DNA from: Candidatus Poribacteria bacterium
Lineage (GTDB): Bacteria > Poribacteria > WGA-4E > PCPOR2b
Length of the DNA stretch: 64,000 nucleotides
Assembly (NCBI GenBank): GCA_965218095.1
Contig: OZ244587.1
Location: forward strand, 1,376,001 to 1,440,000
Direction of reading: 5' to 3'
How positions within the stretch are numbered: the stretch's first letter is position 1; each line of letters begins with the position of its first letter. The notes below the pieces were generated by a model, which did not search any database, was not told where the DNA came from, and was given only the letters and a program-made list of their open reading frames with translations. The translations under genes and the position numbers were made by a program. This document shows, piece after piece, positions 1-64,000 of this stretch.

Positions 1-370
1 TATCCGCAGCGGGAGAGGCATTACACAGATTACCGCCAACACTTGCCCTACCTTGAATTCCGGTACCACCAATAATCTTAGCAGCATCAATCAGTCCAGG
101 GTATGCGGCAGAGATTGCATCGTCCGCATAGATTTTATAACAGGGAACAGCCGCACCGAGGCTTAAACCGGTGTCAGGGGAATATGAAAGCACGTTGGTT
201 TCAGAGAGGTCTTTGATGTCTACCATCCGTTCCAACTGCCGCCGGTTCTCCCGAACCATAACGATGAGATCTGTTCCGCCGGCCAAGGGCTTTGCTTGAT
301 CGCCTTTTTCGGCGAGCAAGGAGGCCGCTTCAGCTACGGTTTTTGCGGGAACATATTCAAACGCTCGCAA
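1..370 (-). CDS. Xanthine/CO dehydrogenase-family FAD-binding subunit (CoxM/XdhB-like), runs off the window edge
   Basis: Not in the ORF track. TTG start after AAGGAG; translates LRAFEYVPAKTVAEAASLL..PLAGGTDL..IGGTGIQGRASVGGNLCNASPAAD, which contains the FAD-binding motifs. Confidence 0.9.
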   Translation of the reverse strand, partial: MRAFEYVPAKTVAEAASLLAEKGDQAKPLAGGTDLIVMVRENRRQLERMVDIKDLSETNVLSYSPDTGLSLGAAVPCYKIYADDAISAAYPGLIDAAKIIGGTGIQGRASVGGNLCNASPAAD

Positions 371-580
371 AGCATCAATCTCCTTTCAAGATGAGAGGGG
401 TTACTCGCCAAGCTTCACAGCCTTACATGAACATCTCCAAAAACTTGGCAAATGTTTATTACACACTTTATCTTAATCGAAAGCATCGGAAATGTCAACC
501 GAAAAGATCTCTACCCCGCTCGGGGAAACTTTTAATCCAGGGCGAGGCATTAAAAAAAGGGAATTATATCGAATAGTGCC

Positions 581-657
581 ATTTATTTGGCATTTAGAAT
601 GCCAAATAAATTTGACACTATAGCAGTAGTTTGGTATCATCGCACCAAATGTGTCAA
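581..657 (+). promoter_or_regulatory. Inward-facing sigma70 promoter with adjacent palindromes in the element left end
   Basis: TTGACA(612-617)-17bp-TATCAT(635-640); perfect 14-3-14 palindrome ATTTATTTGGCATT-TAG-AATGCCAAATAAAT (581-611); TTGACAC..GTGTCAA inverted pair. Confidence 0.75.
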
Positions 658-677
658 TGTACATAGGGAGGTCTAAA

Positions 678-770
678 ATGGATGCGAAAATTAGAGCAGA
701 ACTTGATGAAATTCGTGAGATGTTAGCCGAAGCAGCTAGACTTTTTCTACGAAAATTGGGTACAATATAA
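678..770 (+). CDS. Short, probably truncated coiled-coil-like ORF (MDAKIRAELDEIREMLAEAARLFLRKLGTI)
   Basis: GGAGG RBS; the first 20 codons recur in the second left-end copy at 3686. Confidence 0.45.
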   Translation: MDAKIRAELDEIREMLAEAARLFLRKLGTI

Positions 771-803
771 GCACCAAACCCTTATCTACACGGAGGATCT
801 ACG

Positions 804-1049
804 ATGGTTACTTGGATTCCAAGTCTGGTGACGAGTGGTATCGTGGTTATTGTTACAGTTGGATCAGTAATTATTTCTATGCGGATTCAACTTGCTAAAT
901 TAGAATCTAAGTTTGATACTAAGTTTGAATCTGTAGAGAAAGACATTAACAGATTAGAAGCAAAGATTGATGGTATCAACCAGACATTAGGTGCTAAGAT
1001 TGATAACGTTAATCAACACATTGACCGTCATCTTGAGAATCATTCCTAA
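804..1049 (+). CDS. Small single-TM + coiled-coil protein (DUF1640/XhlA-like architecture)
   Basis: GGAGG RBS, N-terminal hydrophobic helix, heptads LESKFDTKFESVEKDINRLEAKID, C-terminal HLENHS. Confidence 0.7.
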   Translation: MVTWIPSLVTSGIVVIVTVGSVIISMRIQLAKLESKFDTKFESVEKDINRLEAKIDGINQTLGAKIDNVNQHIDRHLENHS

Positions 1050-1066
1050 CCTACGGAGGATTTACC

Positions 1067-1246
1067 ATGACTAGCCCTCAAATTCTGATGGCGTTGATTC
1101 TGCTCATCTTGAATGGCGTAATCACTGTCGTAGCCGTTCTTACCTTCACCAGAGGACTGGCTACTAAAGATGATATTAACCGGATAGAAAGGAAACTCGA
1201 AGCACTTAACCAGAATTTCATTGACCATCTGAAAGGACACGCTTAA
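1067..1246 (+). CDS. Small single-TM + coiled-coil protein, 59 aa (below ORF-track cutoff)
   Basis: MTSPQILMALILLILNGVITVVAVLTFTRGLATKDDINRIERKLEALNQNFIDHLKGHA; GGAGG RBS; LATKDD resembles DUF1640-type motif. Confidence 0.7.
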   Translation: MTSPQILMALILLILNGVITVVAVLTFTRGLATKDDINRIERKLEALNQNFIDHLKGHA

Positions 1247-1263
1247 CCTACGGAGGATCTATC

Positions 1264-2016
1264 ATGAAATGCACCATGTCGGTTTCGATCCCGATCTTAT
1301 CGGGGCTCGTTTTGACAATTTTGTTTGTTTTCCCTGTTCTTACATTCTCGGAACTTACCGAGAAAGACTTAGAGAAAATCCGAAAAATCGTTCAATCTGA
1401 AGTGAATACCATCAAGCAAGACATAACAGAAGTTGAACTCCGATTAATTGAGAAGATACGTGAATCGGAGAATCGGCTTCAAACACAATTTAATCAATCA
1501 CTGGATAACCGAACCAACAGTATCATGATTATCTTTGCTGTCGTTTCTATGGGGTTCTTCCTTCTGTTCGGTTGCATTCTACTGGTCGGTGCATTACGAA
1601 ACCGTCAGCCTAACAAGAAACTCATCATCCTTATGGTGGTTAGCCTCGCCGGTGTAATGCTTTGCCGCATCCCTTCGCTCAATGCCCAAAAGGATAGGTT
1701 TGGTGAGGACATTGTTTGTAGAAGTTTAACTGTTATTGATGACGAAGGCAAAAATGCGATTGTCTTAGAAAGTAATGAAGATGAGAAATCAAATCAGATT
1801 ATCATTTATGAACCACATCAAAAACGTGCAAATGTTGCTGGGATAAATAAGGAGCCTGAAAACTGGAAAAAAGAGGCAATTAGATTAGAGGCTAAAAAAG
1901 ATTATTCTTGGTTTTCTGTCCAAGATAGGGAAGATCCTAGCTACGCGGCGTTTTGGATTTTTAGTGATAAAGACTACAATTATTCATCACGGCGGATACG
2001 TGGAAAAGCAGAGTAG
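1264..2016 (+). CDS. Hypothetical membrane protein: signal/TM, coiled coil, TM, second signal-like segment, beta-rich domain (possible fusion of two cassettes)
   Basis: 250-aa ORF with RBS; three hydrophobic segments; EDIVCRSLTVIDDEGKNAIVL region. Confidence 0.65.
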   Translation: MKCTMSVSIPILSGLVLTILFVFPVLTFSELTEKDLEKIRKIVQSEVNTIKQDITEVELRLIEKIRESENRLQTQFNQSLDNRTNSIMIIFAVVSMGFFLLFGCILLVGALRNRQPNKKLIILMVVSLAGVMLCRIPSLNAQKDRFGEDIVCRSLTVIDDEGKNAIVLESNEDEKSNQIIIYEPHQKRANVAGINKEPENWKKEAIRLEAKKDYSWFSVQDREDPSYAAFWIFSDKDYNYSSRRIRGKAE

Positions 2017-2077
2017 CAGATTGGTAAGGAGAATCACTTAAAAGCCTGAAAGACTAACCTATAGGAGGTTTTGAAAA

Positions 2078-2257
2078 ATGCCCTCATCTGTTTATCATGC
2101 AGTCGTTAGGCAAAAAGGCAACTGGTGGATTGGTTGGATTCAGGAAATTCCGGGTGTAAATTGTCAAGAACAGACTCGCGAAGAACTAATAGATACACTT
2201 GAAACTGCACCGAAAGAGTACGCACTTATAAGATTTAGACTTGAAATTAAGGCTTGA
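2078..2257 (+). CDS. HicB-family antitoxin, orphan and probably C-terminally truncated
   Basis: MPSSVYHAVVRQKGNWWIGWIQEIPGVNCQEQTREELIDTL matches the HicB N-terminal pattern; AGGAGG RBS; no hicA adjacent. Confidence 0.75.
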   Translation: MPSSVYHAVVRQKGNWWIGWIQEIPGVNCQEQTREELIDTLETAPKEYALIRFRLEIKA

Positions 2258-2315
2258 ACTTTGTTTGAAAATCTGATAAAATATAGTCTCAAATCCGCAT
2301 AAATAAAGGAGTTGA

Positions 2316-2648
2316 GTGGCTATGATTCAGATAAGTCGTCAAGCAAAGCTGGTTTGGAAAGATGCCGTTGAAAATGGCATCAAGTTTAAGATTATTGAGC
2401 AGGATGCCAAGTTAGAACCGAATTATGATGGCATGAAAGTTGGTGATGCCTCAACACTGTGTGTAGTCGAAGATATTAAATCTCGATATAAGGGACAAAT
2501 TAACCGATATGAAGGTGAGATAACACGATTAGTTATCTTCCGAACTCGGCTTGAAGAATTGTTGTCTATGCTCAGTGAATATCCGGTTGATGAGACAAAT
2601 CGAGACTTGATTAAGAGATGTATCGAGAAATTAGATGGGAAACTGTGA
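2316..2648 (+). CDS. Hypothetical protein, 110 aa
   Basis: AAGGAG RBS, GTG start; upstream TTGAAC-17-TAAAAT promoter-like sequence (~2254-2282). Confidence 0.6.
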   Translation: MAMIQISRQAKLVWKDAVENGIKFKIIEQDAKLEPNYDGMKVGDASTLCVVEDIKSRYKGQINRYEGEITRLVIFRTRLEELLSMLSEYPVDETNRDLIKRCIEKLDGKL

Positions 2649-2832
2649 TAAAGAGTTAGCCCAACCCATTGGCTACGTGGCTTCCAAATCGGTTTCGATC
2701 CCGATCAGATCGGGGCAGGAAAACAATTCCCAATGATAGAAATCGTTGAAACCCTCTTAGTCCTGATAACTGGTTTAATTTTGGCTTCACTCGGTTGGGG
2801 CTGTCGGGACTTAATTGTGAAAGGAGGCTATT

Positions 2833-3078
2833 ATGACTTGGATGACCCTTGGCCAAATCGGAGCGATTATTGTATCACCGGCGGTCATGCTTTATATCGC
2901 CACGATGATTAACAAACGAATTGATGATTTGAAATCGAAGATGGATTCAGACCATGCGAACCTTGCGAAAATGGTAGAGGGAGTTCGTCAAGAGGTAAAA
3001 GATGTTCGCAACCATTTTGACAAGAGGCTTGATACTCCGAGCACCATTTTATCCTTTAAGGAGAGCAATTTCCAATGA
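2833..3078 (+). CDS. Small single-TM + coiled-coil protein, possibly 3'-truncated
   Basis: AAGGAGG RBS; TM followed by INKRIDDLKSKM..VRQEVKDVRNHFDKRLD heptads. Confidence 0.65.
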   Translation: MTWMTLGQIGAIIVSPAVMLYIATMINKRIDDLKSKMDSDHANLAKMVEGVRQEVKDVRNHFDKRLDTPSTILSFKESNFQ

Positions 3079-3245
3079 AAAAGAAACAGACCCTTCGCAA
3101 ACGTTCTTCCAAAGACAAGATTATCAAATCTATCAAGGACACGCCGGAGAATGTGGCAAGAGCATTGTTCGGTATGAAGTCCACCCGCCAACCTAAATCC
3201 AAATCGCGAAAAAATGGAAGTGCCGAAATCTATGATTATCCGTAA
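3075..3245 (+). CDS. Small basic protein next to the right TIR (56 aa, contains DTPENVARALF)
   Basis: AAGGAG RBS; ATGA overlap with the previous ORF; ends 5 bp before the TIR. Confidence 0.6.
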   Translation: MKKKQTLRKRSSKDKIIKSIKDTPENVARALFGMKSTRQPKSKSRKNGSAEIYDYP

Positions 3246-3284
3246 GTTTCGGCACTATCCGATATAATTCCCTAAAAAAACACC

Positions 3285-3485
3285 TTATCCCCGGCAGATT
3301 ACATTTTGGCCCCCCCCCCCCCCCTTCCGTGATGACTTCGTAAGGGATGTCCAAATCATCCAGAATCTTGAGGTGCGATTTGGCGATTTCGTAAGTCTCG
3401 TCAGCGAAGCGGACGACACGCATTCGTTTCGCCGGCGCGACGAAACCTTCTCCCTCGCAGCGTCTGTAAATCTGATCTTTACCAT
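3285..3485 (-). pseudogene. Frameshifted small hypothetical gene with a G15 tract
   Basis: GGAGG RBS; MVKIRFTDAARE continues in another frame as FVAPAKRMRVVRFADETYEIAKSHLKILDDLDIPYEV; C15 run at 3310-3324. Confidence 0.45.
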
Positions 3486-3567
3486 CTGAGGGTGCCCTCC
3501 ATCCTTAGAGTCTATCCTAATCTTGCCTTTTTCTAAAAAATTTGCCAGCATCTACCGCATATTTTAT

Positions 3568-3744
3568 GGGAATTATATCAAATAGTGCCATTTTTTGGCA
3601 TTTAGAATGCCAAATAAATTTGACACTATGGCAGTAGTTTGGTATCATCGTATCAAATGTGTCAATGTACATAGGGATGTCTAAAATGGGTGCGAAAGTT
3701 AAAGCAGAACTTGATGAAATTCGTGAGATGTTAGCCGAAGCAGC
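3568..3744 (+). mobile_element. Solo second copy of the element left end
   Basis: About 95% identical to 559-736 (TIR, palindrome, promoter, start of mini-ORF); no matching right TIR seen in the window. Confidence 0.85.
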
Positions 3745-4798
3745 AGAGATCTTGGGAAGCTATCGTACGAAATCTCTCAATAACCTCTGCGTGCGAAGCC
3801 GTGCCTGTTGTCCCAATCTTTGTCACCGTAATTGACGCGACGAGGTTTCCGACCTGCGCCGCTTCAACGTAGATGCTCCCATCCCGCCGAGAGGAACCGC
3901 AGAGCGTCGGCACAATGCCGGCCGAAACGCTATCCCCCGCTCCGACTGGATCTGTCTCTTGATCGAGCGGAATTCCCGGCACATGCTCAACCCGCCCATC
4001 GTAGAACACCAGAATTCCATGCTGACCGACAGTTACATAAACCGGCTTTCCTGTACGCTCTGCCAAGAGCCCCCCACACTGTTCTGCTTCCTCAATATCA
4101 ACTTCCTCACCCGTCCAATCCGGATTGACCGCCTGTTTTGCCTCAAATCGGTTTGGTTTGATAATAACGTGATAATACTTTCCCATCCGGCTGCGAGAAT
4201 CGGCAAAAAAGATCTTGTCGGGATATTTCACAGCAAGTCGGCAGATCTCCTCGCGCACCCGATCGGTGATGACCCCCCAATTGTCGTGCGGCATCTGATC
4301 CCCGACGATGACTCCTTCGACCATCGGCACACATTGATGGAGAGATCTGATCGCCATGTCCTCCACCTCAGATCGCATCGCTGATTGGTTTTCAACGTCG
4401 AATCGAGGTCCCTCCGTCTCCACGCCTTCGTAGCCACGATGGATGGGTTTGAGATAGGTCGGCGTAATGCAGTCCGGCGCGGAGATCATAAACTCCGTGA
4501 TGCACCCATTCGCCTCCAAGCAGTCAAGCAGAGTTCTGCCAAACCCATCCTCACCGATCACGCCCAGTGTGTAAACTTCTCCAACCTCTAACGCCCTGAG
4601 ATTGTTTGTCACTGTCCCCGCCGCACCAGGGCTATAGCGTTGACCCATGACAGGATTTGTGTACCAGGGGGTTTCCAGCGATAGAGTCGATTTCGTTTTG
4701 TCAATCAGCCAGTAGGCGTCGAGGTAAAAATCTCCAACAACCAGGATTTTTCGCTCTCTAAATCCCTCCAGAACGGTTTTTAGACACTCTTCGTTCAT
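3731..4798 (-). CDS. PfkB-family carbohydrate kinase (HldE/RfaE kinase-domain-like)
   Basis: ILVVGDFYLD, PGAAGTV, IIKPNRFEA and DPVGAGDS motifs. Confidence 0.9.
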   Translation of the reverse strand: MNEECLKTVLEGFRERKILVVGDFYLDAYWLIDKTKSTLSLETPWYTNPVMGQRYSPGAAGTVTNNLRALEVGEVYTLGVIGEDGFGRTLLDCLEANGCITEFMISAPDCITPTYLKPIHRGYEGVETEGPRFDVENQSAMRSEVEDMAIRSLHQCVPMVEGVIVGDQMPHDNWGVITDRVREEICRLAVKYPDKIFFADSRSRMGKYYHVIIKPNRFEAKQAVNPDWTGEEVDIEEAEQCGGLLAERTGKPVYVTVGQHGILVFYDGRVEHVPGIPLDQETDPVGAGDSVSAGIVPTLCGSSRRDGSIYVEAAQVGNLVASITVTKIGTTGTASHAEVIERFRTIASQDLCCFG

Positions 4799-4984
4799 CG
4801 CATCCCCTCTTTCATTTTACATTTCACGCCTAGTGTACCAAAGATTAACGCCATGATCAAATGAATTCGGATCGGGAGGGAAACCGTTCCCCGATAAGAT
4901 CGGGATGCAAAGGACTTGACCTTGACCCGATCTTGTGGTAAACTCGATTGAACTGATGTCGTATGCTACCCGTCCGTTAGGGTG

Positions 4985-5135
4985 TAAAATCGAAAGTGGG
5001 ATAATCCACTTGCCCCATTCGTTGATGTAAATATCCACACTACTGATGATAAATGGATTAATGTATCTTTTCTGATAGATTTGGGTGCGGACGGAACATA
5101 CTTGCCAAGTGAGTACATGGAAGATCTCGGTATCC
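4985..5135 (+). pseudogene. Retropepsin-like aspartic protease fragment
   Basis: Frame from 4997: WDNPLAPFVDVNI..WINVSFLIDLGADGTYLPSEYMEDLGI, a degenerate D[ST]GA motif; no intact start. Confidence 0.45.
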
Positions 5136-5703
5136 AGTTCAACCGCAGAAGTCTGGAGTTCAGATGGCGCTGTTTCTGCCTGCCCTGCTGCCCTGCGAGC
5201 GGTGGTGGATGGACGCGACAATCATCATGGGCAAGCGCAACCATTTCCGGTTCAGGCTAACCGATGAATTCGGGCTGCGATCACACTACCGTGACCCCGG
5301 CGAATTTGACAGTGAACTTGAGCGACGTTTTGCAACGCAGTTTGAGCAAGTCGAGACAGAGTGGACATTAGAACGTGAGACGGACATCATCAATCTCAAG
5401 GATACGGTGATGATTCCGGATTTCGCGTTCTCGCATCCCGACGGGCGGCAGGCGTTGATGGAGATCGTCGGATTCTGGATGCCGGATTACCTCCAGAAGA
5501 AGCTATGGAAACTGAAACAGGCGGGCATGCCCAACATGATCATCGCTGTGTCGGAGCAGTTGAACTGTTCGGCTGACGATTTTCGGGACATTGCCGGCGA
5601 GGTGCTGTTTTTCAAAACGCGGATTAAGCCGAAAGACGTACTGGAAAAGGTAGAAGGGTGTGCGATTTTGGAAGGGAAGTGTTCGATTGAAGATCAAGGA
5701 TAG
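5136..5703 (+). pseudogene. DUF790 (Bax1-like nuclease) family, C-terminal half only
   Basis: MALFLPALL..FDSELERRF..WTLERE..VMIPDF..MEIVGFW.PDYL.KKL; N-terminal half missing. Confidence 0.75.
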
Positions 5704-6658
5704 TAAAATCGTTGTCATTGGCGGCGCCGGTTTCATCGGTTCGCACATTGTTGAAGCGCTCATCGAAGAAAATGTGGGGCGAATTGTCATTTTCGACAAT
5801 TTCACCAGAGGCAATCACGAAAACATTCGAGATGGCGTCAAGGATGAGCGTGTCGAACCTTACGAAGGCGACATCACGCATACCGACATCCTGGATGACG
5901 CCTTAAAAGGCGCGGATTACGTTTTCCATCTAGCGGCGTTGTGGCTGAGACACTGTTATGATTTTCCACGAGCGGCGTTCGAGGTCAATATCGGCGGCGC
6001 CTTCAACGTCCTAGAAGCATGCGTCAAAAATGGAATCAAGAAACTGATTTATTCCTCGTCCGCTTCTGTCTACGGCGACGCCGTCGAGATTCCAATGACA
6101 GAGAACCATCCGTACAACAACCGAACCTTCTACGGCGCGACGAAGATCGCCGGCGAGCAGATGTGTCGCGCTTTTTATGACCGATATGGCCTGAACTATG
6201 TCGGTTTGCGCTACATGAATGTCTATGGACCCCGTCAGGATTACAAGTCCACATACACGGGTGTGATTATGAAAGTGCTGGACCGGATCGATCAAGACGA
6301 TCCGCCGATTGTTTACGGCGATGGCTCGCAGGCGTACGACTTTGTCCATGTGACCGATGTTGCGAAGGCGAATGTTTGCGCGTTAAAGAGCGATGCAACG
6401 GACGATTTTTACAACGTGGGTCGCGGGGTGAAGACCACAATCAGAGAGTTGGCCGAGTTAATGCTTGACCTGACGCAGTGCGGGCTCGACATCCATTACG
6501 AACCCGCCGGTCTGACTTTCGTGACCCATCGAATCGGCGCGACGGAAAAAGCAGAGCGTGAACTTCGATTCAAAGCCGAAACCGACCTGCAGGAAGGCTT
6601 AATCAGCGTAATTAAATGGCGGAATGCGCAACCGGATACAGGAGTTTATCCCGTATGA
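5687..6658 (+). CDS. NAD-dependent nucleotide-sugar epimerase/dehydratase
   Basis: GGAGFIGSH, SSASVYG, YGATK, LRYMNVYGP; probable TTG start at 5687. Confidence 0.95.
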   Translation: MKIKDSKIVVIGGAGFIGSHIVEALIEENVGRIVIFDNFTRGNHENIRDGVKDERVEPYEGDITHTDILDDALKGADYVFHLAALWLRHCYDFPRAAFEVNIGGAFNVLEACVKNGIKKLIYSSSASVYGDAVEIPMTENHPYNNRTFYGATKIAGEQMCRAFYDRYGLNYVGLRYMNVYGPRQDYKSTYTGVIMKVLDRIDQDDPPIVYGDGSQAYDFVHVTDVAKANVCALKSDATDDFYNVGRGVKTTIRELAELMLDLTQCGLDIHYEPAGLTFVTHRIGATEKAERELRFKAETDLQEGLISVIKWRNAQPDTGVYPV

Positions 6659-7812
6659 ACGTCCCTATCACAAAGCCTTATTTTGATGAAGCTGAAATGC
6701 AGGCGGTCACCAAACCGTTGGAAACAGGGTGGGTCGTTCAAGGTCCCTGCGTTGCGGAGTTTGAGCATCTATTTGCTGCATACACAGGCGCGGCTTATGC
6801 CAAAGCGACGACCTCTTGCACGACAGCGCTCCATCTCGTCCTAATTGCGTGCGGGATTTCAGCAGGAGACGAGGTGCTCGTCCCCGCCTTCACCTATGTC
6901 GCCTCCGCAAATGTGGTGGAATACGAGAATGCGACGCCGGTTTTTGTGGATATTGACCTCAGAACTTTTAATATCGATATGGACAGATTAGAAGCGGCCC
7001 TCACGTCAAAAACGAAAGCGATCATGCCCGTGCACCTGTTCGGTCTGTGCGCCGAAATGGACGTGGTCGTGGAAGTCGCTCAGAAACACGGGTTGGCTGT
7101 GATTGAGGACGCCGCGTGCGCGGTTGGGTCGCTCTACAAAGGCAAGCACGCCGGGACTTTTGGGGACGCCGGTTGTTTCAGCTTTCACCCGCGTAAAATT
7201 ATCTGCACCGGCGAAGGCGGTATGCTGACGACCAATCACTCAAATCTTGCAAATCAAGTTGAAATCATGCGTTCACATGGGGGTTCGGTGTCAGATCTGG
7301 AACGTCATAGGAAAGACGTTTATCTCATGCCGGAACACAACATAGTCGGATATAATTACCGGATGACCGATTTTCAAGGCGCGATTGGGGTTCAGCAGAT
7401 GAAAAAGCTGAACTGGATTGTCGCGCGTCGAAATGAACTCGCAGATCGATATACCCAGGTCTTCAACAAAGTTCCCGGCGTCACACCGCCGCATGTTCCC
7501 GAATATTGCCGCCACACCTACCAATCCTATGTGGTCGCTGTCAAGGACGACTGCGTGCTTTCACGAAATGAACTGTGCGCAAAACTTCAAGCCAGAGGAA
7601 TTGCTACTCGACAAGCCACCCACGCCGTGCATCTGCTCGGCTACTACAAAAGCAAGTACGGTCTGAAACCGGAAGATTTTCCGATGGCATGGAAGGCGGA
7701 TGAACAGAGCATGACGCTGCCTCTCTACCCGCAAATGACTGAGGCAGAGCAGGATCACGTCATTGATAATCTGCTAGCGATTTTAGAGGGCAAAGATTTA
7801 GGAGGCCAATAG
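6655..7812 (+). CDS. DegT/DnrJ/EryC1/StrS PLP-dependent sugar aminotransferase
   Basis: SCTTALH, IEDAACA, FSFHPRK, GEGG, GYNYRMTD; ATGA overlap with the epimerase. Confidence 0.95.
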   Translation: MNVPITKPYFDEAEMQAVTKPLETGWVVQGPCVAEFEHLFAAYTGAAYAKATTSCTTALHLVLIACGISAGDEVLVPAFTYVASANVVEYENATPVFVDIDLRTFNIDMDRLEAALTSKTKAIMPVHLFGLCAEMDVVVEVAQKHGLAVIEDAACAVGSLYKGKHAGTFGDAGCFSFHPRKIICTGEGGMLTTNHSNLANQVEIMRSHGGSVSDLERHRKDVYLMPEHNIVGYNYRMTDFQGAIGVQQMKKLNWIVARRNELADRYTQVFNKVPGVTPPHVPEYCRHTYQSYVVAVKDDCVLSRNELCAKLQARGIATRQATHAVHLLGYYKSKYGLKPEDFPMAWKADEQSMTLPLYPQMTEAEQDHVIDNLLAILEGKDLGGQ

Positions 7813-7813
7813 C

Positions 7814-8207
7814 ATGAGGACTTGCTCGGAATTGACGCCGGAAGCATGGAAGCATATCGTGCGACAGTGCGACAACGTGGGGAAAAAGCAAAGCGGGAGT
7901 GGGCCAAACGACGTGAGCGTGCATGGAATATAGCGGAGCAGGCGACAATGCTGTTGCGACAATGCTGTTGAAGGAGAAGTTTGGGGCCGTTCAGGTGGCA
8001 GTATTTGGATCGCTTGTTCATGGGCATTGGTTTTCTCCGACATCGGACATCGACTTATCCGTCTGGGGCTTGAAATATGAAGACTACTTCGTCGCTGTCG
8101 CCAAACTCCAAGGACTCTCGCCGGAGTTTAAGATTGATCTCGTATCGACGGAGCATTGTAAACCATCGTTAAGGGAGGTCATCATACAGGAAGGAAAATT
8201 GCTATGA
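7814..8207 (+). pseudogene. Minimal nucleotidyltransferase (MNT antitoxin), frameshifted
   Basis: VFGSLV..SDIDL..KIDLV motifs; 14-bp tandem duplication GCGACAATGCTGTT (7942-7969) breaks the frame. Confidence 0.8.
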
Positions 8208-8458
8208 AGCAAACCTACCTAACTGTTGCAGGCCGCATTCGGCGTGAGTTACAGGAGTTAACGCAAGTCGTTGAGCGGACAATAAACATCTGGCAGCAAG
8301 AAATACAATCTTCTGATGATTACGTGGACGCAACGGCGTTGAACCTGCCCGGCTTTTACGCTGGAATAGAGCGTGTGTTTGAGATTATTATGGAGCAAGT
8401 TTCGCAAGAACTGCTCGCGTTCGCTGATTTTCTGGAACAAGCAGCGGTAGATAGTTGA
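8204..8458 (+). pseudogene. HEPN-type toxin with an internal deletion
   Basis: ALNL.GFYAGIERVFE.I N-terminal part joined directly to ..LLAFADFLE C-terminal helix; no R-x4-6-H motif; translationally coupled to the MNT gene. Confidence 0.65.
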
Positions 8459-8477
8459 ATCCACCGACTTTGCATTT

Positions 8478-8580
8478 AGAGTCTATCCGGAAAATAACCT
8501 CACCCCCGGCCCCTCTCCCGATCTGGGTAGGGAGCCGGGGTTAGGTTTTTACAGTTAAACGGACTCCCCGGATAGGCTTT
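8478..8580. repeat. MITE-like element with an internal GC-rich hairpin
   Basis: AGAGTCTATCCGG...CCGGATAGGCTTT inverted ends (11/13) around AACCTCACCCCCGGCCCCT..AGGGAGCCGGGGTTAGGTT. Confidence 0.55.
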
Positions 8581-8613
8581 TAGTGGTCTTCTCGCTTAGT
8601 CGGTATGGTCTGC

Positions 8614-8678
8614 TGAGATCTTTCACTTCGCTCAAGATGACAGAATTTGTCATTCTGAGCCGAAGGCGGAGAATCTCA
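8614..8678. repeat. REP-like inverted pair
   Basis: TGAGATCTTTCACTTCGCTCAAGATGACA / TGTCATTCTGAGCCGAAGGCGGAGAATCTCA; a related GAGATTCTTCGCTGCACTC lies near 16511. Confidence 0.6.
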
Positions 8679-8735
8679 CCGTTCCCTATGAGTTTAGCAG
8701 AAGAACCACTTAGTACGAAATAAACAATACGTTCT

Positions 8736-10766
8736 ATGTGCGGCATTACCGGAGCAATATCCCTCAATCATAGTCCCCTCGAAGTGAATCGTCTGAAACC
8801 GATGGTGGACATTATCTCCCACAGGGGCCCTGATGATGCCGGGTATCTCGTCTGGCAGACGGGCGTACATCACCTGCGTGGGTTCTCGCATAGCCAAGAT
8901 TTCACGGATAGCCAATTTCGAGATATTTGTCCACTCTCCCCTGTCATTGATTCCCCGTTGGGCCAGGAAAGGTTGGCTTCCGAAAAATGGGATCTGTTTT
9001 TCGGACATCGGCGGTTGTCGATTATTGATCTTTCCCCGCGTGGACATCAACCGATGTGCGATAAGCTGCGTGAAATTTGGCTGACCTATAATGGGGAGAT
9101 CTATAATTTCAAGGAACTGCGTCAAGAATTGAAGGGGCTCGGTTATGACTTCGTCAGCACGTCCGACACAGAAGTCATCATTCACGCCTACCGCGAGTGG
9201 GGCGCCAACTGTATCCAGCGATTCAACGGCATGTTCGCCTTTGCCCTGTACGATGATCGGGCGAAAAAAGTTCTGCTCACCCGAGATCGCTATGGGGTTA
9301 AGCCGCTCTACTACACAGTCACGGAGGGCGGTACGTTTCTATTCGCTTCCGAGATTAAGTCGATTCTCAGCTATCTGCCCGCTTGCCCCGTCGTAGACCT
9401 CGCGGCGCTCAACGAATATTTTTCATTCCAAAACATCTTCAGTGCTCGCACCCTCTTTGCCGGGGTGAAGTTGCTCCTGCCGGGGCGTTATATGGAGATT
9501 GATCTATTGAGCGGGACGATCCGCGGCAAACGATACTGGGATTTCGATTTCAGTCAAGAGATGGAGGTTTCTGAGGGCGAAATTGAAGACCGACTCTACG
9601 GGCTGTTGACGCAAGCGGTCAAACGGCAGTGCGTCAGCGACGTCCCCATCGGCAGCTACCTGAGCGGCGGCATGGATTCCGGCAGTGTGACCGCCATTAC
9701 CGCCTCTGCCTTCGGGCGCATCTCCACGTTTACAACAGGCTTTGATCTCTCGGAAGCCGCCGCCCATGAGATGAGTTTCGATGAACGAGAGTTAGCCGAG
9801 CACATGGCGAACCTGTTTCAAACGGAGCATTACGAGTGTGTGCTGCACTCCGGGGATATGGAAGCAATCATGCCGAATCTGATCTGGCATCTGGAAGATT
9901 TGCGTGTGGGACAGTGTTATCCGAACTACTATATCGCACGCCTGGCGAGCAAGTTTGTCAAGGTGGTCATGTCTGGAATAGGCGGAGATGAGTTATTCGG
10001 TGGCTATCCCTGGCGGTACGCAGCAGCAATTGGGAATAACCTCGGAAGCTATACCGACAATTATTACTACTACTGGCAGCGATTGGTCCGCAATAAAGAG
10101 AAATCTCTACTTTTCAACCAGGGCGTCGGAGAGCGATTGCGGAAAATGAATATTGATGGCGCGATTCCTTTCAAGAACCATACCATGACGGCCTTCCGAA
10201 ACGTCTATCCTAGAGAGATTCAATGCAACAGTATTGAGGAACAGATCAACCACTCGCTCTACTTTGAATGCAAGACGTTTCTACACGGCTTGCTTGTGGT
10301 TGAGGACAAAATTTCGATGGCGCACTCCCTCGAAACACGCGTGCCGTTTCTCGACAATGATTTGGTCGATTTCGCCTGTCAAGTCCCCGTGCGTCACAAG
10401 ATTGCGAATCTGCATAACCTGAAATCATTCGATGAGAATGTTCCGCGGAAGAAACGAATTTACATGGACAGGACGGATGTCGGTAAGAGTGCGCTGCGCA
10501 AAACGATGGAAAGGATTATTCCTGAGTCGATTACGCGAGCCAAAAAGCAGGGCTTCAGCGCACCTGATGAATCGTGGTTTCGCGGCCGGAGCGAAAAATA
10601 TGTGCGGGACCTCCTGCTGGATGATAGGGCACGCATTAACGAATATCTCAATCCCGAATATGTGCGAAGGATTATCGAGCTCCATACTTCCGGCGCACAG
10701 AACAAACGGCTCCTAATCTGGTCGTTGTTAAGCTTTGAGTGGTGGCTGAAGAAGTTTATGGATTGA
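8736..10766 (+). CDS. asnB: Asparagine synthase (glutamine-hydrolysing)-family amidotransferase, polysaccharide-cluster type
   Basis: MCGI N-terminal Cys, HRGPDD, GHRRLSIID, YNGEIYN, LSGGMDS, GGDELFGGY, ETRVPFLD. Confidence 0.92.
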   Translation: MCGITGAISLNHSPLEVNRLKPMVDIISHRGPDDAGYLVWQTGVHHLRGFSHSQDFTDSQFRDICPLSPVIDSPLGQERLASEKWDLFFGHRRLSIIDLSPRGHQPMCDKLREIWLTYNGEIYNFKELRQELKGLGYDFVSTSDTEVIIHAYREWGANCIQRFNGMFAFALYDDRAKKVLLTRDRYGVKPLYYTVTEGGTFLFASEIKSILSYLPACPVVDLAALNEYFSFQNIFSARTLFAGVKLLLPGRYMEIDLLSGTIRGKRYWDFDFSQEMEVSEGEIEDRLYGLLTQAVKRQCVSDVPIGSYLSGGMDSGSVTAITASAFGRISTFTTGFDLSEAAAHEMSFDERELAEHMANLFQTEHYECVLHSGDMEAIMPNLIWHLEDLRVGQCYPNYYIARLASKFVKVVMSGIGGDELFGGYPWRYAAAIGNNLGSYTDNYYYYWQRLVRNKEKSLLFNQGVGERLRKMNIDGAIPFKNHTMTAFRNVYPREIQCNSIEEQINHSLYFECKTFLHGLLVVEDKISMAHSLETRVPFLDNDLVDFACQVPVRHKIANLHNLKSFDENVPRKKRIYMDRTDVGKSALRKTMERIIPESITRAKKQGFSAPDESWFRGRSEKYVRDLLLDDRARINEYLNPEYVRRIIELHTSGAQNKRLLIWSLLSFEWWLKKFMD

Positions 10767-10822
10767 GGATTAAAGATTGGAGATGACGATCCATTAAACA
10801 ATCTACAAGGAGGAGACATGAA

Positions 10823-11531
10823 ATGGCTTTCACTGTAGAGGATTATCACGATTTGGTTCAATTGCTGTCTGAACGCTCAGAATGGCGCTCGGAGTTATGA
10901 CACTTGTTGCTCTCTGATAAATTGCTCGCTTTATCAGAGATAGTCAGGGAGTTAGGCGCAGCAGCGCACTGAAGAAAGGCTATCCGGCGTTAAAGAACGG
11001 CTCTCTCAGCTAGAAGCAGCAATACAGCACCTAATTGAGCAGGTATCTGCGCTGACCGAGAGCCAACGACAGACAGATAACACAGCCGGCAGGCTAAAAG
11101 GCGAACTGCTAGAGCTTACCTACCGCAACAAAATCTATGGATATTTTGGGCATCTTATGCGCCGGCTGAAGGTCGTAGATCTGTTCACAATAGATGAAGC
11201 GTTAGAAGCGCCCCTTGCTCCTGGCGAATTCCGAGACGTTTTCCGTCTGGACTTGATAGCTACCGAGCAATTGCGAGAGCCTCCGGGGGCGCCTCAGATT
11301 TGGCTAGCGATCGAAATTTTGTCTGTGGTAGATAGAGACGACATGGATCGGGTCTGGCGACGGGCAGGGCTGATTCGCCGTACCGGGTATCCCGCTTTAC
11401 CCGTCGCTGCCGGAGAACAGGCAACGTCGAGAGCAGAGGGGGCCATCCGCAATCAGAACGTAATACTGATGCGGGATGGACGGGAGAAGTTCTGGGATAA
11501 AGCCGTGTCGGCCTGGATCAACCCTCCGTAA
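10823..11531 (+). pseudogene. Coiled-coil + putative nuclease-fold hypothetical gene, disrupted
   Basis: AGGAGG RBS; MAFTVEDYHDLVQLLSERSEWRSEL then a stop and frameshifts; C-terminal part survives as ORF 11157-11531. Confidence 0.6.
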
Positions 11532-11588
11532 AATGTGAGTTTATATGCCCTCCTTCGTAGCAGAAACAAAGTAAATGGACTTACAAAC

Positions 11589-12671
11589 ATGGATATTGAA
11601 ATCCTGACATCCGCTGATGAACAGGCGTACGAGGCAATGCTCCACGAGAAGGCGGATACCCTGCTCTACACCTCCCTCAAGTACCGAAATCTTTTGCGGG
11701 GATATCTTGATGCGGAAGACTGCTACTTAATCGCCAAGCAAGAACGCGGCGTCATTGGTGCGCTCCCTTTATTTCTGAAGAAGAACAGGACTTACGGAAA
11801 CGTTCTGAACTCCCTTCCATTCTACGGCAGCAATGGCGGCGTGATCGTCTCGCCACGAGTGACGGATCTGGAGACAGTCATCAGGGCCTTGATCGAGGCG
11901 CTTCATCGCTTGGTTCGCGAGAGGGATGTTGTCATTGCAACGGTGATTACTAGCCCTTTCGAGCGGCACCGCCGGCTTTACGAGGCATATCTCAATCCCA
12001 CTTTTCGAGATAGCCGGGTTGGTCAGGTTGCTTGCTTGCCTCAATTTGGTGGCGACATCGAACACGCAATAATGACAATGATTGGCTCAAAAAGACGCGG
12101 AGATATCCGCAAAGCCCGTAAGCGCAGGATTGAGTATACACATTCCTCAGATATAGAAATCCTCCGTTTTCTGGCAGATACGCATCGAGAAAACATGCGG
12201 GCTATTGGGGGCGCCCCCAAGGACTGGAGGTTCTTCAGAAGCGCGCGAGAGATTTTTGCGTATGATGCAGACTATCACGTCTATGTCGCCACATTAGATG
12301 GGCAGCTAATCAGCGCATTACTGGTCTTTTACTACAACAACATGGTCGAATATTTTACCCCTGCAACTGTGGAAAAATATCGTTCGCTTCAGCCCAACAG
12401 CTTGCTTATCTTTGAAGCGATGAAGGACGCAATCCATCGAGGGTATCGCTATTGGAACTTTGGCGGTACGTGGAACACCCAAGATGGCGTATACCATTTT
12501 AAGAAGCGGTGGGGGGCGCGAGACATGCTTTATGACTACTACATCATCACTTATCGGGATATAGGCCATCTCTTGGAAATGCATCCGCAAGAGATACTTG
12601 CTGAGTACCCATTTTTTTATGTGGTACCGTTTGATCTTTTACGAAGCAGGGAAGGAGAGATTATTGCGTGA
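11589..12671 (+). CDS. FemAB/GNAT-family acyl- or aminoacyl-transferase
   Basis: NSLPFYGSNGG, RGDIRKA, WNFGGT, GVYHFKKRWGA. Confidence 0.85.
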   Translation: MDIEILTSADEQAYEAMLHEKADTLLYTSLKYRNLLRGYLDAEDCYLIAKQERGVIGALPLFLKKNRTYGNVLNSLPFYGSNGGVIVSPRVTDLETVIRALIEALHRLVRERDVVIATVITSPFERHRRLYEAYLNPTFRDSRVGQVACLPQFGGDIEHAIMTMIGSKRRGDIRKARKRRIEYTHSSDIEILRFLADTHRENMRAIGGAPKDWRFFRSAREIFAYDADYHVYVATLDGQLISALLVFYYNNMVEYFTPATVEKYRSLQPNSLLIFEAMKDAIHRGYRYWNFGGTWNTQDGVYHFKKRWGARDMLYDYYIITYRDIGHLLEMHPQEILAEYPFFYVVPFDLLRSREGEIIA

Positions 12672-13623
12672 CGATATCCGTGACCGACTCCTGCAAGAAG
12701 TCAATAACTTCTTAGCCCCACTTGAGGAATGGCAGGTTAGCCAATTTACACAACCACAGTTTCCCGTCGTTTTTGTGATTGGCACACCACGCTGTGGACA
12801 CACCTTACTTTCCCAACTGCTTGCAGCAAGTGGAGGCTTCGCATATATCAACAATTTTGTGGCGCGTTTTTGGATGGTGCCTGCGATCGGCGCCCAAATC
12901 GAACTTGCTCTTGGCATATGTGAACAGCAGCAGGGACAAAGCTATTCTTCCGAATACGGTAGAACGACAGGCTGGGCAGGACCTCACGAATTCGGGTGTT
13001 TTTTGCGGCGGTGGCTGCCTTTTGGGGAAACACACAAAGTTGAGCTTGAAGCATTGTCTCAAGAAACGGCAAACAGATTCGCTCAAGAAGTCGCAGCGTT
13101 AGAAGCGGTTTATGGCAAACCGCTCTTTCTCCGAAACATCATCTATAGTCTGAATATAGACTTACTCTTGAAAATCTTCCCGAATTCCGTTTTTGTTGTG
13201 TGCAGAAGAGAAGTGCTATATCAGGCGCAGTCAATCCTAATTGCTCGGCGAAAAATCGCGGGCGACAAACAGAATTGGTGGTCTTTGCGGCCAAAGGAAT
13301 ATCGAGGCCTCATTCGCTCGCCGGTTTGGGAACAAATCGCCGGACAGATCTACTACACATACAAGGACATCGAAACGAATTTGGCTCAAGCAGACCGGAG
13401 ACGGTGGTTGGAGGTTCACTATTCTGATTTATGCCGAGAGCCTCAAGCGCAGGTAGGGAAAATTGTTAAAGTTGTAGAAAGATTAGGAAAGCGCACGGAT
13501 TGGAAGTCGGATACAATTCCGGATCAATTCGATTCTACGGACGTCCAGCGGGTGAGTGATGCGGACTTTCAAAAGCTGCGTGAGGCGGTCCAACGCTATT
13601 TTGGGAATGACTTAGCAGATTAA
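12664..13623 (+). CDS. PAPS-dependent sulfotransferase family protein
   Basis: VFVIGTPRCGHTLL 5'-PSB loop, GPHEFG, RRE..YQAQS, YSDLC.EP; probable TTG start after AAGGAG. Confidence 0.85.
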   Translation: MRDDIRDRLLQEVNNFLAPLEEWQVSQFTQPQFPVVFVIGTPRCGHTLLSQLLAASGGFAYINNFVARFWMVPAIGAQIELALGICEQQQGQSYSSEYGRTTGWAGPHEFGCFLRRWLPFGETHKVELEALSQETANRFAQEVAALEAVYGKPLFLRNIIYSLNIDLLLKIFPNSVFVVCRREVLYQAQSILIARRKIAGDKQNWWSLRPKEYRGLIRSPVWEQIAGQIYYTYKDIETNLAQADRRRWLEVHYSDLCREPQAQVGKIVKVVERLGKRTDWKSDTIPDQFDSTDVQRVSDADFQKLREAVQRYFGNDLAD

Positions 13624-13624
13624 A

Positions 13625-14899
13625 ATGAAAATTAACTTTATTGGTAATGTATGCAACAACGCTTATGTCATCACCAAGTTCTTGAGAAAGAAGGGGGTTG
13701 ATGCACGTCTGTTTGTGTTGAAGCCGTATCATAGACAATATCTGCCGGAATCGGAGGATCCGGAACTGTTGAACAGCTATCCGGAATGGATCGAAACCAT
13801 AGACGCGAGCCATTTCTGTTGCGAGCACCCTTTCCTTCGGCATCCATTCTATGAACGTTCCCTCTTGAAACGGCTGGAAGACTGCGATATTATTCACTCT
13901 TTTGATTGGGGACACGCCTATGCCCAGTTTTGTCGTCGTCCATTTATTTTCCATGTATCGGGGGCGGATCTGAATTACTACCCTTTTGTGCGCTTTAAGC
14001 CAGATCTCCGTGCAGGGAATTTGTCGAATCTGATGCAATCACTGAAAATGGGAAAAGGGAGACGTGAGGCTTTTGGACGATGTGTGATGGGCCTTCATTC
14101 AGGGTGGTTGGGGTTGCTCATGCGAAGAGCAATTAAGATGTCCGCCATGGTTTGCACAGGCACAAGTGTTTCGAGTCACTATAGCATACAAAAGCTCGGC
14201 ATTCGCAATGTCGCCTATTTGCCGCTGATTATGGATTGCGAGAAATTTCGGAGGCGAGCAGATAACGGCAAAAATCTCAGTCTAACTGGTAAGAAAGAAT
14301 TTACGGTTTTCTCTTCTACAAGGCATGTGTGGGGACAGTCAGGATACAGGGGCGCCAAAAATAATTTCAGTACGGGAGACATGAAAGCGAATGATCGAGC
14401 GATAAACGCCTTTGCACGCTTTGTTCGAGAGAAGGATGAAAAGGCGCGATTGTTCATGGTTGAAACGGGCAGGCATGTCTGGAAATCAAAAGGGTTGATT
14501 GAGGCGCTTGGCGCTGAATCCAATGTAACGTGGCTGCCGCACATGCCCCGGCACGAATTGGTAGATTGGTACTCATGGGCAGACGTTGTCTTTGATCAAT
14601 TCCTGATTGGTGGCATGGGGACAGCCGCTTTAGAGGCGATTGCCTGCGAAGTTCCTCTGATTACCTACCTATATAAAGATGGTTATTACTTTAACAGGGT
14701 ATATGGGGAAGTCCCACCCGTGCTGAACTGTCATACCGAAGAAGATATATATCATGCACTATGCTGGTGTTACGACAATCGCGTAGCAGCGAGGCAATTG
14801 GGGGAACAAACCAGACACTGGGTCTGGCGTCATCACCATTGGGAAAACCTGATCGGTAAATACATCGATTTGTATCAGCAAATACGTTGCGAGCAATAG
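13625..14899 (+). CDS. GT-B fold (family 4-like) glycosyltransferase
   Basis: WADVVFDQF.IG.MG..ALEAIACEVPLI C-terminal motif. Confidence 0.85.
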   Translation: MKINFIGNVCNNAYVITKFLRKKGVDARLFVLKPYHRQYLPESEDPELLNSYPEWIETIDASHFCCEHPFLRHPFYERSLLKRLEDCDIIHSFDWGHAYAQFCRRPFIFHVSGADLNYYPFVRFKPDLRAGNLSNLMQSLKMGKGRREAFGRCVMGLHSGWLGLLMRRAIKMSAMVCTGTSVSSHYSIQKLGIRNVAYLPLIMDCEKFRRRADNGKNLSLTGKKEFTVFSSTRHVWGQSGYRGAKNNFSTGDMKANDRAINAFARFVREKDEKARLFMVETGRHVWKSKGLIEALGAESNVTWLPHMPRHELVDWYSWADVVFDQFLIGGMGTAALEAIACEVPLITYLYKDGYYFNRVYGEVPPVLNCHTEEDIYHALCWCYDNRVAARQLGEQTRHWVWRHHHWENLIGKYIDLYQQIRCEQ

Positions 14900-14917
14900 G
14901 TTTCACCAAATCAGCCA

Positions 14918-16393
14918 ATGATCAATCAATTGAAACAGATCGCCAATCACGTCGTCATCTATTCTATTGGCAGTTGGATGAGCCGATTCCTGACCTTTTT
15001 TTTGCTTCCGATTTATACAAGGGTTTTCGCTCTAGAGCAGTACGGTCAATTGGATATACTGACTTTGACCAACTCGTTTCTGGGGCTTTTTTTGTGTCTA
15101 GGAACCACACAAGGAGTGTCGCGCTATTTCTGTCCTGAAGATAATGAAGAACAAAGGATGCGCATCGCTTCAACGGGATTAATCTTCTTATGGGTTGTTT
15201 TTTCTGGCTTTATTATGGTTCTTATCCTTCTCAGAACGCATATCAGCCAATTTTTATTGCATGATGTCCGTCAGGGAAACCTGGTTGTCCTAGCGTTTTC
15301 CAGTGGTTTGCCCTCTGTAACCTACCACTACATGCTGAGTCTTTACCGCTACCGCTTACTTCCTAAGAAATATCTTATGTTCTCCCTGGGGCAACTGTTT
15401 CTTAACGTTTTATTGGTTGTAACATTTGTGCTCGTCCTACGATATGGCATAGCAGGCATTTTTTTGAGCCAGATGATTTCGTTTTCGCTGATGAGCCTGG
15501 TAATGGGAATTGATTCCAGAAACTATATCCGCAACTGTTTTTCATTTTCAATTCTGAAAGATCTGATTCAATTTGGACTTCCCCTGGTCCCATCTAGCCT
15601 TGCGATGTATCTGATGAATTATTCCGGTCGATATTTCATCGGAAGTATGCGGGGGATGCGTGAAGTCGGATTGTATGGAATTGCATACCGATTGGGGCAG
15701 ATTGTCACCATAATTACGGCGGGTTTCGGTGCAGCATGGCCACCCTTCATCTATTCCAACTTTCAAAAACCCAATGGTAAGCAGTTATTCGCCAAAATCT
15801 TAGATTTCTATTCGACAGGGCTATTTCTCATCTTATGTGGGATAGGGCTCTTCTCGGAAGAATTGTTAAAAGTATTTGCAACGGAGAAATATTACGCAGC
15901 AGCCGGCGTTGTCCCCCTCATCTGCATTGGATTGGGGATGTATTTCATCGGCGGTTACTTTCCAATAGGCATTGGTATTTCTAAAAAGACATATCATCGA
16001 TTATGGGTGGGGATTGCAGCGTCGGGGCTGAACATAACGCTGAATATTGTGCTTATTCCCAAGTATGGAATGTATGGGAGCGCGCTGGCGACAATTATTT
16101 CCTATCTTTTTTTTGCGACAGCATTGCTGTGGATATCGCATCGTCTGTATCCAATTCCGTACTCCTATCTGAAAATTGGCCTGTGTTGGCTTCTGGGATT
16201 CGGTATCGTGTTGATTACATTCCGATTCTTTTTGAAGCCTCCGTCTTCGTTTTTGTCAGGGCTATCTCAAAAGTTACTTATCTTCAGCATTTGTGTTTGT
16301 GTGCCTTTGCTGACAAGTGTCATCAACCTGAACGATCTGAAGGCCGGGATAAGATTCATTCAAACCCATACGGGTTGGGTGTTTAAGAGATGA
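14918..16393 (+). CDS. Oligosaccharide flippase (Wzx/MOP family)
   Basis: About 14 TM segments; FFLLPIYTR, FGLPLVP, VGLYGIAYRL, LIPKYGMYGSALAT. Confidence 0.9.
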   Translation: MINQLKQIANHVVIYSIGSWMSRFLTFFLLPIYTRVFALEQYGQLDILTLTNSFLGLFLCLGTTQGVSRYFCPEDNEEQRMRIASTGLIFLWVVFSGFIMVLILLRTHISQFLLHDVRQGNLVVLAFSSGLPSVTYHYMLSLYRYRLLPKKYLMFSLGQLFLNVLLVVTFVLVLRYGIAGIFLSQMISFSLMSLVMGIDSRNYIRNCFSFSILKDLIQFGLPLVPSSLAMYLMNYSGRYFIGSMRGMREVGLYGIAYRLGQIVTIITAGFGAAWPPFIYSNFQKPNGKQLFAKILDFYSTGLFLILCGIGLFSEELLKVFATEKYYAAAGVVPLICIGLGMYFIGGYFPIGIGISKKTYHRLWVGIAASGLNITLNIVLIPKYGMYGSALATIISYLFFATALLWISHRLYPIPYSYLKIGLCWLLGFGIVLITFRFFLKPPSSFLSGLSQKLLIFSICVCVPLLTSVINLNDLKAGIRFIQTHTGWVFKR

Positions 16394-17297
16394 AAACAAG
16401 GGGATGGAGTCAATCCCCAGGGTTTTTCTTTAGACGAACTTATAGCGAGTAAAACGCGCGTTTCTCCCGTCAGCCTCAACGAAGTGAAGCATCTCTTGCA
16501 CCTTAACAAGGAGATTCTTCGCTGCACTCTATTAGACTTCCAAGAAACTACTCGCAATGAGTTCGACGCAACGTGCCGGTCGTGATGGATCTGCCAATCA
16601 AGGTGTTTGGGGGTGACTCTAAGGAACTTTTTTCTGTTGACACACACAGGGAATGGATGTATTATATCTTCTCTGTAAAGATAGACAGCATCGCAGGTGA
16701 CAAACCCTGAAGAAGAATCTCCACTTTAACTTTCGTGGAACGTCAATCAAGACACCCAAAATTTTAGGATTTTGCCAAGAGTATCCGATTGAAACAATAT
16801 ATTTTACTGCAACATATCTTCTTCATCAAACTGAAACGAAGCATGCTCTGGTTGATTCTATTTCTTTTCCTGTGTAGTTGTGTGGAATCTTTCCAAGCGC
16901 TTCCTACCCTCGACCTCAATGACCTTTTTATATTTGGTACAATTGTGACTGACAATCGTAGCAAGTACTGTTTGGAAACTGGCAATTAATATGCTTTACC
17001 GATTTTTAGCTAGGTAATGCCTCTCAGCGAATGGGGTTAAATCATCTTACCCAGCGACGTGCCCGCCCACGAAAGTTGGCGTTGCGGACATTTTGTAAAG
17101 GGAAGCTGACCTTAGAACTTCACGGCTTAAATAAGTGGGCAGTTGTAGGAGTCCAAGCGACCTCACTCTACTACTCACTTTCGCGCAACTTGTCAACATT
17201 TATTTGACAACGAATCGCTTGAAAATAGTTCTGATAAACTTCATTTTACAGATCGACGAGCGGATTCGCGATTAGGAGGTGTAACAGGAGCAGGCGG

Positions 17298-17654
17298 ATG
17301 AAAACAGCACTTATCACCGGTCAAGACGGGGCATATCTTGCTCAGTTTTTGTTGGCTAAAGATTATAAAGTCTACGGCATGACTCGCCGAACCTCTTTCA
17401 CAGAACCGGACGAACAGTTGGTCTACCTGAGGATTGAAGACTAGGTTAAACTCATCAGTGGGGACCTCCATGATCTCTCATCGCTGGTACGGGTCTTGAC
17501 GGAGGTACAACCGAATGAGGTCTACAACCTCGCTGCCCAAAGTTTCGTCCATGTCTCTTTTCATCAACCCCTGCTGACAGGGGACATTACGGGACTTGGG
17601 GCGGCTCGGATGTTGGAGGCGATACGGTTGGTCAAACCAGATGTTCGGTATTAA
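17298..17654 (+). pseudogene. gmd: GDP-mannose 4,6-dehydratase, 5' fragment
   Basis: [15 protein letters not shown] (one GIT unit lost)..EVYNLAAQSFVHVSF; in-frame stop; truncated. Confidence 0.9.
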
Positions 17655-17838
17655 AATTGATGACATCAACACCTTCAACTTGAACGCTTTTTGTTTGCGC
17701 TATCTCTTCAGCAACTGTTAATGTCCCACAACCAAAATCCAAAACCTTTTCATTTTCGTTGATATATGGTAAGGATAATATTAAGTAAGCCGGGTTTCTC
17801 GCTTTTTGAAAATAATCTCTTTCAATGCTTTCTTCACA
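17632..17838 (-). pseudogene. Class I SAM-dependent methyltransferase fragment
   Basis: EKVLDFGCGT motif I; truncated against gmd. Confidence 0.65.
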
Positions 17839-17913
17839 GTATGGATAGGTAGATTCCTTGCGGAATTTTCTCCCCATCAGAACCGTGCGTGCGACTTTCA
17901 TCGCACACAGCTC
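17839..17913 (-). ncRNA. Group II intron domains V-VI (3' end)
   Basis: GAGCTGTGTGCGATGAAAGTCGCACGCACGGTTC (AGC triad, GAAA loop, 2-nt bulge), then DVI ..GGGGAGA..CTACCTATCCATAC ending in AC. Confidence 0.88.
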
Positions 17914-17984
17914 GCATTGTCAATTACTGATTATCCTATACCGATAATGCTCACCTTCTGGTAAAATAGGCTGTCTAGCTATAT

Positions 17985-19093
17985 GAGGGGTGTGCATAAA
18001 TATAGTTGACATAATCAAGCCAAAAGGGTTTCCTATTGTTATCATAGCAAAAGGAGCCCCAATATGGTACAAAGACCAATGTTGGCTGATTATGTCACTC
18101 TTATTATGCAACTCTTTGAGCAGTTTATGCAACACCGTATTGACAAACCAGGTGTCACACACGCAAAACCATTGACATATTCAACCACCTCGTTTATCAT
18201 TTTCTTCATGTTGATGCAGTTTCACGGCATCTATGGCTTCAAAACGCAATGGCGGTGGCTAATCAATCACCCAGAAGTGTTACAAATGCTGGGGTGGCAA
18301 CAGCCCCCTCATCGAACCACGATTGCACGTCGCTATAAGGCATTATATGAAGTGATAGAGGCATTTGTATTGTTTATCGGTCAGTATGCCACTGACTTGT
18401 CCCAACAATTCAACTTGGCTCATCTGGTAGCCGACAAAAGTTTATTTAAGGCACGAGGACCCGTCTGGCATCAAACTGACCGCAAAGCAGGAAAAGTACC
18501 TAAACATCTACGCAACCTCGACACCGATGCCACGTGGAGCAAGAGTGGTTATCATGGCTGGGTCTATGGCTACGGACTTCACATTATCTGCACACAAGGT
18601 GCGTTCCCAACACTGATAACTGTGCACCGTGCGTCGGTCTCCGAAAGTTGGGCGATAGATGCTAAAGCGTCTGAGATTCTGACACAACTTTCACCGCAGA
18701 CACTCACTGCCGATGATGCCTATACCCAAGCAGACCGTATCCGTCGTTGGGCGAAGGCACAAGTCGCTTTGATTACCCCGGCACTTAGATGGACAAAGGG
18801 ACGGTTTGCCAAGGCGTATCATCGATTTATCAACCAACCCAAGCAGCGTCTCTGTTTAAGCAAACGTCGCAGTTCGGTTGAACCGTTGTTTGACTTGATT
18901 GCTAAAGTGATAGGCACCACTCCTCAACAGAAGCAGTTACCGGTCAAGGGGTTTTTCAATGTACGCTGTTGTTTAGCTATCGGGGTGTTATCAGTGCAAG
19001 TGGCTATGATTGCCAATGCCATATGGAAGTTACCTGCTCGCAATATCTCTCATATGGCGGCTGTTTTCCAATGAACTACTATGCACACCCCTC
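17985..19093 (+). mobile_element. Insertion sequence (DDE_Tnp_1-type; IS4/IS5/IS982-like)
   Basis: Perfect 14-bp TIR GAGGGGTGTGCATA; 8-bp TSD AGCTATAT (17977-17984, 19094-19101). Confidence 0.92.
18064..19074 (+). CDS. DDE transposase
   Basis: VADKS, DTDATW, GWVYGYGLH, TADDAY, RRSSVEPLF; fills the TIR-bounded interval. Confidence 0.9.
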   Translation: MVQRPMLADYVTLIMQLFEQFMQHRIDKPGVTHAKPLTYSTTSFIIFFMLMQFHGIYGFKTQWRWLINHPEVLQMLGWQQPPHRTTIARRYKALYEVIEAFVLFIGQYATDLSQQFNLAHLVADKSLFKARGPVWHQTDRKAGKVPKHLRNLDTDATWSKSGYHGWVYGYGLHIICTQGAFPTLITVHRASVSESWAIDAKASEILTQLSPQTLTADDAYTQADRIRRWAKAQVALITPALRWTKGRFAKAYHRFINQPKQRLCLSKRRSSVEPLFDLIAKVIGTTPQQKQLPVKGFFNVRCCLAIGVLSVQVAMIANAIWKLPARNISHMAAVFQ

Positions 19094-19229
19094 AGCTATA
19101 TTGCATTATGTTACCCAGAAACGCATTGTAATCTCCCATGAGTCGATAATTTTATACCTGAACTTACCCCCATCCTTTAGACAGAAATGAATGAGATTTA
19201 AGATAGCCAATCGGGTCAACTCGGTCAAG

Positions 19230-20472
19230 TGTAAACGCCTGAAATTACTGGAAATACACCCCGTGCGGTGTTCGATAGTCGAGCGATTGATGAAACCGCT
19301 GTTGATTGTAAAAGTTGAAATAGTCTCTCAATCAACGCCAAGTATGTGGTAACTGAGTCATAGTTGTTGAGATAAACCTCCTCATACTTGACACTCCGCC
19401 AGAGACGCTCAATGAAGATGTTGTCAAAAACTCTGCCTCTGCTGTCCCAACTGATGGCAATCTGAACCACTTCAAGTCGAGCTGTAAAAGCATCAGAAGT
19501 AAATTGACTGCCTTGGTCGTTGTTGAATATCAAGGGGCTCGATTGGGTAAGTGCCCGTTCGAGAGCCGACAGACAAAAGCATACGTCTAGTGAGTTTGAA
19601 AGTTCCCACGACAACACGTAACGGGAAAACCAATCCATAACCGCTACCAGATAAACAAAACCATGACTCAAGCGAATATAGGTTATATCCGTTGCCCAGA
19701 CCGGGTTCGGTCTGATGATACTTAATCCCTTCAGTAGATAGGGATACATCTTCGACGGTTTGGCTATACCCGAGGGCTTGGGCTTCGGATAGATGGCAGC
19801 CAATCCCATCTTTCGCATCAACCGAGCCACCCGTTTCCGATTGACGACATGCCCTTGGGAACGAAGCCATACAGTCAATCGAGGGACTCCATAGAACGGT
19901 GTCTAGGTGTACTGCTCATCTATCAAACGCATATAGAGCAGATTGTGTGGCGACTCGCCTACAGGTCGGTAATAGAACGAGGCACAGACCCAGCAGTTCG
20001 CATTGTCTGACAACTGACGGTGAACGGCACGTCTTTTCAATAGCTGTCGATTCTGTTCAACGGAGGAGTTGAGTTTTTTTGAAGCCAGTCGAGTTCCACC
20101 TTCAACTGTCCGATTTGGCGATAGAGTTCAGATGCTAGCTGTTCATTGTCGGTGGCTGCTTTTGAGCGTCCGTTTGTAAAGAGTTGCGGTAATTCTTCAA
20201 GCACCTGCTTTTTCCATTGGCTGACTTGAGTCGGGTAGACCCCATATTTACTGGCAATCTGAGCGACGGTTTGTTGATTTTTTATCGCCTCAATAGCCAC
20301 CTGTGCTTTGAATCTGCCATCGTACTGTTTTCTGCTGTTTTCTACGGAACATGGCATGAAAACTCCTTTCTTTTTCTGGGCGTTTCTGACCCATATTTTC
20401 GCACAGATGATGACCGTTTTGCCAGTCGGAAATCCACCTTATTCAACTGTCTAGGTTTTGGGGGTAATTATA
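19230..20472 (-). mobile_element. IS3-family element, degraded
   Basis: orfA 20037-20357 (FKAQVAIEA HTH); orfB pieces with WATDITY, DQGSQFTS, NIFIERLWRSVKYEEVY, plus stops and frameshifts; left end TATAATTACCCCCAAAACCTAGACA; right end degenerate. Confidence 0.88.
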
Positions 20473-20568
20473 ACCCACTGGCTATATCTTTACAATTTTC
20501 ATGAACAGTCAAAACAGTTTACCACAAATCTAGGGGCAGATCAAGGAAACACAGGAACAATTTCTGTG

Positions 20569-20598
20569 CTTGACACCCTTTTGGATGATATGTTATAT
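20569..20598 (+). promoter_or_regulatory. rpsB promoter
   Basis: TTGACA-18-TATATT with an extended TG. Confidence 0.55.
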
Positions 20599-20629
20599 TT
20601 TTCTCGTTTTTCGCACCGTATATTTGGAT

Positions 20630-20713
20630 AAATACACACTTCCTGATTTACACAGAGGGTCTCTCCCGTTTCGAGAGTCTGATGTAAATGTGACGGGAGT
20701 GGAAGTAAAAACC
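20630..20713 (+). promoter_or_regulatory. rpsB (S2) leader RNA, probably autoregulatory
   Basis: ATACACAC..stem..GTGGAAGTAAAAACC layout typical of S2 leaders. Confidence 0.55.
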
Positions 20714-20738
20714 TGAAAGTTAGGTAAAGGAGGTTTTT

Positions 20739-21659
20739 TTGAGAACAGTTATAATGAAAGAACTCCTTGAAGCGGGAGTTCATTTTGGGCATCAGTCGCG
20801 GCGATGGAACCCAAAAATGGCGCAGTATATCTTTGCTGAACGTAATGGTATCTACATTATAGACCTTCAGAAAACGTTGCGTCTACTGCAGACTGCTTAC
20901 GAATTTGTGCAGGACATTGCAGCAGGCGGAGGAGTTGTGCTTTTCGTCGGCACCAAAAAGCAAGCTCAGGAAACGGTTGTGGAAGAAGCGACAAAATGCC
21001 AGATGTTTTACGTGAACCATCGTTGGCTAGGTGGTATGTTGACCAACTACGAAACCATCAAACGTAGTATCGACCGATTGATGAAAATAGAGGGAGACGA
21101 AGCAAGCGGAATCTTTGAGCAACTACCTAAAAAGGAAGTCATGAGCCTCAGACGTGAAAAAACGAAGTTAAACAATAATCTTGCTGGAATCAAGACGATG
21201 GGGCAACTTCCTGAGGCAGTCATTATCACTGACATCCGAAAGGAACATATCGCGGTTAAGGAAGCGAATAAGCTCGGTATTCCAGTAGTTGCAATTATTG
21301 ATACGAACTGCGATCCGGACCCGATTGACTATCCAATCCCTGCAAATGATGATGCAATCCGGGCAATTAAGCTCATCTGTTCCATACTTGCGACTGCAGT
21401 CATCGAAGGGCGGGCAAGTGCACTGGAGGGGGCTGATGATCAGGAAGCACCACAACCAGAGTCAGCAACCGATGAAAATGAGGTGAGCGAAGAAGCTTCA
21501 CCCCCAGACGATGACAATTCTATAGTTTTTGATGAAGACTCTACGACTCCTGTTGAGGAAACTCCCCGTAGAAGAAGACGAACTCGCAGGAAACAAGCAT
21601 CGGATGAACAACCAGAAGCCAAGCCTCAAGAGGATGGACAATCTGAAACTGAGATTTAA
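20739..21659 (+). CDS. rpsB: 30S ribosomal protein S2 with a long acidic tail
   Basis: [28 protein letters not shown]. Confidence 0.98.
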
Positions 21660-21741
21660 GAGGTTTTATCGTTAGGGTTAGAATGGAGTCGGGCTAGCCA
21701 TTTACCGCCCGGTTCTACCGAAAATGGAGGATCACAATTTA

Positions 21742-22341
21742 ATGGAAATTACTGCGAAGATGGTCGGTGAGTTGCGGATACGCACAGGCACCGGAATTAT
21801 GGATTGTAAGAAAGCCCTGATCGAATCAAACGGAGATTTGGAGGCGGCCATTCAACATCTGCGTGAAAAAGGACTGAAAGCTTCGGAACTTAGAGGTGGG
21901 CGCACCGCTTCTGAAGGGTTGGTAGTCTCATATATTCACCCCGGTAATCGAATTGGGTCGTTGGTTGAAGTCAATTGTGAAACAGATTTTGTCGCCCGGA
22001 CGGAACAATTTCAAACCCTGACAAAAGAGATTGCGATGCAGATTGCCGCCGCAAAACCGAAATATACCAGCAAGGAGGACGTGCCTGAAAGCGTCTTAGA
22101 ATCGGAAAGAGTGATTTTGAGAAAGCAAACGCTTGGTGAGGGGAAACCGGAGCATATCGTTGAGAAAATCGTCGAAGGCAGACTATCTAAATTTTACGCT
22201 GAGGCGTGTTTACTCGAACAGCCTTATATTCGGGAAATCGATAAAACTGTTAAACAACTCCTCCAGGAGGCAATCGCACAGCTTGGAGAAAACATTGTCG
22301 TGAGGCATTTTTCCCTCTATGTCTTAGGGCAAGGGGAATAG
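21742..22341 (+). CDS. tsf: Elongation factor Ts (short form)
   Basis: MDCKKAL, EVNCETDFVA; RBS favours ATG 21742. Confidence 0.97.
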   Translation: MEITAKMVGELRIRTGTGIMDCKKALIESNGDLEAAIQHLREKGLKASELRGGRTASEGLVVSYIHPGNRIGSLVEVNCETDFVARTEQFQTLTKEIAMQIAAAKPKYTSKEDVPESVLESERVILRKQTLGEGKPEHIVEKIVEGRLSKFYAEACLLEQPYIREIDKTVKQLLQEAIAQLGENIVVRHFSLYVLGQGE

Positions 22342-22405
22342 GTGAACGGGCAAATGAGGTTTGCAAATTCGTTGATTCGCAGATTCGATAACAGGAGTTT
22401 TCAAA

Positions 22406-22963
22406 ATGCCCAAAACAATTCTTCGTAATACAGAAACGCGGATGAAAAAGGCGGTGGAAGCCGCGGCAAAAGACTTTGCGCATGTACGCACTGGGAGAGC
22501 CTCGTCCGCTTTACTAGATGGTATCCATGTCGAGTGTTACGGGACCAAGAGCCCGCTTAATCAGGTTGCAACGATTACCATCCCTGAATCGCGTCTTATC
22601 GTCATCCAACCCTGGGATAAAACAATTATTAAGGATGTTGAAAAAGCCATCGCCCGATCTGATTTGGGGCTGAACCCAAACAGTGACGGAAATGTGATCC
22701 GGATTCAAATCCCTGAACTGACGACAGAACGTCGAAAAGAGATGACCAAATATGTCAGTACATTAGCTGAAGAAGGGCGTATTGCGATAAGAAATATCAG
22801 GCGTAACGCAAATGATTCTCTACAGAAGTTAGCAAAATCAAAAGAGATCTCTAAGGATGAACGTCATACTTATGGGAGTCAGGTCCAGGAGATCACGGAT
22901 AAATACAGTGATCAGGTCAATGAGCTATTAAAATCAAAGGAAGAGGAATTACTTGAATTGTAA
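22406..22963 (+). CDS. frr: Ribosome recycling factor
   Basis: RTGRAS, IQPWDK, PELTTERR. Confidence 0.97.
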   Translation: MPKTILRNTETRMKKAVEAAAKDFAHVRTGRASSALLDGIHVECYGTKSPLNQVATITIPESRLIVIQPWDKTIIKDVEKAIARSDLGLNPNSDGNVIRIQIPELTTERRKEMTKYVSTLAEEGRIAIRNIRRNANDSLQKLAKSKEISKDERHTYGSQVQEITDKYSDQVNELLKSKEEELLEL

Positions 22964-23103
22964 TCAGCAATTGAAATTAATCAATGTCGAATCGCTGAAT
23001 TGCTAAACAGACGCCTCGTCTTCATGAAATCAACACGGATTGAATAAACCAGAATCTTAAGGAATTTCAGGGCTGATTTGCCAATTTATCCTCCCCGCGG
23101 CCA

Positions 23104-23919
23104 ATGTTTTGGAAGCGAGCCATCAGTACTATTATCTTAATTCCTGTTATTATTTTCCTCGTTTGGCGGGGAGAGCACCTCTATTCAGCATTGATTGTTC
23201 TCGTCACTGTTGTGATGTTGATTGAGTTCTGCCAACTTTCTCAATCGATTAGGGCGAAAGGAAGTCAGATTCTCACCATTGTATGTGGTTTACTGTTGTG
23301 TTTATCAGCAATTGAATTACTGGATTTTAAGATCTCTGTTCAACTCGCGCTCGCCTTGACACTCCTTCTTCCTTTTTCCTGCCAAATTTTTCGCAATCAG
23401 GTTAATGTCGCATTCCTTTCTATTGCCAGTACGTTGATGGGTGCCGTTTATATCGGTTGGGCATTTGGCTATCATCTGATTTTGCTGCGCCACATCAGTG
23501 ATGTTGGCAGCGGATTAATTTTCTTCTTGCTTGTGATTATCTGGCTGGGTGATACAGGGGCATACCTCTTCGGCAAATGGTTTGGCAAACATAAACTCAG
23601 GCCCCAAATTAGTCCCGGTAAAACCGTCGAAGGGACGATTGCAGGTTTAGGCTTTGGGGTGCTCGGAGGGCTCGGGGTTTGGTCTCTTTTATTGAAGGAC
23701 ACACTGAGTCTCCCACACACGCTGATCCTTGGCGTTTTATTAGGAATTGTCGGTCAACTGAGCGATTTGAGCGAGTCTATTATCAAACGCAGTGCTGATG
23801 TTAAAGATTCAGGTCGATTAATCCCCGGACACGGCGGGTTGCTGGATCGATGCGACAGTTTGATTTTTTCTGCGCCTGCACTTTACTACTATTTTCAATA
23901 TCTGATACGTGATGCATGA
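23104..23919 (+). CDS. cdsA: Phosphatidate cytidylyltransferase
   Basis: SPGKTVEG, KDSG.LIPGHGGLLDRCDS. Confidence 0.95.
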   Translation: MFWKRAISTIILIPVIIFLVWRGEHLYSALIVLVTVVMLIEFCQLSQSIRAKGSQILTIVCGLLLCLSAIELLDFKISVQLALALTLLLPFSCQIFRNQVNVAFLSIASTLMGAVYIGWAFGYHLILLRHISDVGSGLIFFLLVIIWLGDTGAYLFGKWFGKHKLRPQISPGKTVEGTIAGLGFGVLGGLGVWSLLLKDTLSLPHTLILGVLLGIVGQLSDLSESIIKRSADVKDSGRLIPGHGGLLDRCDSLIFSAPALYYYFQYLIRDA

Positions 23920-23969
23920 TGGAGCGCAAAACCTGTTTTGCCGCTCATTCGCTGATTTGTCTATTTGTT

Positions 23970-25145
23970 ATGAAACATCTCGCCATTCTCGGTTCCACAG
24001 GGTCAATTGGGCAAAACGCACTTTCGATCGTGGAGACGCACTCCGATGAATTTGCCATTGCTGGGCTCGCTGCGAACACTTCGGTCGATCTGATGGAGCA
24101 GCAGGTTCGTCAATTTCGCCCACGACTTGTGGCACTAAAGGATGGAGAAGCCGCTGAGCAACTGAGGAAACGCCTGAGGGATGTCAAAAAGGTTGAGGTG
24201 TTTTCAGGCCGCGAAGGAGTTTTGGCGATTGCGACGATGGAGGGGGTTGATCTTGTCCTCGAAGCGATCGGTGGTAGCGCGGGACTACTACCAACGTTGG
24301 AAGCGATTCAAGCCGGAAAGGACCTTGCATTTGTCAACAAAGAAGTGCTGGTCATGTGCGGTTCGTTGATCATGGATGCAGTCCAGGAATACGACGTCCG
24401 CCTTTTGCCTGTGGACAGCGAGATTAGCGCCATCTTCCAGTGTCTTTCCAACTACGACGGTAACAACGGAAAACGCAGCGAAATTCATCGTCTCATTCTC
24501 ACCGCTTCCGGCGGTCCCTTTCGCCAAACCCCGTTGCATCAGCTCCACGCTGTGACACTCCAACAGGCTTTGAAGCATCCGAACTGGCAGATGGGGGAAA
24601 AAGTCACAATTGACTCAGCAACGATGATGAATAAGGGATTTGAGGTCATTGAGTCGAAATGGTTCTTTGATATGGAGTTGTCGCAGATCGAAGTTGTGAT
24701 TCACCCGGAAAGTATTATTCATTCGATGGTTGAATTTGTCGATGGTTCGTTGCTCGCCCAATTAGGGGTTTCAGATATGCGCCTGCCAATCCAATACGCA
24801 TTCACTTATCCGTGCCGCTTGCCTACCCCCGCCCCACGCCTTGACCTGTCCCAAATTCGTTCTCTGCGCATGGAATCTGTGGATTTTGAAAAATTCCCTT
24901 GCCTGGGTCTCGCTTACACTGCCGCGAAAGTTAGCGGGACCCTGCCGACTGTTCTCAGCAGTGCCGATGAAGTCGTTGTGCAGGCATTTCTGAATCAGCA
25001 GATTCGCTTCACAGACATTCCAGTGTTCCTCAAGGAAGTCATGACCCAACATGATGTGACGCTTCAGCCAAATCTCGATGATATTCTCGCCGCTGATCGA
25101 TGGGCAAAATCAACAGCGCACAAATTAATTCAGACAAGAAGGTGA
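23970..25145 (+). CDS. dxr: 1-deoxy-D-xylulose 5-phosphate reductoisomerase
   Basis: LGSTGSIG, PVDSE, LTASGGPF, HPNWQMG.KVTIDSATMMNKG; start uncertain. Confidence 0.97.
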   Translation: MKHLAILGSTGSIGQNALSIVETHSDEFAIAGLAANTSVDLMEQQVRQFRPRLVALKDGEAAEQLRKRLRDVKKVEVFSGREGVLAIATMEGVDLVLEAIGGSAGLLPTLEAIQAGKDLAFVNKEVLVMCGSLIMDAVQEYDVRLLPVDSEISAIFQCLSNYDGNNGKRSEIHRLILTASGGPFRQTPLHQLHAVTLQQALKHPNWQMGEKVTIDSATMMNKGFEVIESKWFFDMELSQIEVVIHPESIIHSMVEFVDGSLLAQLGVSDMRLPIQYAFTYPCRLPTPAPRLDLSQIRSLRMESVDFEKFPCLGLAYTAAKVSGTLPTVLSSADEVVVQAFLNQQIRFTDIPVFLKEVMTQHDVTLQPNLDDILAADRWAKSTAHKLIQTRR

Positions 25146-25150
25146 TATTC

Positions 25151-26809
25151 ATGTTTCAATCGGCCAATGGAATTATTATTGCAATTTTCTCTCTTGGCTT
25201 TCTCATTTTTATTCATGAACTCGGACATTTTCTCGCAGCGAAGCGGTGCGGTATTCGCGTTGAGAAATTTTCAATCGGTTTTGGCCCCAAGCTGCTTGGT
25301 TTTCGGCGCAGAGAAACAGACTACTGTTTCTCTGCTTTGCCGTTTGGCGGATTTGTAAAAATGTCGGGAGAAAATCCTGAGGAACAAACAGGTGCGACAG
25401 GCGAATTTGCTTCAGCCCCCGTTGGGCACCGCATCTTTGTAGCGATTACCGGGCCCGCAATGAACTTTGTGTTGGGTATCGTTCTATTTTCGCTGGTCTA
25501 TTTTATTGGGTTGGATCATGACACTGTTCGATTGATGGAGATGTTGACGGGTGAGACTTTCGGAAAGTCTGCGCAAATGACTCAGATTGGGTTAGTCGCT
25601 GATGATAGTCCTGCGAAGGATGGTGGCATACAGCCGGGTGACACGATCATTTCGATCAACGGACAAAAGGTCAAGAATTGGCAGGATTTCCACACAAGAA
25701 TCTTTACCAGCCCCGAGAAGAAACTTGAGATTGTCGTTTCCTGCGATGGTCAGTTGAAGTCACTCGACGTGACGCCTGAAAGCAAGCACAGGAAGGGCAT
25801 TGGTGAGATCGGTCAGATTAAGGTCTCTTCCCGGCAGGAGGTCATGGTTGGGAATGTCGCTGAAGGAAGTTCAGCAACAAAGGTTGGAATCCAAGCCGGC
25901 GACTTGATTGAAACCATCAATGAGGAAAAAATCTATCATATCCCTGAATTTGATTCCCGAATCTGGGAAACTCCTGAGTGGGTTGGATTGGAACATCAGA
26001 AATTTTACAAGCGAATTAAAGACAGGCGAGGCGGCGAGATTGCGATTGGAATCAGGCGTGGTACAGAATCGTTGGCTCTAAACTTGCCTGTCGACTGGAC
26101 GGTTCGCGCTAGGGTTGACGAAGGAAGCGCAACGCAAACGGCAGGTATCCAATCTGGAGACCAGATTGTTGAAATCAATGGAGAACCTATTGAGAGCTTC
26201 GATTTATACCCGAGATTGTATGAGTTGACTCAAGCGAATCCCGATCAGGCGGTCGAAATCGGACTCCGGCGCGATGGTGAACATCTGACCGCAACCCTGA
26301 CGCTTCAGATTGTCGGTGATGAAAATCGACTCAATCTCCGAGGATTACATTGGGAGATGTCGATGAGTGGGCTTGCGTTCACTGCACCATCCATTCAAAT
26401 CCCAAAATATGATCTCATCACGGCAGTCGGAAAAGGCATCCAAACAAATTGGTTCATCCTTGAGATGGTCGCAAAGGTCCTCAGACGTCTCATCACTCGG
26501 GAGGTTTCACCTAAATTTCTCACAGGCCCGATCGGGATTGTGAATGCGACAAGCCGGGTTGTACAAATCGGTGTGATGAGCCTACTCTTTTTCGTGGGCT
26601 TCATCAGCGTGAATCTAGGTATTGTGAATTTGTTGCCCATTCCGATTGCTGATGGTGGTCAAATCCTTTTCTTCACCCTTGAAAAATTACGCGGCAAACC
26701 CTTGAGTCTTCGTAAACAGACGATTATCCAGCAGGTCAGTATTGTCCTAATCGCTGGTCTATTCTTATATATCACATTCTATGACCTCTTGCGCGTCTTT
26801 TTCGTCTGA
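25151..26809 (+). CDS. rseP: RIP metalloprotease RseP with multiple PDZ domains
   Basis: HELGH, GPAMN, NLLPIPIADGG; three repeated GIQ.GD.I PDZ starts. Confidence 0.93.
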   Translation: MFQSANGIIIAIFSLGFLIFIHELGHFLAAKRCGIRVEKFSIGFGPKLLGFRRRETDYCFSALPFGGFVKMSGENPEEQTGATGEFASAPVGHRIFVAITGPAMNFVLGIVLFSLVYFIGLDHDTVRLMEMLTGETFGKSAQMTQIGLVADDSPAKDGGIQPGDTIISINGQKVKNWQDFHTRIFTSPEKKLEIVVSCDGQLKSLDVTPESKHRKGIGEIGQIKVSSRQEVMVGNVAEGSSATKVGIQAGDLIETINEEKIYHIPEFDSRIWETPEWVGLEHQKFYKRIKDRRGGEIAIGIRRGTESLALNLPVDWTVRARVDEGSATQTAGIQSGDQIVEINGEPIESFDLYPRLYELTQANPDQAVEIGLRRDGEHLTATLTLQIVGDENRLNLRGLHWEMSMSGLAFTAPSIQIPKYDLITAVGKGIQTNWFILEMVAKVLRRLITREVSPKFLTGPIGIVNATSRVVQIGVMSLLFFVGFISVNLGIVNLLPIPIADGGQILFFTLEKLRGKPLSLRKQTIIQQVSIVLIAGLFLYITFYDLLRVFFV

Positions 26810-26864
26810 TGCCGAAGACTGGGGGATAGGACATGAGAAAGCCAGCGAATCAAGACGCCTAACG

Positions 26865-27917
26865 ATGTTAAATCTCGCTCAAATCAAACAACATGATTCC
26901 GAGGACATGCTTCACTTATTGAACGCCTTTTCTGAACAGTGCAAGCGTGCTCAGGAAATTGCCGAGAATTTCCAGTTTAACAGACATGATGAACGAATGC
27001 CCAGCAATATCGTCATCGCTGGGATGGGTGGCTCTGCGATTAGCGGCGACCTGGTGAAGGCGGTGCTCAACGACCAATCGCCAATCCCAATTATCGTCCA
27101 CCGGAACTATACACTCCCTGCATTTGTTACATCTCAGACGCTCTTTATTGCTGTCAGTTACTCCGGCAATACGGAAGAAACCTTGCAGTCCATTGAGACG
27201 GCATTTGCGAGAGGGGCAAAGATCGTTACAATTACCAGCGGTGGAAAGTTAAAGGCATTCACAGATGCGCATCACCTTCCCGGTGTGACCATCCCGTCTG
27301 GGCAGCAACCCAGAGCTTCGCTTGGCTACCTGTTTATACCGATTTTAGCCACCCTGGTACGGCTGGGATTTGCGTCGAACCTTAATCTCCGGGGCGATTT
27401 GGATGAGACGATCGACCTGACGTCGAAACTGGCAGAGGATTTTCATCCGGATGTACTGGATAGTCAGCCGAAGCGGCTGGCGCAGCAGTTGTACGGGAAG
27501 TTGCCTATCATCTATGCGCCCCAAGAACTGGAGGCGGTTGCGATGCGATGGATGGGGCAGATTAACGAAAACAGCAAATCACTCTCCTATTACAATGTGT
27601 TTCCAGAGATGAATCACAATGAGATTGAAGGTTGGAAGCATCCGCGAACCTTAACGCAACAGTGCCATATCATCCAACTCCATGATTCGATCGCTCCTTC
27701 TCAGACGCAGCGTCGAATGGACATAACCGCGGAACTGATTCAGTCGCATGCCGCCGGTATCACGCAGGTACATCCGCAAGGCAAATCACTATTGGCGCGT
27801 CTCTTATCGTTAATTACGATTGGGGATTGGACCAGCTTTTATCTTGCAATTTTGTACGCCCAAGATCCGACGCCTGTGACACGAATTGAGAAACTCAAAC
27901 GTCGATTGGAAGCGTAA
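26865..27917 (+). CDS. Bifunctional phosphoglucose/phosphomannose isomerase (SIS family)
   Basis: GMGGS, SYSGNTEET, QINENSK, PEMNHNE. Confidence 0.92.
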   Translation: MLNLAQIKQHDSEDMLHLLNAFSEQCKRAQEIAENFQFNRHDERMPSNIVIAGMGGSAISGDLVKAVLNDQSPIPIIVHRNYTLPAFVTSQTLFIAVSYSGNTEETLQSIETAFARGAKIVTITSGGKLKAFTDAHHLPGVTIPSGQQPRASLGYLFIPILATLVRLGFASNLNLRGDLDETIDLTSKLAEDFHPDVLDSQPKRLAQQLYGKLPIIYAPQELEAVAMRWMGQINENSKSLSYYNVFPEMNHNEIEGWKHPRTLTQQCHIIQLHDSIAPSQTQRRMDITAELIQSHAAGITQVHPQGKSLLARLLSLITIGDWTSFYLAILYAQDPTPVTRIEKLKRRLEA

Positions 27918-27959
27918 AACGTAAAGATCTGACACATTGCGTTTCACGTTTTACATTTC

Positions 27960-28646
27960 ATGCCAGATCAAAATGAACTTGTCCAGGAATATTTACAACT
28001 TGTCGCTACAGTGAGGGAATACGTGGAAGAACAAATGCAGCTTGGCTTTACAGAGTTACTTGAGCCAGAACAGAAATCCGAATTTGCCGATTTTGATATG
28101 GGAAAGTTGCGTCAAGAAGCGATGGGCTGTGAGCGATGTGAGTTGCATCAGGGGCGAAACACGGTTGTTTTCGGCGTTGGAAACGAAAACGCTGACCTCA
28201 TGTTCGTTGGGGAAGCCCCCGGCGCTGATGAAGACCGTCAGGGTGAACCCTTCGTCGGCCCAGCGGGCCAACTACTCACGCGCATCATCGAAGCGATGGG
28301 GTTGACACGTGATGATGTCTATATCGCGAATGTCATCAAGTGCCGTCCGCCCGGCAATCGAAACCCAAAACAGATCGAGATCGAAACCTGTGAACCCTTC
28401 CTACTCAGACAGATTGCGTTAATCAAGCCCAAGGTCGTCTGTGCCCTCGGCACCTTCGCTGCCCAAACGTTACTTCGTACCGATCAGAAGATTTCGATGT
28501 TACGTGGGCAATTTCACGATTATCATGGCTGCAAGCTCATGGCAACCTATCACCCCGCCTATCTCCTTCGGAATCCGCATGGGAAACGGAAACGAGATGT
28601 CTGGGAAGATATGAAGAAAGTCATGGCTGAACTAAAGAGTCAATGA
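27960..28646 (+). CDS. Uracil-DNA glycosylase, family 4
   Basis: C..C.L, VGEAPG..ED..G.PFVG, KCRPP.NR, YHPAYLLR. Confidence 0.95.
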   Translation: MPDQNELVQEYLQLVATVREYVEEQMQLGFTELLEPEQKSEFADFDMGKLRQEAMGCERCELHQGRNTVVFGVGNENADLMFVGEAPGADEDRQGEPFVGPAGQLLTRIIEAMGLTRDDVYIANVIKCRPPGNRNPKQIEIETCEPFLLRQIALIKPKVVCALGTFAAQTLLRTDQKISMLRGQFHDYHGCKLMATYHPAYLLRNPHGKRKRDVWEDMKKVMAELKSQ

Positions 28647-28786
28647 ATGGGCGAATAAGCGAACCACGAAAGCATTCACAGGTTCATTGGTTCATTGAAC
28701 TTCCCGCTACGCAGGACTAAGAAGTCTGAACTCATGTACAAATGAACTTCTTATGTTTTACGTAATACACATCACGTTTCACGCTT

Positions 28787-31243
28787 ATGAAATACGCCCG
28801 CGTCGCTTTTCCACTCCCCCAAGATCTTGCCTTTTCTTACGCCATTCCGGATCGCCTCCAATCCCTTGCGCAGCCTGGCTCCCGTGTACTCGCACCGTTA
28901 GGGGAAAGTAGGCGGGAAGGGGTCATCGTCGAACTGATGGACGAACCGGACCTCCCCGACGACGCTATCGAAATCAAAAACCTTACCGATTGCCTTGATG
29001 ATACCCCCACATTTTCCGATGAACTCCTTGTCTTGACGAGATGGATCTCGGCCTATTACTTGTCATCGTGGGGTGAGGCGTTCAAGTGCGCGGCTCCGTC
29101 AGCCGTAAGAAGCCGACAAAATCGGGTTGTACGTTCCCTCGCCACCGACGCGCAAATCGCAGAGCTGCGGAAATCCCGCCAGAAGGAGATCTTGTCGCTA
29201 CTCAGGGGAAACGAGACACTTACCATCAATCAGATTGCGCGCCGCATGGGGATTGGCGCTTCAAAGCTGCGTTCTGCGCTGCTAACTCTGCGACAGAAAG
29301 GACTGATTGAACTTCAGTCGAACTTCCAATCCAAATCTGAACCTCAGACAGCTCTTGTAGTTTCTTTAGCCAAGTCACTGGCTGAAATCGAGAGTGAGAT
29401 TTCAGCATTGCCAAAACGATTCACCAAACAGGCGGCGGTGCTACGTTTCCTGATTGACGAGTCAAGCGCATTGCCAGTCGTAAGCACAGAGATCACCATA
29501 CGCACTAACGCCAGTCTGATGACGTTACGATCTCTTGAGCAGAAAGGGTTGATTGGCATCAGGTCAGTTCAGATTGTGCGAAATCCTCTGAGTTTGGACC
29601 CAGTTCCTCCCACGCAGCCGTTCACTCTTAATGCAGATCAGGCAACCGCCTTGGAAGCAATTCAAGCGGCAATCGATACAACTCAACGAGAAGTGTTTCT
29701 CCTGCACGGTGTTACGGGAAGCGGCAAGACAGAGGTTTACATGCAGGCAATGGCTTCCGTGCTGGAGCAAGGCAAGGGGGTAATCGTTCTCGTTCCCGAG
29801 ATCTCCTTGACGCCGCAGACCGTCTCTCAGTTTGTTGGTCGTTTTGGGGCGCGAGTTGCAGTATTACATAGCAACCTTTCAGACGGGGAGCGGTACGATC
29901 AATGGCAGCGGATCAAAGGCGGAGACGCGGACATCGTTGTTGGTCCCCGTTCCGCAATCTTCGCGCCTATCCCAAATCTCGGCCTTATAGTGATCGATGA
30001 GGAACATGAAACGTCATACAAGCAGGATACCTCACCGCCATTCTATCACGTCCGTGACGTCGCCGTGAAAAGATCTGAGTTAGCCAACTGCCCATTGATT
30101 CTTGGCAGCGCGACGCCATCGCTGGAGAGTTTTTATCGTGCGCAATGCGGCGAATACCACCTCCTGAGTCTTCCTTCCCGCGTATCTAATATTGGGATGC
30201 CGCCTGTCAAGATTGTGGATATGCGCGAGGAGCTAAAAAAGGACAATCGTACGATTTTTTCAGCGACGCTTCGCACAGCGATTGAAGACCGGCTTTCCAG
30301 AAGAGAACAGGTCATCTTGTTCCTGAATCGGCGAGGGTACTCCACTTACGTATTCTGCCGAACCTGTGGCTATGTCGAGCGGTGCAACAACTGCTCGATC
30401 TCACTGACATTTCATTTTCAGACCAAACAGATGCGTTGTCACCACTGCGGCTATGAACGCCCAACACCAGAACTTTGTCCGCAATGCGGCAGTATGTACA
30501 TCCGCTATTTTGGGTTTGGCACAGAGCAGGTTGAGCAGGAGGTCACCAAGGCATTCCCCAAAGCAAAAGTCAAGCGGATGGACGCCGATTCGACGACACG
30601 CAAAAATGCCCATCAGAAAATTCTGGATGCCTTCAAGGCCGGAGAAATTGATATTCTGGTGGGAACACAGATGATCGCCAAGGGGTTAGACTTTCCAAAC
30701 GTGACCCTGGTTGGCGTAATCTCCGCCGATACCGCACTTAATCTGCCGGACTTCCGCGCCGGCGAGCGGGCATTTAATTTGCTCACACAGGTCGCCGGCC
30801 GATCCGGACGCAGTGAGGCTGGCGGCGACGTGATTGTTCAGACCTACATGCCCGAACATTATAGCATCCAGGCGGCGCAAGGTCATGACTATCTTCGTTT
30901 CTACCATGAAGAAATCGGTTATCGAGAGGCGCTGCTGTACCCGCCTTTGAGCCACGCCGCGACCATCCTGCTCCGTGGCGCAATCGAAACGGACGTAATC
31001 CAAGCCGCAAACAATCTCCTTGATCAACTCGAAACCATCAAAGCGGACACCTTCCCGTCAGTCGAGATTCGAGGTCCCGTCCCCGCACTGCTCACCAAAA
31101 TTAAGAACAAATTTCGATGGCACTTTCTGCTGCGGAGTCAGCACGTTACGGATCTCCGTGAACTGATTCTGCGAGCCGTTGAAGCGTCCTCGCCCACGAA
31201 CATCGATTTGATTGTGGATATTGATCCGATCAGTATGTTGTAA
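28787..31243 (+). CDS. priA: Primosomal protein N'
   Basis: GVTGSGKTEVY, IDEEHE, four CxxC, QMIAKGLDFP, QVAGRSGR. Confidence 0.97.
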   Translation: MKYARVAFPLPQDLAFSYAIPDRLQSLAQPGSRVLAPLGESRREGVIVELMDEPDLPDDAIEIKNLTDCLDDTPTFSDELLVLTRWISAYYLSSWGEAFKCAAPSAVRSRQNRVVRSLATDAQIAELRKSRQKEILSLLRGNETLTINQIARRMGIGASKLRSALLTLRQKGLIELQSNFQSKSEPQTALVVSLAKSLAEIESEISALPKRFTKQAAVLRFLIDESSALPVVSTEITIRTNASLMTLRSLEQKGLIGIRSVQIVRNPLSLDPVPPTQPFTLNADQATALEAIQAAIDTTQREVFLLHGVTGSGKTEVYMQAMASVLEQGKGVIVLVPEISLTPQTVSQFVGRFGARVAVLHSNLSDGERYDQWQRIKGGDADIVVGPRSAIFAPIPNLGLIVIDEEHETSYKQDTSPPFYHVRDVAVKRSELANCPLILGSATPSLESFYRAQCGEYHLLSLPSRVSNIGMPPVKIVDMREELKKDNRTIFSATLRTAIEDRLSRREQVILFLNRRGYSTYVFCRTCGYVERCNNCSISLTFHFQTKQMRCHHCGYERPTPELCPQCGSMYIRYFGFGTEQVEQEVTKAFPKAKVKRMDADSTTRKNAHQKILDAFKAGEIDILVGTQMIAKGLDFPNVTLVGVISADTALNLPDFRAGERAFNLLTQVAGRSGRSEAGGDVIVQTYMPEHYSIQAAQGHDYLRFYHEEIGYREALLYPPLSHAATILLRGAIETDVIQAANNLLDQLETIKADTFPSVEIRGPVPALLTKIKNKFRWHFLLRSQHVTDLRELILRAVEASSPTNIDLIVDIDPISML

Positions 31244-31340
31244 TGAGAAACAAGTAAAATGCGAAGTGATGACTATAGATTCGATACAAACCCTTTCCGC
31301 CCCTCAAGTTCTATATGACGACTCAGGTTAACCGACGAGT

Positions 31341-31460
31341 GACATCTATTTAGTGCAGGTGCCGCTTGAGCATAAGAACATCAAGACCACCCGGAAGTAT
31401 CTGGGCATCAGCTATCGGAAGATGCAGCAGGCGGTCAAGATGATCGAAACGTCCAAACGC
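31341..31460 (+). pseudogene. Tyrosine recombinase C-terminal remnant
   Basis: DIYLVQVPLEHKNIKTTRKYL resembles box II (VQ.LLGH..I.TT..Y). Confidence 0.6.
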
Positions 31461-31480
31461 AACAGAAAGAGCAAAACGTG

Positions 31481-32425
31481 TTACTCGCCAAAACTGGAAA
31501 ATTCAACATTTCTCAGAATATCCAACTTTCCCAATTTGACACAAAATTCCTCATTTTTCACAAACTCCTGCCACCTCGCATACATTGGGTACTTTGCCAT
31601 CTCAAACTCCCTGAGTGGATTTTTGACTTTTCTCTCAATGAACTGGTACAGAGCCTTTTGCTCGTTTGTTGCCTCGTGAATTTGGCCAAAGGAGATCTGG
31701 CTTCGGTTGCGCCATAGTTTTGGATTGACCGTCTGGGCCATTAGCTGGATCTTCATATCGTCTGACACCGGAACCTCACAGGTCTGGTTAAGGAACTCAT
31801 AGAGCCTTTTAGCTTGCCTGAACGGTTCTCGCACAAGTCCTTCGTAGGGGATGAAAATTTTGTTTTCAGTTTCTTCTGTGTGTTCAAGGATAAGCAACAT
31901 CATGTATTGCCAACATAGTATGTTGCCAGCGATGAGACTCACTTTCCCCTCTAGCTTTTCCGGCAGGATGAATTTTTGCCAAGACAGTACCGTATCATAA
32001 GGATTGCGCACTGTGATGAGGTAAGCGGCATCGCCCCAAATCTCTTTCCAGAAAGGAAGAAAAAAGTTCAGGGCCGGATCTTTCCAGACCCAGGTTTTGC
32101 CCTCCTTTTCCATAACAGCGACCAACTCCAGGGCCTTGTCTCTGTATTGTGGTATGAAGATCTTTTCCCTGACACGCTGCTGGAAGGAAGCGTCCCACCA
32201 ACTGGTTCCTGCTGCGAAGTCTCCCAATTCAACCAGAAAATCCCAGATGGGAAGATACTCCCAGTACCCTTGCGGATTATGCCCATCCGCTTTCGTCAGT
32301 CTCTCGGACTCTCCAGCGTAAGCTCCCCATCTGTGCACCATTTCCGCCACCAGGGAGGTCCCACTGCGCTCCACACCCAGCACAATTATGGGGAGGGGTT
32401 TTGAGGTTCCTTCTGCAGCGCTCAT
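31481..32425 (-). CDS. Sulfotransferase family protein
   Basis: VLGVERSGTS, NPQGYWE, WKDP, RNPYDTVLS. Confidence 0.88.
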   Translation of the reverse strand: MSAAEGTSKPLPIIVLGVERSGTSLVAEMVHRWGAYAGESERLTKADGHNPQGYWEYLPIWDFLVELGDFAAGTSWWDASFQQRVREKIFIPQYRDKALELVAVMEKEGKTWVWKDPALNFFLPFWKEIWGDAAYLITVRNPYDTVLSWQKFILPEKLEGKVSLIAGNILCWQYMMLLILEHTEETENKIFIPYEGLVREPFRQAKRLYEFLNQTCEVPVSDDMKIQLMAQTVNPKLWRNRSQISFGQIHEATNEQKALYQFIERKVKNPLREFEMAKYPMYARWQEFVKNEEFCVKLGKLDILRNVEFSSFGE

Positions 32426-32471
32426 AGTCGCTTGTCCTTCGGTTAAAGCCCATTAATTAATCATCATATCT

Positions 32472-32627
32472 AACGTCAGTTCGATATAAGGATGCAGACG
32501 GCACCTAGGGGCACGGAGTAATGGGGTGAAGGGGCGAGGAGGCGAGTGTGCTGAGTTCCCTCGCTCCCACACATACTCCAAAGCCCAATTCCTTGCCACC
32601 GCAGAATTTTTACGTCGAACTCACGTT
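32472..32627. mobile_element. MITE (156 bp)
   Basis: TIR AACGTCAGTTCGA / TCGAACTCACGTT (12/13); 4-bp TSD ATCT. Confidence 0.7.
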
Positions 32628-32650
32628 ATCTACTTCCCATCCCCCCGTCA

Positions 32651-32704
32651 GAATATACCGGCTTGTCCGCGGAAGAAATCCAACAGTTAGCTAAGGAGGC
32701 TTAA
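32651..32704 (+). pseudogene. Rpn-family (PD-(D/E)XK) C-terminal remnant
   Basis: EYTGLSAEEIQQLAKEA-stop. Confidence 0.4.
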
Positions 32705-32750
32705 TCCTCGTGCAAATTTAACCACATCACGTTTCACACACTTCATTTCC

Positions 32751-34030
32751 TCAATTTCCTATTTCCTTTCCGAAGATCAGCAACGCATCTGCAATTGGTC
32801 TGCCGAAGTTGGAAGGAACCAGTCGAATGCGGCGATTCCCTTGAGCCATTTTTTCCTTGCGTGGTGGCGGTACGCGGTGGCTAACCACCTCGCCATCAAT
32901 AACCATCATCGTCGAGCCACCCACCACTGTCGAGGTTGAGCGCATCCTTTGCTCCCCATTCCAACAACAATTCTGTGAGCTTGGAGAGTTTAACGCCCCA
33001 GTTCACCTTTGGGGATTTTCCGGTGATTGTTACGAGGATCAACGTCCCATCGGCTTTAACGCTTATTGCTGTTCGGGGATACCACCAATCGTGGAATGCG
33101 CGCTCAAATCCTTCTGCATCATGTTCCTTCGGTGTCGTGGGAATTCCATCACGAAGTAGCAAAGGACCGCCGCTGATGATATGCTCAACCGCCTCCAATG
33201 TTTTTGGATCCCGGACTGTTCAGGGATAACTGTTTCGCAGATTACGTGGAAGAACAAATGCAGCACGGATTTTGTCTCCGACTGATATGTGGGCAATCAG
33301 CCAATCGCGCTTTAACCCATTTGCGGAGAGGACGCAGCCATCGTCAGGAATAGGGCTGCTGCCCGCTGCATCACGGATCTCGACGACCCGGTTATTTTGC
33401 ACAATCACTTCCACGCCATCCGGATCGGTCAGTGTATCGGTCAGTGTAACGGTGTGGAAAATCGGACGGTAAAGGATCAACTCATCCTCGATCCGCCCTT
33501 GATTGATACCGTCAATCATGAATGTTTCGCCGCTTGGAAGCACAATTTCCGCTTCGAGTGCAATTCGATCAATAATCGGCTTTCATTCGCCCATCGACCA
33601 GCGATAGTCCAATTGCGGCACGGTCCTGTTCAGGTTCACTGATCCATTCCCCATCAATCTTCAACGCCCCGACCGATTCACCGTGAAACATCCCCGTCAT
33701 CTCGAAATAGCCACCGTTGATTGCTGCGAAGGCATTGTGCTGTCGCGCCAACGAAACGAGGGATTCCCTGCCAATTCCTGCATCCACAGCGCGGTAAGGA
33801 CGGATGAACACCGCATCAGGGGGGAGTTCGAGGATATTCATGAGCACGCCTCGTTTAATCTGACGATGCTGAATCCCCGACGCCACTTGAACCGTCACAT
33901 CATGCCGAGACAGATCCATGTACGATCGGACAAATGCAGTTATTCGCCTGACACGAGCGGATCGCCCCGTCCAGACACCTGCAAAAGATCAGCAGGCAAC
34001 CCAGAACGATGAAGATGCGGCGATGCCGTT
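32751..34030 (-). pseudogene. Phosphodiester glycosidase (NAGPA/DUF2233) family, multiply frameshifted
   Basis: AAINGGYF, GGPLL, PRTAI, ALNLD.GGST and DALLIF spread over at least four frames. Confidence 0.82.
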
Positions 34031-34098
34031 TGGTGAATCGTAAAACGTAAAGCGTAAAACGTAAAATGATTCGTTCATTCGTTGACTTTCCTATTCGC

Positions 34099-35508
34099 CT
34101 ATTCACAGCTCGTCAAGACCTGCTGTGCTCGTTTTTCCCACTCATCACAGGTTGCGTGAGTCCGTTGTACAGATGCCCCGATGTACTTCGTTGGATTGTG
34201 AAGGACTTCCCGCTGATTTTCCGTCAACTTTTCGAGAAACGGTCGCAATGTCTCATCTTCCCACAGGAGGTCTGTCAGTTTCCGTCCCGTTTGATGGACT
34301 TGGGCGACGAGTTTGCGTGTGTGGTCGTAAGCATCGGGAAATCCATAATACGCCATCAAAATATAGATCGGTTCAGTGACCGTATCGCCCGCACTCATCT
34401 CAAGATTGCGTCGCATATTATCCACCTTCACATTCATCTCGTCTAACGCACGAATCAGGCGATAGATCGAGTAATCAAACGCCGTGAACAATTCCGTCAG
34501 GAAACGGATCGACGCTGAGTTGGTGAGATCGCGTTGATGTTCCAAGATCTGGTCCATGTATACTGTTGTCATGCGCGGCACGAAGGCTTTCCAGAGGCTC
34601 TTGATCGTTTCAAAATCTTCGGGATTGATCTTATGCGGCATGGTCGAAGATCCGACCAATTGTGGGTCGTACTTCTTGCTAATTTCCGCGATCTCTGTGC
34701 GATAGAGATGGCGGATGTCATCCGCGAAATTCGCAAGGATGGTGTAGGTAGATGTAATCGCATGCGCCAGATCGGTGATAAATTCCGGCTCAACACACTG
34801 CGTCGAAGTATGCGTATCCGATGGTTTCAGCCCAAGTTCAGCAAGGAGATCTGCCTCGATCCGCTCCGGATGCTCCGTGATCAGCGAAAGCCCGTTGAAT
34901 GCTCCTACCGCGCCTGAGAATTGTCCGCGAAGCTCTTGACTCGTCCGATCTATCAGTTGCATCCGATTTCCGATTCGGCTGACGTAAAGCGCGACAGCGT
35001 AACCGAAGGTAATTGGTTCTGCGTGCTGTCCATGCGTCCGTCCGATCTGCACCGTTTCTGCGTGGTTTCGCGCCAACTGAATCAACCGATCCTCAAGTTG
35101 GATTAGATCTGGCAAGATTACCTTTCGGGTCAGATCTTTGAAGCGCAGCGCCGTTGCGGTATCAAGGATGTCCGCCGACGTAGCAAAGAGGTGAACATAC
35201 GGACGCGCTTTGGGACTGATTTTCCGCTGAATCACATTGACAAGTGAACGGATGTTGTGGCGGATGCGTGATTGCTCTTTATAGACCTCCACCGCTGTTA
35301 CTTCGTGCGCCACCCGTTCAACTTCATCAGCGATCTCGTGGGAGCAGATTCTGTGTTTGGCAAGCGTCCGCACCAATGCGGCTTCGACTTTAGCTTGATA
35401 TTTGACGTAGGCACCTTCAGAAACGTAAGGGAGTAGTTTCTTCATAAAAGCTTCGCTGCCGCCGTAGTATCTGAAATCGAGTGGACTGACTGCTTCGTAA
35501 AGTTCCAT
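34099..35508 (-). CDS. purB: Adenylosuccinate lyase family
   Basis: SPLDFRY, TSADI, GRTHGQHAEPITFG, GSSTMPHKINP; RBS favours ATG 35508. Confidence 0.92.
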   Translation of the reverse strand: MELYEAVSPLDFRYYGGSEAFMKKLLPYVSEGAYVKYQAKVEAALVRTLAKHRICSHEIADEVERVAHEVTAVEVYKEQSRIRHNIRSLVNVIQRKISPKARPYVHLFATSADILDTATALRFKDLTRKVILPDLIQLEDRLIQLARNHAETVQIGRTHGQHAEPITFGYAVALYVSRIGNRMQLIDRTSQELRGQFSGAVGAFNGLSLITEHPERIEADLLAELGLKPSDTHTSTQCVEPEFITDLAHAITSTYTILANFADDIRHLYRTEIAEISKKYDPQLVGSSTMPHKINPEDFETIKSLWKAFVPRMTTVYMDQILEHQRDLTNSASIRFLTELFTAFDYSIYRLIRALDEMNVKVDNMRRNLEMSAGDTVTEPIYILMAYYGFPDAYDHTRKLVAQVHQTGRKLTDLLWEDETLRPFLEKLTENQREVLHNPTKYIGASVQRTHATCDEWEKRAQQVLTSCE

Positions 35509-35521
35509 AATATCTCCTAAA

Positions 35522-35555
35522 CGTATTGCGTATTGCGTATTGCGTATTGCGTATT
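35522..35555. repeat. Heptamer tandem repeat (CGTATTG) x4-5
   Basis: Directly visible just upstream of the purB RBS. Confidence 0.9.
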
Positions 35556-35580
35556 TTGTCTGGTGGTTTATCCCAAATTG

Positions 35581-35727
35581 TGTATTGGTCAATAACATGT
35601 TGAATACGGCGAGATTCACTGGAAATTATACGAATTATGGAGAGCGTGACATTTCCATTATTCCCATAATCTGCAGTGAATTGAGTTTATCAGTTCACTT
35701 TCCTGCAAGATGTATTTGACCATTACA
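35581..35727. mobile_element. MITE with TGTA...TACA ends (IS481-like) and a 15-bp flanking direct repeat
   Basis: TIR TGTATTGGTCAATAACATGTTG versus TGTAATGGTCAAATACATCTTG (18/22); DR GTTTATCCCAAATTG at 35566-35580 and 35728-35742. Confidence 0.8.
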
Positions 35728-35819
35728 GTTTATCCCAAATTGGGCTGGTTTGCTTGTTTTTTCGTGCCGCTAAATTATACCACGTTTCTATCGCCGGGGA
35801 AGTAGGTTTTGGAATTTTT

Positions 35820-35890
35820 CTTGAGGCGGACAAGGCATCAGGAACGACGAGGCAACTGTTTTCCTTGAAAAATTCTAACTGTTCTTTCAT
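35820..35890 (-). pseudogene. PhyH-family dioxygenase N-terminal remnant
   Basis: AAGGAG RBS; MKEQLEFFKENSCLVVPDALS. Confidence 0.5.
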
Positions 35891-35913
35891 GACTCCTTCC
35901 TAGTTGAATAGCG

Positions 35914-36543
35914 TCAAAAATCATCAATCATCAATAGGCGCGGCTTCATCACCGCGAACAGTTCTTTCCCCTGACGGCGTTCCACCGAATTCAGCGGGAT
36001 ATGAAGTTCGGAAATCTCAAAGGCGGGTTCAAACAGCGAGTGGATTTCCCCTTCCGTCGTACCAAACGGTGGACGCCCGTCCGGAGGTAAAGCGAAAAAC
36101 AGTGCGATGAAGGTGCCTGTCGGTTTCAGGATGGTTTGTACCAACTGTACGTACTCTGCACGACGAACCGGATTAATGGCACAAAAGCAAGTGTGTTCGA
36201 GGGCGTAATCGAAATGGGATTGATATTCATTCAGCAGGTCAAACATGTCCCGCTTGAGGAGTTCCGCCTTCAAATTTGCGCCTTGCAAACGCTTTCCCGC
36301 GCCCCGAATGGCTGAAGGCACAAAATCCACACCGACCACGTCAAACCCGTGTGCCGCGAAAAGCACAACCTCATATCCCGTCCCGCAGCCGAGAACCGCA
36401 ATCTTTCCCGGTGGAGGTGGTGAATCACTCGTCAGAAGAGACACAAATGGCGGCGCCGGCTGACCGAGATCCCAGTCGGGGGATTCCTGGTTATCGTAGA
36501 TGTTCTCCCAAAACTCAGGTTGATTGACATCACGGTCTTGCAT
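35914..36543 (-). CDS. TPMT/thiol-halide-type SAM-dependent methyltransferase
   Basis: WDLGQPAPP, VLGCGTGYE, EHTCFCAI.P, PPFG. Confidence 0.88.
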   Translation of the reverse strand: MQDRDVNQPEFWENIYDNQESPDWDLGQPAPPFVSLLTSDSPPPPGKIAVLGCGTGYEVVLFAAHGFDVVGVDFVPSAIRGAGKRLQGANLKAELLKRDMFDLLNEYQSHFDYALEHTCFCAINPVRRAEYVQLVQTILKPTGTFIALFFALPPDGRPPFGTTEGEIHSLFEPAFEISELHIPLNSVERRQGKELFAVMKPRLLMIDDF

Positions 36544-36659
36544 GAAAACTATCCTTTCGTGTTGAGAATTATAATGGCGAGAGAACGGATAGTCAAGAAC
36601 AAACCTTGAAACGTATGACTTGTCTTAATGCCTGTCCTATGATACACTATAACTTGGCA

Positions 36660-36715
36660 TTGTAGTGAGGCGATTCATCGCCATCCCAAACGCGCAATTC
36701 ATTGCACGACTACAA
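36660..36715. repeat. GTAG-type REP-like element
   Basis: TTGTAGT..GGCGATTCATCGCC..GCAATTCATTGC..ACTACAA. Confidence 0.6.
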
Positions 36716-36817
36716 ACGGAATGTATAGTTTAATCTGAAAATTACTTAAGTTGCCGTGCTGGCTTTTATCAAAACTCACAAGTCTAGAACTGTCAAAACG
36801 AATAGGTAGAAGATAAA

Positions 36818-37135
36818 ATGGCTAGATATTTCGCTTTTGCTGTAGACAAACCTGACCTCGAACCTTACGAAATTTCGCGCACCCTGCGGGGGCAACTCCA
36901 CTACTTCACCGAAGGCACCAGCAGTCGTCGATGGAACGATAGCGAAAATCCCGACGAATTCTTCTTTCCGCTTGAACGAACTTCTGAACTGTTCGAGGAG
37001 GGGGTGTTCTATGTGACCTCTCCGTTGGATGATCAGAATCAAGCAGAAATTGAGATCACGGAAGAGCAAGAGGATTTTTTGGATTGGCTCGTTTCGAATC
37101 AGATTGAAAAGGTGCAGGTTCCAGAAGATATTTGA
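36818..37135 (+). CDS. Hypothetical acidic protein
   Basis: 105-aa ORF with protein-like composition; no recognised motif. Confidence 0.65.
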   Translation: MARYFAFAVDKPDLEPYEISRTLRGQLHYFTEGTSSRRWNDSENPDEFFFPLERTSELFEEGVFYVTSPLDDQNQAEIEITEEQEDFLDWLVSNQIEKVQVPEDI

Positions 37136-37470
37136 TAAGTTCGTATCCGTTGTGCCGACACAACTCAGGTCAGAACCTTATGCGAACTTACGAAATGAAT
37201 CAGTAGCTAGCGGATGGGTTGTGCTTCTTTTGTCCTATCTGGATGTTTGTTCCATTCAATAGTGATTTCCGGTGTCATCACGACGCGGCGGGAGCATTTG
37301 TCTCGCTCAGGATCCTGAGCATAGCATCACATAAATAGGACTTACGCAGCCGATGTGCAGAACCTGCAATTTCACCGCATCCTGCATCTTGAATCCTGAA
37401 TCCGACACAAGATGCAAGATGCACAGGAGGTTAGGGGATAATCAGCCGATTCGATGATTCGCCTATTTGC

Positions 37471-38601
37471 TTATTTCCCAAACCGCGCCAACCGAAATGG
37501 GTTGATGTCAAAGCCTGTCTCCTCCTGAAGCGCCATTTCCGCAAGTATTCGCCCGACAAGGCTGGAGAACTTGAATCCGTGACCGGAAAATCCAGTAGCC
37601 AAAATGAGATCGGGGCAATTCGGGTGTATGTCGATAATAAAATCTTCATCAGGTGTTTCAGTGTAGAGGCAAACCTGGGCGTAAAGGGCCTCGCCAGCAG
37701 CATCGGGAATGCGCTTACGCATAAAGGCACTCAAGTGCTCGATATATTCGGCATCAGGTGTGCGATTACACGCATCCGGAGACACCGGCTGCCCCAGACC
37801 GTGTCGCGCAACTTTCACACCTTCACTGCCGAACACGGGAAATCCGTAGAAGAATTCACCCCACGTTACATCAATGAAAACCGGAAAGCTGTCTGGCTGA
37901 AACAGACTCGCAGCCGTTGGCTGATAATAAACCATCTGTTGCCGCGTCACGATTAACGGGAGACTCAGTTCACTGAGAATTTGCCCTGTCCATGCGCCAG
38001 AGGTCACAATCACTTTCCTCCCTCGAAAGCGTTCCCCTTTTACAATCACTTCGGGGTTATCTCCCTGCCAATCGATGTTCATAACGGGAGTCTCCTCCCT
38101 AACCTCCGCCCCGTGCTCTTCGGCGAGTTGCAAGTGGGTCGAGACGCACGCTGAAGCATGAAGGAAACCGGTGTCCTTTTGCCAGAGGACGCTCATGCCG
38201 TCCTCGATTCTGAACTGCGGGAAGCGTGCGGCTAGTTGCCGTTGGCTCCACCATTCCGATTCGATTCTAGCGGCATCTAGGCTCGCACGCATATTACGGG
38301 GATAATAGTGTCCTTCGGGTGCAATCACTACGCTGCCCGTCGTGAACAACAGATCTGTTCCCGAAGCCTTTTCCAGACCCCGCCATTCCGCGTAGGCAAA
38401 CTTCATCAACTCTGTGTAAAATTGCTTGTCGTAGACCAGGCGGATGACGCGGGTATCTCCGTGAGAACTGCCAAAGGTATGTCCACGGGAGAATTGTTCC
38501 AACACTAGCGTTCTCGCTCCCAATTTTGCGAGGTGATATGCCGCTGCACTTCCCATACTCCCCGCTCCGATAATGACTGCGTCGTACATTTTTTCACTCA
38601 A
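37471..38601 (-). CDS. solA: N-methyl-L-tryptophan oxidase / monomeric sarcosine oxidase family
   Basis: IIGAGSMG, GSSHG.TR, CLYTETPDEDF, GFSGHGFKF. Confidence 0.9.
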   Translation of the reverse strand: MSEKMYDAVIIGAGSMGSAAAYHLAKLGARTLVLEQFSRGHTFGSSHGDTRVIRLVYDKQFYTELMKFAYAEWRGLEKASGTDLLFTTGSVVIAPEGHYYPRNMRASLDAARIESEWWSQRQLAARFPQFRIEDGMSVLWQKDTGFLHASACVSTHLQLAEEHGAEVREETPVMNIDWQGDNPEVIVKGERFRGRKVIVTSGAWTGQILSELSLPLIVTRQQMVYYQPTAASLFQPDSFPVFIDVTWGEFFYGFPVFGSEGVKVARHGLGQPVSPDACNRTPDAEYIEHLSAFMRKRIPDAAGEALYAQVCLYTETPDEDFIIDIHPNCPDLILATGFSGHGFKFSSLVGRILAEMALQEETGFDINPFRLARFGK

Positions 38602-38619
38602 GGCAACCTCTTCTAAGAC

Positions 38620-39377
38620 CTACTTCATCGGAAACGGTTTGGCATTTCGTCAAAATTCTGCTCTTTATTCTCACCGCGCAGCAAGATCGCCGACTAGGTG
38701 TGTCCGAGAGAATTTATTTCAACTTGCTTGACCCGGGGTGGAACATAACGAACTGTCAAGCCACAACGCCGCCGCGTTGATTGATTTGGCAGACTCTCGT
38801 GAATCAATGTGCCGTGATGAATGGAGATCTCGCCCGCTTTCAGAATCAGGCCCACAGCGTTTTTCTCCTCTTCCTCGCTGACTGGAACTTCTTGATTGAT
38901 GCTCAACAGATTTCCTTCTAGTTCGGATTTTCCATGCTCCCGAATGCCGGAGCGGTGGGTGCCGGGAATAACTCGCATGCAACCGTTCTCGCGCTCGCTA
39001 TCGTCGATAGCGTACCACGCGGCAATCGTTTCGGGCGGTTCGAGTCCTCAGTAGGTCACATCTTGGTGCCATGCCACAAACTTATTCTCATCGGGACCAT
39101 ATTTGCAAAAGAAGTGCGTCCCCAGCATCATGACATCGGGGCCTATCAAGGCTTCGATACAGTCCACAACCCTCGGATGCGTTGCGATCTCCCAGATAAA
39201 TTCCTCATCAAAATGCCGATCGAGCAACCCGATCTGGCATTTCTCGCGGCCCTCTCCAGCTTCTAATTCGTCAAATAATTCTCGGTGTCGGGCGGTCTCT
39301 GCTTCATCGGAAATCTGAATTTTCGGAACGAAACCGCTCGTTTCATAAGCCTTGACTTGTTGTTTGGTTAGGGACAT
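38620..39377 (-). pseudogene. Phytanoyl-CoA dioxygenase (PhyH) family with two premature stops
   Basis: WHQDVTY*GLEPP..ENGCMRVIPGTH..H.S.PN..RR; in-frame TGA (39048) and TAG (38694). Confidence 0.85.
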
Positions 39378-39404
39378 TTTTCGCTCCTTTCTTGATTTTG
39401 GGTG

Positions 39405-40644
39405 TGTACTGCCATCGGAAATTTAGCCCATTGTCTAAACCAAGATTGTGATACAATGACAATCAGATTGAAAGGAGATTTCCGATGGCAAAACGAAGAA
39501 GATTCACACCCCAATTTAAGGCGGAAGTCGTTATTGAGGCACTTATCAACCAAAGTTCACAAGCGCAACTCTGTCGACAGCATAACCTCAGCGAAGAACA
39601 ACTATCAAAGTGGAAACACCAACTCCTTGACAACGCAGCGATTCTCTTTGAATCCACTGATAAGCAATCCAACGACTCTAAAGAGCGGATTGCTCAACTG
39701 GAGCAACTCGTCGATCGATTGACCCTGGCATTAGACATCCCCAAAAAAGCCTCGACTTGGCTGACTTGAATCGGTCTCAAAAGCGACAGATGGTTGAGGC
39801 TTTACAGACCAATTACTCGGTTCGACACATTTGTGAGGTTCTCGGCTTCAATCGGAGCAGTCTCTATTATCAACCCAAAAGCGACCCCTTAGAGCCAGTG
39901 CTACGAGATGAAATCGAAAAACTATCTGCCCGTTATCCGAAATATGGCTATAGGCGTATCACGCAGTTGCTGTTGCGTATGGGATACATGGTCGGTTACC
40001 GACGCGTCGCCCGATTGATGAAAGCGGATAATCTGCGGGTCGCCGTAAAACGTGGCAGTCAAACCACCCAATCGTTTGACTGTGTTGGTCAATCGGTCAA
40101 TCGGGTTGAGAATCTTGACATCTGTCGAAGCAATCAAGTTTGGGTCGGTGATATTACCTATGTCCGACTCAAAGGACAATTCGTCTATGTTTCGGTGTTA
40201 ATCGATGTCTTGACCCGAATGATAAGAGGTTGGCAGATGAGTCGGCACTTGACACAACCTCTCACATTAAGACCGTTGCAACAGGCATTAAGCCAAAGCA
40301 TTCCAGAAATTCATCATAGCGACCAGGGAGTTGAGTATCTTCCGACAGCCTATATTTCCACGCTTATCGGTCATGGGGTTGAGATTTCCTTAGCGCATCG
40401 GGGGCATCCGTGGGAGAACGGCTATGCTGAGAAGCTAATAAGAACCCTCAAGGAGGAAGAGGTCCATCTCAACGACTACGATGATATAATGGATGCCAGA
40501 GCGCGAATCGGTCATTTTATTGGACAGGTTTATAACCAGAAACGACCTCACTCGGCGTTAGGGTATTTGACGCCAGTTGAATTTGAGCAAAAACACTTGT
40601 CTTAACTTTGATGATTTCTGGTCTAAATTAACGTTGGCACTTCA
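39405..40644 (+). mobile_element. IS3-family element, apparently intact
   Basis: TG..CA ends, TIR 20/26; orfA 39485-39769; orfB 39757-40605 (WVGDITY, HHSDQG, ENGYAEK.IRTLKEEE); A6G slippery site near 39743. Confidence 0.92.
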
Positions 40645-40797
40645 ATGATATGTGATGCGTCTCAGATATTAGTGCTTAAAGATCATATTCTTTTCCCCCG
40701 TCTGGACGGAATGTAGTGAACAATAAAACGTCGATCTGGATACTTTGCCATCGCTTGTTCTTTCGCGTCTTGATAGGTATCCTCAAAGAAGGTTTCC

Positions 40798-40956
40798 TTA
40801 CGCAATCGCATATGCCTTCAAAGCATCAAGCCCAACCGTGTTTTGGGGACCGTGCGGTTCGCATAGACTATAGCAGAAGTAAACAAGGGGACATCCCTGG
40901 GAAACGGCTTCTAAGTCATCGGGAAACATCCGTTCCCAACGCACCTCTCTTATCAT
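40798..40956 (-). pseudogene. Creatininase-family N-terminal fragment
   Basis: VRWERMFPD.L..LCEPHGPQNTVGLDALKA, then truncated. Confidence 0.6.
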
Positions 40957-41304
40957 CGTATTCTCCTTTTCCATCGGCACTTTGAACATTATCCAATTGT
41001 AGCACTCGCGATACAAAGTTGTATCATTGTTACCACAGCTTTTTCAAGTCCAATTTTCTTTCCCCTCCGTTTAGGTTAGATAATTGTGTGACCTGGTTCT
41101 GGCATCTTAATTGCGCATTTCAGAGAACCGTTGCAGAGCAAGATTTTATGATAAATCCACGAATCTGTCAACCACAATCTATAATAGTGGGTATGTTGCG
41201 GAATTCGCAGAATTTGATTTTTAGCTTGGCATCTGGTTTGTCCTGTGATATACTCTGAATATCTTACACAGTAAGCAAAATAAATCACGAAAGGAAGGAG
41301 AACC

Positions 41305-41934
41305 ATGAACAGACTTGCTCTCACTATCGCATCCCTGCTAATTGCAATTATATTCGTAGGGTGTTACACGCAGATTGGCTACTATGAACCACCACATCCA
41401 ACTCGAAAAACTTCCTATCATCGTCAAGATGATCAGCATCACCAAGAGGAAACCAAAGAGATCGAGGCTGAAGAAGAGGAAGAGGCGCAAGTTAAAGCAG
41501 AGGGCGAGCAGTCCGAAGCGGAGGACGAAGGGTATTACGGACACCACAACCCCACCTATGGCGATCACGACCTTTATTACCGCCCTTACTACTACGACTA
41601 CTATCCCCCCTATCCATATTATGGCGGCTATCACTCCCGCTATCCCTATTACGGGTATTACCACGATTCATATTATTCGTATTATGGACACGACTATCCT
41701 TATGGACATCACAGATACCGTTATCATCGGCATCACTACTCACGGCCCCGCTCCAAGATTGGTGATTTGCATTTTGGACGTCAACGCTCGCAAAGCCATC
41801 GGGGGGTCAGATCCGGTCAGCCATCGTTGAGGCGTCCGAGCAAATCAGCAGTAAATAGAGAATCCAGCCCTGCCCCCGCTCGCAGTTCATCGGGGTCACG
41901 GTACGACAGATCACGGAGATCTAGGAGGAGGTAA
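41305..41934 (+). CDS. Lipoprotein with Glu-rich, Tyr/His/Pro/Gly-rich and Arg/Ser-rich low-complexity blocks
   Basis: AAGGAG RBS; signal peptide with FVGC lipobox. Confidence 0.8.
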   Translation: MNRLALTIASLLIAIIFVGCYTQIGYYEPPHPTRKTSYHRQDDQHHQEETKEIEAEEEEEAQVKAEGEQSEAEDEGYYGHHNPTYGDHDLYYRPYYYDYYPPYPYYGGYHSRYPYYGYYHDSYYSYYGHDYPYGHHRYRYHRHHYSRPRSKIGDLHFGRQRSQSHRGVRSGQPSLRRPSKSAVNRESSPAPARSSSGSRYDRSRRSRRR

Positions 41935-41941
41935 GACGCAA

Positions 41942-43234
41942 ATGAGAAGATTGATGAGAATTACCATTGCTTTGGCGTTGATGTTCACCTGCTTTGTGTT
42001 TGGAAGCAAAGTCGGATTTGCACAGATAGAGGAAATTGCCCTCGGCAATACTTTCGGTCTTGGCGCAAGGGCAATGGGGATGGGTGGAGCGTTTCTCGGC
42101 ATCGCAGATGATTTCACGGCGCTCTACTGGAATCCGGCGGGGCTTGCCCAGATTAAGAAGTTCGAGTTATTTGGCGGCTTTTCGCACAGCGAGACAGATG
42201 TAGAAACGCAGTTCACCAGCGACCGTGTTACAAAAGCAGACAGATCAAAGACTCGTCCCAACGCGATCGGTTTAGTCTACCCTTTATACGCAGCTCGTGG
42301 CGGGGTTGCACTCGCACTGGGATATAATCGGCCGCAAAATTTTGATTCGGAGATTGCCATTAAAGGGCTTGATCCTTCTTCTGACCCTGTATTTGGTGGA
42401 TTTGATGTGGATGAAACGACCATCGACAAAGGCGGAATTGGTGCCTGGAGTTTTGGTGCCGGTGTATTTATATCAGAGAATATCCTGCTGGGTGGTTCAC
42501 TCGATTTCTGGTATGGGACGAGTTTCAACGAGTTGAATAATACTGCGAGGGACATCAACAACATCGATGCAGAAGTGAAACGGTTCGCCTTCCACGATAC
42601 CGTAGATCGGGAATATATGGGGCTCGGCGGTAGGGCAGGCATGCTTGCTTTCGCCGGGGAAAATGTTACATTTGGGTTGACTGTCACGCTCCCAATCAAT
42701 CTTGAAGTTGACGAAGTGTGGCGCCAGGAAACGGAAGTGACCTTCGACGATAGTGAAGTCGAAGTGGATGCGGATGAAGGGTCAACCCCTTTATTCGACA
42801 TTGAACGTCCGTTTGAGTTTGGTGGTGGGATTGCCCTCAAGCTCCTGGAGAAACGCCTGACCCTTGCAGGCGATGTTCAGTTCACAGACTGGACGCAATC
42901 CGAATATGATCCACGACCAGCAGAAGATGTCCCCAAGAACAACTTCGATCGGTTTTATGACAGCACTATCCAGATCCGCCTCGGTGCAGAGTATCGCATA
43001 CCGGAGATCGAAACCAGCGTGCGCGTCGGCTACTTCCGTGATCCGATTCCGTTCCAGAATAAGGAAATCGATAGCGATCGGGACTTTTTGACCATCGGCG
43101 TAGGCAAGATCTTTGATCGGGTTATCAAATTTGATATTGCCTACATGCGTGGTTCATGGGAACGATCAAGCAATTCACTGACAGAAGATCAGACTTCCCA
43201 TCGTGTGTTTCTGTCTGCGGCATATCGATATTGA
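41942..43234 (+). CDS. Outer-membrane beta-barrel, OmpP1/FadL/TodX (PorV-like) family
   Basis: GARAMGMGGAF.GIADD.TA.YWNPAGL; C-terminal YRY. Confidence 0.85.
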   Translation: MRRLMRITIALALMFTCFVFGSKVGFAQIEEIALGNTFGLGARAMGMGGAFLGIADDFTALYWNPAGLAQIKKFELFGGFSHSETDVETQFTSDRVTKADRSKTRPNAIGLVYPLYAARGGVALALGYNRPQNFDSEIAIKGLDPSSDPVFGGFDVDETTIDKGGIGAWSFGAGVFISENILLGGSLDFWYGTSFNELNNTARDINNIDAEVKRFAFHDTVDREYMGLGGRAGMLAFAGENVTFGLTVTLPINLEVDEVWRQETEVTFDDSEVEVDADEGSTPLFDIERPFEFGGGIALKLLEKRLTLAGDVQFTDWTQSEYDPRPAEDVPKNNFDRFYDSTIQIRLGAEYRIPEIETSVRVGYFRDPIPFQNKEIDSDRDFLTIGVGKIFDRVIKFDIAYMRGSWERSSNSLTEDQTSHRVFLSAAYRY

Positions 43235-43282
43235 TGCCAATTCTGCCGGCGTGTACGAGTTTTTTTACGTCTCTCTTAGAAA

Positions 43283-43327
43283 TAAAAAAGGCGTTGATGA
43301 GGATTCTCTCAATCAACGCCTTTTTTA
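43283..43327. terminator. Bidirectional intrinsic terminator
   Basis: AAAAAAGGCGTTGAT..ATCAACGCCTTTTTTT between convergent genes. Confidence 0.85.
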
Positions 43328-43351
43328 ATCAACTTCTATGAACGTCCGCGC

Positions 43352-43705
43352 CTATTCCACCAACTGGATATAAGCCATCTGAGCGCCATCACCACGTCTC
43401 AACTCCCCCCTGATGATGCGCGTATACCCGCCATTCCGATCCCGATAGCGTGGGCCAAGTTCATCAAACAATTCCTGCAACACATAAGGATCGTGGATGA
43501 TTCGAGCTGCCTGCCGTCGCGCGTGTAAATCGCCTCGTTTTGCAAGCGTGATCAGCTTTTCAGCAACACGCCTCAGTTCTTTGCACTTCGGCAGCGTTGT
43601 GCGAATCTGTCCATGTTCAAATAGAGCTATCGCTTGGTTGCTGAACAATGCCTGACGATGGCTGCTGGTTCTGTTAAGTTTTTTTCCCGCTTTTCTATGA
43701 CGCAT
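43352..43705 (-). CDS. rplQ: 50S ribosomal protein L17
   Basis: MRHRK, GGYTRI. Confidence 0.98.
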   Translation of the reverse strand: MRHRKAGKKLNRTSSHRQALFSNQAIALFEHGQIRTTLPKCKELRRVAEKLITLAKRGDLHARRQAARIIHDPYVLQELFDELGPRYRDRNGGYTRIIRGELRRGDGAQMAYIQLVE

Positions 43706-43727
43706 TACTGCTCGTCCTTATCAAATT

Positions 43728-44702
43728 TTAAGCAACCTTTTCATCACCATTGAGGGTCATTCCTAAAGAAAGTCCCATACTCGCAAGAATATCCTTGATT
43801 TCGTTCAGGGATTTCCTGCCGAAGTTGCGAAACTTGAGCATCTCCTGTTCGGTTTTGATCACGAGGTCCCGGATGGTCGTAATCTTCGCGGCTTCCAGAC
43901 AATTTGCGGAACGTACCGAAAGTTCGAGCTCCGCAACCGGTTTCGATAAATATTTCTCGCGCTGGAGTTTTTCTTCATCAATCTCTTCGATAGGCTCAAC
44001 ATAAGTTTCATCGAAATCGCTAAATAGCCGTAACTGATCTAACAGAATATCTGCGGCTTGTGTAATTGCATCTTTCGCTGTGATGCTCGCATCCGTCCAC
44101 ACTTCTAAGATAAGCCGGTCGTAGTTCGTCATGTGTCCAACCCGTGTCTCTTCGACCAGGAAATTGACTTTTTTGACCGGTGAAAACTTGGAATCGAGAG
44201 GAATAACTCCGATTGGTTGATCGGGAGGCATATGTTCCTCTGCAAGTTCATACCCCCGTCCTCGACGAACCTGCATTTCGATGTTCCATCCATCACACTT
44301 ATCAAGTGTTGCAATATGTAGGTCTGGATTAATGACATCAACCTGTCCATTGGGTTGAATATCTGCCGCTGTAATCTTACCAGAGCCCTCCCCGAATAAG
44401 CGCAAGGTAATGATTTCGTCAGTATGCACTCTGAACCGAATCTCTTTGAGGTTAAGGAGGATCTGAGTGACATCCTCCCTCACGCCATCAATTGTTGAAA
44501 ACTCATGCTTCACACCATCAATAGCGATGGAGATAACAGCGGCCCCCTGAATTGAAGAAAGCAGAACGCGCCGAAGGGAGTTACCGATTGTAATTCCAAA
44601 CCCTTGTGCAAGCGGTTCAGCAATGAATTTCCCGTAATCCGGCTTTAAGGTATCCAAATCCGCAACAAGACGCTTTGGTTTGGTGATTTCCCACTCTGTC
44701 AT
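43728..44702 (-). CDS. rpoA: RNA polymerase alpha subunit
   Basis: [28 protein letters not shown]. Confidence 0.98.
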
Positions 44703-44734
44703 CGATCTTATCTCCCTACATCAAAATGGCTGTG

Positions 44735-45361
44735 TTATCTGGAGTAAAGTTCAACGATTAACTGCGTTTCGAGGTCTGTAGCCAGTCGCTCTACGTTTGG
44801 AAATGCCCGAACAACTCCCTCTTGTTTGTCGGTGTTCAGCTCAAGCCACTCTGGCGTGCCCCTGTGCTGAGAACGTTCTAAGGCTTCTTGGATAACTGCC
44901 GCGTTGCGACTTTTCTCTCGCGTTTGAATAACATCACCAATTTTTATCAGAAAAGAGGGAATGTTGACTCGTTTTCCATTTACAAGGAAGTGGTTGTGTG
45001 TCACGAGTTGTCGAGCCTGCCGGCGTGAATTGGCGAACCCTAAACGGTACACCGCGTTATCCAACCGACGCTCCAATAATATAAGCAGATTTTCCCTCAC
45101 AACCCCTTTTTGGCGCGCCGCCATCGTATAGTAATTTTTAAATGGCTTTTCAAAAACGCTATAGATACGCTTTGATTTCTGCTTTGCACGCAATTGGCAC
45201 CCATAGTCTTTTACTTTCGGCAGTTTTTGACCATGTTGACCAGGCGGATAACTCCGACGCTCAAATGAACACTTCGGGGAATCACAACGTTGTCCCTTCA
45301 AAAAGAGCTTTTCCCCTTCTCTTCGGCATAGCTTGCACACAGATCCTAAATATTTGCTCAT
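44735..45361 (-). CDS. rpsD: 30S ribosomal protein S4 (Zn-binding Cys type)
   Basis: CKLCRREG, PGQHG, LERRLDN. Confidence 0.98.
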   Translation of the reverse strand: MSKYLGSVCKLCRREGEKLFLKGQRCDSPKCSFERRSYPPGQHGQKLPKVKDYGCQLRAKQKSKRIYSVFEKPFKNYYTMAARQKGVVRENLLILLERRLDNAVYRLGFANSRRQARQLVTHNHFLVNGKRVNIPSFLIKIGDVIQTREKSRNAAVIQEALERSQHRGTPEWLELNTDKQEGVVRAFPNVERLATDLETQLIVELYSR

Positions 45362-45420
45362 GCTTTTCTGGTTAAATCTGGACCATTTCCTCCTTTCTCA
45401 AACTAACCAATCTCTAAAAA

Positions 45421-45813
45421 TCAAACACGACGACGTTTGGGTGGTCGACAACCATTATGAGGAATTGGAGTTACATCTTTCATTGAGGTAATTTCCAGTC
45501 CAGCAGCAGAGAGAGATCGAATTGCCGACTCTCTTCCAGAGCCTGGTCCCTTGACCCTTACCTCAACACGCCTCATCCCACGCTCCATCGCTTTCTTTGC
45601 ACACACTTCTGCGGTCTGCTGTGCCGCAAATGGCGTAGATTTTCGTGAACCACGGAAATTCGTTCCGGCGCTCACCCACGCAATCACATCCCCGTTTGGA
45701 TCAGTGATGGTAACAATCGTATTGTTAAAAGTCGCTTGAATGTGAGCGATCCCCTCGGGGACATCCTTTTTTTCTCTTCTCTTCGGTCGACTAGAAGCAC
45801 TAGATCCTTGCAA
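45421..45813 (-). CDS. rpsK: 30S ribosomal protein S11
   Basis: [27 protein letters not shown]; TTG start inferred from RBS. Confidence 0.98.
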
Positions 45814-45845
45814 GAGCAATCTCCTTTCTAATGACACAAACAGTA

Positions 45846-46241
45846 TTACCCACCTTTACGCGCAGCTTCTTTTGCCTTTCTTCCAACTGAAATGGTTTTG
45901 GCTTTTCCTTTGCGCGTTCGGGCATTAGTGCTCGTTCGTTGCCCGCGGGCAGGCAACTGCCGACGATGGCGAAACCCACGATAACTATTGATGTCCATCA
46001 ACCGTTTGAGATTCAACTCAACTTCGCGCCTTAAATCCCCTTCAACTTTGTAGTCTCGGTTGATTGTCTCTCTTAATCGGCTGATTTCCGCCTCATCTAG
46101 ATCTTGCGCTTTTTTGGCGGAATCGATTTGTAAATCTTCCACCATCTTCGATGCGTTATATCGCCCGATCCCATCAATATATGTCAGGGCAATATCGATT
46201 CTTTTATTTCGGGGTAAATCAACACCAGCAATTCTTGCCAT
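45846..46241 (-). CDS. rpsM: 30S ribosomal protein S13
   Basis: [20 protein letters not shown]. Confidence 0.98.
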
Positions 46242-46290
46242 GCCTTTTCCTCCTAACTTCTCATATTGTGCGTGAAAACAAATAAATCAC

Positions 46291-46407
46291 CTATCCTTGT
46301 CTTTGCTTATGTTTTGGACTCGCCGGACAAATGACACGGACGACGCCTTTTCTTTTGATGATCTTACATCGGTTACACATTTTCTTAACTGAGGCACGAA
46401 CTTTCAT
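46291..46407 (-). CDS. rpmJ: 50S ribosomal protein L36 (below ORF-track cutoff)
   Basis: [38 protein letters not shown]. Confidence 0.97.
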
Positions 46408-46462
46408 CATTTCTCCTCGCATTCCCAGGGACTATGGGAGAACGCAGTAGTTGTCGAAAAAT

Positions 46463-47803
46463 CTATCTTGAACGGCGCCCCTTCACACGCCTATCCTTCA
46501 GAAATCCTTCATAATGCCGCATCGTCAAATAGGATTCAATTTGCGATACTGTATCTAATACGACCCCGACAACAATTAAGATAGAAGCGCCGCTAATCAA
46601 TGCGCCGGTACCCAGCCATCCCTGCAAAAGTAAAGGGAAAACAGCAATTCCAGCAAGGAAAAGTGCGCCAGGTAAAGTAATCCTAGTTAAAGTATCATTG
46701 ATGTAGTCTGCGGTCTTCTTGCCGGGACGAATTCCCGGAATAAAACCGCCGTATTTCCTCAGATCGTCAGCCATCTGTACAGGATTAATCTGAACGGCGG
46801 TATAGAAGTAGGTGAAGCCTATAATCAAAAGTGCGTAGGTCACCCAGTATAAGGGACTGCCCGGGCTGATAGCGGCTTGTAGGCCCAAAACCCATCCCCA
46901 CGTTTGCGGCAAAAAGCCTAAAACTGTTGAAGGAAATTGCATCAACGTGACAGCAAAAATAATCGGAATCATACCGGCTGCATTGACACGTAAAGGAATA
47001 TGCGTTGCTTGTCCACCAAGCACTTTACGCCCGACAACTCGCCGTGCATATTGAACGGGCAGCTTGCGAACAGAAAGGGTAATATACACCGTTCCCATAA
47101 TAGCCACAACACCTAAAGCCACGAAGACAACCAATTGTGGAAGTCCCAAGCTGGGATCACTGAGTAAACGGTTGAATAGCGTAGAAACGCCGCCCGGCAT
47201 ACCTGCGAGGATGCCCACGGTAATGATCAACGAAATCCCCTGACCGATCCCCCGTTCTGTAATCTGTTCACCAAGCCACATCACGAAAGATGTTCCGGCC
47301 ATCAGGGTGAGCATGGTTAGCAAGGTCCACCAAATGTTTGACAGATGAGCCGGAACAATGTCTACATCAACCCCAAGGTTTCTGGGATTGCGCAGCAGAA
47401 AACTAATCCCGAGTCCCTGGACAGCACTGAGAATAACGGTGGCGTAGCGGGTGTATTGCGTAATCTTTTTCCGGCCGTCTGGCTCTTTAGAAAGTTTCTC
47501 AAGGTAGGGGATAACAACCGCCATGAGCTGCATGATGATCGAAGCGCTGATATACGGCTGGATACCGAGTGCAAAGATCGTCATGTTTTTGAATGCGCCA
47601 CCCGAGAAGAGATTGACAAAATCAATCATGTTTCCGCCGGGCCGATCTTTTAACGTGTCAAAGAATTGTTCTAAGGCGACATCATCAATTCCGGGGATTG
47701 TGATATGTGCACCCAATCGATAAACAATCAACAACATAGCCGTAAAGATAATTCTCTGCCGCAGCTCTGGAATTTTGAAAGCGTTCTGAAATGCCTTAAT
47801 CAC
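46463..47803 (-). CDS. secY: Preprotein translocase SecY
   Basis: LGIQPYISASII, WLGEQITE.G.G.G.S, FIPGIRPG. Confidence 0.98.
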   Translation of the reverse strand: MIKAFQNAFKIPELRQRIIFTAMLLIVYRLGAHITIPGIDDVALEQFFDTLKDRPGGNMIDFVNLFSGGAFKNMTIFALGIQPYISASIIMQLMAVVIPYLEKLSKEPDGRKKITQYTRYATVILSAVQGLGISFLLRNPRNLGVDVDIVPAHLSNIWWTLLTMLTLMAGTSFVMWLGEQITERGIGQGISLIITVGILAGMPGGVSTLFNRLLSDPSLGLPQLVVFVALGVVAIMGTVYITLSVRKLPVQYARRVVGRKVLGGQATHIPLRVNAAGMIPIIFAVTLMQFPSTVLGFLPQTWGWVLGLQAAISPGSPLYWVTYALLIIGFTYFYTAVQINPVQMADDLRKYGGFIPGIRPGKKTADYINDTLTRITLPGALFLAGIAVFPLLLQGWLGTGALISGASILIVVGVVLDTVSQIESYLTMRHYEGFLKDRRVKGRRSR

Positions 47804-48250
47804 TTAGATTACCTCAGCTTTACCACCTATCGATTCTATCTTTTCAACAGCGGAGTTTGAAAATCGGTGTCCCTGTACCGTTAATTGTTTTTCGAGATTA
47901 CCTTCTCCAAGAATCTTGATCTTCGCATTTTTCTTTTTTATAATTCCAGCTTCTCGTAAAATCTCAGGGGTAATTGTCGTCCCACTGTCAAAACGATTCA
48001 GCGTCTTGATGTTCACCACATCATACTCGATCCGTTTATGTGCGATTCTTCTCGGACCACGCTTGGGCAAGCGCCTTACTAATGGCATCTGTCCCCCTTC
48101 AAACCAGGCGGGAATCGACCTGCCAGACCTGGATTTCTGCCCCTTGTGACCACGACCACAGGTTTTGCCCCAACCTGAACTCTCCCCACGTCCAACCCGC
48201 TTCTTGGCGTGCGTTGAGTTTTTTGCAGGCTTGAGTTCGTTTAGTTTCAT
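47804..48250 (-). CDS. rplO: 50S ribosomal protein L15
   Basis: GRGHKGQKSRSG, FEGGQMPL. Confidence 0.98.
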   Translation of the reverse strand: MKLNELKPAKNSTHAKKRVGRGESSGWGKTCGRGHKGQKSRSGRSIPAWFEGGQMPLVRRLPKRGPRRIAHKRIEYDVVNIKTLNRFDSGTTITPEILREAGIIKKKNAKIKILGEGNLEKQLTVQGHRFSNSAVEKIESIGGKAEVI

Positions 48251-48296
48251 CAGTATTCTACTCCATTTTATCCACTGTCAATTGGCGATGATTTTT

Positions 48297-48327
48297 AACC
48301 TTCCGAAGGTTTTAAACCTTCGAAAGG
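48297..48327. repeat. REP-like double hairpin at the usual rpmD position
   Basis: AACCTTCCGAAGGTTTTAAACCTTCGAAAGG. Confidence 0.6.
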
Positions 48328-48368
48328 ATTCGATGGAAACTGGGTCTGAAACTGAGAATGTCGCCTTC

Positions 48369-48872
48369 TCAGTTTAACAGTTCCTCAACTGTTTTTCCGC
48401 GGAGGCGAGCCACTTCGTTAATGTCTTTTAGATCTCTCAGGGCTTTCATGGTAGCTTCTGCTGTATTTTTTACATTTCTGGATCCAAGTCGTTTGGTCAA
48501 TACATCTTGAACACCGGCAAACTCCAGAATTACTCTTGTTGCAATTCCAGCGATAATCCCTGTGCCAGGACTAGCAGGCTTAAGCAGAACCTTTGCCCCT
48601 CCATATTTACCTATCATTTCATGGGGAATTGTATTTCCTGATAAAGGGATACGAATCAGGTTTTTTTTCGCATCAGCAATACTTTTACCGATTGCTGATG
48701 GAATCTCGTTTGCGCTTCCAAATCCAAGCCCAACAATCCCTGCTCGGTCTCCGACGACGGAAAGTGCATTAAAGCTTGGTGTTCGTCCCCCTTTGCGCAC
48801 ACGCATCACGCGGTTGATATCGATTGGACGTTCCTCAAATTCAAACTCGTCCGGGTTAATTCTTTCCCTCAA
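48369..48872 (-). CDS. rpsE: 30S ribosomal protein S5
   Basis: KGGR..F.AL.VVGD, PASPGTGIIAG. Confidence 0.97.
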   Translation of the reverse strand: MRERINPDEFEFEERPIDINRVMRVRKGGRTPSFNALSVVGDRAGIVGLGFGSANEIPSAIGKSIADAKKNLIRIPLSGNTIPHEMIGKYGGAKVLLKPASPGTGIIAGIATRVILEFAGVQDVLTKRLGSRNVKNTAEATMKALRDLKDINEVARLRGKTVEELLN

Positions 48873-48952
48873 AAGCAAGTCTCCTTCACGATGAAATGCC
48901 CAGTTTATTTCCAAACGCGCTTATCATATAACCCCTCAAATAGCTAGCTGTT

Positions 48953-49321
48953 TCAAAACCGGAGGCCCTCTTCCCTGACAGCCTCCGCAAGTGCTTTAAT
49001 TCTTCCATGATAGAGGTTTCCACCACGATCAAATACAACTGATTCAATCCGATGTTCTTTTGCTTTGCGACCAATCAGTGTTCCCACTTGTTGAGCCGCG
49101 TTGGCATTGCCTCCTGTTGGAAGGCTGCTTTTCAACTCTGGCGATAAGGTTGATGCCGCAGCAAGCGTGTTACCTGTTTCGTCATCAATAATCTGCGCGT
49201 AAATATGCTTTAGACTTCTATAAACAGAAAGTCTTGGGCTTTGATTTGTACCTGTAATTTTTTTGCGGATTCGCTTTTTTCGCTTATTCCGAGCAATAGA
49301 TTTCCTCTTTAATCGATCCAA
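48953..49321 (-). CDS. rplR: 50S ribosomal protein L18
   Basis: [18 protein letters not shown]. Confidence 0.97.
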
Positions 49322-49407
49322 CGATTGCCCTCCAACAGATGATAGAAAAAGAATTAACAAATAAAATCATGGTCAATTCCGGCTTGCCGACCTATTAAAT
49401 CACCGCA

Positions 49408-49974
49408 TTACACGCCAGTTTTACCTTCCTTCATACGGACGCGCTCATCTTCGTAACGGATGCCTTTAGAAGGTTCGTAGACTTCAGGTTTTTTGATCTG
49501 ACGAATTGAAGCGGCGACTTGCCCAACAAGTGCTTTGTCAATGCCACTAACGGTTATTGGGGTATGAGGTTGTCCACCCACAGTTTCAGAATTCCCAACA
49601 CTCAGTGTGATGCCATCGGGCGGCGGATAAGTTACAGGATGAGAATATCCGACATTTAAGACCAAACGACTCTGGGGATCTATTTGTGCGCGATATCCCA
49701 TTCCAACAAGGATGAGCTTTTTTTCAAAACCTTCAGTAACGCCCGTCACCATATTCGCAATAAGGCTTCGAGTCAGCCCATGTAGCGATCTATGTGACTT
49801 TTGATTGCTCAACCTTTCAATCGTGACCAATCCGCCAGCTAAGTTAACCTCTATCCCGCCGGGAATGGTCCAATTCAAACGGCCCTTGGGACCTTCAACA
49901 GTAATATCTCTTTCGTCCAGAACCACCTTAGCGTTTGAAGGCACCTTAATCGGCATCTGTCCTATTCGCGACAT
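49408..49974 (-). CDS. rplF: 50S ribosomal protein L6
   Basis: MSRIG, GPKG, KGIRY. Confidence 0.97.
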   Translation of the reverse strand: MSRIGQMPIKVPSNAKVVLDERDITVEGPKGRLNWTIPGGIEVNLAGGLVTIERLSNQKSHRSLHGLTRSLIANMVTGVTEGFEKKLILVGMGYRAQIDPQSRLVLNVGYSHPVTYPPPDGITLSVGNSETVGGQPHTPITVSGIDKALVGQVAASIRQIKKPEVYEPSKGIRYEDERVRMKEGKTGV

Positions 49975-50008
49975 TGTACTCGTCTCCGGAATTCAACAAA
50001 AGTTGAGA

Positions 50009-50407
50009 TTACCAAACATAACAGAGGACCTCACCGCCTATGTTGGCTTTTCGACATTCAGATGCCGTTTTCACACCTCGAGAGGTTGACAACAGAGCAA
50101 TTCCTAAATTGCCATACACGCGAGGTAACTGATCCGCTCTCACGTATACCCGCCGTCCCGGCTTGCTAATTCGCTTCAGTCCGGTAATAACCCGTTCTCT
50201 GTTTTCTCCATACTTCAAATAAATCCGCAAGATACCTTGTTTCCGATCATCAATCCAGCGATAGTTGCGGATATACCCCTCTTCATGTAAGGTACGAGTG
50301 AGCTCCATTTTTAATTTTGATGCGGGTATTTCAACACGCTCATGTCCAACCATATTCGCGTTGCGGATGCGGGTTAACATATCTGCAATCGGATCTGTCA
50401 TAGACAT
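50009..50407 (-). CDS. rpsH: 30S ribosomal protein S8
   Basis: [29 protein letters not shown]. Confidence 0.98.
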
Positions 50408-50421
50408 GTAATTCTTCTCCT

Positions 50422-50607
50422 TTACCAACTTGCCTTTGTTACTCCGGGAATTTTCCCGCTTCTGGCGAATAGACGAAAACAAATCCGGCAAAGCTGAAAT
50501 TGACGCAGGTAACTGCGGGCACGTCCACAGTGGCGACAACGATTATATTTTCGTGTCCGAAATTTCGGAGTTCTCTTCTGTTTAGCAATGAGTGCTTTTG
50601 TTGCCAA
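50422..50607 (-). CDS. rpsN: 30S ribosomal protein S14 type Z
   Basis: 61 aa; CRHC..CRIC; PGVTKASW. Confidence 0.97.
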
Positions 50608-50669
50608 CTTAATTTCTCCTTTCCTTCTACTAGTTAAGGAAAAAGCAGGAAAATCGGAGGTGAGTCGGT

Positions 50670-51209
50670 CTATTCTCTGAACGGCATTCCCATGAGACGT
50701 AATAACTCTCGCCCTTCCTCATCAGTTGGGGCCGTTGTTACGATAGTAACATTTAATCCCCGAACTTCGCTCATTGTATCGTAATCAATCTCCGGGAAAA
50801 TTACCTGTTCCTGCAGGCCTAAGGAATAATTACCACGGCCATCAAAAGCATCAGGGGAAAGACCACGAAAGTCACGAATCTGCGGAAGAACAGCATTGAC
50901 TAGTTTATTAAAAAATTCATACAGTTGGTCCTGCCGCAAAGTTGCTTTACAACCGATAGCCATACCGGCGCGAACCTTAAAGGCGGCCACAGATTTTTTG
51001 GCGCGAGTAATAACGGCACGTTGACCAGCTATTTGCGTCAGTTCGTCAACTGCATTATCCAAAAGTTTCGAATCTTGTGTTGCCGCACCGACTCCTATAT
51101 TCAGGGTTATCTTTTCAAGTTTTGGAACCTGCATGACATTCGGATAATTGAAACGTTGTCGCAATGCAGGGAATACCTCTTCTTGATAGAGAGTTTTAAA
51201 TGGGCTCAT
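50670..51209 (-). CDS. rplE: 50S ribosomal protein L5
   Basis: VPKLEKI, RDFRG, FDGRGNY, IFPEI. Confidence 0.98.
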
Positions 51210-51274
51210 TAATCCTTACCTAACCATATAGTAGAATTCTGTTGAAATCGGAGTCACGCCCAACCCATTCTCAA

Positions 51275-51634
51275 TTAATCGCGCTCGGCATCCTCACCAC
51301 ATTTCTTGCACACGCGCCCACGGTATTTCTTCGTTCGGGTCCCAACTTCCTTTTCAATGACTCGACGTCTTATTCGAGTAGGAGTGTTACATCTCGGGCA
51401 AATGAGCTTTAAGTTGGAAATGTGAATAGTCCCTTCCTTTTCGACAATGCCACCCTGCGGTATCTGAGGATTTGGACGTGCGTGCCTCTTAATCATGTTG
51501 ATTCCTTCAACAATTGCGCGATTTTTTCGCGGAAGGATTTCCAGAATGACTCCGCTTTTGCCCTTATCCTTTCCACTTAAGACTAACACGAGGTCGTTCT
51601 TTCTGACATGCAATTTTCTCTGCAACGGTGCCAC
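51275..51634 (-). CDS. rplX: 50S ribosomal protein L24
   Basis: SGKDKGK.G, VEG.N, IH.SN. Confidence 0.97.
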   Translation of the reverse strand: MAPLQRKLHVRKNDLVLVLSGKDKGKSGVILEILPRKNRAIVEGINMIKRHARPNPQIPQGGIVEKEGTIHISNLKLICPRCNTPTRIRRRVIEKEVGTRTKKYRGRVCKKCGEDAERD

Positions 51635-51646
51635 CTCCAGTTATGC

Positions 51647-52015
51647 CTAAATGACCTCAGGCGCCAGGGAGACGATTCGTGTAAATTCCTTTTCTCTGAG
51701 CTCACGAGCAACAGGACCAAAAATACGTGTTCCACGAGGCTGGTTTTGCAGATCGATTAAAACGGCAGCATTCTTATCGAATTTGATATAAGAACCATCA
51801 GGTCTGCGATATTCTTTGGTCGCACGCACCACGACAGCTCGTACGACGTCTCCCTTCTTAACCTGGCCATTTGGGCTGGCTTCTTTCACACTTGCTACAA
51901 TCACATCGCCGATTCGTGCGTAACGTCTCCGACTCCCACCAAGCACCCGAATACACATGAGTCGCTTTGCCCCTGTATTATCGGCGCAGGTCAATATGGT
52001 GTATGCTTGGACCAT
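51647..52015 (-). CDS. rplN: 50S ribosomal protein L14
   Basis: [24 protein letters not shown]. Confidence 0.98.
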
Positions 52016-52054
52016 TACTGTATCCTTCCCGATTGCTTTCTAAAAATCTTCGCC

Positions 52055-52330
52055 TCACGGGGTGACAGGTTCAGCTTTAGAAATAATCTGACGAACTCTC
52101 CACCGTTTACGACAACTGAGTGGACGAGTTTCAACGACTTGAACAAGATCGCCAGCACGACACACATTCTGTTCATCGTGAGCAAGCACTTTGGTTGTAC
52201 TTCTCACGATTTTCTTATAAAATGGATGCTGATAAGCTCGGACAATTGCAACAGCAACTGTCTTGTCCATCCGATCACTTGTTACAATGCCTGTCCTGAG
52301 CTTGCGACTACCTCGCCTTTTCTTACTCAC
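52055..52330 (-). CDS. rpsQ: 30S ribosomal protein S17
   Basis: SDRMDKT, AHDE, ETRPLS. Confidence 0.97.
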   Translation of the reverse strand: MSKKRRGSRKLRTGIVTSDRMDKTVAVAIVRAYQHPFYKKIVRSTTKVLAHDEQNVCRAGDLVQVVETRPLSCRKRWRVRQIISKAEPVTP

Positions 52331-52384
52331 TTACTTCCTCTCTTAACAGAATCCTTGAGATTGAGCAGCATACCGTATCGAAAT

Positions 52385-52591
52385 CTATGGCGCCTTCTCA
52401 ATCCCAAGTTCACGTATGCGAAGAATTGTATGAATACGTGCGATATCCTTCTTAACTTTTTTAAACTGGGACGTATCTTCAAGCTGTCCAAGTATTCTTC
52501 GGAATTTAGTGTTAAATAGGGCTTCCTTGAGATCCCGAAGTTCGCTCGCTAATTCTTCAGATGATTTACTGCGTAATTCATTAGCAGTCAT
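52385..52591 (-). CDS. rpmC: 50S ribosomal protein L29
   Basis: ELR..LFN..F..GQL..KKDIARI.T; operon position. Confidence 0.95.
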   Translation of the reverse strand: MTANELRSKSSEELASELRDLKEALFNTKFRRILGQLEDTSQFKKVKKDIARIHTILRIRELGIEKAP

Positions 52592-52598
52592 CGCCCGA

Positions 52599-53012
52599 TT
52601 ATTCTCCTATTCGGCTAATAAATTTCGTTTGAATCGGCAATTTGTGGGCCGCTCTCTTCATCGCTTCCTTTGCTTCTTCCGGTGAAACACTGCTCAACTC
52701 GTACAGGACACGTCCCGGTTTGACGACAGCAACCCAAAACTCGGGAGATCCTTTCCCACTTCCCATTCTCGTTTCAGCGGGTTTTTTGGTTACCGGTTTA
52801 TGCGGAAAGATCTTAATCCAAACCTTGCCACCACGGCGCACATAGCGTGTTATCGCGATACGTGCAGCTTCAATTTGACGGCTCGTAATCCAACCGGGCT
52901 CCAGCGCTTTTAAACCATACTCACCGTAGTCTATTCGTGAACCCCGATAAGGTTTACCACGGCGTTTGCCCCGTTGCACTTTACGGTGCAAGACCCGTTT
53001 TGGCATCAACAT
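52599..53012 (-). CDS. rplP: 50S ribosomal protein L16
   Basis: [17 protein letters not shown]. Confidence 0.98.
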
Positions 53013-53054
53013 TTTGTGACCTCCTTATAACCCGTACTTGCTTTAAAGAAAATC

Positions 53055-53891
53055 TTACCTTCCTTGACCCTGGCGAGATCTGCGTCGTTTTGGTTTCCTA
53101 TCAGCGGGTAAAGTCGAGTCTCCTTCCCCCCTGCCGCCGAAACGTCCAGCAGGCGAACGGCGTGGTTGGCGTCTTTGAGAGGAGTCAGTTGGCACCTGCC
53201 TCGTGCGGCTAGAAGGAGCAGTGATTTCTGGAAGGGCGGGTGTACCAATAATCTCTCCCTTGAAAATCCATGTTTTGACGCCAATCTTACCGTAGGTCGT
53301 ATTGGCTTCAGTGAATCCATAATCGATGTTCGCCCTAAGCGTATGCAGAGGAACCCTACCTTCAATATTCGATTCCGAACGTGCCATTTCGGCACCACCA
53401 AGGCGACCACTGATAGTGATTTTAACCCCTTGGGCACCGGCTTTCATTGAAGCCGCAATACTTTTCTTCATTGCCCGTCTGAAATTTGACCGACGCCCAA
53501 TTTGCAGCGCGACAGCTTCAGCAACAAGTTGAGCATCTAATTCAGGACGCTTAATCTCACTCACATTGATCCGAATGGTCCGTTCGGTTCGCGGCGCTGA
53601 ATCTACCTGCAGGATGTGCTCTAAATCTGCTTGTAATTTTTCTGCTTCAACTCCACGTCGCCCAATGACAATACCGGGACGCGCTGTATGTATATGAATA
53701 TTACACCGATCTCCAACTCTTTCGATTTCAATCCGGGAAATACCAGCACGTGACAACCTTTCCTTAATAAAGGACTGGATCTTCAAATCTTCATGAAGCC
53801 ATTGGGCATACTCTTTTTCAGTGTACCATTTTGAGTCCCAGGTCTCAATGATCCCCAAGCGTAATCCACGCGGATGCGTTTTCTGTCCCAC
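53055..53891 (-). CDS. rpsC: 30S ribosomal protein S3
   Basis: [27 protein letters not shown]; GTG start. Confidence 0.98.
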
Positions 53892-53986
53892 TAAAACCTC
53901 CTCATCAGAATTCAGCACGGCAAAGACTGCTGCTCAAGAGAGGTAAAAGGACATATATCAGTCTATGCAGCAGGTCTGCAGGATTT

Positions 53987-54361
53987 TCAGTGTCCATTTT
54001 CCTCCCTTTCCTCCCTTTCCTCACCCAGTACGACCGTAATATGACATCTTCGGCGCAAAATCCTGTTTACCATGCCTCGTGCCCTTGGCCGAAACCATTT
54101 CCGGGTAACCCCATCGTTGATGAAAATCTGTTTGACAAACAAATTAGTTTCATCAATGGCGGCGCCCTGCCGTTGTGCGTTTTCCCGTGCATTCGCCGCA
54201 GCAGATTGAATCAATTTGCGAATCACCGGAGAAGCCGCTTTATGCGTAAATGTTAATTGATTTAGAGCTTCTTCAACATATTGATGTCTAACCAAATCAG
54301 CAACCAGACGCGCTTTGCGCGGAGCAATAGGCACGTTACGGATGCTCGCTGTAGCTTCCAT
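53987..54361 (-). CDS. rplV: 50S ribosomal protein L22
   Basis: PRKARLV, SAAANA, RPRARG. Confidence 0.97.
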   Translation of the reverse strand: MEATASIRNVPIAPRKARLVADLVRHQYVEEALNQLTFTHKAASPVIRKLIQSAAANARENAQRQGAAIDETNLFVKQIFINDGVTRKWFRPRARGMVNRILRRRCHITVVLGEEREEREENGH

Positions 54362-54537
54362 GATAAGAATCTCCTGAATCAGCAGAGCATTTTTAATCTT
54401 ATTAGGAGTCACGTACTTCATATTAAGCAAATTTCTCTGCACCTGCACCCCCGATAGATCAGGATGCAAGCACCTGCGCTTATTCCGAGAATCGGCATGA
54501 GTCATGGAATGATTGGGACCAACTGCGTAACTCCTGT

Positions 54538-54801
54538 TTATCTTCCACTAGTATGTGATCTAAATGTTCGAGTAGGAGCAAATTCTCCAAGTTTATGCCC
54601 TACCATGTTTTCTGTCATATATACAGGGAAGAATTTCTTCCCATTATGAATAGCAAGGGTATGACCAATCAGGTCCGGAGTCACTGTAGATCTACGCGAC
54701 CAGGTACGAATCACACGCTTCGTCCCAGATCGATTCATCACTTCGATTTTTTTCAGAAGTTTCGGATCTATGTAAGGCCCTTTCTTTACAGAGCGCGGCA
54801 T
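54538..54801 (-). CDS. rpsS: 30S ribosomal protein S19
   Basis: [24 protein letters not shown]. Confidence 0.98.
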
Positions 54802-54860
54802 AAAGCACCTCCTGCGGATGATGAGAAAAAATACCTGGACGCTACGTCAATGAAGCCAAA

Positions 54861-55685
54861 TTACTTCCGACGGCTGACAATATACTGGCTTGATCTCTTT
54901 TTCGGATTTCTTGTTTTGTATCCTTTGGTTGGAACTCCCCAGGGGGTCACAGGATGTCTCCCGCCGGCGCTTTTCCCTTCACCACCGCCGTGCGGGTGAT
55001 CATGCGGATTCATCGCCACGCCGCGAACCTTGGGACGACGGCCCTTCCATCGGGACCGCCCTGCTTTACCAATAGATATATTTGCATGGTCAACACTACC
55101 CACTTGTCCAATTGTCGCCATGCACTTCACTGGAAGCAAACGAACTTCACCGGAAGGCATTTGAATTCGCGCGTTTTTTCCTTCGCGATCAACTAATTGG
55201 GCGACAGCGCCTGCGCTTCGTACCAGTTGTCCCCCTTTATCCGGCTGCATTTCTATGTTATGTATCGAGGTTCCTAAGGGAATCTTTTCAAGAGGCAAAG
55301 CGTTGCCAACCTTGATAGCCGCATCCGGGCCAGAATTTAATACATCACCAACCTGTAACCCCAGAGGTGCAATGATATAGCGCTTCTCGCCATCGGCGTA
55401 ATGAAGGAGCGCAATACAGGCAGATCGACTGGGGTCATACTCAATCGAGGCAACCTTAGCAGGGATGCCAAATTTATCGCGTTTAAATTCAATGCTTCGG
55501 TATCGCCGTTTATGCCCGCCTCCACGCCTCCGAACAGTCATACGTCCTAACGCATTACGTCCAGCCTTTTTCTTTAATCCCTTCACCAGGGATTTTTCGG
55601 GCTTTCGACGCGTCGTCTCCTCAAAAGCGTGTCCTGTCATAAATCGGCGACTTGGTGTTACCGGTGAATATGTTTTAACTGCCAC
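54861..55685 (-). CDS. rplB: 50S ribosomal protein L2
   Basis: [23 protein letters not shown]. Confidence 0.98.
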
Positions 55686-55722
55686 GCTGAACGCCTCCTA
55701 ATCAGTCTTGAAAAATGCACCA

Positions 55723-56022
55723 CTAAATACTCTCAAAAACCTGGATAGTTGTTCCTTCAGCAACGGTAATAATTGCTTTTTTCCTGTTCGGTCGCCTACC
55801 GCGTCGATGCCGCCAGAATTGTCCTTTAGACTTCCCTCGAACTTGCATGGTATTAATCTCAAGAATCTTACCCTTGAGCTCGAAGAGTTCTTCAGCCGCT
55901 TTACGAATCTCCGGTTTACTGGCTTTCACATCAACGACAAAAGAATACTTGTTCGACTCTCGAAGGATTGTGCTCTTTTCTGTAATTAATGGTTGCCTGA
56001 TAATCTGATATGGATCTGTCAT
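55723..56022 (-). CDS. rplW: 50S ribosomal protein L23
   Basis: PLITEK, KKAIIT. Confidence 0.96.
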   Translation of the reverse strand: MTDPYQIIRQPLITEKSTILRESNKYSFVVDVKASKPEIRKAAEELFELKGKILEINTMQVRGKSKGQFWRHRRGRRPNRKKAIITVAEGTTIQVFESI

Positions 56023-56679
56023 CTACAATTCCTCAATCAATGAACCGTTTGTTGGCTGAACAAATTTGTCTTCGAGTTTCTCAGCCGCACTTTCGGTAAG
56101 AACAATCTTATCATGCCAGAGAACATCATAAATATTAAGGGTATTCCAAACACAAATGTTTACGCGGGGGATATTCCTCACAGATAAATAGACGTTCGAT
56201 TCAGGCTGACCGAGGACGAAAAGGACTTTACCCACAAGTCCTAAACCATCCAAAACCTGGGCCATGTCCTTTGTTTTTGGACAATCTAAGGAAAAGTCCT
56301 CAATCAAAATACAATCACCACTTTGAAATTTACCTGCTAAAGCCGAGTGTAACCCGAACCGGCGTACTTTCCTGGGGGTATATTGGCGAAAACTACGCGG
56401 TTTCGGACCAAATGTCACACCACCATGTACACGGATGGGCGATCGATTATCCCCCATTCGGGCGCGGCCTGTTCCTTTTTGACGATGTATTTTTTTTCCA
56501 CTTCCTCGGACTTCTGCGCGTGTTTTGGTAGAAGCGGTTCCTCGACGTTGATTCGCAAGATATGCAACAACACACTGATGTATAACCGCTTCATTAACGG
56601 TTGCATTGATGAACACATCAGATAACTCTCTTTGCCGCAGGATATCTCCTGAACGGTTGTATACATCTAAAGCTGCCAT
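56023..56679 (-). CDS. rplD: 50S ribosomal protein L4
   Basis: RQKGTGRAR, GGVTFGPKPR. Confidence 0.97.
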   Translation of the reverse strand: MAALDVYNRSGDILRQRELSDVFINATVNEAVIHQCVVAYLANQRRGTASTKTRAEVRGSGKKIHRQKGTGRARMGDNRSPIRVHGGVTFGPKPRSFRQYTPRKVRRFGLHSALAGKFQSGDCILIEDFSLDCPKTKDMAQVLDGLGLVGKVLFVLGQPESNVYLSVRNIPRVNICVWNTLNIYDVLWHDKIVLTESAAEKLEDKFVQPTNGSLIEEL

Positions 56680-56700
56680 ATTCGATAATCCTGTATCTAT

Positions 56701-57339
56701 TTATCTTCCACCCTTCACTGCCTTCTTGATTACAAGGAAACCATTGCGGGGACCCGGAACAGCGCCTTTAATGACTAACAGATTCCTTTCCGCATCCGCC
56801 TGGACAACCTGCAGGTTCTGGGTAGTTACCTGCTTACCTCCATGTCGTCCAGGCATTTTCTTGCCTTTGAAAACCCGCGAGGGCGAAGCACTATGTCCAA
56901 TAGAACCCGGTCGTCGATGATTTTTCTCGCTGCCATGGCTCTTCTTCATACCAGAGAAGCCCCACCGCTTAACCACACCGGTAAATCCGCGCCCTTTGGA
57001 GACGCCCGTTACATCGACAAAATCTCCTGGAGAAAAAATGTCTGCGTTGATGGTTGCGCCGATGGATAAACCTTCGGTGCCATTGACGCACAACTCTCTC
57101 AAAAACCGATGGGGGTTGACGGCGGCTTTTTTGAAATGTCCACTTTCAGGGCGATTGACCTTGTTCTCGCTTCGATTGCCGAAGCCCAACTGGATCGCAT
57201 TATACCCTTCCCGATCCTCGGTTTTTATCTGTACAATCGGACAGGGTCCCGCTTCGACAACCGTGACCGGAATCGCGGCGCCGGAATCGTCGAAGATTTG
57301 TGTCATGCCAATCTTCTTTCCTAATATGCCATCATTCAT
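56701..57339 (-). CDS. rplC: 50S ribosomal protein L3
   Basis: GKKIGMTQ, SKGRGF, KGAVPG. Confidence 0.98.
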   Translation of the reverse strand: MNDGILGKKIGMTQIFDDSGAAIPVTVVEAGPCPIVQIKTEDREGYNAIQLGFGNRSENKVNRPESGHFKKAAVNPHRFLRELCVNGTEGLSIGATINADIFSPGDFVDVTGVSKGRGFTGVVKRWGFSGMKKSHGSEKNHRRPGSIGHSASPSRVFKGKKMPGRHGGKQVTTQNLQVVQADAERNLLVIKGAVPGPRNGFLVIKKAVKGGR

Positions 57340-57399
57340 TTGTCACATCTCCGAAACAACGGCGTTTCGTTCCAATGGAATCGTAGAAACAGCGCGTAT

Positions 57400-57714
57400 C
57401 TACAACAGCGTAATTTTTACGTCAACACCGGCAGGCAAATCTAAGCGCATTAGCGCATCGACTGTCTTCGGGGTTGTCTGTAAAATGTCTAACAGCCGCT
57501 TGTGAATTCGCATTTCAAACTGCTCACGGGATTTTTTATCTTTGAATGTTGACCGCTGTACGGTATAAATATGTTTCGTCGTCGGGAGCGGGATGGGACC
57601 TGATACTAACGCTCCTGTCCGCTTTGCGGTATCCGCAATTTGACTTGCAGATTGATCTAGCAAACGGTGATCAAACGCTTTCAAACGAATCCTGATTCTC
57701 TGATTGTCCATCAA
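57400..57714 (-). CDS. rpsJ: 30S ribosomal protein S10
   Basis: [22 protein letters not shown]. Confidence 0.98.
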
Positions 57715-57838
57715 CATCTCCAATTACGCCACGTATCGCGCTTGAAAGCCCCAAATTTTAATTTTTTTGCGTCCTAGGAACCCGGAAAAGGAAGCCAAAA
57801 AACCGATTTTCATGTTTAACATTTAATGATATGCAGCA

Positions 57839-59038
57839 TCACTCAACAACTTTTGAAACGACGCCTGCTCCAACAGTGTGTCCACCTTCACGAATTGCGA
57901 ACCTGAGTTCCTCTTCCAAAGCAATCGGCTTGGTAAGCTCAACAGTAATATGGATATTATCTCCAGGCATGATCATCTCAACGCCTTCAGGCAGATTCAT
58001 GACGCCAGTCACATCTGTTGTACGGAAGTAGAACTGAGGACGATAGCCACTGAAAAATGGCGTCCAGCGACCACCTTCCTCTTTGGTCAGAATGTAGGTT
58101 TCAGCTTCAAAGCTTGTGTGCGGCGTAATACTACCAGGGGCCGCTAGCACTTGACCACGCTGAACATCTTGACGTTCAATACCACGCAGCAGCACGCCAA
58201 CGTTGTCGCCTGCACGCCCTTCGTCAAGGAGTTTACGGAACATCTCGACGCCGGTCGCAACAGTGCTGCGAGTGTCAGCAAGCCCAACGATCTCAACCGT
58301 ATCGCCAACATGCACGATTCCGCGTTCGATACGACCTGTCACAACAGTACCCCGCCCGGTGATTGAAAAGATATCTTCCACAGGCATAAGGTAGGGTCTA
58401 TCAACGTCCCGTATTGGCTCAGGAATATGATCGTCGCATGTCTGCATGAGCTCTAGAATCGAAGCACATTCAGGAGCATTCGGATCGCCACCACCTTCCA
58501 TGGCCTGGAGGGCGGAACCGCTAATAACCGGGATATCATCGCCTGGGAACTCGTATTCTGTCAGGAGTTCTCGGACTTCGAGTTCTACCAACTCCAGAAG
58601 CTCCGGGTCGTCAACCATGTCCGCTTTATTCAGATAAACAACGATACTCGGCACGTTAACCTGCCGCGCGAGAAGGACATGCTCACGGGTTTGGGGCATG
58701 GGACCATCAGCCGCAGAAACAACCAAGATTGCCCCATCCATCTGCGCCGCACCGGTAATCATGTTTTTGATATAGTCAGCATGCCCGGGGCAGTCAACGT
58801 GAGCATAGTGCCGATTCTCAGTTTCGTACTCAACATGCGCCGTGTTAATCGTAATACCGCGCTCCTTTTCTTCAGGAGCGGCGTCGATCTCATCGTAAGT
58901 TCTTATGTAGTCTTGGTTACCCAATTTTGACAACACCATAGTAATCGCGGCAGTTAACGTGGTCTTACCGTGATCGACGTGTCCAATTGTGCCAACATTG
59001 ACATGGGGCTTCGTCCGTTCAAATTTTGGTTTTGCCAT
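57839..59038 (-). CDS. tuf: Elongation factor Tu
   Basis: [31 protein letters not shown]. Confidence 0.99.
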
Positions 59039-59145
59039 GTATAGATCTCCTCACATTCTATAGTAATTTAATACAGCCATCATCTGCTCACCCATCAGTT
59101 TTACTGCTGAAGATTTGCAGCAAACGACATCAGCAGTGAGAGCAG

Positions 59146-61287
59146 CTAAGCAGAAAGTCCTTTTGATGAGATAATTTCCTGAGCAATGCTCTGTGGAACA
59201 TCACTGTAGTGTGCAAACTCCATCGAATAAGTCGCCCGCCCCTGCGTTAAAGACCGGAGGATTTTAACATAGCCAAACATTTCAGCCAGTGGAACATAGG
59301 CGCTAATCACTTGTATCCCAGACTTTGACTGCATATCCGTCTGGAGAATCCGTGCGCGACGTGCATTTAGATCACCCATCACCTTTCCTAAATACGCCTC
59401 AGGGACAATGACTTCGATTTCCATGATTGGTTCAAGCAGGTTTGAACCTGCTTTCTTCATCGCTTCTTTGAACGCAATCGAGGCAGCGATTGAAAACGCC
59501 ATTTCTGAAGAATCAACGGGATGATAGGAACCGTCGTACAATCTGACGCCGACATCAACAACGGGATACCCACTTAAAACCCCAACATTCATTGCATCTT
59601 CGATACCTTTACGGATAGCGCGTATATATTCCTGGGGGATGGCGCCGCCCTTGATCTCATCGACGAACTCAAAACCGCATCCCTGTTCTAAAGGGTAAAC
59701 TTCAATCTGCACATGTCCGTACTGACCGCGCCCACCGGATTGCTTGACAAAGCGTCCTTCAACTTTCGCCGACCGACGGACCGTTTCACGATACGCTACC
59801 TGGGGCTTCCCAATATCCGCAGACACCTTAAATTCTCGAATCAATCGGTCAACAATAACCTCCAGATGTAACTCTCCCATACCGGAGAGAAGGGTTTGCC
59901 CTGTTTCTTTGTCTTGATGAACCTTAAAAGTTGGATCTTCTTCAGCCAACTTTGATAACGCCAAGTTCATCTTCTCTATATCCGACTTTGTCTGGGGTTC
60001 AATTGCAATAGACATCACCGGAGATGGAAACACCATCGACTCCAAAGCGATTGGGGCATTTGGATGGCAAATTGTGTCGCCGGTCGTGACGGATTTGAGA
60101 CCAATGACTGTGGCAATATCACCCGCATACACAGCTTGACGCTCCTCACGCTTATTTGCGTGCATCTGCATCAGCCTCCCAATCTTTTCAAATCCGTGAC
60201 GTGTACTATTGTACACAGTATCCCCTTTGACTAAAACGCCAGAGTAAACACGGAGAAATGTAAGCTTTCCAATGTGCGCATCCGTCGTGATTTTGAAGGC
60301 TAATGCGGAAAAAGGTGCGTCGTCGCTTGCTAAACGCTTGTCTTCTTCTTGGGTATTTGGGTTCAAACCGATCACCGGCGGCACGTCTATCGGGGCAGGC
60401 AAATAATCAACAATCGCATCTAACAGAGGTTGGACACCCTTATTCTTGATTGCCGCGCCACACAAGACAGGAATTATCTTCCCATTTAACGTTGCGCCTC
60501 TCAAGCCGGCTTTGATTTCTTCGTCTGATAACTCAATCCCATCAATATATTTAATCAAGAGCTCACCATCATATTCAGCAATTGCTTCCAACATCTGTTC
60601 ACGATATTCCAGCACGCTTTCCATTACTTCTTCTGGAATATCTATTTCGTGCATAATAGATCCGAAACTTGTTTCGTCCCATCCAAGTCCTTGTAACGAA
60701 ATCAGATCCACAATGCCGCTGAATCTCTCCGATGAGCCAATCGGTAATTGGATTGGTATTACCCGGACGCCGAGCCGCTCAATCATCATTTCGAGCGTCC
60801 GGAAAAAGTCTGCACCGGTTCGATCCATTTTATTGACGAAGGCAATACGTGGCACCTGATATTTATCCGCTTGTCGCCATACAGTTTCGGACTGGGGTTC
60901 AACACCACCAACTGCACAGAATACAGCAACTGCCCCATCAAGAATTCGTAGCGATCGCTCAACTTCAACCGTAAAATCGATATGTCCAGGGGTATCAATA
61001 ATATTGATACAATGCCCATTCCATTGGCATGTCGTTGCAGCAGCGGTGATGGTAATGCCACGCTCTTGCTCCTGGACCATCCAATCCATTGTCGTAGTCC
61101 CATCGTCGACGTCACCCATGCGATGTACCCGCCCTGTATAGTATAATATGCGCTCGGTTACAGTTGTTTTCCCGGCATCAATGTGTGCCATGATGCCAAT
61201 ATTCCGCGTATGGGTCGAAGGAAATCGGCGTTGATCTATAGTCCGCCGGTTTTCAGATGTGATTTGATGCTGCTTTGCAAGTCTCAT
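59146..61287 (-). CDS. fusA: Elongation factor G
   Basis: [32 protein letters not shown]; start uncertain. Confidence 0.98.
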
Positions 61288-61334
61288 TTTCTAAATCACC
61301 CACGACATGATAAGGACATTGAGTGCATTCTTCG

Positions 61335-61808
61335 CTACCAACGGTAATGGGCAAATGCTCTGTTTGCCTCTGCCATGCGATGTTGATCGAGTTTTTTACG
61401 AATTGAAGCTCCTTCATTCCTCGAAGCATCGAGCAACTCTCCCGCCAACCGCTCTGATATGGTTTTCTCACCACGATCTCTTGCAGATTGGATAATCCAA
61501 CGGAGTGCCAGCGTTGTGCGACGCTCCGCCTTGACATCAACTGGAACCTGGTAAGTTGTACCTCCAACACGCCGAGATCGAATTTCAAGGACCGGTTTAA
61601 CGTTGTTAATCGCCTGACGGAAAACTGTAAGCCCCTCCTCCTGGTTACTGCGCTTCTCAACAATGTCTATACTATCATATAGAATTTTCCGGGCAACGCT
61701 TTTCTTCCCACAAACCATCAAGAAGTTTATAAACTTCGCAACAAGCGTACTGCCATATTTGGGATCTGAGAGGATTTCCCGTTTAACAATCTCTGCGCGT
61801 CGTGGCAT
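61335..61808 (-). CDS. rpsG: 30S ribosomal protein S7
   Basis: [22 protein letters not shown]. Confidence 0.98.
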
Positions 61809-61822
61809 CTCTTACTCCTCCT

Positions 61823-62194
61823 CTACCTGGGGCGCTTTGCTCCATATTTTGATCTGCCCTGTCTTCGATTTTCAACACCTGCTGTGTCCAATGTGCCCCG
61901 GACAATGTGATATCTGACATTGGGTAAATCTTTGACTCTTCCACCACGCACAAGCACAACAGAGTGCTCTTGAAGATTATGATCTATGCCGGGGATATAG
62001 CAAGTTGCTTCCTGACCATTCGTAAAACGGACACGAGCTACCTTCCGGAGGGCTGAATTCGGCTTCGTGGGTGTTACGGTCCTGACCTGTAAACAGATGC
62101 CTCGCCGTTGGGGACAATTTTCCAAAACGGGAGATTTACTTTTCTTACGTGGCCTTTTACGAGACTTTCTGACTAATTGACTAATTGTTGGCAT
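61823..62194 (-). CDS. rpsL: 30S ribosomal protein S12 (K43T and G92N relative to consensus)
   Basis: [23 protein letters not shown]. Confidence 0.98.
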
Positions 62195-62238
62195 ATTTAC
62201 CTCGAATAACTAATTGTTGGCATATTTACCTCGAATAA
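62181..62238. repeat. Exact 29-bp tandem duplication of the rpsL RBS and start
   Basis: CTAATTGTTGGCATATTTACCTCGAATAA x2. Confidence 0.95.
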
Positions 62239-62398
62239 CTGTGTGCAGACAAAAATAAAGCCCCATAGGGGCTCACAAAGTCGGACTCAATAATGGAGTA
62301 AAAACTTTGAAAAAACACACCAAAGTGCTTCGGGACTGAAAATCCCCCCCCTTCTGCCTAATTCAAGGCATATATCTAACGGCACTGTCGAAGGGTGA

Positions 62399-62427
62399 AT
62401 TATACCAAAACTATGATTGGATGTCAA
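62399..62427 (-). promoter_or_regulatory. str operon promoter
   Basis: Perfect TTGACA-17-TATAAT on the minus strand. Confidence 0.88.
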
Positions 62428-62527
62428 GTGATTTTCTATATTTTTTGGTTTACACCATAAGGATTTTGAAGTTTTTTATAAGGCAAGCCGCTTTTTGATA
62501 ATGGCGTTTGATTTTCAAGTACAAACC

Positions 62528-62962
62528 TCAGGACTTTGATTCGAAGTAAACCGGATCCGGTTCGACCCACTCTTCTTCGCCATCTACCCAGACTTCGCGT
62601 TTCCAGATTGGCACGATTTGCTTGAGCCGGTTCATCGCGTAATGGCACGCCTCAAAAGCATCCTTACGATGCGGAGAAGCGACCGCAACGGCAACGCTAA
62701 CCTCACCAATTTCCAGCCGTCCCACACGATGAATCACGGCGACACGGTCTAGTCCCCACTTTTTGTAAATCTCCTGAGCAATTTCTGCCAGCTTCTTTTC
62801 GGCCATTGGTAGATAGGCTTCGTATTCGAGATAGGAGACCTCCCGACCTTCCGTGTTGTTGCGCACAGTGCCTAAAAAATGGACAATCGCCCCCGCATCA
62901 TCTGTTTCGACAGCGCGAATCACATCTTCCACTTTGATAACTTTCCTGGTAATCTTAAACAT
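62528..62962 (-). CDS. moaE: Molybdopterin synthase catalytic subunit
   Basis: GAIV.F.GTVR, LEYEAY, HRVG.L, PIWKRE. Confidence 0.95.
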   Translation of the reverse strand: MFKITRKVIKVEDVIRAVETDDAGAIVHFLGTVRNNTEGREVSYLEYEAYLPMAEKKLAEIAQEIYKKWGLDRVAVIHRVGRLEIGEVSVAVAVASPHRKDAFEACHYAMNRLKQIVPIWKREVWVDGEEEWVEPDPVYFESKS

Positions 62963-63209
62963 CTTGACCTCCCGTCACCGGTGGAATCAAGGCGACCTCA
63001 TCGCCCTCCGAAAGCTGGGTATCTGGTGTGGCATACTCCCAATTCACAGACATTTGCATGACATCGTAGTATTCTGCAATTTCGGGCCACTCCGCCTCAA
63101 GGCGTTCCAAAATATTCCCCAAGGTTGCCTCATCCGGAAGTTCCATATCTTCTTCGTCTCTACCTAACTCTTCATGTAATACTGCGAAATATTTGACTTT
63201 AACTTTCAT
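62955..63209 (-). CDS. moaD: Molybdopterin synthase sulfur carrier with a 3-residue tail after GG
   Basis: MKVKVKYFA..GDEVALIPPVTGG-QDV; AGGAG RBS before ATG 63209. Confidence 0.93.
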   Translation of the reverse strand: MKVKVKYFAVLHEELGRDEEDMELPDEATLGNILERLEAEWPEIAEYYDVMQMSVNWEYATPDTQLSEGDEVALIPPVTGGQDV

Positions 63210-63361
63210 TATTTCTCCTACGGAAAAGGATTTCAGAATAGAGGTGGAAAAATCGTTGATATTATACCTCAATGCAGATCTGAAAACAAAACAAAACCTC
63301 TTTTCATCCCAAATTGATTGTGCTATACTGTTGAACATTATCGGGCAAGGAGGCAAACAAG

Positions 63362-64000
63362 ATGGAAAAGCGACAGTTAGGAAAAAACGGTGATTTCGTT
63401 TCCGTGATTGGTTTCGGGGCATGGCCCATTGGTGGGGCAATGGGGGCTGTCGATGAGGGATCTGCAATTTCGACGGTGCATGCGGCGCTTGACTACGGCA
63501 TCACGCTCATTGACACCGCACAAGCGTACCGCACTTCGGAGACAATCCTCGGCAAAGCGTTGAAGGGAGGTCGCCGGGAGCGAGTTTTTCTCGCCACAAA
63601 GGTCAGCGGGGAATACTCACGGACAGCCATCCGCAGTGCGATGGAGAATAGCCTGCGTGATTTACAAACAGACCATGTAGACCTCTATCAAATCCACGGA
63701 TGGAATCCGCAGTACTCCATCAACGAGAGCATGGAAACGATGGAAAGATTGCGTCAGGAAGGGAAAACACGCTGCATCGGCGTCTCGAACTTTAACGTCG
63801 ATCAGATGAAACTCGCCGCGCAAACTGCTTCTTTTCACTCGCTTCAACCGCGTTATAATCTGCTGGACCGCGAGATTGAGGTGGATATACTCCCCCACTG
63901 CGAAGCGGAAGGCATCGGCATCCTCCCGCATAGTCCGTTAGCCAAAGGATTACTTACCGGCAAATACACGCCAGACTACCAATTTCCGGCAGATGATGAA
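63362..64000 (+). CDS. Aldo/keto reductase, runs off the window edge
   Basis: Not in the ORF track. MEKRQLGK..IGFGAW..IDTAQAY..LATK..DLYQIH..IGVSNF..SPLAKGLLTGKY. Confidence 0.93.
   Translation, partial: MEKRQLGKNGDFVSVIGFGAWPIGGAMGAVDEGSAISTVHAALDYGITLIDTAQAYRTSETILGKALKGGRRERVFLATKVSGEYSRTAIRSAMENSLRDLQTDHVDLYQIHGWNPQYSINESMETMERLRQEGKTRCIGVSNFNVDQMKLAAQTASFHSLQPRYNLLDREIEVDILPHCEAEGIGILPHSPLAKGLLTGKYTPDYQFPADDE

Follow-up and report, generated by a model that had tools for sequence, protein, structure and literature searches.

A transposase-less IS1595-family derivative, probably a MIC with a mosaic interior, in a Candidatus Poribacteria genome

De Palmenaer et al. reportedly described in 2004 the mobilisation of MIC231 by IS231A in Bacillus cereus, and Siguier, Gagnevin and Chandler are said to have described transporter ISs of the IS1595 family in 2009. 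In ISfinder, the ISNwi1 subgroup of the family includes elements with passenger genes and has the end consensus GGnnATTAT. The locus analysed here occupies positions 559 to 3272 of a 64,000-nucleotide window, the whole stretch of DNA examined, from a Candidatus Poribacteria genome. It had been put forward by the first-pass annotation as an undescribed system, a proposal that is not sustained, since in the sections of PMC3129680 that treat them both MICs (transposase-less IS shells with passenger genes) and transporter ISs (IS1595 elements with passenger genes) are established categories. As presented in those sections, MICs of the MIC231 type share with the element the IS ends placed round passengers, the absence of a transposase, the target duplication and the dependence on a transposase supplied in trans. 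Unlike MIC231, whose ends are of the IS231/IS4 type, the element has IS1595-family ends; its host genome lacks a cognate transposase, movement in trans is putative here, and its interior consists partly of modules of a second IS1595 group.

The left boundary consists of an 8-bp copy of TAAAAAAA read from the sequence (551-558) and a 22-bp plus-strand terminal inverted repeat (TIR), GGGAATTATATCGAATAGTGCC (559-580), which is also the commonest variant in other genomes. At the right, a TIR reading GGGAATTATATCGGATAGTGCC on the minus strand (3251-3272) is followed by the second copy of TAAAAAAA (3273-3280). Both ends start with GGGAATTAT, the two TIRs agree at 21 of 22 positions, and the 22-mer was matched in none of 100 shuffled sequences. 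Between 500 and 3800, TAAAAAAA occurs at 551 and 3273 only, each time abutting a TIR, and the target site duplication (TSD) is exact (8/8). The inverted repeat and duplication originally claimed are therefore upheld, and so are the lack of a transposase and the non-autonomous nature of the element: its nine ORFs gave no significant match in Pfam or NCBIfam, transposase and recombinase domains included, and tblastn with nine cognate-clade transposases returned a best E value of 0.13, with no transposase remnant inside. Of the features of an IS1595 element, the 8-bp duplication is present (8/8) and the ends are those used by zinc-ribbon plus DDE transposases, as judged from elements with the same ends. 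A transposase gene of its own is missing, and the element is therefore classed as a derivative (MIC) and not as an IS; IS-type TIRs and a TSD round passengers, with no transposase, are among the features that define a MIC.

The assignment of the ends to the IS1595 type was confirmed in other genomes, where elements with the same TIRs encode IS1595 transposases and make 8-bp duplications. With 0-2 mismatches, the 22-mer occurs 51 times at 40 loci in the genome contig collection, and an IS1595-type transposase lies within 3 kb inward of 21 of these 51 occurrences, starting 35-58 nt from the TIR in nine canonical ends. Pfam identifies Zn_ribbon_IS1595 (PF12760) and DDE_Tnp_IS1595 (PF12762) in these transposases. 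An exact 8/8 TSD flanks 10 of 17 TIR pairs in other genomes, and also L041 after a shift of 1 nt. The clade comprises at least 577 transposase-encoding stretches from hosts of many phyla, as read from record titles; ends recovered among the best 80 of these read GGGGATTATAT.., GGG(A/G)ATTATAT...AGTGCC. Most pairs of clade transposases are 50-65% identical, while the 22-bp end is nearly invariant; against the plasmid collection they reach at most 40% identity, with matches labelled only 'IS1595 family transposase'. The clade ends agree with GGnnATTAT, the ISNwi1-type motif noted in the first-pass annotation, and by this motif the element would fit the ISNwi1 subgroup.

Same-TIR relatives that carry both a transposase and passengers span 2.2-6.1 kb, and a cognate transposase is present in 3 of 28 genomes of the same family. 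In the element of the same-family genome G027, nested ISs put 1.8 kb between the transposase and the end. Relatives with TSDs and no transposase also exist (L049, of 1652 bp, L084 and L085), as do TIR-TIR mini-elements of 71 bp in the same clade (L045 and L048). In Thioalkalivibrio sp. HK1, all eight end pairs examined enclose transposase-less cargo carriers, with an exact duplication in three of the seven checked; the copies, at least eight of which have a common signal peptide and a differing mature part, represent one gene family of differing lengths. The element resembles IS1595 transporter ISs in its 8-bp duplication, its GGnnATTAT-type ends and the passengers inside them, but has lost, or never had, a transposase. 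Like IS-derived MITEs it is non-autonomous, TIR-bounded and TSD-flanked, whereas at 2.7 kb, with nine ORFs, it is far larger and coding. With IS1595-clade ends and no transposase, it is therefore a transposase-less derivative, either a MIC or a gutted 'transporter IS'. The preferred reading, held at a probability of roughly 0.85, is that 559-3272 is a non-autonomous IS1595-family derivative, a MIC or equivalently a transporter IS minus its transposase, with ends on which a DDE transposase of the clade would act, a mosaic interior and a present state that is likely that of a fixed relic. As such, the element is an ordinary sort of mobile DNA and one more case of an established class.

At the left end lie subterminal palindromes (TGCCA..TGGCA and GGCATTTAGAATGCC, 575-609), and a right hairpin formed by AGTGCCGAAA (3219-3228) and TTTCGGCACT (3247-3256) spans 3219-3256 and is of the type that adjoins the TIR in related elements. 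RRTGCC motifs, correctly reported at both ends, form the arms of these hairpins (575 and 598 at the left, 3219 at the right, with complements at 589 and 3251). An inward-facing sigma-70-like promoter on the plus strand, TTGACA-17-TATCAT with a TG (612-640), is the top-scoring site within 400-3900; at 11 of 12 positions it is near-consensus, where a consensus promoter had been claimed. All ORFs read one way from this left-end promoter, from which their transcription is predicted. Contigs of RNA run X10 matched only the flanks of the element, at 90-95% identity, and Rfam and tRNA scans (1-5000 and 1-6000) gave no match.

Where about eight small plus-strand ORFs had been described, nine were counted, all on the plus strand behind the promoter. 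The first, o1 (678-770, 30 aa), has its first 23 codons in common with a solo left end at 3568-3744. Directly 5' of o2 lies a fragment on the plus strand (737-803) that weakly resembles the promoter/RBS leader of IS-A, the other IS1595 group of the genome (47/78, with a 23/27 block by a hand count from the alignment). A hydrophobic N-terminal segment and a charged helical tail make up o2 (804-1049, 81 aa), and o3 (1067-1246, 59 aa) has the same architecture and weak similarity to it; a repeated junction, TAACCTACGGAGGAT..ATG, precedes o3 and o4. With three hydrophobic segments, o4 (1264-2016, 250 aa) is homologous to the 293-aa passenger of IS-B (C1:5097149-5098027; 37%, E 3e-36) and has a paralogue in the same genome at C1:1360053; its family of 11 proteins has no Pfam domain, and an Atlas query with o4 gave no usable match. 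The TA-like genes of the first-pass annotation reduce to o5 (2078-2257), a HicB-like (UPF0150) antitoxin fragment (E 0.016) that matches a 68-aa paralogue over residues 1-47 and is interrupted, after about residue 47, by a nested IS end; HicAB systems consist of an intact HicB and an adjacent HicA, and the toxin ORF is absent from the element.

The nested left end (2219-2321, plus strand) has the tip, promoter and RBS of an IS-A-group IS1595 element, matching the IS-A left end at 75 of 100 positions, and its transposase position is occupied by o6 (2322-2648, 108 aa), a predicted protein of a small conserved family. Full HMMER recovered 12 representative relatives of o6, a word search returned o6 alone, and its AF2 model (pLDDT 81.8) had no PDB match at E <= 0.001. 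Further downstream on the plus strand, 2684-2716 is a copy of the first 33 nt of o4 that includes a 24-nt palindrome, the sole palindrome in the interior and a genome-wide repeat (37 copies at <=4 mismatches; 99 core matches against about 1 expected). The last three ORFs are o7 (2733-2912, 59 aa, hydrophobic N-terminal segment), with a 91% DNA copy at C1:1360966-1361056, o8 (2833-3078, 81 aa, hydrophobic N-terminus and helical tail) and o9 (3075-3245, 56 aa, basic), which ends at the right hairpin and may correspond to the small ORF conserved at the right end of clade elements, a similarity that is suggestive and weak (E 0.012 in a set of 11). Pfam and NCBIfam offered no clue to what the cargo does beyond coiled-coil matches below threshold, taken as noise. 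The interior is thus a mosaic from nesting and recombination and not a set of exchangeable cassettes; in it, parts of a second IS1595 group (IS-A/IS-B), namely passenger modules and leader fragments, are combined with a truncated HicB-like gene and o6.

Three left ends occur in the host genome, at 559, 3568 and C1:493191. The one at 3568-3744 (plus strand) is a solo, truncated left end that starts with a third copy of the 22-mer (3568-3589), is 95% identical to 559-736, carries the identical promoter site (3620-3648) and is fused at 3744 to the 3' end of a pfkB kinase gene (3731-4798, minus strand). Within 7 kb of C1:493191 there was neither a right end nor a point at which a host gene resumes, and this left end is treated as a solo remnant. 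The truncated left end at 3568-3744 and the nested IS1595 left end at 2219-2321 had both been missed in the first-pass annotation. As far as can be read from the sequence, the solo ends at 3568 and C1:493191 show past activity of these ends. The best candidate transposase in the host genome is that of IS-A, at 33% identity and with ends of CGCGCTTATAAGG, an element that also makes an 8-bp duplication; no cognate transposase was found there, and the element is therefore probably immobile at present. The suggestion of mobilisation in trans is only partly borne out: the three left ends attest to past movement, which may have been in trans, but the cognate transposase is absent from the genome today.

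The insertion is common to strains from three studies, and contigs from two other studies contain it with a different interior, the differences seen being a 118-nt deletion and the replacement of 1780-2732 by 402 nt. Contigs of four runs matched to 1-4400 gave no joint across 551-3280 and, among the matches listed, no left-junction contig. The 287-bp right flank had no counterpart in the 28 same-family genomes, the one match being of 38 nt (E 0.005), and the genome collection holds no second genome of the host genus. No copy of the whole element was found elsewhere in the host genome or the collections searched, and beyond the host genome the element-specific left end was absent from the 28 family genomes and from the genome and metagenome contig collections. 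The variable payload that had been proposed holds in a loose sense, as lineages, and strains at this same locus, differ in their cargo, but the changes are insertions nested in the element, deletions and replaced segments and not cassette exchange.

Three other explanations of the locus were weighed. Coincidence of an inverted repeat and A-rich octamers among ordinary chromosomal genes could draw on the low complexity of TAAAAAAA, but has practically no probability left and is refuted by the shuffles (0/100), by the occurrence of the identical 22-mer, in many other genomes, at the borders of elements that have a transposase and 8-bp TSDs, by the proximity of transposases and by the TSDs themselves. 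An active gene shuttle, with integron-like cassettes exchanged at defined junctions and mobilised in trans today, would be in keeping with the inward promoter at one end, the TAACCTACGGAGGAT..ATG repeats before o3 and o4 and the cargo that varies between strains and lineages. Integrons likewise place a promoter at one end ahead of co-oriented small genes, but they are defined by an IntI tyrosine recombinase and attC cassettes, whereas the element has neither an integrase nor attI/attC sites, shows no exchange by units and is bounded by DDE-transposon ends and a TSD; the integron-like logic first ascribed to it fails for want of an integrase and an element-specific attC-like site. Such a shuttle is very improbable: there is neither a recombinase nor an element-specific recombination site, the 24-nt palindrome is a genome-wide repeat, the 118-nt deletion and 402-nt replacement are not unit swaps at the junction repeats, the cognate transposase is absent from the genome, and the HK1 copies are a single gene family of differing length.

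Decay in place is a real possibility, if an unlikely one. A complete transporter IS would have inserted and its transposase would later have been deleted or overwritten through recombination of the IS-A/IS-B type, so that it never moved as a cassette. The rearranged interior, with its nested end, truncated hicB and duplicated o4 start, is consistent with such a history, as are the insertion common to three studies' strains while the interior differs, the host genome lacking a cognate transposase, and the G027 element, which keeps its transposase 1.8 kb from the end owing to nested ISs. Against it, a transposase start, canonically found 35-58 nt from the TIR (nine ends), is missing from the left end over its first 178 nt. 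This 178-nt stretch recurs at 3568 (95%), and its first ~60 nt also at C1:493191, so that a left end with no transposase beside it has been propagated in its own right. The independent carriers in HK1 that have TSDs but no transposase likewise speak against decay in place.

For the MIC-type derivative preferred here, the following origin is proposed. The two 22-bp ends are the predicted binding and cleavage sites of an IS1595-clade DDE transposase, which, as anatomy and relatives show, once inserted the element into an AT-rich intergenic site, duplicating 8 bp. This transposase may have been provided in trans or encoded by a gene that has since disappeared. Small membrane and helical proteins, the o4 family and IS-A/IS-B leaders would have been brought in by nesting and recombination. 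The element is now most likely a fixed relic and would need the arrival of a cognate IS in the cell to move again. A broader and rather doubtful idea is that the IS1595 clade with GGG(A/G)ATTATAT ends might be a vehicle shared across host-associated bacteria of many phyla, repeatedly shedding transposase-less, promoter-bearing shells with lineage-specific secreted or membrane proteins; such shells would together make up a community-level system of expression cassettes, set in motion by any cognate transposase in the cell, and the element would be a still-mobilisable member.

What had been suspected to be an 'undescribed system' is documented by the analysis as an IS1595-derived MIC, a member of a class already known, and the accepted view of how such elements work is left unchanged. 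Across the clade, a 22-bp end has stayed nearly constant despite transposases that are 50-65% identical and hosts from many phyla. Furthermore, transposase-less cargo carriers have arisen independently in at least two lineages, the host genome and HK1, and there is traffic of passenger modules and promoter/RBS leaders between two IS1595 groups of a single genome, all of which may be of relevance to researchers of mobile elements or symbiont genomes.

Window 559-3272 holds a genuine mobile insertion cassette (MIC) derived from an IS1595-family insertion sequence. Its left terminal inverted repeat (TIR) is the 22-mer GGGAATTATATCGAATAGTGCC at 559-580, the inverted partner at 3251-3272 carries one mismatch, and an exact 8-bp target-site duplication, TAAAAAAA, directly flanks both TIRs (551-558 and 3273-3280); in a shuffle control the 22-mer gave 0 matches in 100 shuffles. 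Nine ORFs of 30-250 aa (o1-o9) all lie on the + strand downstream of a predicted promoter-like site, TTGACA-17-TATCAT at 612-640, which is the top-scoring site in the region, and the subterminal RRTGCC motifs form hairpin arms. The nine ORFs gave no above-threshold match to a transposase, or to any family in Pfam or NCBIfam, and a tblastn search of the element for a transposase remnant with nine cognate transposases returned noise (best E 0.13). The first-pass annotation described the TIRs, the duplication, the promoter, the small + strand ORFs and the lack of a transposase correctly, but overlooked a truncated second left end at 3568-3744, with 95% identity over 178 nt to the element's left end, and the end of a different IS nested at 2219-2321.

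An exact scan for the 22-mer pattern in one genome per species returned 40 stretches whose record titles span many phyla, i.e. Thioalkalivibrio sp. HK1 and MAGs labelled Poribacteria, Binatia, Bryobacterales, Terriglobia, Rhodospirillaceae, Paracoccaceae, Rhodothermales, Dehalococcoidia, Chloroflexota, Gemmatimonadaceae and others. These loci hold 51 TIR occurrences at ≤2 mismatches. For 21 of the 51, an IS1595-type transposase match lies no more than 3 kb further inward, and for nine the transposase begins 35-58 nt away from the TIR. The transposase ORFs contain the Pfam domains Zn_ribbon_IS1595 and DDE_Tnp_IS1595, and exact 8/8 duplications, AT-rich in the other genomes, flank 10 of 17 TIR pairs, plus one more after a 1-nt shift. 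Since elements with the same TIR encode IS1595 transposase domains and are flanked by 8-bp duplications, the element belongs to the IS1595 family, as had been proposed from its ends. Its placement in the ISNwi1 subgroup is tentative and follows the ISfinder end consensus, for which a literature search found no paper.

Complete elements in other genomes measure 1.65-6.1 kb, and among their passengers are nested elements of the IS4/5 and IS3 types, a SocA/Panacea gene and ORFs of no assigned function. Pairwise identity between clade transposases is mostly 50-65%, while the TIR varies by 0-2 mismatches. In a profile search the clade proved to be encoded in at least 577 stretches, and the best 80 of these have 54-66% identity to the query, with recovered ends of the form GGGGATTATAT...AGTGCC and simplest elements of 1.34-1.5 kb. 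In five elements (E3, E4, E7, E8 and E11, at L035, L041, L018, L019/L040 and L043) the transposase-distal end is adjoined by a conserved small ORF with the motif ..QP.KAELE.DV.I.DATP.EL..AV.. and no Pfam match, a possible accessory gene of these transposons. Two 71-bp mini-elements (L045:7033-7103 and L048:5202-5272) each consist of two TIRs 27 nt apart, forming one long hairpin without matching duplications.

The host genome is a single contig (C1) of 6.35 Mb, with the window at C1:1376001-1440000. In this genome the 22-mer occurs at the two element ends, at window 3568 and at C1:493191, a solo left end of ~95 nt, and nowhere else. The three left ends show past movement of the end type in this lineage. 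The IS1595 transposase with the same ends that the first-pass annotation had called for exists in other genomes but not in this one, where the best match is the 293-aa transposase of a different element, IS-A, at 33% identity; among 28 genomes of the same family, three (G009, G017 and G027) encode clade transposases that score above 340 bits. In canonical ends the transposase starts at 35-58 nt; no such start is present in the first 178 nt, common to two left ends, and this absence favours, without proving, movement as a transposase-less unit. Such units find independent support in HK1, which has 18 TIR matches and at least eight transposase-less elements of 0.54-1.65 kb with the same ends (L084-L089 and L093 among the loci), three of them with exact 8-bp duplications (L049/L088, L084 and L085). 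Each HK1 element has one ORF, predicted to encode a Cys-rich secreted protein with a common signal peptide (MKKIAMIAM.FGFVGA..), whose mature part ranges from 114 to 489 aa. Transposase content in HK1 is limited to degraded fragments in a draft assembly, in which an intact copy could be missed.

Contigs from four runs in four studies were compared over window 1-4400, and among them no empty-site joint across the element was found. In two runs (X4 and X7) contigs over 3036-3744 join the element's interior, by way of its right TIR, the duplication and the spacer, to the second left end, so the insertion is common to these strains. Their interior lacks 968-1085 and has 402 other letters in place of 1780-2732, so that the C-terminal part of o4, the truncated hicB, the nested IS end and o6 are missing. 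The variable payload proposed earlier therefore stands in that the interior differs, but it changes by in-place deletion and segment replacement, not by unit exchange. The element is now probably a fixed relic with a recombined interior.

On the right flank, the 287 bp that separate the element from the second left end include a 15-C run (3310-3324), which lies within small - strand ORFs; one X4 contig has 11 gaps across 3040-3586, so the tract may be variable in length or an assembly/homopolymer error. A pfkB-family kinase gene (3731-4798, - strand) has its 3' end inside the truncated second left end. Because its stop and last few codons derive from element sequence, a deletion must have taken away the remainder of the second element, and perhaps also the native 3' end of the gene.

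The cargo is a mosaic, with links to a second IS1595 group in the same genome. IS-A (2.2 kb; ends CGCGCTTATAAGG.., unrelated to the element's; 8-bp duplications) is present in nine near-identical copies, at C1:3216657-3218867 and eight further sites, appears recently active and carries a 146-aa membrane/helical passenger on the strand opposite its transposase. IS-B, an IS-A-group element of 3.3 kb at C1:5095599-5098865, has a transposase gene with a frameshift; its two passengers are a membrane/helical ORF of 70 aa and an o4 homologue of 293 aa (37% identity, E 3e-36). The o4 product has three hydrophobic segments and belongs to a family of 11, whose sole named member is labelled Candidatus Poribacteria. 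Part of the cargo (the tail of o3, o4 and o7) has an incomplete copy with 80% identity 16 kb upstream of the window at C1:1359907-1361056, without TIRs and with a different C-terminal domain in its o4 variant; this copy lies inside a disrupted gene, which appears from its translation to be a P-loop ATPase-like ORF. The nested end at 2219-2321 is an IS-A-type left end (75/100) that interrupts a HicB-like ORF past residue ~47, and o6 starts exactly at the transposase start position of this end; 737-803, upstream of o2, weakly resembles an IS-A-type leader (47/78). The o6 family is small (12 representatives), and the confident structure model of o6 had no PDB match. One N-terminal hydrophobic segment each is found in o2, o3, o7 and o8, followed in o2, o3 and o8 by a charged tail that looks helical.

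The first-pass annotation also suggested an undescribed system with integron-like logic. Unlike an integron, the element has neither an integrase nor an attC-like site, and its internal palindrome is dispersed genome-wide. This 24-nt TTTGAATCCCGATCTTATCGGGG-type repeat occurs at 1283-1306, 2693-2716 and, inverted, 4888-4911, with 37 genome copies at ≤4 mismatches (core CCCGAT-N3-5-ATCGGG, 99 observed against ~1 expected), and looks like a REP-like dispersed element. Elsewhere in the window, 62180-62237 consists of two identical 29-nt units in tandem. PMC3129680, which cites De Palmenaer 2004 and Siguier 2009, describes MICs as transposase-less IS shells carrying passenger genes and transporter ISs as passenger-carrying ISs, a term that came with the IS1595 family; having IS ends and passenger genes but no transposase, the element fits this known kind, as an MIC or IS1595 transporter-IS derivative, rather than an undescribed one.

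A literature search found no published link of this kind between IS1595 elements and sponge symbionts; the retrieved passages of PMC11410982 mention only IS66 and IS1380. Small parts of the window flanks are present in RNA runs labelled 'sponge metagenome', and of 241 million metagenome records only eight contain the exact end. The loci with the end or the clade's transposase (L011-L050 and L104-L183) are nearly all from MAGs whose title codes (APA_, RHO1_, SB066x_, bin52 and HK1) are those of sponge-derived sets; a possible confinement of the end or clade by habitat is a lead. A highly conserved end across many phyla, together with the repeated formation of cargo shells, may merit a study of its own.
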